From the NCBI RefSeq assembly GCF_021028975.2, contig NC_059425.1:55862001-55926000 (forward strand): a DNA stretch of 64,000 bases, in the 5' to 3' direction. Both the position numbers and the translations under genes were made by a program. Positions 1 through 64,000 of the stretch are shown in pieces. Position 1 is the first letter of the stretch. Each line of letters begins with the position of its first letter. This DNA comes from Sphaerodactylus townsendi (lineage: Eukaryota). The notes beneath the pieces were generated by a model. The model saw only the letters and a list, made by a program, of their open reading frames with translations. It was not told where the DNA came from and ran no database searches.

Positions 1-298
1 CGAAATTAAATTTGAGTCCAAGTTGATGAACAAAATTTTCCAGATGTTGGCTTTCATGAGTCAAAACTGTTGTTGTTAGATACCTGAGCTTACAAAGAAA
101 GTTTTGAGTCAGTCAACCCTATATCCTTAAGGTCCTACTGGACTTGAATTTTGTTCTACTACTACAGACTAATGCAGCTACCCATTTTGATACTATCAGT
201 GCAAAATCAGAAACCAGACCCTGCCAGTTTTAATTGTAGCAACAAATGTGGCTTACATTTAACACCCAGGCAACTATGGCTCCAAGGATTTAACAATG

Positions 299-360
299 CA
301 TATGACAGGGAAAGGAATACTACAGAGGACATATGACAGGGAAAGGAATACTACTGAGGA
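299..360. repeat. 31-bp tandem duplication
   Basis: CATATGACAGGGAAAGGAATACTAC(A/T)GAGGA x2. Confidence 0.9.
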
Positions 361-652
361 CAGTTCCACTCAGCCTAGAATACAGAATCTCTCTTTGCTT
401 CCCTATCCAACCATCTGCTTCATGCAACTACCATTTGGGAGGGTGGAAGATGAAAATTTTTAAAAGAGGGTTGCTATTATTTAGAACTGATTTTGGAAAA
501 ATGAACTCCTCTTAAAGTACATAACACAATGTAACAAAAAACTAGTCTTAGAGAGAGGACAGAAAACTTGTCATAGTAAAGTATGAACATAAAAACTAAC
601 AGCGAAAGAAGTTTCAGTGCTTTTTGTTAAGCATTGGATAAAGTGTACATAC

Positions 653-699
653 CTTGAATCATTTCACTGATTTTGTTACATATCCCTCCAGCAAAATCT
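653..699 (-). CDS. INTS7: INTS7 coding exon 5 (gene continues beyond the left window edge)
   Basis: DFAGGICNKISEMIQ(G). Acceptor GGCAG, donor GTATGT, 47 nt. Confidence 0.95.
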
Positions 700-941
700 C
701 TGCCAAAAAGAAATAGGAAAAAAGATCAGTCAGATCCCCTGAAATAAAAAAGGATTGGAAAGTCTAATACTGTTTTTATGCCTTTACCTGTGAGGCTAAC
801 TAAGCAGTTACAGTTTGTCCATGTAATTACATCTAAGAAATATTAGTTGTATTAAGTACAGTATGGAAAATGATAAACAAAAGAGTCAAAGCAACAGAAA
901 AGAGTAGCCTACAACAGAAGCAACACTGAAGTTCTGCTTAC

Positions 942-1079
942 TTGGATTGAGCAGAAAAATTAGCTGCAGCAAAAACAGCAGCTTCAACCTCAACATTGTC
1001 ATGGGAATCCAGACTCTGGCGAATACTGTGATGTGCATTCTTTCTTTCTGGGATTATGGATGCCATACTCCCCAACATC
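942..1079 (-). CDS. INTS7: INTS7 coding exon 4
   Basis: MLGSMASIIPERKNAHHSIRQSLDSHDNVEVEAAVFAAANFSAQSK. Acceptor CCAG, donor GTAAGC, 138 nt. Confidence 0.97.
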
Positions 1080-1295
1080 CTGGACAATCAAAAAAGAAAC
1101 AAAAAATAAGCCTACCAAATTGCAGAACTGACTCCCCCAATCTTTTAAGATAATCCACAATTTTGGAGGCGATGTTCACAGAGATGTGAACTAACAGAAC
1201 AACTGAGACACATGAATGGGCAAACCCAAATCTTGTTGTTGACAGTACTCTCAATAAATTTAGTGGGCCAATTCTTGCCCACTAAATCTACCTAC

Positions 1296-1442
1296 CTGAG
1301 CGTGATTGCTCGAGCAACTGGATCATTGCTGTGAATAACTGAGAAAACTCGTTTCACAAACTCATCTACGTTGAGGATTTTTTCCAAGTGCTTTTCACTC
1401 TGCTGAGTTACTTTCAGAACACAGAGACGCAGGAAGTTGTTT
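1296..1442 (-). CDS. INTS7: INTS7 coding exon 3
   Basis: NNFLRLCVLKVTQQSEKHLEKILNVDEFVKRVFSVIHSNDPVARAITLR. Acceptor TACAG, donor GTAGGT, 147 nt. Confidence 0.97.
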
Positions 1443-2102
1443 CTGTATTAACAGATATTAAAATAGTGCTGTTATTCATTACCATATTAGATGACATCAT
1501 GAAGAAATGTACCAGTTTTCCATCAAATCTACATCTCACTTTGCCTTGCTCTTTTTATCCACACGCATATAGTCCAATGAGAATTAACTCAATTAATGTC
1601 ATTGTTTCATTAATAGAGTTATGTACAGGGTAATGAACAACCAATTCAGGATATTTATGACCATGAATTGCTAAAGTGAAGTATTTCTTTGCTTACATCT
1701 CAAAACCCTAATTAATTTTTTTCTTTATTTTGCTTAGTTTTAGAACCCTCTAGTCTCCTATCTTAGTTTTTTGACATTCCATATGGTTTTCTGCTTATAA
1801 GATGGATCAGTTCTCAGATTTTGAAAGATAATTTGAAGGCACAGATCTCATATAAAGATGAAGCTGCTATTTAGAACAGCGAAGACCCTCATTTATTGTA
1901 AGTTGCCTTGAATTAAGTGGAAATATGGGATATAAATGTTTTAATTAATTAATGCCACTTCTGCTTTGAAGTAAAAATCCAAATCAACTGGTTTTAATGT
2001 GTATCAATCAACAAACTGCTTTTAGAAAGTCTCTAGGCAGCAGAAACTAAGACAAACTATTGCTTCAATACTAGAAATCAGAAAAGTCCCAATTCTACTT
2101 AC

Positions 2103-2232
2103 CCAACTCTGAAAACATCAGCTAGTTTTAGAAATGCAGAGTTAATTAGAATTGGAAATGGATATTTCTGAAAGAGTCTGGGGAAACGAACAACAGCTTC
2201 ACACTGCTCCCCTAGTTTACCAGATCGCAGTC
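2103..2232 (-). CDS. INTS7: INTS7 coding exon 2
   Basis: GLRSGKLGEQCEAVVRFPRLFQKYPFPILINSAFLKLADVFRVG. Acceptor TTCAG, donor GTAAGT, 130 nt, phase consistent. Confidence 0.97.
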
Positions 2233-2689
2233 CTGAAGGAAGAAATAATATTAGCACAATTATTCTGGCATGCACAGAAGCAAGAAATATTATGTGGGAC
2301 CTATACAATGATATACAGAATACAAGAATGCCCATATTATTTGGACAGACAAGAAATTTAGACAGCAACACATTGTTTTTTAAAAATATAGAGCACGATT
2401 CATTTATGACTGCAATTCTCCAAGTTCCACTGAGGACCTACCTACTTGTCTCTTCCTCTGAACTCAGCCATAACTTCATCACCTTCCCACAGACAGCATT
2501 TCCTTATACTCATTGCTGACTGTCTGGTACCTGTTTGGAATGCAGGATGGTCTTTGCTACTAAAAACCATGGCATTGTCCTCTATGAACACTTACAGTGA
2601 TCAGTAGGTTAATTACAGAAGAAAGATCCAACCTGCTGCTCACAGGTAGTCATAATCTTAGACTACAAATAAACTGGGTTTTTAAAAAA

Positions 2690-2880
2690 TGTTTGCTGCC
2701 TTATGGCAACCAAGTAGAATATTCAAGGAAAGAGATGAACAGAAGTAGTGTGTCATTGTCTGCCCCAGTATAGGAGTCCTGGACCTCCTGGATGTCTCCC
2801 ATCCAAATACTAACCAGGGCTGACTCAGCTTACTGAGGTCTGAGGAGATCTGGCTAGTCTAGGCTATCTAAGTCAGAGGT
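2690..2880 (-). mobile_element. Degenerate 5S rRNA-derived SINE with RTE/BovB-type tail
   Basis: TCTCCCCATCCAAATACTAACCAGGGCTGACTCAGCTTA...GAGATCT resembles the reverse complement of 5S rRNA. A related decayed copy lies at about 6835-6995. Confidence 0.7.
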
Positions 2881-3520
2881 TTTATTGTCTAGGGTGGGTT
2901 TTTCTAACCAGCGATTGGCAAAGATGTAGCTGTGACTGCAAGATTACTTAAAAATAGTTCAATAGAACACTTAAAGTCTGAGTGTATTAGAAAACACATG
3001 CCCAATGGGGAATGGGTGGGGTGGAGATGCGAGAAATAAATAAATAAATGCATGCACAAACAATCCAGGTACAGAAACCAGAGAGCTGAGAGTGGCTGCC
3101 ACTTCACATGGAGCGAATGCTTAAGGAACAAACTTGAGTTTATTGTTCAGAATCTGAACAACAATCACAAAGTATACCAAGTATTACAAACATGTAATTC
3201 TGGCTGTTTTTGCGTGTAGAACACGTCCATAGGATAATGATGAACAAAGGAACACGTTTCTAAACATTTACATTAAGAACTGGCTTTCTCTGTCTCTCTT
3301 CCAAAAGTAACTGCTGAGTGAACAACAGAGCACTATATCACATTCCAACACATAAACAGAGTTGTCATTAAAAAAAATTGCTGTGCTGGGGATTAGGAAA
3401 CCTGCGTATACAAAGCTCGTATGGCATACAAGCTGTAGGAAGATGGAGAATTACATAAGATTGAGTGAAGCATCCAACCCAATATGGGAAACTGTCTGTT
3501 TAATCCTGAAGGTACTAAAG

Positions 3521-3879
3521 CAGTGATGGCGAACCTTTTCGAGACCGAGTGCCCAAATTGCAACCCAAAACCCACTTATATATCGCAAAGTGCCAACATG
3601 GCAATTTAACCTGAATACTGAGGTTTTAGTTTAGAAAAAACGGTTTGCTCCAAGGCACATGTTACTCAGGAGTAAGCTTAGTGAAGCAACCATGCAATGC
3701 TTCGAATGGGTGAATCACAACCCTAGGAGGGTTTACTCAGAAGCAAGGCCAGTCTAGATGTGTGTGTGTGGGAGGGGGTGATTTTCCGCTCCCCCTATAT
3801 GACGAACTGTGTGCGCGTGCCCACAGAGAGGGCTCTGGGTGCCACATCTGGCACGCATGCCATAGGTTCGCCACCACTG
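3521..3879. mobile_element. Non-autonomous hAT-type DNA transposon (short derivative)
   Basis: TIRs CAGTGATGGCGAACCT / AGGTTCGCCACCACTG. Exact 8-bp TSD TACTAAAG at 3513-3520 and 3880-3887. Confidence 0.92.
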
Positions 3880-4992
3880 TACTAAAGTATGCCTAATTTT
3901 CTTTCCAAAGGAACAGATCAACAGATTCAAAATAGTACGCAAAAATCACTGAATCCCAAAGGGTAACTTTCATTCTGATGGGAAGCCAGACATCTGCTCT
4001 TATGCATTCCTCTTCCCTACTCCTCAATAAGCAATTGTTTAGTTAACTACAGAGCACCAAATTTTCTTTTGACATTTAGGGAGAGTTGCCAACTGTCAAG
4101 AAAATGTGATCTAATCTGCACAAGGGTGGGCAGGCAGAGGTATTTAACAGCATTCAGAATGTGTGACAGCCAGAAACCAGCCAGAAAAGAATGTGTGACA
4201 GCCAGAAACCAGAAAAGTGTATTTTCAAAGCAGAATAATCATTATCACCTGCTATTCCTGCAAATTAACACGCAGTACGAGTACGAGTCCCACTTATAGC
4301 TGTTACAAATTGAAAAATCAACAACTTTATATACACAGATTGCTAACTATTCTTCAAAAAATCTTTGTTTCCTCCAATTCACCATAATACAATTTATTAG
4401 GAACATTGTACTATCATCTTATACCTGCACTAATTGTAATCACCTTCATTTACGATCCAGCTCTTATCACAACGCGTTTTTGCATTTATTTATTTTTTAA
4501 CTTTTTGCACACCGGGATGCTCCCTAAGTATGTACGGAAACCACACAGCACCCAAATATGTACGGAAAGTTGGAAGCACACTCCTATCAGTAAAAAATCG
4601 GCAATCTAACACAGAAGAGAGGAGATGGGGAAATCAGTCAACCCCCTGACCGCTCACTGAATCCTGCAGCAAACACGGATCACTCTTCCCTTCCTCGAGG
4701 GCCCCGTACCTTAAGACTGAAGTTACTTAGTAGGTCCGGATAATCTTCACACAAACTTAGATTGCTTTTCAAATTGTTGCATGCCTGCGTCATTCGGGAA
4801 CCTACTCTCAACTGAGAAACCAAGAACAACCGAGATGAGCGCAGGAAACCCTGCGCGAGCTCCCAGCGATCCCAACTGAGCAGCTCCCAGAGCGCATCTG
4901 GCGCTTCAAAGCAAAGAGGCGGCGGTTTCCATCGGAACTGGGCGAAGACAGCCCACAGGCGCCTGCGTTCACTGCTCACGTTATAGCCGTAC

Positions 4993-5083
4993 CTTTATCC
5001 AATTCCATGAGGGCAGAGTTGGCGTCCAGCTCTTGCTCCCCATAGCCAGCATCAGCCAGGAAAGATTTGGAAGCGGACGCCAT
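4993..5083 (-). CDS. INTS7: Integrator complex subunit 7, coding exon 1
   Basis: Minus strand reads MASASKSFLADAGYGEQELDANSALMELDK(G), matching the recalled INTS7 N-terminus. Kozak-like GGCGGCATGG, donor GTACGG, 91 nt. Confidence 0.97.
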
Positions 5084-5551
5084 GCCGCCCTTTGTTAACC
5101 AGAAGCTTCTGACAAGGGAAGGGAATGGTGATCACCGGTGTGCGCGTGCTCTCTCTGTCTCGTCCGTACCGTGGGGGACAGCGCATGTGCGGGCGCCATA
5201 GTACTGTCAGCACCTGCGTATTTGCACTTTTTACAATACGCCCCTTGGATGATGCGCCTGCGTATTGTAGGGATCGCTGTTACGGGAGGGAAAAAGGGAG
5301 ACAAATTGTAGGTGTGGTCATGCTAATTTAATTACCCGGCGGAGGAGATGCGGGTGTGGCCCCCACCGCCTTTTCGGAAGGAAGGGACCAATGGGAAGAC
5401 AGAAGAGGCGGGGCTTTGAGCGCGCCTGCCCAATGATTGGGCGAGTCCGCTTTGGCGGGAGTTCGCTTTAGGGCAGCTGCGGCTGATTCCTGGCGGGTGC
5501 CGCGTGAGCAGAGAGCGGCGCTTTGGTGTTTGCTTGAGCTGCGTGGTACAG
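5084..5551. promoter_or_regulatory. Bidirectional CpG-rich promoter of INTS7/DTL
   Basis: 468 bp separate the divergent ATGs, inside a CpG-rich stretch (about 4650-5700). CCAAT at 5388, CCAAT/ATTGG pair at 5430-5440, GC box GAGGCGGGGC at 5405-5414, E2F-type TTTGGCGGGA at 5451-5460 and CTGGCGGG near 5490. Confidence 0.88.
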
Positions 5552-5597
5552 ATGTTGTGTCGCTCTCTTATTCACCGGTCCCGGGCCGGACCCCCTG
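5552..5597 (+). CDS. DTL: Denticleless E3 ubiquitin ligase adaptor (CDT2), coding exon 1
   Basis: MLCRSLIHRSRAGPP(G), donor GTGAGT, phase 1 matches exon 2. Sequence is divergent but position fits. Confidence 0.85.
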
Positions 5598-7649
5598 GTG
5601 AGTGCTGCTGCTTTTCTCTCTCGGAGCCGTTTTCTCTTCGCTTAATTCCCCCCCCCCCCGCCCGTTTCACTGACGGGGGCCTTGAACAGAATCTGGCCCT
5701 TCTGAAGCACAGGGAGTCCTTGTTTCCTTTGTCTTCTTCCAACTGTTTAACCGATCTTTGGGGTGCCAGGCATCTCGAGCCAGGATCCAGCCTGAAATCC
5801 TATGCCTGCTTCCAACTTCAACACAAGCAGTGGTTCAGGTTTTACAAACCTGGCCCTTGGCTTAATCTCTCTGACCCTTTCCCCAGAGAGTTTACTGACT
5901 ACAAGGGGAGGGTTATATGGAGATAAAATAAGAAATCTTTTCTTTCTTGTTACACATCTACATTATTGTACATTTTGGTACCTATCTGCTGTCTCATGCT
6001 GGTGTGAAAGCAGAAACGGAGTTAACTTTATAACTTCAGATGCACATGCTCACTAACATGTACGCAATGGCTGCCTCACTGAACAATAGCTAATAATAGA
6101 TCAGGTAATAAATAGTGACTTCAGTTACTTGTTTACATACAGACCGTTAACCCTTTTATAACTGAGTTGTGACAGACACATATAAAATCCCAACAGTGTC
6201 TTTCTTCAGGCAAAGCAATGACAACCTGCTGATGGATTTTTGCTCTTGTGTATAAACTGGTTTATGGGTCCTTTTGAGACCATTTCAGAACTTTTACACA
6301 TTGGGTAAATTGCTGGGAGGGAGAATGGGGCTCATGTGACTAAGCAGTTAACTCAAATCTAGCTGAAACAAATATTCAGAAACTCAGATACTTTGAGGAG
6401 GGAGTATTGGGTGAGATTAGAAGAGCCTGCAGTAAAGCTTGTTCAAAATGGGGGATGGAACCTGCCCGCCCACCCCTCTACCGCAGCTCCTTGGATTCCA
6501 ACACATTTGCTGCCTGTCTGGTCATAGCATGAATGGTGAAACCTATACCATTTTTTAAGGGTAATTCTTCTAAATTACTATTCAGTGCTAGAATAACATG
6601 TTGTGTAGGAAGTATAGCTGTAAAATATTTTACCTGGGGTCTGTACAAAGATTAGACAACTAGTACTTAAGCAGACACACTTTTCATTTCTCTTCAATAT
6701 GCAGATAAGTTGGAGGGTATAAAAATTGGGGAAGCAGGCATAATGATGATGATGATTAATGCTGTCTCTTCACCTGAGTTTGCAGAGTAAAAATCTTTTG
6801 TTCCAGCCGATATAATCTAACAAACTCAAACTTTTTTTTTTGCTATCAGGTGGCTGATTTATGGAAACCCCATTGGGTTTTCAAGGCAAAAGACATTCAG
6901 AGGTAGTTTGCTGCTGCTTGCTCTGCTTTCAAGCCTGAACCTCCTTGATTTGCTCCTATACAAACACTAACAACTGCCCCTGCTTAGCTTTTGAAAACAC
7001 AACTCATTTAAAATTGGCAGTAAAACACAGCAGTAGCTTAAATTAACAAAAATATTCAACTACCATATAAATTGAAACCAACACCAAAGATCAAAAGGGG
7101 GAGAGTGAATCAAACACTAATTATTTTAAAGGAAGCTGAAGTGCTGTTCTCACATGTGTACTTAAGTTCCATGTGGTGGCATTTAATGTGGTGCAAATAC
7201 ATGTGCTCTGAAGGCACTTACTTTCAGTAGTACTGTTAAAACAATCAGTGATATTGAAAAGTGGATGTTGTTGGGGAATGAAATATGTGTGCTGTTTTTC
7301 TGTATCATTATAATGCATTTGGAGTTATTATGCCCATCTTGGCTATTTTGCCTAGTGGTTTGGCAGATTTGTTCCCCTTGATTTTTGCTGGGGTAACATC
7401 TTTACTATTTGTCGACTTTTAAAAAGTAGCCATTAATGTTAGAGTTTGTCTGTTGAATTATTTTTAATTCACAGCATTTTTCTGCACCTTTGCAACATAT
7501 CTTTTGGCTGTATAGTGCCACTGGCTATGCAGTAAAACTTGAACAAAAGTGATTACTGTGGTGTTTTGCAAAGTTGCTTGCTACTTAATTGTTTGAAAAA
7601 GATAATGATTAAATATTAAATTCAGAATGAGGTCTCTTTCATTTTTTAG

Positions 7650-7775
7650 GTCCACCGGTACAGTTTCCTCTCTACCATCTCTTAAACAGTTATCAGTGTG
7701 TTAGATCAGATGATCATCCCTGCTATGGAGAAATGGAAATGCTTGTTCCTCCTTTTGGCTGCACCTTTTCAACTG
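7650..7775 (+). CDS. DTL: DTL coding exon 2
   Basis: PPVQFPLYHLLNSYQCVRSDDHPCYGEMEMLVPPFGCTFST. Acceptor TTTTAG, donor GTAAGG, 126 nt. Confidence 0.96.
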
Positions 7776-8656
7776 GTAAGGGCAGAGGCTCAGCTGTCAG
7801 CTATCTTTTCTTTAGAGTAATGATGACATATACCCATATAGGTAATAATTAGCCTCTTTATCAATAACTTAGGATGAACAAAGAGTGAGAAGTAGTATAT
7901 ATTATGAACAGAGTACTGCCATCTAAATTGATGGATATCTATTTATTTATTTTATTTATTAAATTTATAGGCCGCCTCATCCCCGAAGGGCTCGAAGTGA
8001 CTTTGACATGGTGGATATATCATTAAGGGCTGTAGAAATGTGATTCAGGACGTGCTTGAATTCTGTCAAATGCAATATGGGTTTTAGCTGATGTGTGGTC
8101 TCACACATGGAATGAATTGCTGAATCCCTGGAAGTGCTCACCATTTGTTTCTCAATTCTCTGTTAGCTTCTTTGTTTAACTGTGTTACTAGATCACTATG
8201 TGAAGCAAACTGAGTTATGATTAACAAATAACTAACCACAAAGAAGTGGCTAAGAGCAGTCATATAAACAGGAAGTTTGTGTTTGTAAAACTCAATACAT
8301 TTTTAATACTTATAGACGAGACCAAATAGTATACTATCAAATGCATGTAAAGTATTGTTGTTGACATTCAGAGACTTGGTAATCTTACATGTTTACAAGG
8401 CTCAGTTTGAATGTTGTGACTTAGCATAGTGCAAATACATTGTCTATTTTGTTAAACGTTATGATTTGCAGTGCATTCTGAAACTGAGTTAAATTCTTTT
8501 GAGTCCATTAACTTCAGTGTACTTAGAAAATAAGACATTTGTACTTGGGCTGCACTATGTGCATTGAAACCTTTTATCAACACGTTGCTAATAAATAAAT
8601 ATTAAGCTTTAAAGTAAGTTTTAAATTACACGTACATTTTATTGAACTTTTTCCAG

Positions 8657-8755
8657 CTCCAGACTTGCAGCACATCCTTGCAGTTGCAAATGAAGAGGGA
8701 TTTGTTAGGCTGTATAATACCCAAACACAAGAAAGGGACAAGCAGATTATTAGAG
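8657..8755 (+). CDS. DTL: DTL coding exon 3
   Basis: APDLQHILAVANEEGFVRLYNTQTQERDKQIIR. Acceptor TTCCAG, donor GTAAAT, 99 nt. Confidence 0.96.
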
Positions 8756-9363
8756 GTAAATGGAACCTTTGACCTTGATATGAAATGTAATATGAATTGT
8801 TGGAGAAAAGCAAATGCAATGAGACACTTATTGTGAGTTGGCCATTTATAATAACTGGCCATTTGTATGACTAAGAACTCAACACAGATATTGTTCAAAA
8901 AGCTGCAATGAAACCGATAATTATAATACATTTTAATCAACGTATGGCTTGTTCTTGCCCTGCAAACTAGGATTATGAGCCGTGGTTTTTACAAGTCATT
9001 CATGTTCTGCCAAATCATGGTTGGGTCTTATGCCAGGCAGCCCAATCCAGAGCCCTGGGACAGCCAGGGACGGCACCGTCCCATTGACCCAGAGAGCTTT
9101 TCGGAGGTGCAGAGAGGCAAAATACAAAAAAAGACTATTCCTGCCACCAAAAAGTCCTTAATTGGGCTTAATGAGCTTACACCACCCAAAAGGGTGAGTC
9201 CAGGCACCGGCATCCCATGAGGCAAAGCTGGGGTGAAAGCCAATTAAGGTCAGCTCCACCCCCTGCTACACCTCTGGAATTTCCCCGCTGATCCAACAGG
9301 GATGCAGGAGTGCTGGCACAGTGCTTTGCATCACATCTGACTGTCATGGAGGGCCATGTAGCT

Positions 9364-9594
9364 ACAGGAGGTGGTGATGGCCACTAACCTGGATAGCTTT
9401 AAAAGGGGCTTGGACAGATTTATGGAGAAGTCGATCTATGGCTACCAATCTTGATCCTTGGGAGCAACACCACCAGCAGCCATTGCTTTCACATCTTGCA
9501 TGTGAGCTCCCAAAGGCACCTGGTGGGCCACTGCGAGGAGCAGAGTGCTGAACTAGATGGACTCTGGTCTGATCCAGCAGGTTCTTTCTTATGT
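9364..9594 (+). mobile_element. 5'-truncated CR1 3' end, same family as the long CR1 in DTL intron 11
   Basis: Near-identical to 30802-31080 apart from an internal deletion. Ends in TTCTTATGT. Confidence 0.9.
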
Positions 9595-10196
9595 CAGCCA
9601 CCTGCCAGCAGATTTGCCATTCTGCCCGGTAGTGCCCCAGGGAGGACAAATCTGCCAAAGCAGGACCTCGATGCCCCCACAACTTCCTCTCTCCACCCTG
9701 GATTTGGCCGTAAGCCATACAGAATTTATCATGTCCTTTGTGGTTGGACAGGCCTTGCCAGTGCTGGTTTCTGGACCACTGGGAGGAAGAAAATGAGCCT
9801 GCCAATTTGGGTCTCCAGCTGCTAGATCTGATCAAGCTCCTTTTCTTCCACTCCCTACTTTTCTCAAGGTATACCACCACCATATCAATTCCTGGAACTC
9901 CATCTAGGTTCCTGTCAAATTTAGCATCTTTAAATATATATCTCCCTCACTCTGCAAACTGCTGCAGTGGGCTCTCATCTCTTATAAGTCAATTGAAAGC
10001 ACACACTGCTTTGGCAAACACAAGACACTGAGCAAGGGTGAAAGAAATTAGAGTAAATTCACATTCTCTTTCTCTGGCACTATAGGTACTTCTTAAGGTA
10101 TGGAGTAAATGACGCTTATTCATTTTAATTTCTTTTGGGACACTCCCCCTCCCATAATCTACCAACCCTACTATTACCAAAGGTATCTGAAAAAGA

Positions 10197-10528
10197 GTGT
10201 TGTGGGTTTTATGGTCTATATGGGCGTGTTCCAGTAGCATTTTCTCTTGACATTTCGCCTGCATCTGTGGCTGGCATCTTCAGAGGATCTGCATGTCCAA
10301 TTGTGGACATGCAGCAATATCCATTCTCAAAGCCTCTCATGCCTCATCAGCTGTTTTGCATGCCTTCCCAAGCTCCACACAGCAAGGAGAATTGCCATCA
10401 GGTCCTCTGAAGATTCCACCCATAGATGCAGGCGAAACATCAGGCGAAAATACTACTGGAACACGCCCATACAGCCTGGAAAACCCACAACATCCTAGTG
10501 ATTCCAGCCATGAAACCCTTAGACAATA
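10197..10528. mobile_element. Penelope-like element fragments in inverted orientation, each with a hammerhead-ribozyme core
   Basis: 10197-10291 is an inverted copy of 10399-10495. Both carry CTGAAGA-stem-GAAA-N-RTC. The right copy ends GTGATTCCAGCCATGAAACCCTTAGACAATA, like recalled squamate Penelope ends. Confidence 0.75.
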
Positions 10529-11028
10529 TCTGAAAAAGCTTTGAGTCCAGTAGAACCTTTAAGTTTTGTAAAACTTTGTTGGTCTTAAAGAGCCACTAGA
10601 CTGGAAACCTTTTTCTGCTGTTTCAGACCAACACAACTAATCACCTGATCCCTACTGAAAATATGCGTAAAAATGTTTTATTCAACTAGCTCCAGTGTTT
10701 CTGCCTCACCAGTTGAGTGTGATGCCTCCCTGTCTTTTTGTAGTGTTTCTATGATATTGAGTGGCTCTGCACCTTAACTTCTTTTACAGTTGTGAATTTT
10801 ACAGCTTTACTTCTTCAGACAAGCAGAGCTTTGCACAGCCTCTGTGTGTACAGAGCAAGGTTATAAATTTAGATACCAAACTCCAGTGGTGGAAGACATT
10901 TTACCATGCCACAGCCTTACTACTTTGCTATCCAGGTGAAGGAAATAGCTGCCATTTTGGTCTGTGCATTTCATCAGGCCTGCAGCTACAGTAGCTAGAG
11001 CAAATGAGTTCTTTCATTTTCTTTCCAG

Positions 11029-11090
11029 AGTGGCAAGCTCACTCCAATGCTGTTTTTGATCTGACCTGGGTGCCCAGAGAACACAAAATT
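11029..11090 (+). CDS. DTL: DTL coding exon 4
   Basis: EWQAHSNAVFDLTWVPREHKI. Acceptor TTCCAG, donor GTAAGT, 62 nt. Confidence 0.96.
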
Positions 11091-11459
11091 GTAAGTAGCT
11101 TTAGAACTATCTGTTAATCTATTGATTCTTTTCATTAAATATAGTAACAGAGGTTAGACTGGAGTTATCCCCTTTTGTACTTTGGCAAGACCACTAGTAG
11201 CTCTAATATGTTAACAACAGGAGAAGTTTAGATTTGAATCTTAAGACTGTCTTTGAGTACGTTATGAGAGCAATGATCTTACATCTTCGTAACTCACTTA
11301 TACACCTGGCACTACCTCAGTTTCTTTCATGTGTTTCGACCATACTTTGGTCTACTGAAGCTCATAGTACAGTAAGCTAGTTACAAAAGTGCCAGTGGAA
11401 CTTTTTTTACCACTTCTCCCACAAAAAACAAACTCTCTTTTGCATTTATTTCCCTGAAG

Positions 11460-11580
11460 GTTACTGTTTCAGGAGATCAAACAGCTAAAGTATGGGATGC
11501 AAGGACTGCTGAGCTCCTTGGAGTGTGTCGAGGACATCAGTGCAGCCTCAAGTCTGTTGCTTTTTCCAAATTTGAGAGTG
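11460..11580 (+). CDS. DTL: DTL coding exon 5
   Basis: VTVSGDQTAKVWDARTAELLGVCRGHQCSLKSVAFSKFES, WD40 sequence. Acceptor GAAG, donor GTAAGT, 121 nt. Confidence 0.96.
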
Positions 11581-12773
11581 GTAAGTATTAGTATTTATAC
11601 TTCAGTTTGTTCTTCAGGGAACACCACTGTATACTATGTAAGTTGAAACAGTCTCTTGCCACAACCTTACTACTTTGCTATCCAGGTGAAGGAAATAGCT
11701 GTATCTTCTGTACATTTCTTTTTGCATCCCTGATCCCCAATGGATAGGTTCTGCTCTGGATTCAACATTCTTCCAGTTTCATACATGGCTGTCCAGTTTT
11801 TTTATCTATTTCCTATATGAGATTGATAGGTACACCAGAACACAGTACACCCGCTTTTCCTAATGCTCAGTAGCCAATTGTGGACATGCAGCAGTATCTA
11901 TGCTCAGAGCCTCTCATTCCTCATCAGCTGTTTTGCAGGCCTTCCCAAGCTCCTCACAGCGAGGAGAATTGTCAATGCAACTCCCTCACCAGTACCTTTG
12001 AATAGATCAGTTTTAATTAAAACATTAGAGTGAATGTTGGCTAAACGGTTTTTGTGATGGAATGTGTTTATGAAAGAATTGAATGGGAATATAAACGTGG
12101 CTGTTTGAAACATTATAAAATGTGGAATGCAACATTACCTAAACCCCCTAAAATTTCTCCTCTTGTTTCATTCTTTCCTTTGTGTAACGATAACACTGAG
12201 CAGGTTGATTCAGATCACCTCATGCTTGCAAGTCACATGTGGATGCTTATTCTGATCCCTGTTGGTATAGATGGAAGTACAGAGATCAGCAGCGCCAACT
12301 CAGTTTATTTGAACTAACCCCTTGTTTGTGCAACAGCGTATATGAAGCAAGTGTCTAGTAAAAGAAATAAAAACCAAACAGCACTTCCACAAACAACTGG
12401 CAATGCTGCAAACTGAACTAAAATAACAGCAGCTTAAGCAGCCAACTAAAATACAAAAGTCTTCCTCTGGTATTAGAAGATATTCAGAGAGAGGGAGAAT
12501 ATTTCAAACCCCAGGGGCAGTTCTTTTAAAAAGCTATTTTTGTTTCAATACCCCACCACCTGACATTCAGAAGTGAAGTGAGTAGATGCAAAGAAGAGTG
12601 TGTAGCCTAGGCAGGATACTTGAGGGGAATGGCTTAGTGCTCTGTCATAAAACCAGTTATGGAGGAGGCATGTTGCATATTCAAATGATGGTCTTAAAGC
12701 AGCAAAAGGGATTCTGGAAAATATGATGCCACGGTGTGCTGTTGGTTTAATTCTTATTGGATGTATTTTACAG

Positions 12774-12839
12774 CTGTGTTCTGTACTGGAGGAAGAGATG
12801 GAAATATCATGGTTTGGGACACTCGATGCAATAAGAGAG
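12774..12839 (+). CDS. DTL: DTL coding exon 6
   Basis: AVFCTGGRDGNIMVWDTRCNKR with a WDxR motif. Acceptor TACAG, donor GTATGA, 66 nt. Confidence 0.97.
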
Positions 12840-13254
12840 GTATGAATCTTAACCACTGCTTGTCCCAATTTGATATTTATAATCTTATGAGGCATGAGTT
12901 TTGTGATTCTGTGTGAATCTGAACCTGGGGCATCCTTGTTTGATTTCAACTCTTGTCTTCAGAACACTGACATGATAATCCAACTTGCATATGGTGACTT
13001 ATTTCACGCTGACGAATGAATCGTTTTCAGAATTTTGATCTAACAACAGTCACAAATTGATGAAAGCAGATTAGTGGAAAGGGCCTTTCCTGTAGAATGG
13101 CTGTACATGTTAGCTTGAAAGGGGGAGGGCCCACATGAGTGGCCAGGCAGACTAACTGAAGAACTTGCCTTACAGAACAGTTAAGTTCCTATCTGGAAAG
13201 GACAGCAGTGTAGGAGACAGTCATTCAATACTGCTTTCTGAAACTATCTTTCAG

Positions 13255-13370
13255 ATGGGTTTTACAGACAAGTGAAGCAAATAAGTGGAGCTCATAACCT
13301 AACAGACAAACAGATGCCCTCCAAAATGAAGAAGAAAAAACAGAGTGGGAGAGGACTGGCTCCTTCAGTG
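13255..13370 (+). CDS. DTL: DTL coding exon 7
   Basis: DGFYRQVKQISGAHNLTDKQMPSKMKKKKQSGRGLAPSV. Acceptor TTCAG, donor GTAAGG, 116 nt. Confidence 0.96.
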
Positions 13371-13649
13371 GTAAGGATTTGAAGCTGAAGCCAATTTATG
13401 ATTATCTTCTGCAAAAGGAAATTGATTTTTAAATTTTTCTCTCTCTGCTTCAGTGGCCGTCACAGTAGGGTGAACTCTGCCTTACTTGAATGGAAACTGT
13501 GAAAATAGTAAAATTCTGGAAGAAAATGGATGAGCAAATGTGATCCAGTAAGCCCTTGTGAGCCTACCTGAAAGCAAACCTCAGTGTTGGAGAACTCCAT
13601 TGTGCTTGGCCTTCATTCATTCTAGCAGATTAATTTCTTACCCATCACT

Positions 13650-14560
13650 TTTTTAAAAAATTGTTTTTATCCATATAAAGACACATTAAAAAAATAAGAA
13701 ACTGTAAGAAAAAAAGAATAACTTTTAGGAAAAACATCAAACCATATAAAACACACTAATTTATGTTCAAGATACATACAACTGTATGAACAAAAACAGT
13801 AGGATGGATCTTATGTTCAATAAAATATGAACGTGATGGAAATTTAAGAGAGAGAACCCTCCGTCTTTTTCACCTAATGCTCTAATATTCAATATTGCCC
13901 ACTGGTAGATATCAGATTAACAATTATTTATAGCCTTAACTACTGACATATTAGTAACATATTAATGTACTCATTTAATTTCCCTAACTCTAATTTTTAT
14001 CTCTAGTAGTTGTAGTAGTAGTAGTAGTAGTAGTAGTTTAAGTGATTGATTCTGCAACATACAAAAATACAGTTCCCACTTCTCATTCTGTTTTGACTGT
14101 CTATTTACAAGATTCACTAGTTTAGCCATTGTAGCATACTTTTGCCTTTCCAACTAGTTGCCATTTTTACTCTGGCTACTATTAACAAATACATAGTTCT
14201 TTAAGTCTGGAAAATTCTCAGGAAGAATACTTACTAACATTGTCACTTTCTCATAAGTATTTGCCCACACACATCCTTAAAAACACCCATACGTGACTTA
14301 ATTCAAAGGCAACTTCCTTTTGTTTGCACATGCGTGTGTGCGCACAATGCTTTTCTCTATTAAAAACTTATTATTTATTTCTAGCCTCAAAAGTTAACCC
14401 TACCATACTTCCCTACACTAATTTGCTTTGGTCTTGTATTGAACCTGGTTCATCCTGGTACTCTGTCCTAGCCTCAAACGTAGTCCTTAACAGCAATTTT
14501 GGCTTCCCTTCAGTGGCTGATGTACTTCTTTGAAGAGCAAACTCTTTCCATGCAATCTCA
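13650..14560 (-). mobile_element. Old L1/Tx1-like LINE 3' remnant containing a (TAG)n microsatellite
   Basis: Minus strand has a decayed IVARVKMATSWK...YATMAKL, resembling an L1/Tx1 ORF2 C-terminus. AT-rich tail; (TAG)n at about 14003-14036. Confidence 0.4.
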
Positions 14561-14592
14561 ACTGTCCTCATTGCAGGGGAAATACATGGATT

Positions 14593-14776
14593 AGGGCCTG
14601 TGGCTCAGCGGTAGAGCATCAGCTTGAAATGCAGAAGGTCCCTGGTTCAGTCCCTTGCCACTTCAGTTAAAAGGTTCAGGTCATCGAAAATGTGAAGAAA
14701 TTTTGCCTGGAGAGCCACTGCCAGTCAAAGTACACAATATTGGCCCTGATAGGCCAGCTGTCTCTTTCAGCTTCAT
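14593..14776 (+). mobile_element. tRNA-derived SINE, degenerate
   Basis: A box TGGCTCAGCGG and B-box-like GGTTCAGTCC. Similar copies at about 18490-18655 (+) and 46000-46195 (-). Confidence 0.7.
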
Positions 14777-15085
14777 GGGTTTGATAATATTTTACATTTT
14801 GTACAATAGCTTTGGTGGATAGTTAGTGTGTGGGAGGGATAGTTTGCTTGCAAACACTTGCATTCTTCTCTGTGCCATATTGTATACTGGAATCAGTTAC
14901 ATAAAACAGTTGTGTTTCTTGGTATCTGAGATCATTAAACCACGGTTGATTGTAAATGCATGGTTAGTGAGGAGAGAGATCCCTTGAAGTTGAGAGGGTG
15001 CTCAAGTTGAACGTGCAGTTAAGGAAATCAGTCCTGAAACTCCTTCAAAATGGGTTCATTCTTGTTTATATCCTTTTCCTCTTAG

Positions 15086-15159
15086 GATTTCCAGCAAAGT
15101 GTGACAGTAGTGGTACTTCAAGATCAACATACTTTAATTTCTGCAGGAGCAGTTGATGG
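15086..15159 (+). CDS. DTL: DTL coding exon 8
   Basis: DFQQSVTVVVLQDQHTLISAGAVDG. Acceptor CTTAG, donor GTAAGA, 74 nt. Confidence 0.96.
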
Positions 15160-15422
15160 GTAAGAAGGTGACTTTGCCTTCTTGTTCAGGCTTGCTTGAT
15201 GGAAGGCAATGATGAACACATCAGTTTCCAATTGTTTTCATATCTTGACTAAATTAATCAACTCAAAAGGACTATTAGAGTGCTCCAGCCTTGAAACATG
15301 ACATGTGAACATTTCCAGAGTAGCCTATTGCAGTTGTCCCGGTGTTCCGCTTGCAAAGGGGAGGACTATATCTGTCTAGAAAAAATAACTTCATGAGATC
15401 ACTGGATTTGATCCTCCTAGTA

Positions 15423-16415
15423 CAGTGATGGCGAACCTTTTCGAGACCGAGTGCCCAAATTGCAACCCAAAATCCACTTATTTATCGCAAAGTGCCAACA
15501 CAGCAATTTAATCTGAATACTGAGGTTTTAGTTTAGAAAAAAGGTTGGAGCCAAGGCATGTGTTACTCAGGAGTAAGCTTGGTGAAGCAACCATGCAAAG
15601 CTTTGAAGGAGTGAATCATGACCCTAGGAGGGTTTACTCAGAAGCAAGTCCTATTGCCAGCAACCAAGCCCTATTGCCAGCATCCCAGGTAAAGGATCAT
15701 ACTTTAGTTCTTCCCATGAATATCAATGGGGTTTAACAACGCTTAACAGGGTTACCTACACTGCTTCCCCAAAACTAGGTCTTAGGTTTAATGCTAATAA
15801 TCTCCCTGAAATAATTACACTATTATCACACTGGAGGCCTGGCAGGGAAAGGGTCTGGGGGAAGAGGGGAGTAAAACTTTCGCTTTCTGAAACGGCTTGA
15901 TCTGTGTAGGCGATTGGCAAAAAACTTGGTTCTGAGCGTTTCCCTGGTGTACAGGGGACGGATCCATTTGGATCCACCTTTTTCCCATGTTTTGTTTGTT
16001 CAACCCCTCAAGCAACAGCAGCCAGCCTGCTCCAGCCTCCAACAGGTCCTGTGTGCACCCGCTGCTTTGCCCTGTGCTGCTCCAGCACCTCCACCCCACC
16101 CCTCTGCCTCCGTCCCACCCGCTCGAGCAGGGGCCTGTCTGCTCTAACCTCCAGCAAGTCCCGTGTGCACCGCTCTGCGCCTCTCTAGCATCTCCACTGC
16201 CTCTGCTCCCCCTTGGGCAGCAGCCACCCGGAGCACAGGCACCAGAACCACCAGCCAAGTCCTCCCTGCTTGCTGCGGTGCGCGCACATCCAGCAGCCCA
16301 GGCCAGCCTAGGTGTGTGTGGGGGGGTGATTCCCCCCCAGATGACAAACTCTGTGCCCACAGAGAGGGCTCTGAGTGCCACTTTTGGCACCTGTGCCATA
16401 GGTTTGCCACCACTG
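15423..16415. mobile_element. Non-autonomous hAT-type DNA transposon (long form of the 3521 element)
   Basis: Same TIRs and terminal regions as 3521-3879. Exact 8-bp TSD TCCTAGTA at 15415-15422 and 16416-16423. Confidence 0.92.
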
Positions 16416-17511
16416 TCCTAGTAGAACACACTTCTGTAACTGAAGCATGAGTAGACAACTGCACAAAAGTAACACATACCTTCATGAATAAGCCTGCAGA
16501 AGTATTTGAAGATTGATGAGGCATAATTTGAGAAAAGGACTCTCAGAGGCTACCTCTGTTCATGCAAGTAAACTACACTGTTCTAGTTCTCCATGTTTCA
16601 GGTGGGTCATCTGTTGCTGCTGGCATCATCTTTAGCAGTAGGAAATTTAACCAAGCCTAATTGCAAAATCACATCCATTATTCAGTCCCCATCCTACAAC
16701 ATGTGGTAGAGTGGATGGGGTGGGATAAGCACATTGTGCAGAGCTCCCGATAAACGGGGGCACAGTCTCCCTCTGTCTCAGGCACCCATGCAGAGTCAGG
16801 CAGTGGTGGTGGCTATGGTGTACTTGAACTTTCCTTGTCAGTTGATCACAGGCTGGTAAGTGAATCTAGGACACACAACTTGCCTGAAGCATTATAGGGA
16901 GGGAAGAAGCAATACAGCTGGCTGAGGCAGCGTTTGATTTGTTATGCACACGGCTGTTAGTTTCTGAAGCCTTGCTTGCTTTGCTGTTGAGGAACCCATT
17001 GCAAGTCTATAGTACTGTACCTTATTTTGCCCCTGTCGTCTCTGGCCTTTACCAATTAATTGAAGCTTCTGTCTTCCATCAAAGTTAGGTGTGCAGTCTT
17101 GCACAGATGTAGCAGCCCTATGGAGTACATTGTGCAATCTGTGTAGAAAAATGCTGAGAAGCTGCTTCATGTTCAAATTGTTGAATCAAGTAGAAAGCAT
17201 CAATTTTTTTAATGGGCAGAATTAGCTTAGCTGTCACATCGGATCACATCGCGCTTGTCCTGAAAGGCCAGTGTTTTTACACTGAAGGCCTCACTGCAGT
17301 AGTTCTGAATGTGCTGGATAAGAGCCTGGAATAGCTGATATTTCTCGCCAGCCAATCATTCGCTGTTGTTGATTAGTGGTTTTTAGCATCTCTTTACTAA
17401 AGTCATGTTCTGTTGATTGTTTTGATATAGAATTATGTTCTCCTTTGTGTTTATTGCAAAGGGTAATGTAGTATGGTATTGGATCTGAAACAGTTTGTCT
17501 TTTGGATTAAG

Positions 17512-17615
17512 GGTAATCAAGGTATGGGACCTGCGCAAGAGCTACACCACATATCGGCAGGATCCTGTGCCTTCCAGGTCTTTCAGCTATCCTGGGACCA
17601 GCACTCGTAAACTTG
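17512..17615 (+). CDS. DTL: DTL coding exon 9
   Basis: VIKVWDLRKSYTTYRQDPVPSRSFSYPGTSTRKL with the DDB1-binding WDLR motif. Acceptor TTAAG, donor GTATGT, 104 nt. Confidence 0.95.
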
Positions 17616-17866
17616 GTATGTCTTTATAGCACCCACAAAGAGAGAGAGAGAGAGAAAGTGCCCTGAAGCAGGTCCTATCAGTTATAGCTGTTCCTAGAGA
17701 AAAGGGGCCACTATTGTACTTGCCTTTGTAATCTCTGAATGGGGCTGTCCATGGATATCAGTTGGCTCATAATGTGGTTTCCTATGTTTTTTTGGCAAGA
17801 TTAAATCACAGGGAGTGAACACTTGCTCTGAAAGAGCAGTGGTAGCTCTATTTACTAGTTGAGTAT

Positions 17867-17940
17867 AATTCAAAACTATCTCATGGGAATTCAAAACTAT
17901 CTCATGGGAGTGGAGTTCAAAACTATCTCATGGGAGTGGA
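17867..17940. repeat. Three-unit minisatellite
   Basis: TTCAAAACTATCTCATGGGA(GTGGA) x3. Confidence 0.9.
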
Positions 17941-18678
17941 ACAAACATCTAGGAACCAAAGCCGTGGTTAATGCTGAAGAGGTGAAGACCCTGACAAACT
18001 TTTTTTGTTTTTCTGTCCCCCACCCTGTCTGTCACCTCAGAACTTCACCACTACCCTCCAGTCTCCACATCCTCTGCCTGCTGATTTACTTTGACCAGTA
18101 CTCTAAATTATATGTGTTCGTGATTTCGGTGTCACAAATGGCACAGCTTGCAGGGGTTGGTAGCACTTTTGGGCAGGAGCATCTGGATCCAGTGTACTCG
18201 TATTTACCTCAATCTAGTGTTGCCCTACTACCTGGCTTCCCAGGTCAGCAGAGGCAGAACCACCCTAAGAGGTGTATTTGTATAGAAACTACAGCACTAG
18301 TCCTGTGTCACTCTAAATCCGAAGATTCTAGATCAATCGCATACTGGCAAATATATCTAATTGCTTAAAAAATTGCAGGAAGCCTTGGAAGCAAGCTGTC
18401 TTTTCTGCCATGTAAAGTCCAGGGCAGTGTGCAGTGTATGCCATCATCTGTCATTCTTTTTCTTATTCTGAAACCATTAAAGACTGCCTGAGCAGAAACT
18501 GTGGCTCACTGGTAAAGCACCTATCTTGCATTCAGAAGGTTACTAGTTCTGATCTTGGAACTTCTGGTTAAAGAATGTCATGTAGCACAGGACTGGGGAG
18601 GTTGCAGATGTTTGGAAGGAGTTGCTGTTCTCAGAATCAGAAAAGGCAACTTCATATAAAACTTTATCTCTTTTCTAG

Positions 18679-18783
18679 GTTATTCTAGTCTTGTTTTGGA
18701 CTCTACTGGTACCAGCCTCTTTGCTAATTGCACTGATGACATGATATACATGTTCAATATGTCAAGTCTGAAGGATACTCCAG
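18679..18783 (+). CDS. DTL: DTL coding exon 10
   Basis: GYSSLVLDSTGTSLFANCTDDMIYMFNMSSLKDTP. Acceptor TTCTAG, donor GTAAGG, 105 nt. Confidence 0.96.
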
Positions 18784-21457
18784 GTAAGGATACTGATGGG
18801 AAAGAGTTTATCAGCAACCTATTTTTAATTTTGGGAGTCCTGGTATACACATTGGTGTATGTGTGTATCTTTGTAATTCCTGAAGTATGTAGGTCTACAA
18901 TAGCAATATGTATTTGTAAAATTGCTTCTTCAGTGATAACGTTAGAAGCTTTCGACCTTCACTGATTGTTCTTCACATTCTATTTATCTGTGACTTTAAG
19001 AAATGGTTGCACTTTAAATATAAAGTCTTCATATATATATATTTTGGCCAAGTACACAAATTAAACAGAAACAAAAACTTCTTAGGACATCATCTAGTGC
19101 TGCACCATCAACAAAGTGATGGTGACTTCCTGAAAATGTTTAAGCAAACCCATAACAAGTCTACTGGTAAAATAGTACATAATGGTTACCTTGTCTGAAT
19201 GTCTGGCTTTGTTCCAGGTTGTACTATAGGGACTGGGGGAGGGGTGCTTTTGTTCCTCTTCACACTTGTGTAGCCCTCATTTTGTTCATGTTCTGGGGGT
19301 AAATGTTGGTGACCCCCCTTTAGCCTCATAAGACTTGGGGGTGTCCAGCCATGCAGTCTCTTCTCAGGCCACCAGAGAGCAGCAAACGCTGGGAGGCTCA
19401 CTGAGTTGTTTTGAGAAACTTGCAGGTGTCAATTATACTTCCCTGTATTTGAACTCAAGCTTCTCTCAGTTCTTGGTGGGAGGGGTGTGCTTTTAGAAAT
19501 CTTTTTTTGTTTTGCCTTTTAATAGAAATTGTGCATTCCAGATATCCTTTCTGGTAGCAGTTTTGTGACCTCAGGTGGTTTCTCTCTCTCTCCCCTGGTA
19601 CACTTTCTGCCTCTTAGCCTTCAAGTAGTACTGACTGTATGAGATGGTAGTGTGGATAGCAGGCAATGCTTGCTTCAGTTGTGTACACTTGTTAGTCCAA
19701 AAACTTATTAGCCCACCTGTATATTCCTCTATTTGTGGCTGAAAGTGGGAAACACTTTGTGTAGAGTTTCCCTGCCTGTTTGCTTGGAGGCAAGTCTTGC
19801 TTGCTGTATGTGGGCAAGTTAGTTTAAAAGAATGAAAATGAATTTATGTTCAACTTTAGGACTCTGGTTTAGCAACCAGCATTAACTGTCAGGGCCCATT
19901 CCTGAAATGAAAAAAGATCAGGAAACCTTTGGGCCCAACTTGAAAGGATGAATAACTTTTCCCAAAAGCAAGAAATTTCTGTTTACTTCATGTATCAGAG
20001 GACTCTATGATCACATATTTTTATTAGTTGCTGCTACATCTTGTGGCCTCTGTGCAAAGAATGTTCACAGCTAGCTTCCTTAACAGAGTTGACAGAAGGC
20101 CTTGGTAACACTTTGTGCTAAGTCTGGGAATGTACCTGTTCCACCTCCACAGTCATCTTGGCCTGTTCTGCATCTGTATGCAACTCTACCTGCTGATGAC
20201 TGGCACTTCCCGTGCTCTACATGCCAAGTGTGGCAGCTATTTGGGGCCCTAGTTCCATGGCTTAATATATCAGGTGCTAAGAATGTATTATGGAGGCCTT
20301 AAAAATAGCCAAGTGACCTGTGTCCCTGAGCCTGTGCCCAACCTCCTTAGGAAACAAGATCCTCATGACAGGAAATGAAAGGAGCAGTAGCTTCCTTGTT
20401 GAGCATTCTATCTGCTGAATTCTCAAAGATTTTAAGGAGGTTACTGGAACAGGTGCATGTTAGAGACCAAGAAGCATAGTCAGACTGCTGCAAGAGGTGA
20501 AGAAATAGACTGGAATAAAATTGTTGTATCCTACTGGCCAAACTGGTTGCAACACTGGGAGTTCCAAATTCAAGCAAGGCCCCTGCTACTTTAAAGCCTC
20601 ATTGCAGGGCAAAGTCTGGAATTGCTGGGAATTATCAATCCATGGGGGCAGCAGTAGGTTTTACTTCTGTCCATTGAACAAGCTTTCCATTCCACATAGT
20701 TTCTCTCCCTGCTCTCCAGAGACCCATATATGTATATATGTAATGGAGGATGTGCCTATGATGAAACAGGCCTCTTCTCTTTGCAGTTTTAATTTTGGAT
20801 ACAGATAAGTGGCTAGTGTTTTAGAGGGTTCCATCTTATTAGTAGTAGAAAGGATTATGCAGGTTTGAAAGGTGGTTTGGCAAAGTGATTTGAAATGTCT
20901 CTTATCTTTTTACTGTTCAGTAGAGTATTTCACTTTTCACAGTGGAAGGGAATATGAAACAATACACATTTTCCTTTATTGGAATACCAAGGACAAAAAT
21001 ATTACAACAGCTATTTCTTGTTCTCTTCCAGCTCAGTTCTTGCCTAACTATTCCAAATTGTGTTTAATTTTGAACACAGGATAACTTGGGTGGAATATTT
21101 GGGTGTGAGGGAAATGGCTTTAGTGTAACATATGACCAGCCCAGGCTGTGTTCGACAAGGAATATCTGTTCAATGTGACAGCTACTCTGGTACCTTATAG
21201 ACCCCTTCTTGGAGTCCTGCTTTCTGTCCACTGTCCCTGCCCACATTTGGCCTTTCTCCTATTAAGTTTGCCTCACTAGCAAATGGGAGACGCTTGGGAC
21301 CCTTGAGCAAAAAGGAACATGCGTAAACAACTTGCTTCTGTGAGTATGTGGCCAGGTGAGGAAAGCCTGTATTACTGGCCTTTGTTGTATAGCTGGCTGA
21401 TCCCCACGCTGTGCTGTTAACTGTTTGGCATTGTGCTTTGTTTTTATTGAATCTCAG

Positions 21458-21570
21458 TGTCAGCTTTCGGTGGACATCAGAATTCCAGTTTCTATGTCAA
21501 ATCAGGCATCAGCCCTGATGACCAGTTCTTGATTAGTGGCTCAAGTGACCGGAATGCCTATATCTGGAAG
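21458..21570 (+). CDS. DTL: DTL coding exon 11
   Basis: VSAFGGHQNSSFYVKSGISPDDQFLISGSSDRNAYIWK. Acceptor CTCAG, donor GTATGT, 113 nt. Confidence 0.95.
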
Positions 21571-22281
21571 GTATGTTCATCCAAACAACTCAAAATCTCT
21601 GTGACTCGTCTGTCTTCTACAATGCTGTAGTTTTCCTGTTCACTCTGGGTATGTGTATGAGTGAGTGAGAAAGAATTTCATAGTATCATTGGGATGAGTT
21701 CCTGGCTCGCTGTGCCCAGAGTATACAGCTGTCAAACTTGAATACAAACCCTGAGATAAAGCAGAACTAACTTCCTGCCTCTACCGTTTCTCATCACTCC
21801 TGCGTATTACAAGTTGCTGGTCTTAATCTGATTTTAATGGGCCTTTAAAAATCCCCTTTCAATTCTGTTTATTCAACCAGCTATGACAAGCTGAAAGTTC
21901 TTGCTTCATACTTAACAGCAGCTGCCCATTAACCTGAGTCTAATGGCCAAATTGTTCCCCCCCTCCAAGGCACTTTCCCTAGTTCATAAGCTCTTGTTGC
22001 ATGTGTGTGTTGTTCCCTCTTGTCCTCCCCACTGCTTAGTTTCAGGAGCTAAGGCTTCTGCATTATGCTGATGGTTCAGCCACAAAATTCCTGACTGCTG
22101 CCTGGCAGCTGAGAAGATTCATTGGCATCTTGAGTTGGTGCGTGGGAAATGTAAATGTATCTGGGGGGTTTTCACCAATGGATGTGGTCCAGACTTCAGT
22201 TCAGTTAATCTCATCCGATATAATAAAAACAGCATGAAGTATTTTTTGCAAAAATAAAATACTTTATTAATGACTAGAACT

Positions 22282-22400
22282 ATCTGACAAAGGGAGCTTT
22301 GACTTTCGAAAGCTTATACCCCCCAAATGTGTCTCTTGGGTGCCACTGGATTGAATCTGGCTCTTCTACTGCAGACCAATATGATTACCTTCAGAAACTA
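22282..22400 (+). mobile_element. Degenerate Penelope/Neptune-type fragment with decayed hammerhead core
   Basis: CTGACAAAGGGAGCTTTGACTTTCGAAAGCTTA followed by a GGTGCCACTGGA...CAGACCAA tail. Related tails at about 130-190 and 10570-10650. Confidence 0.5.
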
Positions 22401-22679
22401 GAACAATCCCAGATACTGAATCTAGTCTAAAACAAGAATGGCTGTGTTCTTGATAGCTTATAATGAAACAGCTTCTTCCTCACTTCTGCCCAATTCAGAC
22501 AGCACCTATTCCACAACATCCTTGTGTGTTTACTTGGCACTCTAGGTCTGCAACTTCCAGGTCATTCCTTGGTATTTGCATATTATATTCTAAAATGCAT
22601 ATTCTAAAATGACAGCAAGGGTAATTGAACTCTCTTTCTGAGCCATAATAATAATAATGATGATGATGATGATGAATTA

Positions 22680-23276
22680 TAATGAAGGCCAACAACCAGC
22701 TAAAGATCTGGCAGCTGTGAATTCTACAATAATAATAATAACAACAACAACAACATAAGAACAGCTAAGAACTGGTGGGAACGTTGTCCAGAGAAAGTAA
22801 TGGAAAATGAGAAGGTGAAGATCCTGTGGGACTTTCGAATCCAAACGGACAAAGTGTTGAAACACAGTACACCAGACATCACCGTGATCGAGGACAAGAA
22901 AGTGACCATCATCGACATAGCAGTCCCCGGTGACAGCAGGGTCATTGAAAAAGAACACGAGAAGGTCACTAGATACCGCGATTTGAAAATTGCGCTTCAG
23001 CGTCTATGGCACAAACCAGCTGAGGTCGTCCCAGTGGTAATTGGCATGCTGGGCACCATCCCAAAAACATTAGGGCAGCACTTGAAACATCTTCGAATTG
23101 ACAAAATTAACATTGGTCAAATTCAAAAGGCAGCCCTGCTGGGATCCGCACGAATACTACGCCGATACATTACAACTTCCTAGGCCTCTGGGTGAGGCTC
23201 GAATGGTAATGAAGGCCAACAACCAGCTAAAGATCTGGCAGCTATGAAATCTACAATAATAATAACAACAATAATA
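22680..23276 (+). mobile_element. Tandem 5'-truncated R4/Dong-clade non-LTR retrotransposon ends in a (TAA)n/(TGA)n microsatellite
   Basis: ORF 22800-23183 encodes a restriction-like endonuclease (ILWDFRIQTD...PDI...IDIAVP...EK..RY...VVPVVIG.LG). The 3' tip AATGAAGGCCAACAACCAGCTAAAGATCTGGCAGCT...CTAC(AAT)n occurs twice, at 22681 and 23208. Confidence 0.88.
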
Positions 23277-24379
23277 CCACCCCATCCCCAAGGGCTCTGT
23301 GTGGTTAACAACAAAACTAATACAATTAAACCAACACATAATTTAGATAAATACATTAAAATCTAATACAGATAAAACCTCAATTATATGTGGCACCCCA
23401 GAGCTGTTTTGCCTCCTGCCGGGAGGCCGACATAGGTATCACAATCAACTGGATGGCATAAAAATATGTTACAGAGGGGGAAGCAGGGGAGTGGCTTCTA
23501 CTAATACATCTACTACAGTTGGGGAGGGGCAGAGTATGGTGTAGCAGGATCTTTTTCATTTTCCTTCTCAGCATTCAGGCCAATTCACACAGCATAGTTG
23601 CATTTATTTTCTCATGCAGTTTCATACAGAAGCTGTGATCATGAGAACAGCCAGCTATTTTGTACAGCCATATACTGCAGTGTGATTGGCAACAATAAAC
23701 ACTGCTTCTTATTGGACCAGCATTGAACCTTACTGTTTGTCTCCCCTTTTTGCTGGTGCCATTGACTTAACTGCAGCATTTCATGCTCATAAACAATTCC
23801 TGCCAACTCTAATCAGTGTTACTTGATTGCACAGCCAACTCCCTCCTGTATCGTATCCGGTAATTTGCCATCTCGGAGCTTGTTTCAGTAAGTGTGAAAT
23901 GTACTTAAATGTCTACCACTTTACACATACTGGGTTAAATCTTTGTTCCATTTCTAATCTTTGTGTCATGATAAAACTGTTGCTTGAGTCAGTCCCCACA
24001 TGCGCATACTGCTTTCTCTTGGTGGAGGCTGTTGTATGTGTACTCTGAGGAGAGCTCTAAGAATGTGTTTTATTCCCGTATCAGTTCTTGGGATATCTCT
24101 AAGAGCTGCACCACAAAGCGCATCCTGGTCATGGCTGCTTCTGTCCTTCACTAGTATTCATTGTGAGAAATTACTGTGATCTTGTCTGATCCAGGAGAAA
24201 AGCTGTTTGTCTTGTAGGATGCTACATGTGCCAGCACCTAAAGACCCCTTTTTACATTGTTGTTTTAAACCAGTTATCTGTTGCCAGACTGATTCTTTGC
24301 AAAATGGCAGGGGGTGGAGGTTTCAGGCAGCATATTTAAATCTATTTGTGAGCTATATCAGAAGTGCTTTCCCCATTTC

Positions 24380-24760
24380 AGGCTGTTCTGCTTTTTCCCT
24401 ACCTGTTTTGCAGTGTGTTCTGTTTGAGCTTTTGTTGTTGAAGGTTCTAATACTAGACCACTAGAACACTTTGATGCTTCTAGGTGTCATCTGAATGCTG
24501 GCAATATAACATCAAATGGAGCTATAGCTCAGAACTTAGAAGGTTTCCCCACCTCAAATGCAGAACACGTTGCAGAAAGAATGGCAGGGAACAGTACTTT
24601 CAGAAGCACTGCAAAAATTTCAAACATTACTACAGCAATTGAGAAGCAGAAAGCTCACCTGGAAATGGAAGAAAGGAGGGTGTTTAAAAAAAACAGCTCA
24701 GCCTTCTTTACAAATGGGCCATAAGTGGCTTTGTTTGAAAAGGTAGATAAAATCTGTTAG
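24380..24760 (+). mobile_element. Possible highly decayed RTE-type LINE 3' remnant
   Basis: Fragmentary translations such as LQKEWQGTVLSEALQKF and KAHLEMEERR resemble RTE ORF2 C-termini. Weak. Confidence 0.3.
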
Positions 24761-26738
24761 CAGGAGCCAAAACGGTTCCATCTGAAATAACACTTACAAA
24801 TGTTAACAACCAGCAGCTAAAATGGATTACAGAGGCTATTTGAAAGGGGCCAAAATGTCCATCAGTGCTGAGAGCGGCAATTGTTTGTTAGAGGAGGAAA
24901 GAGAACACAACTGTTGGAAGTGACTGTTGATAACATTTGGATGGTACTCAAATACTGATAGGTGGAGGTGATCATTCCCTCCTGCTTTTTTCGGCACATG
25001 ATTTGGCCCTGCCAGTGTTGCAAAGCTGTATCCATACAGCAGCATCTATTGACATTCCAGTCTTCATAGGCTGCATTTGGATTTTCATTTATTGCAGCAC
25101 TGTGTTGGGGGGCAGGTATCCATTGTGTTTTGTCTGGCTGTTAGTGAGTGGAAGGTTTTGAAAAAGGGGCATCATCACAGGTGTCCACTGCCATTATTGG
25201 GAGCAATTGGCACATGCTGTGAGTTTCCTTGTGACTGCTGAATGTAGATCCTTTGCAAAATATGTCCCTTTTACCTGCTGTCATTAACACAGGGCTTTGC
25301 TATGAAAATGGAGGGGAAATCTGCTAAATATAAGCAAACGTATTTTCACAGCCCACACCGTGAGCTGTTGAGCTCTCATTTCCATGGCATTGCCTGCTTT
25401 GGCTAAGAGGCTGGATTTTTGAACAGGGTACCTGCTAGACATACAAGCAAGAAATCAGTCCTCTTTGAAAAAGTTCTTGACCCAATCCAATTTCAACCAG
25501 CTTTTCTATATTCTACTTAGAAACTTGTACAGCTTTCGTTCTTGTCAGACCAAAGAAACTGCTTCTAAAAACGAACTGGATCAGGAAAAGTAGAGCATCC
25601 TTTATTCGTGTCTTTTATACCTTCTTGTAAAGCCTCACTTAGACACATGGTGAAGAATCTATTAACTTCACTTAGTCATCATTGCAAATCCCTATCAAAT
25701 ATCACATTGCTAACAGTGACTCACAGCTTCAGGAAACAGCCTGCTGCAAAGTATCTCGCATTTGGCAGCTTCTTGATGTGAACTTAGGTTGCTCCTTTTT
25801 CAGTAAAGCACAATAGGTGGAGTGATATGTGCCAGAGGGGCATTATTGGAAACTACTTGGTTTGTACAGCTAGTTGGAATTGAAGATAACGTATTAATGC
25901 ATACTGCTGAACCTAAACACGTCTGGCTGTGTGAGTGGGAGAATGCCTGAGAAGTATCTGTACACTACTGTGAGCTTTTTTGGATCAGAGCAGGGTGAAT
26001 GTGCGTGGCTGAAAAATGAGTATTTCTCTCTTGTTCACTTCCCTGTCACCAGTACAGACTGCCTAAACACTCTGAGTAACTTAAAAATTGAAAGATTGCA
26101 TGATTTATTTCAGTTAAAAACTATATTAGTGTCCAGATTTTTAGTGCAAAAGTAAGACGTGATTTTTTCCATGCTTCATTGTCCTTATACTTAGGATGTT
26201 AACAGGATTAAGAAGTTGAAATTTTGTTGGCGGGTAGCTAAGTGCCTGTGAAAATCTGGGCTAACACTTCTTATTTCTTTCTACGTGAGCCCAGGCTGTA
26301 GGTATGCTGTGATTCCTTTGAAAAGCAGGATTCAGTTGGATTTCGGTTTTAATGGGTATTAATTATACTAATATTAGCTTTTATTCAAGCATGCCTGATG
26401 AAATCTCAGACCCAATAGGCTGCCAACAACCAGGAGAAAAACTGTCTTGCCTCTTTAACAGAGACTTATTTATACCTCTGAGCCATGAAAAGCTTTGGCT
26501 GCCCATTTCCACTAATTATGCCTCTCTTAAAGCTGCCAAAATTTTTTCTCCAGTTGTTGACAACTCTGGAAGCCAGAGATCTATCTGAAGGTTATTTCTA
26601 GTGATTAGGGGGTATCAGTGTTCTGTATAGTGTTTTGACCTTTTCCATGTCAAAAAAAAGCAGAGTAAATTATGAAAACAAGGGCCATCAAGCACATTTG
26701 TCTCATTCAATATTTGGGATGTAGATCTTTGCTTAGCG

Positions 26739-29700
26739 AGACTTCGCCAGGAAGAGCAGAGTGACCTGCTGGTGTTCATTTTGGAGGGCTTTTCTCAAAG
26801 CCACAGCTTTTAAAACAGTGTATTTTAACAGGGGTTATCTCTTTTTCTCCTTGTAAGGCTGCTGAATCTGGAAGATGGGGCTTAACAGGGGTTAACAGAG
26901 TTCATCTCTTGTTCCTCTTTGTCCTGAGAGGTGGGGCTTTTGTCCTGAGAGGTGGGGCTTTAGCTCAGTCTCTGGAACCAGCAGAGAGGAGTAGCAGCAG
27001 TGGGAAGAAGACTTGGCCAGGAAGAGCAGAGTGACCTGCTGGTGTTCATTTTGGAGGGCTTTTCTCAAAGCCACACCTAGCGGCGCGCGCAATTTTAATT
27101 TAATTTTTTTGTTTTTTAAATTAATAAGGACATATTTGACAGATAGTACGTGCAGATAGCTCCAGGGGGGCACTGACTAAAAGCTTAATATTTAAATATC
27201 TAAACAAATCAGATATGAAGGCAGAAAGCCAGCAGGGGGATGGGGGCTTTCCAGTGTTTTGCACTGAGTGTCACATGTATGACTATCTGCCTTGGGGATG
27301 AAGGCCTTGGGGATGGAGGGTGCCAGTCTGAGGTGGGGGAAGATGCTCCCTTAGATGGGATCCCTTCCTTAACTGGTGATCAGCTATCCTCTCGCACTGA
27401 GGATACCCCTCGGGGAGGTGGGGGGCTCCTTGTAGTGGGTGATTCGATCATTAGAAATGTAGAGAGTTGGGTTTGTGAGAGGCGTGATGACCGCATGGTG
27501 ACTTGCCTGCCTGGTGCGAAGGTTGCGGATGTCACGCTTCGTCTAGATAGGCTTTTAGACAGTGCTGGGGTGGAGTCAGCAGTTGTGGTCCACATTGGCA
27601 CCAACGACATTGGGAAATGTAGCCGGGAGGTTCTGGAAGCTAAATTTAGGTTGCTAGGAAACAGGTTGAAGTCCAGGACCTCCAAGGTGGCATTCTCAGA
27701 AATGCTACCCGTTCCACGCGCAGGGGCTGGTGGAGCAAGCGGAGATACAGGGTCTCAATGCGTGGATGAGAAGGTGGTGTAAGGCAGAGGGTTTCAGATT
27801 TGTCAGGAACTGGGGAACCTTTTGGGACAAGGTAGGCCTGTACAAACGGGACGGGCTTCATCTTAACCAAAGAGGAACCAGGCTGCTGGCCAACATTAAA
27901 AAGGTGGCAGAACAGCTTTTAAACTGATCACTGGGGAAAGCCGACAGGAGCTGAGGTGACTTCCGGGTTCGAATACAGTATCTATGGGGATGCAGACAGA
28001 GAGGGAGGTTTTTCTAAATCAACCACATACAGCGAGGAACATAGCAATGTGCATGTTACAAGGGATAGTGTCTGCAAAGACTTGAGGGTAAAGCACATAA
28101 ATCCCAGGTTAAGGACAGAGGCAGGGTATACAGGTGTCTCTATGCTAATAGTAGAAGCATTCGACCTAAAATGGGGGAGCTAGAGTACAGAGTTTTGAAG
28201 GAGGACTTTGATATAGTGGGCATTACAGAGACATGGTGGAATGAGGAGAACCAGTGGGATGCTGTTATACCAGGCTACAGGCTCTATAGGAAGGATAGGA
28301 CAGGGCGCATTGGGGGTGGAGTTGCCCTTTACATCAAAGAGAGCATAGTATCACATAAAATAGACAATGCAAGGGGAGCTGGTTCCCCTACAGAATCACT
28401 GTGGATATCAAGTGAAGGACAGTTTAATATTAGGAATATATTATCGTGCCCCTGACCAAAGTGCACAAGAGGATTCTGAGATGGAAAAAGAAATTAGAGA
28501 GGCCAACAAAAACAAAAATGTAGTGGTAATGGGTGATTTTAACTATCCCCATATAAACTGGAAAAATGCATGTTCAGGTCATAGTAAGGAGAGAGCATTC
28601 CTGGATATGCTAAATGACTGTGGCTTAGAGCAGATGGTTGTGGAACCAACCAGGGGAGAGGTGATCCTAGATCTAATTCTATGTGGGACCCAGGACCTGG
28701 TGCAGGAAGTCAGTGTTGTTGAGCCGATAGGGAACAGCGACCACAATGCTGTCAGATTCAGTATCTCAGCATGTCTGAACAGTGGCAACTACTAATGTAG
28801 TTACATTCGCCTTCAGAAAGGGAAATTTCTCAAAGATGAGGGGGATAGTGCGCAGGAAGCTGAAAGGGAAAATCAAGAGAGTCAAAACTGTCCAGGATGC
28901 TTGGAGGTTATTTAAAACACAGTCATAAAGCTCAGCTGGAATGTGTTCCACAGGTTAGAAAAGGCAGCACCCAGTCCAAAAGAAAGCCACCATGGTTAAC
29001 AAGAGAGGTTGAGGAAATTATCAGAAAAAAAGAAAATGTCTTTTCAAAAATGGAAGTCCAGTTTGGCTGATGAAGAATATGAGAGGGAACACAAATGGTG
29101 GCAAAAGAGAAGCAAGTTAGCTGTAAGGGAGGCAAAAAAGGATTATGAGGAACGCATGACCAGCAACAAACAGTTCTTCAAGTACATCAAAAGCAGGAAG
29201 CCAGCAAGGGAAGCGGTAGGCCCGTTAGATGACAAAGGAACAAAGGGTGTGCTAAAAGATGGGAGGGAGATTGCAGAGAAGCTGAATGAATTCTTTGCAT
29301 CTGTCTTCACCCAAGAGGAGGTGAGGAACATTCCTGCACCTGAACCAAGCTTCTTAGGAGGCGAATCCGAGGAACTAGCGAAGATAGTGGTAGACAAGGA
29401 AGAAGTTCTGGCAGCCATTGATAAACTAAATCTTCCCAAACCACCTGGCCCAGATTGCATTCACCCAAGAGTTCTTAAAGAGCTCAAGCATGAAATTGCT
29501 GATCTTCTCACTTTAATATGCAACTTATCCCTGAAATCAGGCTCCATCCCTGAAGACTGGAAGATGGCCAATGTCACACCAATCTTAAGAAAGGATCTAT
29601 GGGGACCGAAATTACAGGCCAGTCAGTTTGACATCTGTTCCTGGTAAATTAGTAGAATCTATCATTAAAGATAAAATTATAAAACATGTAGAAAAGCAAG

Positions 29701-31090
29701 ACCTGCTGAGAAAGAGTCAGCATGGCTTTTGCAGAGGCAAATCCTGTCTTACAAACTTACTAGAGTTCTTTGAGGGTGTAAACAGGCATGTGGACAGGGG
29801 TGAACCGGTGGACATTGTCTACTTGGATTTCCAAAAGGCTTTTGACAAAGTTCCTCACCAGAGACTGTTGAAAAAACTCAGCAATGAAGGAATAAGAGGG
29901 GAAGTCCTCCTATGGATTAAAAACTGGTTGAGAAACAGGAAACAAAGAGTGGGTGTAAATGGGAAGTTCTCACAATGGAGAGATGTCGGGAGTGGTGTCC
30001 CCCAAGGATCCGTTTTGGGACCAGTGCTCTTTAACCTATTCATAATGACCCTGGAAGTAGGGTGGGTAGCGTGGTGGCCAAGTTTGCAGATGATACCAAA
30101 TTATGTAGGGTGGTGAGAACCACAAAGGATTGCGAAGAGCTCCAAGCGGACCTTGATAAATTAGGTGAGTGGGCTCAGAAATGGCAAATGCAGTAGCAAA
30201 ATGTAAAGTGATGCACATGGGGCAAAAAATCCAAACTTCACATACACGCTACAGGGGTCAGTGCTATCAGTCACAGACCAGGAAAGGGATTTAGGCGTCT
30301 TAGTTGATAGTTCCATGGGAATGTCAACTCAATGCATGGCAGCTGTGAAAAAGGCAAACTCTATGCTGGGGATCATTAGAAAAGGAATTGATAATAAAAC
30401 TGCAAAGATTGTCATGCCCTTATATAAAGCAGTGGTGCGACCGCACTTGGAGTACTGTGTCCAGTTCTGGTCGCCGCATCTCAAAAAGGATATTGAGGAG
30501 ATAGAAAAAGTGCAGAGAAGGGCAACAAGGATGATTGAGGGACTGGAGCACCTTCCCTATGAGGAGAGGCTGCAGCGTTTGGGACTCTTTAGTTTGGAGA
30601 GGAGGCGGGCTGAGGGGATATGATTGAAGTCTACAAAATTATGCATGGGGTAGAAAATGTTGACAGAGAGCAATTTTTCTCTCTTTCTCACAATACTAGA
30701 ACCAGGGGCCATTCATTGAAAATGCTGGGGGGAAGAATTAGGACTAATAAAAGGAAACACTTCTTCACGCAACGTGTGATTGGTGTTTGGAATATGCTGC
30801 CACAGGAGGTGGTGATGGCCACTAACCTGGATAGCTTTAAAAGGGGCTTGGACAGATTTATGGAGGAGAAGTCGATTTATGGCTACCAATCTTGATCCTC
30901 TTTGATCTGAGATTGCAAATGCCTTAACAGACCAGGTGATCAGGAGCAACAACCGCAGAAGGCCATTGCTTTCACATCCTACATGTGAGCTCCCAAAGGC
31001 ACCTGGTGGGCCACTGCGAGTAGCAGAGAGCTGGACTAGATGGACTTTGGTCTGATCCAGCTGGCTTGTTCTTATGTTCTTATGTTCTTA
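26739..31090 (+). mobile_element. Near-full-length CR1 LINE (5'UTR, ORF1 esterase, ORF2 APE endonuclease and RT), frameshifted
   Basis: ORF1 starts MKAESQQGDGGFPVFCTECHMY at 27215 and has SGNH motifs VVGDSIIR, HIGTND, DGLHL. ORF2 has [66 protein letters not shown]. 3' terminus is (TTCTTATG)n. The 5' boundary is approximate. Confidence 0.96.
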
Positions 31091-31619
31091 GCCTGGATAT
31101 TTCCTTCCAATCTATTTTAATGCTCTGTTTGCAGGCATGCCTATCACTTATGAATAGCTGTCAGATATTATACGAATATAGAATCTCATTTGAAGATTTT
31201 CTTCATTTCCCTTAAGGCCATTCTTGCTTCACAAAGTAGCACTGTAGGGAGAAATAGTGAAAATGGCAGGTTTGTGGCACTCAAAGTAATGCGTATATTA
31301 TGGCCTCAGCTTTTGTGAACTTTGTCAAAAGGATGAAGGCAAGGCCTCTCTTTAGAATACCTGCCCATTTCTGCCATTTATAACTTGGGTATAAATAGCT
31401 GTGCTATTGAATTTAAACCTTTGTGCATCTTGCTAAATGAGCTTTAGTTCATAAAACATTTGTTATTATCATTACACTTTAAAACAGTGGTCCTAAGTAG
31501 CAGCAGACTAGTTATAATGAGGTAGCCTTGCAAGAGTGAAAAAAATCCCTGTGAAAGTCTTTGAGAATGCTTGCTCTCTTCAGAGTATTTCAATAGAGAT
31601 ATTTTGCAATTTTTAAAAG

Positions 31620-31709
31620 GTGTCTGAGCCCCAGTTCCCTCCTGTAATTCTCCTTGGTCATCTGGAAGAAGTCACTTCGGTTGCCTGGTGTCCTTCTGAC
31701 TTCTCTAAG
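31620..31709 (+). CDS. DTL: DTL coding exon 12
   Basis: VSEPQFPPVILLGHLEEVTSVAWCPSDFSK. Acceptor AAAAG, donor GTTTGT, 90 nt. Confidence 0.95.
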
Positions 31710-32788
31710 GTTTGTTTTTGCATTTTGAATATTTTGTGCTTTTGGGAAACGTAAACTCATTCATGAGAGACAAAAATATAATTTTTCATCTCCTTTGCTT
31801 TCAAAAGCTAGGTAGCTGTTCCCATCCCCAATAGCCTTTAGTCTCTTGACTGCAGATGACTTTTTTCTTTGTTGAACCTCCCTCTAGATGTTCTTTGCCT
31901 ATGCAGTCAGCTCCTGTACTTCACCTGTATACAAAGCTGGTACATTCACAGTTTGCTGGGGCTATGATAGAGTAGTGGGCTGTTAGAAGCTGGAAATTTC
32001 TTGGGCCAAATCTCATTTCTGCTATTGGCTCACTATCTGACCATAGGCAAAGGTCTGACCTTCAGCTCTCTATCCACGATTATCTCTATATGTAATTATA
32101 AATTAGATGGTTTGTATCCCTCTCAGAGAAAGGAGTTTCTACATACCTGTGGGACTCCCCAGATATGCTAAAAAAATTGACTTCCCAAATTAATCCAAAG
32201 AGGACTGAATATGTTCCAGGAGGCAAAGAATGTTGAGAGCAACTGGCAGTTGGAGAGGAGGTGATTGTTCTATTCAACACCTTTGAGGGCTTACAGTATC
32301 CGGAGAACTTTTCTTTTCCTCTCTCCTCATGATGCTCCCAGCTTGCATTAAGTTAATGCTTATTTATGTCACAGGATTCTAACAGAGAGCACAACACGAA
32401 ACATGTGAAGGACTCTACTTACTGAAAAACACTATACAAATGCTATTTATTTACTTATTTTTATTTATTCAATCTATAACCTGTATCCTCTGCTCAGGGC
32501 CATTCAGACCATACGCAAACATAGCAGGCCAGGGGAGATTATGATTGTACTACTAGATAGAAAGAGCTTATTTCTTAATGTACTTTTCCCCCTTTTAATC
32601 TCACTCAGTTTCATTATTTGAAATTAATAGTGTAATGTTGCCTTGTATTTGTATTTACCTCAGGTTTCCTGATTAGAAATCTTATGGAAAAGGCATAAGG
32701 TTGGCCATGCTTCCAGTCTCTTCCATTTTTTCCCTTCTCCACTTTTGCAGGTTCATTTCTTCCCATCTGACTTAGTATTTGTTTGTAG

Positions 32789-32921
32789 ATTGCCTCGTGT
32801 TCAGATGACAACACCATCAGGATTTGGCGCTTGAGGCAAGGCAAGGAAGACAAGATACTGGACAACCACACTTTGGTGGGCTGGGCCTGTCTGAAGAGAG
32901 CAGGAGAACAAAATGAAACTG
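32789..32921 (+). CDS. DTL: DTL coding exon 13
   Basis: IASCSDDNTIRIWRLRQGKEDKILDNHTLVGWACLKRAGEQNET. Acceptor TGTAG, donor GTAAGC, 133 nt. Confidence 0.96.
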
Positions 32922-33411
32922 GTAAGCTCATCAGAAAAGATCACACGCTTTCTGTCCTCCGCCTGGCAACTAGAACTTGGGGAATCCTCCTTGCCTAGTT
33001 CAAGCACTGATCTGTTCTGTGTCAAAACTGGTTTTGGCAACAGACCTATACAAAAATGACAGGTGCCTGACAGTTCATAGAATACAAATGTAGCCTGAAG
33101 GTGCCTATTCTGTATAAGCTCACTGGACCTAGGAATTATACCCTTCTGGTAGGTAGAAATGGCCAGTGTGATGCGCAGTGGTATGATGGAGCAGCCACTG
33201 AAGGAAATCTTTTTCTTGACAGGTTGAATGTTAAAATGTATTGCAGTTACATAGACAGACTGGGGGGCTCAGAATTCCACAGCTTCACACAGCTTTATCA
33301 GACTAGCTCTGATTTGTAATGGGTTAAAGCATTCAAACTGCTGGGCTTCTGCTTCTCCCGTCCCTCCAGTTGTGTGAGCTGATTTTGTGCTGTGCTATGC
33401 TCTATGCAAAA

Positions 33412-33702
33412 TGGAGCCTCATGGAACAGAGTGATTAGTTACAGCACTGCAGTCAGAGCTTTGCTCATAACCCGATTTCAGTCCCAAAATCAGTTTCAGA
33501 TAGTCAGCTCAAGACTCAACCTTCCTTCCATCTGGGGTCAGAAAAGTGAGTTCCCAGCTTGCTGGGGGTATAGTGAAGGTGACTGGGGAAGGAAATAACA
33601 AACCACCCCATAAACATTGTCTGCCCACTAAAACATCATGATGTGACATCACCCATGGGCCAGTAATGACCCGGTGCTTGCCCAGGGGGCTTCCTTTACA
33701 TT
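33412..33702 (+). mobile_element. Sauria-type SINE, older copy
   Basis: Colinear with 36620-36912 (CCCAGCTTGCTGGGGG...CACCCATGGGCCAGTAATGAC...CCTTTAC tail). Confidence 0.7.
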
Positions 33703-36619
33703 TGTACTCTGTGAATCCAACCATCTAAACCCATTCACCGTGAGATACATGGCTTGACTGGCCATTTAGCATGCAGTCATGTTTCCACGGCTCTTCCATG
33801 TATCAGTGTGGCAAATCAAGAATATGTACTTGTTGACACTGAGTGCCCCCCTTGTTATAGCTTCCTCCCCTACACCCTAGAGATGCTACCAGGCTTTGTC
33901 TGCTTGTTTGTCTCAATTGTTGGGTTAGTTCATATAACCTAATATGGACCTGTAGGACAGCTGGCTCTGGAAAAATGGGATATTAATACATTTGAAGCCT
34001 GAAAATGGAAGCCAGTAGTTGAGGTTCTCTGCGTTGGGGGGCAAGATTGCTTTCAGGTACATGACTTCTGTGTTTCAGATGTTACCAAGGCCAATCTGCT
34101 GCCTACCTGTTTTTTGCTTGAAAGCTTCCTGGGAGCCTGCTACTCCTCCCAGAGGGTGCTGGACGGAATGGTCCTCTGGTCCCATCCAGCAGTGTTTTGT
34201 GTTTCCAGAGGAAGGGGAGCTCATTCCTCTCTGTATTCATGCAGCTCTTGCTACTACCTTGTATGTCCGTGGAGTGACAGTTCAGAAAGTGTGTGACAGT
34301 TCAGCAGCTCTTAAGACACTTAATTTCATTAGGCCAGCAGGGGATTTGCTATCCTGCAGGGCATTTTATTTTAACTTGGAAGTGTATGGTTCCTGTTTCA
34401 TTAACTAAATGCCAGCACACCCTTTCCTGCTGAACAGGTGCCTCCTTCTGTACTCTTTGTTTAGAAAAGCTGCCATGAGGATGTGAGTCAGCTCCTCTTG
34501 TCTGTAGAAATGTTCAGTCCTTTCTGTGACTGGAAAAACTGCAACTGGAGTTTAAGCTGTGAAAAAGTAATATTTAAAGCTCTTCTGGCTTAGCTAAGTT
34601 CCATCTTTTTGTGGAGGGCAAAGTGTTCTAGAACATTACAGGAAATGTAAATTTAAAGTATAGCTCCTTGGTTTGGACTGACTCCTATAGTAATTAAAAC
34701 ACTGTCTTAATTCCAACATTTGCATGTCCAACCAAATAAATAAGATGAATAGAATTTCTAGTTATATTGTTGTTGCCATGAGGCAGAACTTGCTGCTTAA
34801 AATCTGGATGAAAATTAGATTTTCAGAAACTTGATGGGTGAGTTTTCACCTTACAGATGGCTTCTTTGTTGCTGTTCTTTCACTAGAAAGCAATCAACTG
34901 TTTTGTCAGCACAGAATTAACTTGCAGGAAACATGTAGAACAATAGAAGGGCAATGTGCCAGTTCTTTCTTAAAATCTGTTTGTGTGTCATGCATACATA
35001 CAAATATGTACGTCAGTGTCCTCTTAAGGAGCATGCTGAAAAATAGTTTTGCTTCCTATTTCCATAAGTATTGAAGGGATTATTATTGTCCAGAACTGCA
35101 AGTGATGGGCATGCTAGATCTTCACAATCACTGTTGGCACTGATATTAGATAGTATGTAATTCTTGCTTCTTCTTCATTATGCCGTAAAACAGTTTGGGG
35201 AAAGAAGAAAAGTAAGCAGGCTTCCTGCTAACCTTGGGTTTTTGAACCTTAAACACATGTATATGTATATAGCAGTTATCTGCCCCCTGATTCATGATTG
35301 GCTTAATTGAGTTCCATTCCAGGGGGTCAGCAAATAACATGTATCTAGCTGGCCCACCCCCCTCCCCCTTGTTTCACTTCAGTGGGACAAACTATAATGT
35401 TATGGCTGCGTACTGATTGTGGGATTGGATGCTGAGCAAATTCTTCTCTTTCCAAAGTGATGTGTAAATGTGGGCTTTCTGAAGTGTCTTTCTGAGAATT
35501 TTCCATTTTGTAAGAGATCCCTGTGTGTTTTCAAAGCTAGCATCCTTGGGTAGGACCTCTAAACTTCAGGATAGTTGATCATCAGGATAGCCATATTGAT
35601 CCAAGTGAAATCCAAAAATAAGAACTACAGCTATGTAATATTTTTTATTTGGACCAGCCAAATTGATACACAAAATTATGCAAGGGTTTGAGTTCACCAG
35701 AGGCCTCCATCAGGCAGAATTGCAGAAGGCAGATTTTCAAGTCTGATTCTGCGGGCATCCTTTGTGAGATGCCAGCTTCACTTTATTGCTGAAATTATGA
35801 GTTCCAGCGTGGTCTCTGGGAAGCTATATTTAGGCAGTCTCCAGTGTTTTTGTTCCCAGTATAGCATCTACCCCAGTCCAGTTCCATGATCAGCTTCATA
35901 GATCTTAATTTCTGTCACTGCAGTTTTCTCGCTTCCTTGGCCTTGACCACACAAGTGTTAAGGTGCATCGAATGCTGCAGCAAGCTAAAAACTGTGTTGG
36001 CATTTCTTCATAATTTCCTGCTTGCTAGGAAGTAAATCCTATTGAGCTCTGTGGATTTCAAGGAAGTAAATCCCATTGAGCTGCCTATACCAAGTTGTGT
36101 TATTTGTCCTTTATAGTCCACGCAATTATGACTATAGCAGTAGTTCTCAAACATTTGGAAATGAGACCCACTACCTTTTGGGACTAGTGTTTCAGAGTAC
36201 AGCTCAGCTTGTTCCCAGACTCCGGTTGTGCAGGTCTCAGGCAGAAGGCATACAATATGCCTAGTGTATCTTGCATTGCTAGTGACAGGGAGGAAGCTGA
36301 GCCTCTGGGAATGAACAGGGCCTTATGGTAAAGGAGGGTAAGGAGGAATGAGTGGAGCAGCTTTCCACCCACTTCTTTTCCTGCTGCTGGGAGAAGGGAA
36401 GCTCAGATTTGCCACTTGTCCAGCCTCTTAACTTACTTTCAAGGGATTGAGTCAGCCAAAGCAACCCCGGTGATTAATGGAGTGACAGATGTCACAGCCA
36501 GATTGCCTTCACTTCCCGGACTGAGTCAGAACCCCCAGTTTGAGAACCAAACAGCAGGAACTCTCCAAGATCTTGGGCAGCTGTTGCCAGCCTTTTAATG
36601 GAGATCCTCTCCATCATTA

Positions 36620-36912
36620 AGAGCCCTGTGGCACAGAGTGGTAAGCTGCAGTACTGCAGTCAAAGCAATGCTCATGATGTGAGTTTGATCCCGATGGGAG
36701 CTGGGTTTAGGTCGCCGGGTCAAGGTTGACTCAACCTACCATCCTTCTGAGGTCAGTAAAATGAGTACCCAGCTTGCTGGGGGTAAAGTGTAGACAGCTG
36801 GGGAAACCAATGGCTAACCTTCCCAGAAACTACCCTTTCTAATAAATGTTGGGATATGATGTTACCCCATGGGCAGTAATGACGAAGTGCTTGCACGAGG
36901 GACTACCTTTAT
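36620..36912 (+). mobile_element. Sauria-type SINE
   Basis: tRNA-like head TGGCACAGAGTGG, body GTTGACTCAACCTACCATCCTTCTGAGGTCAGTAAAATGAGTACCCAGC, tail GGACTACCTTTA. Confidence 0.8.
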
Positions 36913-37624
36913 CTGAGAATTGAGCCTGAGACTTTCTGTGTGTGCTTCTCTGAAAAACATGTTAGATGTTCTTATAATGTTGTGCATGTTCAATATCATA
37001 AGAAAGCCCAGTAACCCCAACAAGGACACCCAAAAGTGGGGTGATAGAAGTAATAGACTTAATGGACCAACTGTGCCTCGTTGACTGCACAAGGAGGAGC
37101 CTGTGCCTAATAATTAGATCGCAGTAGCTTTAATTTCTGATTGTTTCAGTATTTCCTTTTTTCAAAACTAAATGCATCTTAAGACAGCTGTGGCAAAAAA
37201 GAATGAAAACCTATGTAATAATCTTTTAAGGGAGGAATGTATCCAATCAGCAACCAAAATTTAAAACAAAGTATTTGTTTAATGCTTTTGATGAGTCTGC
37301 TTACAGGGAATAGCAGGCTAGAACTGATTTAAATCAGATTCACGTGCCCATTTGCTGAATCACCAATGCACTTTCCATGTTGTCCCAGCATTAATACTCT
37401 TAAGGTATTTGTTGAACAAGATGGCTTCAATTCCATAGCAGTAGGATCGCTGCATACCCTTTGATAAACTTCAGAGGTAGTCAGTACAAAAGCTTTAAAC
37501 CCCCTTGATATCACTAGTTATTCAGGCAGTGAATCTGCCAAATTCCATGTTTTCAGGTGCCACGTATCTTTGTTGTAACCATGCTTTATTCATTTGAATT
37601 GTGTGTAATTTGTTTCCTCTTCAG

Positions 37625-38469
37625 AAACTCTCAGCAGCCAACAGAATACTCCTGCTAAAGTTGCTACCAGGGGCAGTCCCCATATTTCTTCGCCACAGCC
37701 TGCAGCTTGTGCTCCAGCTTATACGGGAGATCTTCCTCTTCCCACCAACACACCAACATCATCTGCTATCAAACCCCCAGCCACCAAGGCCTACTCACCA
37801 GCAAGGCAGAGGGAAGCCACTTCTGGCACTTCACCCAAATCAGCACGTTCTTCAATTATGTCCATCATGCAGTGGGTTACCAAGATTCCGAATTCATCTC
37901 CTCCCTTGAGTGAGAAAAAGACACTTTCTGCACGAAAAGCCCTGGCAGAGATTTCTCAGATTGTCCCTGGGGTCCCATTCACATCCAAATCCATACATTT
38001 GCATGTTGAGACACGAGCCAAGAGGAGACTGGAATCCAGCAAGGACAGTAATGCAAAACGGAAGTACCTCAAAAATTGCAACTGTGAGACTGATCTTGAC
38101 CAAGTGCCTAAAAAATCCAGGCTAGAACAGTATACTATGACTGAGAATTCAGAGCCTTATGCTGAAGATTGTCTGACTCTTAATGGACTAGTAAAGGCTA
38201 CTCAAAGTGAGAAGGAACCTTCCTCTTCTAAACTTCCATATTCTCCATCAGGCTTACCAAATCCCCCAGTTCCTTTCAAGATCTCTTGTGGTAGAGTGGC
38301 TGAAAAGGAAAATAGTTCTGCTGTTAAAAACTGGCTGTCTGCTCTGGGGGGCAAGCTGCGAACTAACGAATCTGGGAACCAGAGTACATCGAGCAGTATT
38401 GTTCACTCATCAGGGAATTGTAGCACAAGACGACAAGAACCGGGGGCAGGAACTGTTTCACCAACATCA
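37625..38469 (+). CDS. DTL: DTL coding exon 14 (large disordered C-terminal exon)
   Basis: 845-nt open frame containing AACAPAYTGDLPLPTNTPT, MSIMQWVT, KRRLESS, CNCETDL and KENSSAVKNWL. Acceptor TTCAG, donor GTAAGT. Confidence 0.95.
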
Positions 38470-38592
38470 GTAAGTAAATCAGGCATGGCTGCGGCATCCT
38501 TGGCAGGGGATGAGTTCTTGGGTCAAGTTGCTACATTATCCTTTGTTCGACAAAGAAACGGGGACGAGGGTGGGGCATTGTACAGTACAGAT

Positions 38593-38920
38593 CATACTAT
38601 AGAATCAGAGTTGGAAGAGACCAGAAGGGCCACCAAGTCCAACCCCCTGCCATGTAAGAATGTACAAAGTACCCTTGACAGATGGCCATCCAGCCTCTGT
38701 TTAAAAACCTCCAAAGGAGACTCCACCACTGTCCAAGGCTGTGTATTCTACTGTCAGGAAGTTCTTCCTAATGTTTAGGTGGAATCTCTTTTCCTACACC
38801 TTGAACTCATTACTCCTTGTCCTAGTCTCTGGAGCACCAAGCTTGCTCCCTCTTCAACATGAAATCCTTTCAAATATTTAAACATGGCTATCATGTCACA
38901 CCTTAACTTTCTCTTCTCCA
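38593..38920 (-). mobile_element. Older CR1 3' fragment, antisense, in DTL intron 14
   Basis: TAGAATCAGAGTTGGAAGAGACC...TCCAACCCCCTGC is a reverse CR1 3' end. The minus strand translates LEKRKLRCDMIAMFKYLKG, a CR1 ORF2 C-terminus. Confidence 0.85.
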
Positions 38921-40008
38921 GTATGTATTCAACCTGCTTCCAAATAGAGCTTTCAGGCACTATTGAAACCTCATTGAAATGTATAGTGTTGAGTCTTAAG
39001 GGGTCATGGTGAGAGTGAGTTTTCCTTTCCAAGTGCAGCCTTTTGTGACCTCTGAAAATACACTTCTGGGGACTCAGGAACAACCTGAGTTGTGCCCTGG
39101 AGGGCTGCTGCTACAAGAGGGAACTAGAATAAATGGCTTGGAAGAATTTGAGGAAGATGGTGGAGGTGCAATTTCTACCAATGCCTCTTTCTGACTGCTA
39201 TATTCTGTTCCCAAGCTTTGGTCTTTCCCTTCTGTCCCCTGTGGCTGAGAAGCAGCATAGTATCTCTTTACACCTGTTGTTACCTGACCTTCCTTTCCTG
39301 CTATCACACAGCAGGCCAAGTTGCATTGAGAATATAAAGCGCTATGAGCCTAGTTTAATGTGAATGAGAACATAGATGGGGTTGGTCATTTCAATGGTAG
39401 AAGGATAGTGTTGAGGAAAACTTGTTCTGGAGGACAAAAGTAACTAAAACATAAGCAAAACTAAGACTCCCATTTTCAACATAGTCCAGTTTGGAGTATC
39501 AGCTATTCATTGTACAGGTCTTTGAAAGTGTGTGAAACTGGGGGTGGGTGGGTTGTCTGTCTCAACAAAAGAGGTGAGTTCTGCTCCTAGAAGTGTTGTG
39601 ATAACATTTCTGAGTCAGCATATGAGTACCTCAGAGCTGCCCATGCCTTTATTCGAACAGCAGTAATTTGATATGACTGTGAAGCTAAATTCTACCATCA
39701 CCTGTTTTGTTTAAGCTTGTTGGCTGCACACACGTTAAGTGGTACAACTACGCTAACATATGCCGGATGGGAATTTCACTTGACATTTCCTGTCTGTTTT
39801 CACTAGTCAAGGGGTGCTTAAAATAGACAGATGTGAACAGTGAGAGGGTATGATGTTTTGGGATCATATTCAGAGGTGGTTGTAATACTAAATCCCAGTG
39901 TCATTTGGGGAGGAAGGAATGAAGACAATAGAGCATTTTCTGATCTAGACATTGAGATAAAATGAACTCCTAACTATACCTGACTTTATACTTGTTTTTT
40001 CCCACCAG

Positions 40009-40077
40009 CTTTCAACCACTTTTGTGTCCATGCGAAAGATAAGCACATACTTCCAGCGAAAGTCACAAGAAGTTTGA
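40009..40077 (+). CDS. DTL: DTL coding exon 15 (terminal, PIP box)
   Basis: LSTTFVSMRKISTYFQRKSQEV*. MRKISTYF matches the recalled CDT2 C-terminal PIP box. Strong pyrimidine tract and CCAG acceptor. Confidence 0.95.
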   Translation, partial: LSTTFVSMRKISTYFQRKSQEV

Positions 40078-40584
40078 ACCGTGTTCTGCATTTGCTTTGA
40101 TATACTTCATGCTACTGAAAGTGAATTGAGTCAACCATAGAGAAACCAGTGTTCTCAGACTTGAAAGTTTTATCCCCCTTGTTATTTTCAGTTTTTTAAA
40201 AATATGTTATCCATTGATTGCATTAAATTAGGTTAAACATTGGCTAATGGATTTGATTGCTCAATTTAATGTAAAATAACTGGTGAATTTTAAAGTGAAG
40301 TTCTACTAGTATTTTCTTCTCGTATTGTTTGTTCTTTAGAAACCACCATTAAGATCTGATGCTATAATACTTGCCTGTGTACGTTGTCATGACTTTTTGA
40401 AATCTTTTTGGTTTCAGAGTGGTATGGCACAGTTCTCATTCTGCTTTTGGTGAAATTGAATGGGTGAAGTGATTCCCAGATTATTCTGAGTTTGTCTTCA
40501 GTGAAAGAAGTGTCTCCATATGGTACAACACTGAGTTTACAAATGCTGCAAGTGATAGTATAAATGACACCCTGTTTGCTGGAA

Positions 40585-40590
40585 AATAAA
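40585..40590 (+). terminator. Probable DTL polyadenylation signal
   Basis: First AATAAA after the stop, about 510 nt downstream, followed by U-rich sequence. An ATTAAA lies at 40222. Confidence 0.6.
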
Positions 40591-41733
40591 GCTTCTTAAA
40601 ATTACTGTGACTTTTTCCCTTTATTTCTAATAGAACCAAGTGGAGAATCATATATAAAATAGGGAAATAACAGGAAAAGGTTTGATATTTGTGCCCTAAA
40701 ACCTCTGTTTACCTCTGTGTGCCCTCACGAGGCTGCAAGGTTCTGTTTGTGAGCATCCTTTGAAGGTGTGACCAAAATCAAGTATGTGCTACATACAACT
40801 CAGAGTGGTGGGGAAACAATATCATTACATGTGATGTGCTCATAAGGAGAACACTTTGACCTTGGCTAAGTCTTAACTGAGAACTCACAGCTCTTTTCCA
40901 CTTTCTCTGCTCCCTGATTTCAGCATTCCATGAGCAAATTGCAAGGTACTTTGCATAATAGTGCCAATGGATTATTTAAACAAGCTATGTGGTATCATTT
41001 CTGCTCCTTAAAAACCTCTTGGCATAGTAACTGCTTGACATGCATGAAAATATCTTCCTAGTTGGAACTGTTACTTAGCTTTGACTCTGACAACAAACAC
41101 AACCATCCATCAGGTTTCTCAAAAGAAAATCTAGCAGAAGCAGGTTATTCTTAATGTATACGTAAAAAAAACCGGAAAACTTTCATGGGGCATTATATCC
41201 AGTTTTAGGCATTAAGATTTAAGAAGAATTAATTCAGAATGATGCACAGAGAAGAAATTGCAAGTCTGTTTAGTGTACAAAGAGCTTTGTCCTATTTAGG
41301 GCCAAAGAAAATAAAATTGCACTCTGTTAAAATATTTGGTAGCTAAGGCTTGTATCCTGTGACATCTAGCCTCTTGAGCTTCTCACCAGCTGTCATGGAG
41401 GATTTCTTCTGCTGCGGTGCTTGCTTCTTCTGCCACTAGTACTTTCACATGCATACGACCAGTGTTTTTCATGCCCTCCCCCCACTTCAAGCAGAAGTGC
41501 CCAGTGGCTGAGGAAGCAAGTGCTGCAGCAGCCAGAGGGGAAGGAATGCAAGGAAAATATGTTAGGATCCAAATTAAGCATATTTTCCCATGGAACATTC
41601 TCTCTATAATTACACTTCTACTATTCAGTTTTATTTTTCTAATGCTGGGGTAGTTTAAGTAATCCATGTAACCTAACTTCATTTGTCATCTTTTAAACTG
41701 TTGGTACAGTTCTTAATATACAAAATGCAGTTA

Positions 41734-41932
41734 CTGTGTTTCTCCGAAAATAAGACAGTGTCTTATATTAATTTTTGCTCCCAAAGATGCGCTATGTCTT
41801 ATTTTCAGGGGATGTCTTATTTTTCCGTTCCACAGCTGCATGCTCTGGTGTTCTGTTCGACGGGCATGCTTCCAAACAAAAACTTTGCTACGTCTTATTC
41901 TCAGGGGATGTCTTATTTTCGGAGAAACAGGG
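41734..41932. mobile_element. Tc1/mariner-superfamily (Tc2-like) MITE
   Basis: 24-bp TIRs CTGTGTTTCTCCGAAAATAAGACA / TGTCTTATTTTCGGAGAAACAGGG flanked by TA on both sides. Internal repeated GTCTTAT motifs. Confidence 0.85.
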
Positions 41933-42531
41933 TACTGTTTCACTGCTGGGCATTGTGATATGATTGTTGCTCTTACTGATAGATCCATAGAGAGCTACTA
42001 GGTCAGTTGGGGTGGATAAATATACCGTGTGTGTCTCTAACAGAGAATGTTACAATCCAATTCTTTGCAGAATTGCTCCAGGATTAAATCAATAGGCTAA
42101 GAAGACTAAAGGAAACCTTCATGTCCAGAGATGTTAAATGTCTGAAAAATAGCATCAGTAGTAACATGAGAGGGATGTCTCAGCCTTTCAGCCCTGTTTG
42201 TTGGCTCTTCAGGCCACCACCAATGCCAAGGTGGGTAGAGGAGGAATGGGAGCTTATACTGGCGCACACACACCAGTGCCAGAGGCAGGAGGAGGAAGGA
42301 CTGAATGAGAGGTGATGAGTAGGACAGAGCACCGCTGTGTGTGGTAGTGATCAAACAAGACCAGCAGGGTGCTTCTACTTATGCTAAGTTATTACTAAGT
42401 TCCTACATTACTCAGTTATTACATTGCTAAGTCACAATGAAAAATAATGCAACAAGCTTTTTTTTTTCCCGAGGGGATACGCACCACCTCCTAAGATTTT
42501 TGGGATCTATATTCATTTCAATATATTTTCC

Positions 42532-43147
42532 TGTCAGTGTCCATGTATTGTACAGGTAGCGACTGTATAAGTTTTAGGGTCACTGTTCATGAGGTAAGTT
42601 TTGTGGTGCCCAAGGGAATTACTGAAATCACTGAGGCAGGATTAATATATAAACAACTAAGAAGATTTATTTAAATGCAAGTTGGGTTAAAACAACACAG
42701 ACCTCCAGGTAGACAAAGTAGAGACACATGAATGTGAACTTGATATTACTTCAGAGAATAGACTTTTTTATAAGACAGGCACAGACTTTTATTGACTAGC
42801 CATTGGGTTACATCCTTTCTCACGAGATTCCATCCGCTTCAGCTTGTCCTTTCCCCAGACTAAATGGTACAAGATCTGCTCATCACCAGAGATGGGTTTA
42901 ACAACTGCACTTTTCTCTCCCAGTGATTGAGCTGAACCACTCTGCCACTCTACCAGGCAGAGCTGCCATTCAATCTGCCTGCTTTTTCCTGAACCAGACC
43001 TGTGCTGTCACTGCTCTTTCTCTGAGGCAGAACTTATGATCTCATCTCCCTTCTTGAAAGTGCCTGGATGCTAGAGCAGCTCTCCTATGGGCTTGACTGA
43101 GGGGCTGACACTTCCTTCAGGGGCAGGACAGCCTCCTATCTGTCACA
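42532..43147 (-). mobile_element. Possible old solo LTR
   Basis: TGTCA...TGTCACA ends and AATAAA on the minus strand. No TSD found. Confidence 0.35.
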
Positions 43148-43312
43148 AATTGGGTTCAGTTTGATTTCCTGGGCATTGGAATAAACTATGTTGCAGTTAA
43201 CTGTTGGACTAGGACTGGGAAGACCTGATCTTGAATCCGTATTCAGACAGAAAATTTACAGTATCCGTATTCAGACAGAAAATTTAACCCCAACCTACTC
43301 AATAAATCTCAG

Positions 43313-44569
43313 CAAGGACGTAGGTAAGGGGGGGGGGGTCCTCGGGTTCAACCCCCCCCATTCATGTCCAAAGCTCCGCCCCTCCGTTTGTGGGTTTAAA
43401 AAACATTTTAGTGTTTTTTTCTGTTTTTGGCCTGTTTTTTCTGTTTTGGGGGGCGCATTGTTTAGGCTAGCAGCACCAAACTTTCAGGGATTGTTTGGGG
43501 GACTCTCCTGATGATACTACCCCGGTTTGGTGAGGTTTGGTTCAGGGGGTCCAAAGTTATGGACTCCCAAAGGGGGTGCCCCCATCCTCCATTGTTTCCA
43601 ATGGGAGCTAATAGAAGATGGGGGCTACACCTGAACCAGACTTCACCAAACCTGGATGGTATCATTAGGAGAGTCTCCTAAAGATACCCTGAAATTTTGG
43701 TGCACCTCTGACAGCAGGCACCCCCCAAATTTCCCCAGATTCTCCTTTTAAATCCATCTCCTTCGGCATGGATTTAAAGAGAGAATCTGAGGTCCTCAGT
43801 TTAGAAGAAGAAGAAGATTTTGGATTTATATCCCCCCTTTCTCTCCTGTAGGAGACTCAAAGGAGCTTACAATCTCCTTGCCCTTCCCCCCTCACAAACA
43901 CCCTGTGAGATGGGTGGGGCTGAGAGAACTCCAAAAAGCTGTGACTAGCCCAAGGTCACCCAGCTGGCGTGTGTGGGAGTGCACAGGCTAATCTGAATTC
44001 CCCAGATAAGCCTCCACAGCTCAAGTGGCAGAGCAGGGAATCAAACCCGATTCCTCCAGATTAGAACGCACCTGCTCTTAACCACTACGCCACATTGAAG
44101 TGATGCTGTTTCAGGGTGGGGGATAATCCACCCCAAAACAGCATAACTTTCAATGTTGTTTAACTAGGGACCCCAGATTCTCCCTTTACGGTGGATTTAA
44201 ACGGAGAATTTGGGCTCTCTAGTTTCAACACCATTGAAAGTGATGCTGTTTGGGGGTGGATTCCAGCATCACAATGGCTGCGGGGGCGGGGGGGGGCGCT
44301 CAGATTTTGCACCGGGCTCCATTTTTTCTCTGTCTCTGCCCAGAGGGGAGGGCAGAAGGAACTGCCGGCTGGGAGCCCAGCTGGTGGGGGGCAGGGGGGG
44401 CAGGGGAGGGCAGGGCAGGGGAGTCTGCGGTCCCCAGCCTCGGAGAGCTGCTTTTATAAGCGCTAGGCCAGGGGCGGGGCTTGGAGAGGCGTGGCCATGT
44501 CCTATGGGCGGATGGGGTATGGCCCACCCAACCCCCCCCCCCCCTAAAAAATCTATACCTACATCCCTG
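43313..44569. mobile_element. Non-autonomous hAT-type element with a nested SINE
   Basis: TIRs CAAGGACGTAGGTA / TACCTACATCCCTG. Exact 8-bp TSD AATCTCAG at 43305-43312 and 44570-44577. Confidence 0.9.
43803..44092 (-). mobile_element. Young tRNA-derived SINE (Squam3-like) nested in the hAT element
   Basis: Reverse complement of the 45573 SINE, with a (CTT)n tail. Confidence 0.88.
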
Positions 44570-45572
44570 AATCTCAGCCTTAAGCTATTTCAGCTTGGTG
44601 TCAGGATAAAGTATGAAAAGCAGTATGCATGTTGTGCTGAGAAAGGGCAGGATTGATGGTTCAAACTTGCCTCAGTATGGCAAATTGTTGGGACAGCTTT
44701 GATGCCCATTTCTATGAGTAAATCTGCTCTCTTGTATTGAATATCAAGAGGGCCTATGGCATCCAGTCTTTGAAGGTATGTAAATCTGAGCAACAAAAGA
44801 TCAGGGTCAGGTATAACTCAGTCCTTTACTATAAGGATTTTCCTTAACTGTTTTTGTGCATGCTATTTTAATTTTGACCTGCTGGGACTAGCACCAGGCC
44901 TTCTTTTAAAGTATGGTGCAGCAGGTTTATACTGTATATCTTCTCCACATATATGACTTCAAGCAGCTATGTTTTGTTGAAAGGGAATAAGGAAATATTG
45001 CCACACTTCTAAGAAACTCCCATCCTAAATTATCTAAACATAATACTTATTCCTTGTTTCAGATTTCTGCAATCCTAATCTTATTACATTGCTTATTAGA
45101 TGTCTCTTTATCTATTGATTAAATTGATTTACATCATGTAGTTGACCTTGAGTCTCAGTGAGAAAGGAAGAACTGTAAATAAAATCAATCTGAAATAGGC
45201 ATATGTTGCTATAATTCATTATGTTATTATCTGGAAAATCCTGGTCTGAGTCCTCATTGTGTCATGGAAGTTTGCTGGGTGCCCTTGGGCCGGTCACATT
45301 ATCAGGGTTGTTTTGAGGATAAAATGGAGGAGGAAAGAGCAAAGTAACAGAAAAAAGACAGGATATAAATAAAGTAAATAATTAACAAAACAGCTGCTCT
45401 AGGGGCCTACTGTCTATCTGATGTGGGCAAGGGGATTTTCTGCCCATAGACCAGCTTTCAAACAGCCCCCACTTTTAAACAAAATAAAAGATCTCTGAAG
45501 ATCTAAATAAAAGAAATGATCAAGCATAAGTTCTTTAAAGCTAGGAGAAGGTTGTTAATCAGGGCAAATAAA

Positions 45573-45870
45573 GGAGCAGCAATGGCGTAGGAGGTTAAGA
45601 GCTTGTGTATCTAATCTGGAGGAACCGGGTTTGATTCCCAGCTCTGCCGCCTGAGCTGTGGAGGCTTATCTGGGGAATTCAGATTAGCCTGTACACTCCC
45701 ACACACGCCAGCTGGGTGACCTTGGGCTAGTCACAGCTTCTTGGAGCTCTCCCAGCCCCACCCACCTCACAGGGTGTTTGTTGTGAGGGGGGAAGGACAA
45801 GGAGATTGTAAGCCCCTTTGAGTCTCCTACAGGAGAGAAAGGGGGGATATAAATCCAAACTCTTCTTCTT
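45573..45870 (+). mobile_element. Young tRNA-derived SINE (Squam3-like)
   Basis: A box TGGCGTAGGAGG, B box GGTTTGATTCC, CORE-like GGGTGACCTTGGGCTAGTCAC, tail AAATCCAAACTCTTCTTCTT. Confidence 0.88.
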
Positions 45871-46589
45871 TCCCAATGTAAGTTAAAACAATTTATGCTA
45901 GAGCAAAAATAAGTAAAAGAATCCAAAATCCAGCAGTGCATAATGTCCCTCCAAGTACAGCAGTATGTGTGTGGTATTTCTGAATTGAGGCAATCTTACA
46001 TGAACCCATGAAGCTGCCTTATACTGAATCAGACAATTGGTCCCCCAAGGTGAGTACTTAAACTGGTTGTGGTCTCAGGTGGAGGTCTTTCATAACACCC
46101 ACAACTTAAAATCCTTTCACTAGAGACGCAATAGACAGAACCTTGGACCTTCTGCATACAAGGCAGGTGCTCTACCATTGAGCCACAACCCCTCCCAACA
46201 TCTCCTTTGAGGAATGTAGTCCCACCAGCCTGGGGAGAACACCTTGTGAACAAATCCATATAGCTCCCCCCCCCCCACCTCTTGCACTATTTACATGTTC
46301 CATAATTTCTGCAAAACCTGTAGGACCAGGTTCATTCACTGCTGGCAGTGAAGTTTTACACTCTGTTTAACAATCATTTGACTACGACTGCAAATTCAAT
46401 ATTGCTGATCACACATAAGTTCTTTAAAGCTAGGAGAAGGTTGTTAATCAGGGCAAATAAAGAATAATAGGGTTATTGTGACCTGAAGCACAAAAAGACA
46501 GGGCTCCAGAGGCAGTTGTATTTGGATGGCAGGTGGAATGTGAGTGTGTTGAGTCAGTGTGGTGCAGTATAAAGCATATGGGACTCAAG

Positions 46590-47105
46590 TAATACTCCCC
46601 TCGGACACACGATCCGCTCAGTGGTCATGTTCTTCCTTGTCCTGACTGGTGTGTTTTAAATTTTTTCATGGCAGCCACATGGTGACATCACTATGTCACA
46701 ATGTGGTGCCGCCGGGCATTTTCATTGGCTATTGGGTCAGAGCGGGAACATTACTCTGCTACTGATTAATAATTCATAATTCTTATTTTTGCTTTAACAT
46801 TCCAACGTGGGTACCTATGAACAATATTTGCTGAACGTCTGGACATGTGCACGTTTACACATCCGCTTGTGCCCACGTGTCCACATGTCCTAGTTTCCAC
46901 GTGGCTACGGCCAGCACGGCAAAAAAAAAAAGGCTGCGCGCGCATCGCACACAGCTCACTGCGGGCTGATTGGCTGGAAAGCTGGCGCATCACTCCCAAC
47001 GGCGCGAAAACAAACACACATTCGACTCCTGTCCCTCCCCTTGGATATGAGTTCGGTGTGTGTTTTTTCAAGTCCAGGAAAAACCCGTGATGAGGGGTGG
47101 AATTA
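46590..47105. mobile_element. CpG-rich non-autonomous DNA element (possibly Crypton-like) interrupting an old SINE
   Basis: Imperfect terminal inverted ends TAATACTCCCCTC / GAGGGGTGGAATTA. CpG-rich interior. Old SINE halves at about 46551-46589 and 47245-47380. Confidence 0.45.
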
Positions 47106-48071
47106 GCAACAGAACCAGGATGAAGACGGGTTCGGCATGTAAGTGGTGGGGAGCCCTTGCTCCAACTGTGTATTTTGGTGTGAATAGCACACTTTTATTG
47201 ACGGTGGGGATTCGGCTGGACAGGACCAAATGGAGGAGGAGAAAATACTGACTTTGGATCAGTCATACATGTTCAACCTTATCTCACAGCATTGTTGTGA
47301 GGATACAATGGAGAAAAGGAAAATATTGTAAGTCCCCTTGGGTTCCCATTGGTGGGGTATAAATAAATACATAAATACATACTTGGAGGGTTGGTAGGAC
47401 AAAAATGGATTATTTTTCTTTACCTACCTCTACAGAAGGAATTGTAGATGCAGAAATTCCCTCTTTTTCTATATAAAAGGGACAGTAGGGATTCAAACCT
47501 GGATCTTCCCAGTCCAATGCCCCCAAGCCCGCTTTACTACACTCACGGGCTTTTGCTTTTCTACTTCAACCCTCCTCTCCAGAACTATTTGTGTCCAGAA
47601 AAAGCAGCTATTTCAATAGATGTGTTTGTGCAAGTCTAACATGTAGTTTGGCATTGCTCTTCAGCGTTAAAACAGTTCCTTTGACATTTGACCTAGAACT
47701 TTTGGAATTATGCTGTTTATTCAATTTATCATGTGTGTTAAAACATTCCCAGTACTAAATATAGGCTGGCATAATAAAAGCTACACTATTGAAAAGAGGA
47801 TGCATTTGTGCCTTGGACTACGTTAATTTGTTTCCTCAGCTTTCATATTTGGTTGAGAATTATACCAATTTTTTACTTTTGAGCAACACCCAAGCAGACA
47901 TATGTAAGCATTACTTAGTCCATTTATTATCCTAGCCTCCCTCTAAGAAGCTTAGAATAGCTCCATCAATCTCCCCTCCTCCATTTTGCCCCCAAAGCAA
48001 ACCTGTGAAAAAGGTTAGACTGAGAATATGTGACCAGCTCAAGGTCTCACAGCAAATTTCATGGTAAAGCA

Positions 48072-48863
48072 AGTGATGCTGGAATCCACTCCAAAACAGC
48101 ATCATTTTCAATGGTGTTTAAACTAGGGAGCCCAGATTCTCCTTTTAAATCCACCTTAAAGGGAGAATCTGGGATCCCCAGTTTAAACAACATTGAAAGT
48201 GATGCTATTTTGGGGTTGATTCTCCCCCACCCTGAAACAGCATCACTTTCAATGTTTAAACTGGGGACCTCAGATTCTCCCTTTAAATCCATGCCGAAGG
48301 GGGTGGATTTAATAATAATAATAACCTTTATTAGGCATTGAGAGAATAAAAGAAAGAAAACAAGTACTTTACAGCAGGGAAGGGGGGGGATTTAAAAGGG
48401 AGAGATCTATACAAAATTTAGAGGGGTGCCTGCTAACGTCAGAAAGTGCAATTATTAAGATAGCAGCACCAAAATTTCAGAGTATCTTTAGGAGATACTC
48501 CTGATGATTTCATCCAAGTTTGGTGATGTTTGGTTCGGAGGGTCCAAAGTTATGGACCCTCAAAGGTGTAGCTCCCATCTCCTATTAGCTCCCATTGGAA
48601 ACAATGGGGGATGGCGGCACTCCCTTTGGGAGTCCATAACTTTGGACTCCCTGAACCAAACCTCACCAAACCTTGGGTGGTATCATCAGTAGAGTCTCCC
48701 AACAAATCCCTGAAATTTTGGTGCTGCTAGCCTGCAGGCCAAAAATGGAAAAAACACTAAAAATACCAAAACAACACAAACAAACCTGCATTTTTGGTGC
48801 CAGCCATAAGGGAGGCACCTGGGGGCAAATGGCCTCCTTTGTCCATAGGCAGATACGTCACTG
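48072..48863. mobile_element. Truncated non-autonomous hAT-type element sharing internal modules with 43313-44569 (inverted)
   Basis: Reverse-complement match to 43460-44270. Right end GATACGTCACTG is TIR-like. Confidence 0.75.
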
Positions 48864-49620
48864 ATTTTATGTAACCACCAACTTACTCAAGTACAGCCCC
48901 TAAAATATCTGTCAACTCCCAGAGTCTCTTGTAATGAATAACTCTGAGATCAATGGCAAGTAGCACAGAATTCTGGATAATGGAGGTGTCATTACCTAAC
49001 ACCATCATTTCCTGTAAATTGTAGAAAATATGGAAGAATTGGGGAAACTTCTAACAATGCTACCAAACCCTTGAAATCTGGTCCCACTGCCAACTTTTGT
49101 CAAGACTCAGGAGCCGTGACATTTTGAGTTTTTGCTACACAGTTCCAGTGCTCTGTGATGAGGCATTTGTAAAGCACTTTGAGCAACAGTCAGAAATATT
49201 AATGTGAGCATAGAGGAACATATTTTACAGCCAAAACAAGTTCCTCTCCCCCACACAAAAAGACATTTTCTTTTATCTGAGGCCTCTCTCAGTTTCCAGC
49301 ACACTTTCTGCTTGTTGCCAGGCGACGGCATTAGTACTGTTGTGAACAAATGTTATGCAACCACAACGGTTCTGCTTTTCCTATTAAGGGACTGCACACC
49401 TTGGCCAAAAATGAAACGTCTCCTTTCCCTGAGCACCCCTAGAAGAAGATATCCAGTCCAAGTATATTTTTAAAATGGAAATTACTGAAAAAATTGCCTT
49501 GTGACAGGTTTCTTCTCATGTCAGGGTATGGAATCAGCCAAGCCTTTTCTACTGATCTGAGATTTCTGCAAGGTCCTTACTATAGCACTGTAATGGCCTC
49601 CACTCCTCTACTATCTCAAA

Positions 49621-49960
49621 AGAAGAAGATTAGAGTTTGGATTTATACCTTGCTTTTCTTAACTGTAAGAAGTCTCAAAGCAGCTTACAAACTCTTTCCC
49701 TTTCTCTCCCTACAAATGACGCCGGTAGGTGGAGCTTAGAGAGTTCTGAGAAAACTGTGACTAGCCCAGCATCACACAGCAGCCTTCATGTGTAGGAGTA
49801 GGGGAACAAATCTGGTTCACCAGATTCGTGTCCACCACTCATGTGGAAGAATGGGGAATAAAACAAATCTGGTTCACCAGATTAGTGTCCACCACTCGTG
49901 TGGAAGAATGGGGAATAAAACCCGGTCCTCCAGATTAGAGTCCATTGCTCTTAACTCCTA
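49621..49960 (-). mobile_element. Squam3-like SINE with an internal tandem duplication of about 56 bp
   Basis: Same tail and CORE as the 43803 copy. AACAAATCTGGTTCACCAGATT...GGAATA duplicated at 49806-49917. Confidence 0.8.
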
Positions 49961-50213
49961 CAACTCCTAGAACTTCTTATATAGCCATACTACAAGAAAT
50001 GTAGGACTGTACCTTTTTGTATGTTTTTTTTGTGGGGTCTTTTTGATCAACTCATTTTCATTGCTGGTATGTTCAGTTGCTTTATTTCTTTTATGCCAGT
50101 TCAATGCCATTGATAAAGAATGGATACCAAAATAACATTTTAAAACATATTACTTTTGACAGGAAAAAATTGGCACAAGGAAAGGGTTTTTTTTTAAAAA
50201 AAATTTATGAGCC

Positions 50214-50751
50214 TGTAACCTCAGCTTGTGGGTTCTGTGGGGCAGTACTTGGAAGGAGTTGCAAAGAACCAAATTTAAACAAAACAGTTTACTTCTCTTT
50301 ACAAATAACATTAAACATCAACATTTAACATTTACAATTCAAGGTCCTGTTCAGGTTTGCATTTCAAGTCCTTATATTTACAGTCTACTGATATTGCCAA
50401 GTCCAATTCTTCTTTGCTGGTGGTTGGTTGGTTTTGAAGACTTCAAAGACTTGGTGAACGGGATTCAAGATGATGAAGGTTCCCAGAAAACTCTCACCAT
50501 TTACATACACAAAAACCCTGAAACAATAAATTCTAACATTTAAAATATAGCAAAAAATAAACAAACTCCCTTCCCACTAGTTCCCCACAACATTGCAGTT
50601 ACCTTAAACAAGGTGTTAAGGGCTTAATAAAATCAATCAAGGTCCCAGCCTGGTAGCCTTGCTTCCTCCAACCTCATGAGTTCTGCAGCATTCTGCTTCT
50701 TTTCAGACTCCACCCCTTTCTGGGTCATCCCATTCTGACACAGGGGTTACA
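50214..50751 (-). mobile_element. Solo LTR (538 bp)
   Basis: TGTAACC...GGTTACA ends, 4-bp TSD AGCC, homologous to the LTRs at 55146 and 56150. Confidence 0.9.
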
Positions 50752-50779
50752 AGCCCACTTTCTGCCAAATAACTAGAAC

Positions 50780-50895
50780 CCAAGAAGGGCAACAGTAAAA
50801 TTGGTACAAGGCTGTTAATGATAGGATGTTTTGGAGGAAATTAATTCACAGGGTCACCACAAGTCAGATGTGATTTGATGGTGTATAGCACACAG
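50780..50895 (+). mobile_element. RTE/BovB-type LINE 3' tip
   Basis: AGGCTGTTAATGATAGGATGTTTTGGAGG...ATTCACAGGGTCACCACAAGTCAG, a typical RTE 3' end. Confidence 0.6.
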
Positions 50896-53800
50896 TTTTC
50901 TGCATGCCTTGTGAGTCCTCCTGGCCAAGTACGTAGAGACCTTGTGTATGGGTGACCAAGTTTGGCTGTTTTCATCATGTAATCCAGGGGTGGGGTGGGG
51001 GCAGGAAGGATTCAGATATAGACCTGAAAATTCTCATAAATTGCAACACTGAGCTTCTTGGCTCCCCTTTATCCTCTAGCGGGGAGGAGAGGGCCACAGA
51101 AGCAGAACAGTGAAATTGTAGTTAATGTTTTCTCTGTATTAAGAAAATGGTAACCTAAGATTTTAAGTATGTGCCAATGAACACAGATGGAACTGATGTA
51201 TTTTGAATCATTAATTTTTTAAAGTTTAATTTATTAGTGCATAATTCCTTCGTTGTAAATTATCTAAAATTCAGCAAATGCAGGGTGGTTTTCCCAACTA
51301 TGCTATGACTATACCATGAGGTTAACATTCTCTCAGAAATTCTTTTACACCTATATGGTTTTGTTATGAAGGATTAGAAGTCCTGGGAATTCTTGGGATC
51401 CAAAAGGTTGCCACTGCCCCATGAAGGCTGAGCAGCTTTTTTGCTAATAGTAAAGTTCTGGAGAAAAGGGAGCAATGGAGGATGCTTGTGAAAGAGCTGA
51501 GGGGAAGAGGTTAGTTTACCATTCTCCCCAAGGTGGCTCACAAGGGGTTTGGGGTTGAGAATGTGAAGACTATGGGCCTAATTATGTTCCCGTTTATGTA
51601 ACTGGTCATGCAACAAGACCAGAATGGTCTGGAGTTTAAAAGAAGCTACTTTAGGCATAATCAAAAGTGATCATTCATTTCCTTTATTTTTCCTCTGTTG
51701 ATTTTCCGAGCACTTTTACTGTGATGTTTTTTCTATCTGTTTCCAAGCCAGTTTTCCTTGAGGGTATGATCAAGCTGAAATCAGTGGCGAAGCTGCAATG
51801 GAATGGGGGGAGTTGCTGCATTCTGGGCGTGCATCATTGGTGTCACATGGGGGCGGAAAATAGCCCCCAGACCCCCTCCCAGGGGTATGTGGGTGCTGTG
51901 TGGGCAGATCAGGGCTGATCCTACAGTGTCTTGCGGCCAGGAGTGGGTACCTCAGGTCACAGTTCCCTCTTCCTCTGTCCCTGGCTGAAATGGATTATTT
52001 CTCCACCCTACTGAACACCTGACCCTTCTCCATGCTGCTGTGTTGTCACCCAGTCTCCACTACAGCCATTTTCTCCTTTCCTCATCATCCATTTTGAAAG
52101 GAATTTTTAATATTTTTCTTTTTGTCTTTTCAAATTTGTGACTAAAGTACAGTCAAGAAAAAAGGGAAATTGGATCAGCTTTGTCAATTTCACATAGCTT
52201 GCGATGTTAACATTCAAGTACGGATCAGCTTTGTCAGTGTCATATTGAACTAGCAATGTAACATTAAGGCGAAGATGCACTGCGTCTGCAGTTGGGAGCA
52301 AGTAAAATTGATAAGGGATTGCAGCAATAAATATTGTGTATTACTGCAGCTCTAATTTAACCTGCAAAAGTGGGTTGGGCGGTGGGCGGGCTGTGTGTTT
52401 GTTCCTTCAGGTAACAATGCCTCCTCCAATAGGGTTTTTTGCATTTCATTTTGTGTAGGTAATTCTAAATGGTAGAAATGGAGGCTGAGACATTTTTAAT
52501 TGCTGCTTCAATGTAACTGTGCAATAATGCTAGAGCACCTGAGCAAAAGAAAAAAAGGGGGGAAGGTTGTTTTTCTGCATCCTAGATGATATCCCACCAC
52601 CATTGGGAATAATACTTTTTTAGCAGAAGCATATGGAATAAACACAATTGAAGAGACAAGGGGGAAAACAATAGGGGGAATGGAGGTGTGCATTTCCCCC
52701 CCACAGAAAATATTTCTAAAACACAACGTCTGACCACTGGGAAAATCTGTGGTAAGCTGTGCATGCAGAAAAGGCGAGAGCATGTGCCTCTTTCAAATAT
52801 GCATGTTAGCATACTGTTGCATAAGCCAAATTGACTGTTTTAATGTGGAAGGGAAGAACTGGGTAATGATACTGGTATGTCTTGACTAGCATCCATAAAT
52901 AAATGGGGAAACAGTTCACCTGCTGTCAGTGAGTTTTTGTAGCTACTTCTCAGATGAGACTGAAACAACTTCTGTATTAGTATTTTAAATTAAAGACATT
53001 TCCAGTGCTATCCTAAGCAGAACTCATCAGTGCATTTGGGAGAAAGTAACTGTGCTTAGAATTGCATTGTTAAAGAAGGGAAATCTACAGATAGTATTCA
53101 GTCCAAATTGCTCAGGAAGAAGTAATACATTTACAATGTTTAGAGGTTTTGGCAAAGATGATTGACAGGCACTTGGCTACTTGGTACTTTATGTTTTTAT
53201 TAAATTAACTTTTACTTTACTAAAAGTAATGCACTAAATCAAATACCTTTGAACACTGTATTAAGGTGTTTGCCATTTTTACATTAACTTCTATGACATC
53301 CCTCCAGTGTATAGTTACCCAACTAAAAACTCCAGGCTATGGATCTAGGATTGCTAAGAGGCCTGAAGAAATACGTCCTGTACCTTTAATAGAGGTTTAA
53401 TTTGTGGAAATGGGTAGCTGAAGCTTTTCATGGCACAGTGGTAAATAACATCACCTGGTAAACATCTCACTAAACTTCTATGAAAGACTTTTCCCCCTCC
53501 AGTCTAGTTGACAACCATATAAAATGGATCTGAGCTCAAGAGAGACTCAAAGACAATTCAAATCTTGGAAATACACTGCAAAGCAGGAAATCTTTCAGTC
53601 ATCACTCTTTCTAAATAATGTAAGTTGCTAAAATAAACAGAGGCATTTATGTAATTTAGTAAGTAATGTAGATAAAGGGCCTAAGAAAACACAATAAAAA
53701 ATAGGATAAACTATTGTTCTTGTTGACACTGTTGGGCACTTTTGTCTTCAGCTGTTTTTAACCACCTAGCTTTGTACCATACAAAATCTGCCCCTGATCT

Positions 53801-55145
53801 GATTGATATTTAGGCAGGATCCCACACACTTCCCGGTTGTTTGGCAAGATGTAAGGGGAGGAATCATCCCAATTGATTTGTTGTGTGACGAGGAATTATC
53901 ATATTAAGACTTCAGACAGCTTGAATTTTTGGCAGCTTGCTAACTGCTCCATTTGGCTATGTTGAGGTAGAATGTGTGTCTCTCCATGTGTGCGTTTAAC
54001 ACACCAATAAGCAGTGGAAAGCTGTAAAATTAAATTATCACTTACATTTTACTGTAATAGTGTTTTGTTTCATGTTGAAGAGTTGATCAAAATGTGAAAA
54101 ATGCCAGAGATAGTCTTTGTAATAGTAGCTTAATTTACAGATAGAGTATATGAGATAATGTTTAATGTGTGCATTACCCCCATTTTTCTTGAGTTCTTTC
54201 CCAAAATGCTTATTTTCCTCAATGTCCTCAAGATGTTGTGCTGTGTAGAAAGGACCACTGGTACCAGTATAGTTGTTGTTGGGATGCCAGCCTCAGAAAT
54301 GTGCAGCAGATTTGTGTGCTCCTCCCCATCCCCAATGTTTACCGATTCACTCCTGGAGTTGGAAATCACAGCAAACTATGATTACTTCTTTGTTCCCTCT
54401 TGTGCCTGATGGCTACCATGTGTGAAATCCCCCAACATTCGTTTCACAAGTAGTTTATTCTATTTTTGTTTAATTGCTTTAGCAAATATTTTCCGCTTTA
54501 CAGCAACCTTAAAGGACAGTTTAAGGAAGGAAGTGATGAACAGGTTTGTTATCAAATGCCTCATGCCAACAGTTCCTAAGCTGACACAGAAGGTTTTCCA
54601 TTGGAGTATGAAACAAAGCTTAAGCCATATGATGAGGGCTGGCATAATGACATAGCATTAACAGACCCCTTATTGTTCTGTACTTCCCCTTCCATGAACA
54701 GTGGAAACTTCAAAACAACCGAACCGTTTCCTCTGAATGATACAGCACAAGGCACTTCTGATATTTTGAACCATTCATTTACAAATGTGCAGACTGACCA
54801 GAAACAAGCATAGGCTGTCAGAACCTGTGCTCAAGCAGAAGCTGCCCTGTCCCCACAAAAATAAACAAACAAGTAAACAAAACATGTTTTTTCTCTCTAG
54901 AAATTTCTTCACAACTCTTCCAGCCAAACAAAACACTCCTTTACATTCTCCGTGCTTCCAATACCTACAACCACACTGAGCAAACATGCCCTGCAGGTAG
55001 ATATGGTAGGGTACTTTTCAAGGTGGGCTGTACCAGCTTTTAGAATACCCATTGTACTCTACCAAGGATCAGTCCTAGGAGAATAGCACGACTTTGTTCC
55101 ATGGAGAGTTTAGAACTGGTCTTTTTGATTGAGGTGGAATGGCTG

Positions 55146-56710
55146 TGTAACCTCCTTCTTAATGGTTCAATGGGGCAAGAACCTGGAATGAAGTTACAGA
55201 CAGAATTTAAACAAAAAAGAATGGTTTCTTTTTCTTTACAATTAACACTTTTAAAACATCAACATTTAACGTTACAATTCAAGGTCCTGTTCAGGTTGCA
55301 TTTCAAGTCCTTCTATTTACCAGTGTACTGATATTGCCAAGTCCAAATCTGCGTTGCAAGTTGGCTGGCTCCTAGAAAGACTCAAGGGCTTGATGAACAG
55401 GGATTACAACATGATGAAGGTCTCCAGAGAACCTACCATTACAACCACAAAAAAAAACCTGAAACAATAAACTCCAGCATTTTACAACACAGCAAAACAA
55501 CAACTACCTTTAGTAGTTCCCAACAATATTACAAATTACTTAACAAGTGTTAAGGGCTTATAGAAATCAAGGTCGAGGTCTGGTACCCCTTGTCTTCTCC
55601 AAAGAGCTCTGAGTTCTGCAGCATTCTGCTTCCCTTCAGACTCCACCCCGCTTCTGGAGTCCAGCCCTTTCTGGGCCAACCCATTCTGGGCATGGGGTTC
55701 CATTCTCCCCCACTCAAATTCTGTCGTCCCGACGATAACTACACTGCAACTCTTGTAATCATTGCACAATTATTTCCCCAGAAATTCCTGTACTTGGAGG
55801 AACCACATTTGGTGCATCTGAATGCAGAACATTGTCTTTCATACCAGGATTTCCAACTGTTCCCAAGCAGCTACACTGGATGTTTGCAAAACTTTCCAGC
55901 AAATGTTCAACCAATTGGTTTACGCAGAAGGGATGGGGGGGTTGCAGCGCTGGAATCCTTCCTTCATGCAACTGCCAAGAGAGCAGAATCATGTGCTTCA
56001 AGTTCACGCAACATCTCTTGAACTTACATCACATAACAAAACAGTTATATGGGGATCAAGCCCCAACTTGCTGCACATTTCATTGCAAGCAATTTATATT
56101 TGCAATCTCACTTCCAAGCCCCGCCCACGTTGAAAGCCATTGCTCTAACTTCACCTCCTTCTGGTAAAAGGTTCTGTAAGGGGCCAAGAACCTGGAATGA
56201 GTTACCAAAAAAAGAACCAAATTTAAACAAACAAAATGGTTTACTTTTCTTTACCACCAGAAATTAACACTTTTAAAACTATCAACATTTAGCGTTACAA
56301 TTCCGAAAAGGTCCTGTTCAGGTTGCATTTCAAGTCCTTCTATTTACAGAAGTCTACTGATATTGCCAAGTCAAATCTTCTTTGCAAGTTGGCTGGCTCC
56401 TGAAGACTCAGGGCATTAGACAGGTTACAACATGATGAAGATGCTCAGAGAACTCTCACCCATTACAACCACAAAAGAAACCCTGGAAACAATAAGCTCA
56501 ACATTTACAACACAGCAAAACAACAACTACCTTCCCAGTAGTTCCCAACAATATTGCAAATTACCTTAACAAGGTGTTAAGGGCTTATAGAAATCAAGGT
56601 CCGAGTCTGGTACTTGTAATATTTCTCAAAAGAGCTCTGAGTTCTGCAGCGTTCATATTCCCTTCGAATCACCCTTTCTGGGTCAACCCATTCTGGGCAT
56701 GGGGGTTACA
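55146..56710 (-). mobile_element. Non-autonomous two-LTR mini-retrotransposon (TRIM-like)
   Basis: LTRs at about 55146-55702 and 56150-56710, with a 4-bp TSD GCTG on both outer flanks. Minus-strand PBS TGGCTTTCAACGTGGGCG (tRNA-Lys-like, about 56122-56139) and PPT GAGTGGGGGAGAA (55703-55715). Internal region about 440 bp. Confidence 0.88.
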
Positions 56711-56959
56711 GCTGCTTGGTATTGTGAAGGCTATCACCTATCCTTTGGACTGCTGTCTACCTTGGATGATCAAATCATGCCAAAAGAAGGTAAGAGAGTA
56801 CCTCTAGCCAAGATTATTAATACATCTTTGGTGAAAACAGTGTTTGCACAGCTTCTGAAAATTATAATAATAATACCATTTTCCAGTTATAATTGTTAGA
56901 TCTTTATAGCCCTATTTCCAACCTGGTTATGCATGGTGGGAGATTAACTTGAGGAGTAG

Positions 56960-58770
56960 CTAAATGAGACATCTTCTCTTGGCCCACTTAAATTCCGCTT
57001 CAGTCTTAGATATGGAACTGAAACAGCGTTAGTAGCTCTACTGGGCAATCTTTGTTTACAAACAGATAGAGACTATCGCTGATTTTTGTTGATTGTTTCC
57101 AATTTTTTTGTAGATTTTGACATAGTACGTCATGATATTTTGATGAAGTGTTTGAAAGATATCGAGTCAACTGGGGAGATGGATCTTAAATGTTTTCATT
57201 CTTCTTTGTTCAAAGGGGATAGAGAGAGTTTTGCCAACAATGTAGTTATCAAGCTTATGGGATTTAGCTTGTGGAATTCGTCCAGGGTCCATCCTTTTGC
57301 CTTTTAATATCTTTGTCAAGTTGCTGGCAGAATATCCATAGATATGGGGTTGACTGTCATCTCTGTGCCTAAGCTTAAAAAGCCGGCTTCTGATCCTGTG
57401 AATCAGTGTTAAGAAGCTGTGGAGACTGAAGGAGAATAAGTGAAAGATGAAGGGTGGTGCTGGATCTGCCAGTATTAGATGGCATAAACCTATCTTTGAA
57501 AGATCAGGTAAAGAGCTTGGTGGCACTCTCAGCCCAGTCCTATTATTGGAAAAGCAGACTGGTTGCTAAAAGGGCTATTTTGTTATATCTTCTATACACT
57601 GATCCATGCTTACATAACTTCTTGACTAGCACACTATAATACTAAGAGAAGCTGCCTTAAAATGATTCAGCTTTGGGTTCAATTTAATGTGGTAGTATTT
57701 ACATTTAAATCCCTCCACAGTTTGGGATACACATACCTAAAGGGAGGGGCGTACCGCCCAGGGGGACATATGAGGGCAATTGTACCCAGGAAGTGCGTAT
57801 TTAGACACATGGGGTTTTTTCCGGCGGAGAGATGCCTCTGCCCGGCTTTTGTCTTACCGGCTCTCAAGGCGCGATCTGGCAGGGAAGGAGGCAGAGATGG
57901 CACCACTCCCCTCCCTGGCCAGGTGAGTCCTCTGTGGAGCCAGGAAAGAGCAGCTGGGCACTCCCAGGTCAGGGTCAGTTGTCTGGACCTGGAGCAGCGG
58001 GGCTCCCTCTTGGCGCCACAGCTCAAGGTCAGGGCAAGGATCCCCCCTCCACCACTGGCCGTAATTGCTCCCTCTGGGTTCTCCTGGCCAGCCATGACCT
58101 TCCTGGCTTCAGCAACTACTGTGTCAGGGCATGCCTGGTGGACGGAGGAAGAAGAGACTTCGGTGCGCCTGCAACTGGTGTCACATTGCCCGGCCTGGCC
58201 TGGCTTGGTCACATCTTTCCAGCTTACTCACAAGAAAATTGCCCCCACCCCTCCACATCTTTCTAGCTTACAAGAAAATCACCCCCTGCCCCCCTCCTGC
58301 GATGGTGACTTTGAGAGGACCTGGTGCAAAATAAGTTGTTTGGTTATAATGAGGGGGAGGGTGGCCACCCATATGGGGAAGGGTGGAAAACTCAGATTTT
58401 GCACTGGGCTACATTTTTCCTAGATACACCTCTGCCTAAAGGATTGCATTTGCCTACATGTAACTGTTCATCAGTTACAATGACCTCCCATGAATCTGGA
58501 TGCTCTTCTTTTCAGCCATTTGACCAATTATGTGGAATAGTCTACCTGAGGCAGTCAACAAGGCACCATAATTACCTGTCTTTACAAAGGATTGCATGGG
58601 CGGGTGAGGTTTTCAAGACTTGTTTAGATGGTATTGGTTGGGCTGTAACATTTGATTGTGATTATTTATATAAGGAGATGTTTAATTATGTACGTGTGAT
58701 TTTATGTCTGTATTGCTCCCTGTTGGCATATTATTTGGTCTTTGAAGAAAGGTAGTATGTAAATATTTTA
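56960..58770 (+). mobile_element. Decayed L2/CR1-group LINE remnant interrupted by a hAT element
   Basis: Fragments YGTETALVAL and QFNVVVFTFKSLHSLGYTYLK are typical of L2 ORF2. Confidence 0.65.
57744..58434. mobile_element. Non-autonomous hAT-type element
   Basis: Ends GAGGGGCGTACC / GATACACCTCTG. Exact 8-bp TSD CCTAAAGG at 57736-57743 and 58435-58442. Confidence 0.85.
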
Positions 58771-59899
58771 AGTAACACATAAAGGACCCCCTTATTAGGG
58801 ATACTCATACTGCCAATGTATGTGAGTCATGTCATTTGCTGTGTCCCTTGTTCTGAAAACAGTGGTTGTCAGGGCCAGATTTAAATATTGGCTCATGACA
58901 AAGCTGAGACTGACCAGTCCTACTCAGATGATAAGGGGACCGAGGCAGCTGATCCTGTGGAGGTCAAATCCCAGAAACCCTGCTGCCCCTGGGTCCTCAG
59001 ATACCCAGGCCACCTGCCAAGATTATTGGGCCAATAAACCAAAGGGATGATGAACAGGATCTGGATGTGAGGGCCACAGAACAGCCTGTCAGTGAAAACC
59101 CATCCATTGCCAGGGATCTCACAGGCAACTCCAGATCCCCTGGCTCAGAGGAGATAGACAACCTAGGTAGAGGATCAGCTCTGGCAGTGGAATGCCTGGT
59201 TGGCTGCTCAGGGCCTCTCTTGTGCCCCTGGGGCTTGTGGTGACCAAGATTTGTTGTGAGGTTTTGAAGGATACTGATTAAGTCCAGCTATAAGTAGTTG
59301 CAGGATTCTGGCTTTACTCACTCAAATCTTTATGTGCCTTAGCACATGCTGGTCTCATTGTTTTCACTCTGGGCAGCTATCTCTGTAGTTGGGGAATGTG
59401 CAAGGATGTCACTGGGATGGGAAGCTATGGATAAGCCAAGATTGTTCTTGTTTGTACAGCATGCAAAGTCATAGTCAAGAGTCAGACTAACTAACCAAAT
59501 TCAAACCAATCATATTCATACTAAGCATGGTTTTGTGTTATCCCAGCTAAGTCAATGTTGTGTAATGTTGACAGTCCAGGGCTTTTTTCTACTGAAAGAC
59601 AATTACTTACTTTATTTATGACAATTGTGCTCCTCTGTATTTGTGTACACATTTCTATCAATTGAAGTTTAAGTCACCATGTAACCTACTATGATACGCT
59701 GCCCAAGTAAACACAAAATACATCCTGTTTCCCTATAATATTAATGTGTCTTCTATCAAGTTAGATAAGTGTTTCCCCTAGCACAATATGTTTTATGGCC
59801 CAATCCGGGGGGGGGGGGGACAAAGGGAGTTGTGGGTGGGATGGGACCCTACACCAGTAGATTTGCCCTCCCATGAGTACTTTCCCTCATAGAAGGGTA

Positions 59900-60913
59900 C
59901 TAGCGGGGTCCAGCCACGCGTTGCTGTGGCTTAATGTGGTGAAATGGGAAAGGAACAGTAGCAGCAAATCAATTGCAGAGGCCAGCAGTACGGGCTTATG
60001 CAAACACGCAGCCTGATACTGTGCGATGTCATTGATGTGTGTGCCCGCATTCTTTGGGGGGGGGAATGGAAAGGCACCTCTCCCACACATCTAGGCTGGC
60101 TGGTCATGATCCTTTACCTGGGAGTAAGTTTGGTTGGTGAAAATGGGTGTCGCTTCTGAGGAAACCCTCTGAGGGTCGCGACGCAGCCATACAAAGTATG
60201 TCACAGTTGTTTTACCAAGCTTACTCCTGAGTAATGTGTACCTGGTTTTCTTAACTGTAACCACAGTATTCAGGGAATCTAGGGTGCCTGGCCCCTCCCT
60301 CCCATCCCTTGCATGTCGCCCCACACTCTCTTCCCTCCCTCACTTCTCTTCCCTTGCATGCCACCCCTCCCCTCCCTCCCTTCCCTTTCCCTCTTCTAGG
60401 GTGGGTGGGTCATATGAAGATGCCGGGCCCCCTGTCTCCCCTCCCTTGCATGCCACCCTTCACTCTCTCTCCTTTCTCACTTCTCTTCCCTTGCATACCT
60501 CCCCCTCCATCCCTTTCCTCTCCCTCCCTCTCTTCCCTTGCATGCCACCCCTCCCTCTCCCTCCCTTCCCACTCCCTCGTGTAATGTGTGGTGCAGCCGT
60601 GACACTTGGTCATTTGGCTGCCTGTCACTAATGGTTCCACTGCTCATATCTGGCCATCTGAGCGAACATTCTAAGCAGCATGAACATTCTAAGGGTGACA
60701 GTTACACACAGGCAGCTGCATGTCCTTCACTATGGAGCTCCAGGAAAAAGGCATTTTATCTGGGCTAGGTGTGAAATTTCAGGTGTGTGAACATCTAAAA
60801 ACACTCTTGCCTGGCAGACTATAGTGGCTGGGAATTTTCAGAGGAATTGGCCCAGCAGTTACTGAGTTATACTATCATCAACAAAAACACTGTTAGCTTT
60901 TTATATATATAGA
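59900..60913 (-). mobile_element. Non-autonomous Helitron, complete
   Basis: Minus strand starts A|TCTATATATATAA at 60913. It ends with the hairpin AGCCACAGCAACGCGTGGCT, a short spacer and CTAG|T at 59900. No TSD. Confidence 0.85.
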
Positions 60914-60915
60914 TA

Positions 60916-61900
60916 CTAGCGGGCCCAGCCACGCGTTGCTGTGGCAATTGTCCTTCTCATCACAGTCCGCAACCCACACAGATGTCCATGCAGGTCCAAT
61001 GATCCCCAGCATAGCCTTTTGGGGTGATCAAATGAAATCCCTCTTTCCCTTTTCAATGCACATCTTTATATGGTGCTGTCTTGTTTTTTTAGTATAAGGT
61101 AACCCTTCCCATTCCACAATGGAACTGTGCAGAGTGTGAATCCCGCTGTCCATGAGGCTGGTTGACACGCACAGTCCTGGCTTGGGTAAAGCAGAACTGG
61201 GGAAGGAGGCTGTCCCAGTCAGGCAGCAGAGGCAGGGTGTTGAGGTGCTCAGATGGAGGCCAGCTCCCTGGGTTTGTAAAGGGCCATGTGCAAAAAAAAC
61301 CTAAGCCGGTGGTGTTGGTTCCCCCCCACCCCGCGGATTTTCTTAGAAGAAAAAGGCAAACTCCAGCTCGCTTTTAGTAAAAGAGAGCTGTGGTGAATAT
61401 GGGTGAGGAAGTGGGTAAGTGGTGGTTGGATGTGAGGGAGGGCAGAGTGAGGTGTGTGAGGATGAGCTGGATGGGTGTTGTGTGGTAGCAGTGGGTGAGG
61501 CACAGAGAGTGAAAGTTACCTGCATGTGAGGGGGGGGACCCCACCTGACATCTCACAAGGCATAGTGTGTATGTGTTTCACTTCCACTTGTATTACCTAA
61601 CAGTATTACCTATTTACTGTTTTCACTGCTCATCTCTGCCCATCTGCGGGAACATTCTAAGCCCTCAGGCCACAGACAGACAGGCTGCACGAACATTCTA
61701 AGGGTGACAGTTAAACACAGCCAGTTTCATGGCCTGGTGCACCAGGAAAAAGACGTTTTACCTGGCTCAGGTATGGACTTTCAGCTGTTTGAAGGTCCAA
61801 GTACCTACCAGCAACAGGGAGGGACGTCCTGTGAAAATTTGGGGGCGATCCGTCCAGCAGTTTCTGAGGGAGGCCATCAGGGACAAACACAGGGACAAAC
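60916..61900 (-). mobile_element. Second non-autonomous Helitron, directly upstream in tandem; 5' end not seen
   Basis: Same 3' hairpin and CTAG at 60916-60946. 61620-61880 is homologous to 60635-60860. Confidence 0.75.
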
Positions 61901-64000
61901 TCCATGATGCCCAGACGACTGGCATTGCAGGGGTGTTCCAGAGGCATGGCTGGGGTGGAGCTGATGTTAGTTGGCTGCCACCCTGGCTTTGCCCCCCCAG
62001 GATGCCTGTGTTCATTGCTTGGACTTATACCACACTTTTGGGTGGCTTAAGCCCATTGAACCCAATGGAGGGCTTTTCGGCTGTGGTTCCCCCCCCCCCC
62101 CCCGTATGTTAAAGAAAGCTTGAGAATACTGTCCTCATAGTGCAATATGTGAGAAAATCTAGCCAGATTCTACAAGACAGTGGAATTTGCATCACATTCC
62201 CAGCCTGGATGCAAAATAATGAAAGATCCAGATCTCTGATGAAATAGTTAAACTTACAGTTCCATTTCTTCAAGGAGAGTTGACTTCTGCAGCCTGGAGA
62301 TCAATTGTAATTCCAGGAGATCTCCAGCCACTACATGGAAATTGGCAACCCTCATAGCAGAAAGAGAGGCTAGGCTGCTTTCTCGTTTACTAGATTTTTC
62401 ATAATTTCCCTGTCAGGGTTGAAACACACTTTGGCCTCTTCGCTGCAGAATGCATTAATTTGCACATTGAGTTCGCACTTGTTTCTTTTGTTAGATTTTT
62501 TCCCCATTAAAAATGGCAATTCTATTTTCAGCTATCAAACAAAAGCCACAGGTGACTGGTTGATGAGCACATGTAGTTTAATTCTACCTCACCTGCAGGC
62601 AGATGAATCTTCTGATTCATATCAGGGAGGGGTGAAATTGCAGATGCCTGGGTCACAGCTGAATACAACCCATGATAAAAAGATTTGACTTGTAATTACT
62701 GTGATGCATCTCCACAAAAAATCCTCATTAATATCTTTATGATCAGGAATGCGTAATTCAGTGTTGCTGACAAGGCAATTCATTCTGAGCAGGTAATTTA
62801 CATGCTGAATAATCCACTTTCAATGTACTCTGGCAATCATCTGCAAGTGATCGATGCTGTTTCATACAGTAAAACCCAGTTGCAAAGTGGATTGAAACTG
62901 CATTATTTAGTGTTTGTGAAGTCAAGCACACACACAAAAGACTCACATTGCTCTTCAGGCTTTTTACAAAATTGTATAGTAGTGGGTTCTTCATGGACCT
63001 CTTAAGGATTGGCTGTTCCAAAACGCTGTACAGACATCAGTAAAGGAATGTGATTAACAGTAAAGGGTGGATTAATTTAGAGAGATTTTGCAGGAAATCC
63101 AAATTGGCAGGCTGAATCTGTATTCTCAACCTGATGTATTCTCCACTTGATGAACCTGTATTCTCAACCTTATTTGGAAGTCTGAACTAATTGTAGAACT
63201 TAGTGGAGGAAACATTTTAAAAAGATGTTATATCTTTAGTAGTTGGGAGAAAAAAGTTAATGTTCTCAGGATTTGACAGCAACTACTCAGTAAGTAAGAA
63301 CAACGGCATGATAATAACTGATGGAAAGAAGCACACCTGCCCTATTTGAAACTTGCCTTACAGTCTGTAGGCGATCGCTCATCTGGCTACCTATGAAAGG
63401 GAAAGCTTTATTGAAGTTGACTCTTCCCTTTCTTTAAGCTACAAATGGCTACACGTGAGGTAGCCTAGTAAAAATGTGGGTAGGCTAGTAACTTTCTAGT
63501 CATGCAACATTACTTCTGCCCTTAGCTGGTGAAATATGAATGAAGCATATTTAGGGGACCCCCAAGGACTGATGGGGCATCATATTTCCCTTTCCACATT
63601 TTTTTCCTGTTTCCTTACCTATTCCACCCCCATAGTCTCTCCCTTTTCCTGTTCCATCTCTCCTTACTGCCTAATAGTCAAACTACGTTTATCTGTCCTA
63701 AGTTTATTTTTCAGTTTTATTTACTTCACTTATACCCTGCCTTTCTCCACAATAGGTTTCTAAAGCAGTTTATACCATTCCCCTCTCTTCCATTTTGTTC
63801 TCTAAAGAAGAACCTACGAGGTTGAGCAGGCTAAGGATGATCCAAACTGGTTCTGGCCACAAGTCCTCCCTCAAAGACCAAACAGTCCTGGCCAGGCTCC
63901 TGCCCTCTTCCCTTTGCCTTTTACTGACAGAAGCAAAGCTGGAAGATGGGCAGTTCAGCTATGATTGCCCTTGAGGGCATTTAATTTCTCAAGCGAGAGG

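What the first reader, a model, noticed from the sequence alone, without database searches (positions are those of the whole stretch)
10197..11974. Inverted Penelope/hammerhead structure whose spacer copies nearby intron DNA and starts with a perfect fold-back hairpin
Seen: two inverted Penelope-like arms (10197-10291 and 10399-10528) enclose a 101-bp spacer (10297-10397) that matches 11874-11974 in the same orientation, with 9 mismatches by eye. At the left junction is a perfect 11-bp hairpin CTGCATGTCCA-ATTG-TGGACATGCAG (10289-10314). The distal copy has only the 3-bp seed CCA-ATTG-TGG. Established: Penelope-like elements often carry inverted terminal copies, and how these form is not well resolved. 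Inference: this may record the mechanism. Local host sequence was copied, its end folded back and self-primed for about 8 nt, then switched template to the element at a CTG/CAG microhomology.
Basis: partly seen in the sequence, partly recalled or inferred. Interest (0 to 1): 0.72.

Follow-up and report, generated by a model that had tools for sequence, protein, structure and literature searches.

The report
Penelope insertions copy neighbouring DNA
An old jumping-gene insertion carries, between its two mirror-image halves, a 101-base copy of intron DNA from about 1.5 kb away, and 17 other copies in this genome carry similar local patches, likely left when the two halves were stitched together during insertion; the small hairpin beside it is real but uncommon in the family.

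Summary
Observation confirmed. A 331-bp insertion (10196-10526, 12-bp target-site duplication) in an intron of a DTL-like gene has two head-to-head Penelope-like arms, a 101-nt spacer 91% identical to 11874-11974 (found nowhere else in the genome) and a perfect 11-bp junction hairpin. [quoted passage not shown] Local spacers recur: 17 other insertions carry 27-251 nt copied from up to 3.1 kb away, on either side and strand (2 of 49 in an unselected sample). The hairpin does not generalise: 1 of 44 junctions at local-donor loci. Best model (inferred): twin priming on one RNA from two start sites; the cDNA ends are then joined by microhomology template switching that sometimes copies nearby DNA, here with a short snap-back. 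So the hairpin records the joining step, not the origin of the inverted arm. Similar patches are known for L1, ZfL2 and R2, and this scan noted single Penelope cases in three other genomes. Side finding: two insertions carry host exons cut exactly at their 5' splice site and joined to the element's AG acceptor-like site. New variant of a known kind.

The parts
10184..10195 (+). left copy of the 12-bp target-site duplication
   Evidence: 25 of 34 clear duplications in the family are 12-13 bp
10196..10291 (-). tail-less inverted arm (element sense on the minus strand): decayed hammerhead region, outer end at the internal AC-rich site, inner end at the CAG of the acceptor-like site
10289..10314 (.). 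perfect 11-bp hairpin with 4-nt loop; 10289-10291 shared with the element, 10292-10296 new, 10297-10314 from the donor
10297..10397 (+). 101-nt spacer copied from 11874-11974 (9 mismatches)
10395..10526 (+). tail-bearing arm: 7 nt of upstream pLTR ending in CAG (2-3 nt shared with the spacer end), decayed hammerhead core at about 10403-10445, and a tail of about 34 nt
   Evidence: hammerhead core read by eye against the recalled minimal type I motif
10527..10538 (+). right copy of the target-site duplication
11874..11974 (+). donor: unique intron DNA 1,348 nt beyond the right end of the insertion, with only a 3-bp hairpin seed
11460..11580 (+). host exon, WD40 repeat matching human Denticleless (DTL) residues 114-152; a second exon lies at about 11030-11090, so the donor is two introns downstream of the insertion
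   Evidence: (E 9.8e-17; designed WD40 repeat proteins scored higher by summed repeats)

Best explanation
This is a dead, 5'-truncated insertion of an endonuclease-bearing Penelope-like retrotransposon whose two arms enclose a copy of nearby intron DNA, likely added when two cDNAs primed from opposite sides of one staggered cut were joined by microhomology template switching. Steps: (1) a staggered cut gives the 12-bp duplication (shown). (2) Both ends prime on one RNA, one at the tail end and one about 34 nt inside (arm geometry and a shared rare variant shown; twin priming inferred). (3) Both cDNAs stop just past the hammerhead; being the same sense, they cannot pair except through microhomology (inferred). 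(4) One free end pairs over 2-3 nt with DNA 1.35 kb away and copies 101 nt (copy shown; timing inferred). (5) It falls off, folds back on a 3-bp seed, extends 8 nt and ends in CAG, which pairs with the CTG end of the other cDNA before fill-in (inferred, about 0.6 for this exact route). Whether the polymerase is the element's RT or a host end-joining polymerase such as Pol theta is open.
For: The duplication encloses arms and spacer. Both arms share a C at arm position 68 that 0 of 186 other fetched arms have. Arm ends are fixed: 91-95 nt in 32 of 34 and 117-130 nt in 27 of 34. This fits the two RT start sites reported for the anole element (PMC11167929). In at least six insertions both arms run into the same foreign sequence through the same joint (L080, L081, L098, L102, L105, L107), as twin priming on one RNA predicts. 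Local donors of 25 nt or more that beat all other loci's flanks occur in 16 of 61 picked loci including this one and in 2 of 49 unselected loci. They lie on both sides (10 of 22 on the tail side) and both strands (17 of 22 direct). L208 has patches from both sides of one insertion. Repeated re-priming patches are common. Young insertions with intact arms have 100% identical donors (L119, L126; also L197, L208), so copying is at or near insertion.
Against: No empty site was seen, so the pre-insertion state is inferred from the duplication. Junction hairpins are rare. Arm and spacer divergence do not correlate across 16 loci (rho 0.31, p 0.24; four arm values are distorted by indels or truncation). 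Here arm-arm difference (about 15%) exceeds spacer-donor difference (9%), which leaves room for later addition. The element's next bases differ from the new 5 nt by only one insertion and one deletion, so the hairpin could have been perfected later. No enzyme was tested.
Confidence: 0.7

Rival explanations
1. Repair after insertion: the element first formed a near-perfect palindrome that later broke at its centre and was mended by host repair, which copied local DNA with a fold-back.
For: Fold-back and distant templated insertions form at breaks without any retroelement (PMC11724301 abstract). Arm-arm difference here (14.8%) exceeds spacer-donor difference (8.9%).
Against: In ten young loci spacers differ from donors more than arm age predicts (48 of 1,260 against 16 of 1,500 per lineage), whereas later addition predicts less. 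Target-site duplications and outer arm ends are intact.
Confidence: 0.15
2. One reading: fold-back self-priming is how the inverted arm itself is made, by one continuous synthesis that copies back through the element.
For: Self-priming was proposed for palindromic Penelope junctions (PMC3846280 passages). L106 has a local patch followed by an inverted copy of its own junction running into the arm, and L101 has a 10-bp junction hairpin. The shared rare variant fits this too.
Against: Copy-back gives no reason for the inverted arm to end at 91-95 nt in 32 of 34 cases, flush with a target-site duplication. 43 of 44 local-donor junction windows have no stem of 7 bp or more.
Confidence: 0.08
3. The RT jumped from element RNA onto the host gene's unspliced pre-mRNA, so the template for this spacer was RNA.
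For: The donor lies in the same gene, in the sense that the tail-side cDNA would need. Penelope elements can carry intron-containing host sequence (PMC3846280).
Against: Donors across the family lie on both sides and both strands, and L208 uses both sides at once. Transcription of the other loci was not checked.
Confidence: 0.05
4. The spacer copy is real, but the hairpin is chance or a later quasi-palindrome correction of an imperfect junction.
For: Only 5 nt are new; the element's own continuation is two indels away; the locus was picked for its hairpin.
Against: Background for an 11-bp stem is 0.2% per 40-nt window. Stems of 10 bp or more occur in 4 of 49 unselected middles against 0.83 expected, though two of the four are only symmetric element sequence. 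This rival concerns the hairpin only and is compatible with the best explanation's steps 1-4.
Confidence: 0.25

Closest known systems
Inverted-pLTR plus tail insertions of endonuclease-bearing Penelope-like elements, Penelope/Poseidon type (PMC8557442, PMC3846280 passages; PMC11167929 main text)
   Same: Head-to-head arms, a 30-40 nt tail on one arm, a hammerhead-type motif, a target-site duplication, and RT with a C-terminal GIY-YIG. Palindromic junctions and captured host spacers are described in rotifer copies.
   Different: In the passages read, captured host DNA is not traced to a local donor and no genome-wide count of such spacers is given. Twin priming is not named for these elements in search.
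L1 twin priming and templated insertions (10.1101/2024.08.27.596794 and PMC11702581, passages)
   Same: Two primers on one RNA, an inversion junction with microhomology, and copied genomic patches under about 250 bp.
   Different: L1 templates typically lie within 15 bp of the site. Both arms start at fixed sites and cover the same sequence.
Snap-back and extra-nucleotide 5' junctions of R2 and zebrafish ZfL2 (PMC11331408, PMC4760211, passages); fold-back and templated insertions at double-strand breaks (PMC11724301, abstract)
   Same: A cDNA or break end primes on itself or on nearby DNA before joining.
   Different: There the joint is between cDNA and target, or between break ends. Here it is between two cDNAs in the middle of the insert.

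Membership tests
Endonuclease-bearing Penelope-like element (Penelope/Poseidon type) | RT open reading frame that begins in the hammerhead region of the pLTR | tested here: met
   In L207 an arm 84.5% identical to the window's right arm runs into a 740-aa frame with RVT_1 (E 1.5e-11). The window copy itself has no ORF.
Endonuclease-bearing Penelope-like element (Penelope/Poseidon type) | C-terminal GIY-YIG with two cysteines between the motifs | tested here: met
   The motif is read in a shifted frame at L207:7219-7392. The Pfam GIY-YIG genome search gave 3 hits, none near an arm.
Endonuclease-bearing Penelope-like element (Penelope/Poseidon type) | Inverted 5'-truncated copy plus a 30-40 nt tail on one end, with target-site duplication | tested here: met
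Endonuclease-bearing Penelope-like element (Penelope/Poseidon type) | Hammerhead ribozyme in the pLTR | tested here: inconclusive
   The core motif is recognisable by eye (recalled consensus). There is no Rfam hit, folding is no better than shuffles, and both copies are mutated.
Poseidon clade specifically | RT phylogeny grouping with Poseidon | not tested
   No tree was built; only the arm layout was compared with PMC11167929.
Twin-primed insertion (L1 sense) | Both arms copied from one RNA, with target-site duplication and internal microhomology | tested here: met
   Shared rare variant, 0 of 186 other arms; duplication; 2-3 nt microhomologies. Later gene conversion between arms is not excluded.
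Pol theta-mediated end joining | Genetic dependence on POLQ | not testable with these tools
   The sequence signature (short microhomology, repeated patches) fits; kb-scale donor distances are unusual for it (recalled).
Non-LTR retrozyme or self-spreading hairpin element | The same unit, spacer included, present in many copies or tandem arrays | tested here: not met
   The spacer has two places in the genome.

The most novel reading that the evidence does not exclude
Penelope's inverted structure comes from twin priming at two fixed sites, and the open joint between the two cDNAs routinely samples chromosomal DNA up to several kb away on either strand, with error-prone synthesis. In addition, the AG just upstream of the hammerhead is a working splice acceptor that takes host first exons, possibly in trans, so that host exons are retrotransposed as mirror-image inserts and can be mobilised again. 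That would give one mechanism for the unexplained inverted arms and for host-sequence capture by these elements.
Probability: 0.3. Interest if true: 0.75.

Novelty: new variant of a known kind. Interest (0 to 1): 0.5.

Why it matters
How Penelope-like elements make their inverted arms is described as undefined (PMC8557442). This genome holds thousands of short twin-arm insertions (2,776 for one exact pattern), many young, whose junctions record each event. They make the question testable by sequence alone, separating arm formation (fixed ends, one RNA) from end joining (variable, sometimes local DNA, rarely a hairpin). The locus itself is an old intronic scar with no sign of function.

Tried and rejected
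Spacer as family or repeat sequence: rejected. Assembly artefact: rejected. A polarity rule (donor always on the tail side, direct), suggested by the first 20 loci, failed with more loci: 10 of 22 on the tail side. Junction hairpins as a family-wide feature: not supported. Correlation of arm age with spacer age: uninformative. Empty site: not seen in four runs, whose tables were cut; it remains open. Rows dropped before counting local donors: L082 (tandem element copies); L122, L067, L104, L115, L120 (other repeats that match other loci about as well or better); L076 and L128 (20-nt hits not beating other loci); L204 and L207 (element-derived). L100 is a repeat but was kept, because its local copy is 95% identical against 88% elsewhere. 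Exon capture: L102's source is the end of a common repeat and L080's match stops 2 nt short of a GT, so neither is counted; L098 and L105 were not searched. No acceptor-bearing element copy was found 30-40 kb downstream of the three source exons, which does not settle cis against trans splicing.

Full report
The observation. The 11-bp hairpin is one of two perfect stems of 10 bp or more in the window. A 12-bp target-site duplication at 10184-10195 and 10527-10538 defines a 331-bp insertion that holds both arms and the spacer but not the distal copy, which is therefore the donor. The spacer has only these two places in the genome. Independent contigs cover the junctions: one run over 10272-10440 with no difference, and one with another organism label over 10265-10444 with one difference. 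No empty site was seen. The host is a DTL-like WD40 gene on the plus strand, and the donor lies two introns downstream.

The element. The right arm had 3,588 first-look candidates in the genome. In L207 a related arm (84.5%) runs into a 740-aa frame with an RT domain, followed in a shifted frame by a GIY-YIG motif with two cysteines. It is therefore an endonuclease-bearing Penelope-like element; the Poseidon clade was not tested by tree. Rfam finds no hammerhead in the window arms, which are decayed: 9 of 129 and 12 of 95 differences from the majority of 29 copies. One exact pattern finds 2,776 twin-arm structures with 30-160 nt middles, most of the 50 listed with element-derived middles. Among 61 fetched loci, 34 have an exact duplication of 10 bp or more, 25 of them 12-13 bp. 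The tail-less arm is 91-95 nt in 32 of these and the tailed arm 117-130 nt in 27. This matches the two neighbouring RT start sites and extension of both strands reported in vitro for the anole element (PMC11167929, parts 1-2 of 4 read). Both window arms share a variant absent from 186 other fetched arms (some loci overlap), so they come from one template.

Junctions here. Family copies continue upstream of the arm with a pyrimidine-rich stretch ending in CAG. The right arm keeps 7 nt of it, of which 2-3 are shared with the spacer end. The left arm keeps 3 nt, which are also the outer 3 bp of the hairpin. Only 5 nt are new. Read on the bottom strand, everything fits one path: tail-side cDNA, switch to the donor, 101 nt copied, fold-back on a 3-bp seed, 8 nt added, pairing with the other cDNA. 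The seed is not in the predicted fold of the nascent end, so it would need a polymerase that tolerates very short primers. A top-strand path with an inter-strand switch has the same number of switches and gives the same letters.

Do local spacers recur? Yes. Patterns that exclude normal element continuation found 78, 111, 73 and 44 places (50, 50, 50 and all 44 listed). I picked 60 non-element-looking places by eye from these and, fetched 10 kb around each, and compared each spacer with its own flanks and with all others as a control. Fifteen of the 60, plus this locus, have a local donor of 27-251 nt at 90-100% identity that beats every other locus; six more have 16-24 nt donors. Dropped rows are listed under Tried and rejected. 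The median distance is 0.8 kb (18 bp to 3.1 kb for the long set); 17 of 22 are direct (p = 0.017) and 10 of 22 lie on the tail side. For a frequency I fetched the first 49 distinct places of an unfiltered pattern with 745 matches (plus L098). Two of 49 have a clear local donor (L197, 183 nt, 100%, inverted, 1.5 kb; L208, 70 and 28 nt from opposite sides), and two apparent ones were element sequence. That suggests roughly 30 in this class, with wide error. In all, 17 loci besides the window have donors of 25 nt or more.

Do hairpins recur? Seldom. In 40-nt junction windows, stems of 9 bp or more occur in 3 of 122 (this locus, L069, L101) against 0.46% in 6,100 flank windows; without this locus p = 0.11. 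At local-donor loci it is 1 of 44. In the unselected 49 middles, 4 have stems of 10 bp or more against 0.83 expected, but two are symmetric element sequence. L106 is a second good fold-back case, with a longer loop. Direct re-priming patches and short sense copies of the arm are much commoner. Fold-back is thus one minor outcome of a general template-switching step.

Timing and fidelity. Young insertions with unmutated arms can have 100% identical donors, so copying is at or near insertion. Over ten young loci spacers differ from donors at 48 of 1,260 positions, against about 27 expected from arm divergence (16 of 1,500 per lineage). This argues against late addition and may point to error-prone synthesis, allelic differences or arm homogenisation; it is unexplained. 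At this locus the arms are more diverged than the spacer (14.8% against 8.9%), which is inconclusive.

Side finding. In at least six insertions both arms run into the same foreign sequence, joined exactly after the element's CAG. For L081 the source is the first coding exon of a DEAD-box helicase gene (DDX19-like, name recalled; motifs found) on another contig. For L107 it is an exon on another contig. Both matches stop exactly at a GT splice donor. The L107 chimera was inserted at least twice with different breakpoints. L080 stops 2 nt short of a GT, and L102 is a repeat end; 2 of 4 tested are clean. No element arm lies in the first 10 kb of the helicase gene, and only a different subfamily's arm at 12 kb, so cis versus trans splicing is open. 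These cases support twin priming on one RNA and suggest why arms so often stop at this point.

Comparison with print. Inverted arms and tails are standard for these elements and their origin is called undefined (PMC8557442, passages). Self-priming and host-DNA capture were proposed for rotifer copies (PMC3846280, passages). Twin priming with templated genomic patches is known for L1, typically under 250 bp and within 15 bp of the site (10.1101/2024.08.27.596794, passages; PMC11702581, passages). Snap-back and flank-templated junctions are known for R2 and ZfL2 (PMC11331408, PMC4760211, passages), and fold-backs at plain breaks in yeast (PMC11724301, abstract). The retrozyme preprint's passages did not cover this (10.64898/2026.07.22.740005). 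Eight searches showed no survey of local spacers or splice-site exon capture in Penelope elements. The library lacks most subscription papers, and no supplements were read. This scan's own notes report single such cases in three other genomes (unchecked AI notes, not used as support).

Verdict. The feature is real and belongs to a recurrent minority class of junctions. New variant of a known kind; interest 0.5, carried by the family-wide pattern and the exon capture rather than by this locus.

Noticed in passing
L081 (G000:C8:60928569-60928691), source G000:C16:22735873-22735947; L107 (G000:C9:72714690-72714833), source G000:C3:98371235-98371310: Host exons ending exactly at a GT splice donor are joined to the element right after its CAG and inserted as mirror-image twin arms. 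The L107 chimera occurs again at C9:74018854 with other breakpoints. L098 and L105 have the same anatomy and were not traced.
   Followed up: partly
L110 and L111 (G000:C11:63125685 and C11:63987696): The same 83-nt spacer with the same breakpoints in two insertions 862 kb apart with different target-site duplications. The donor is local only to L111, so L110 looks like a daughter copy that carried the captured DNA along.
   Followed up: partly
window 10907-10951 and 11657-11701: A second local duplication in the same gene: 45 nt, 98% identical, 750 nt apart in neighbouring introns, with no element nearby and no Rfam match.
   Followed up: no
ten young loci (L064, L065, L071, L073, L078, L100, L111, L112, L119, L126): Spacers differ from their donors about 1.8 times more than arm divergence predicts; L065 has 8 differences in 115 nt with unmutated arms.
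   Followed up: partly
L130 and L131 (G000:C1:2040338 and C1:92703113): Two distant insertions share a 30-nt non-element spacer sequence of unknown origin.
   Followed up: no
L207:5157-7552 (G000:C1 near 151.24 Mb): A nearly full-length copy of the element with RT and a frameshifted GIY-YIG, ending in a long C-rich array.
   Followed up: partly
window 43460-48730: A cluster of nested palindromic (MITE-like) repeats, including a long hairpin at 48080-48224 that gives spurious microRNA matches.
   Followed up: no
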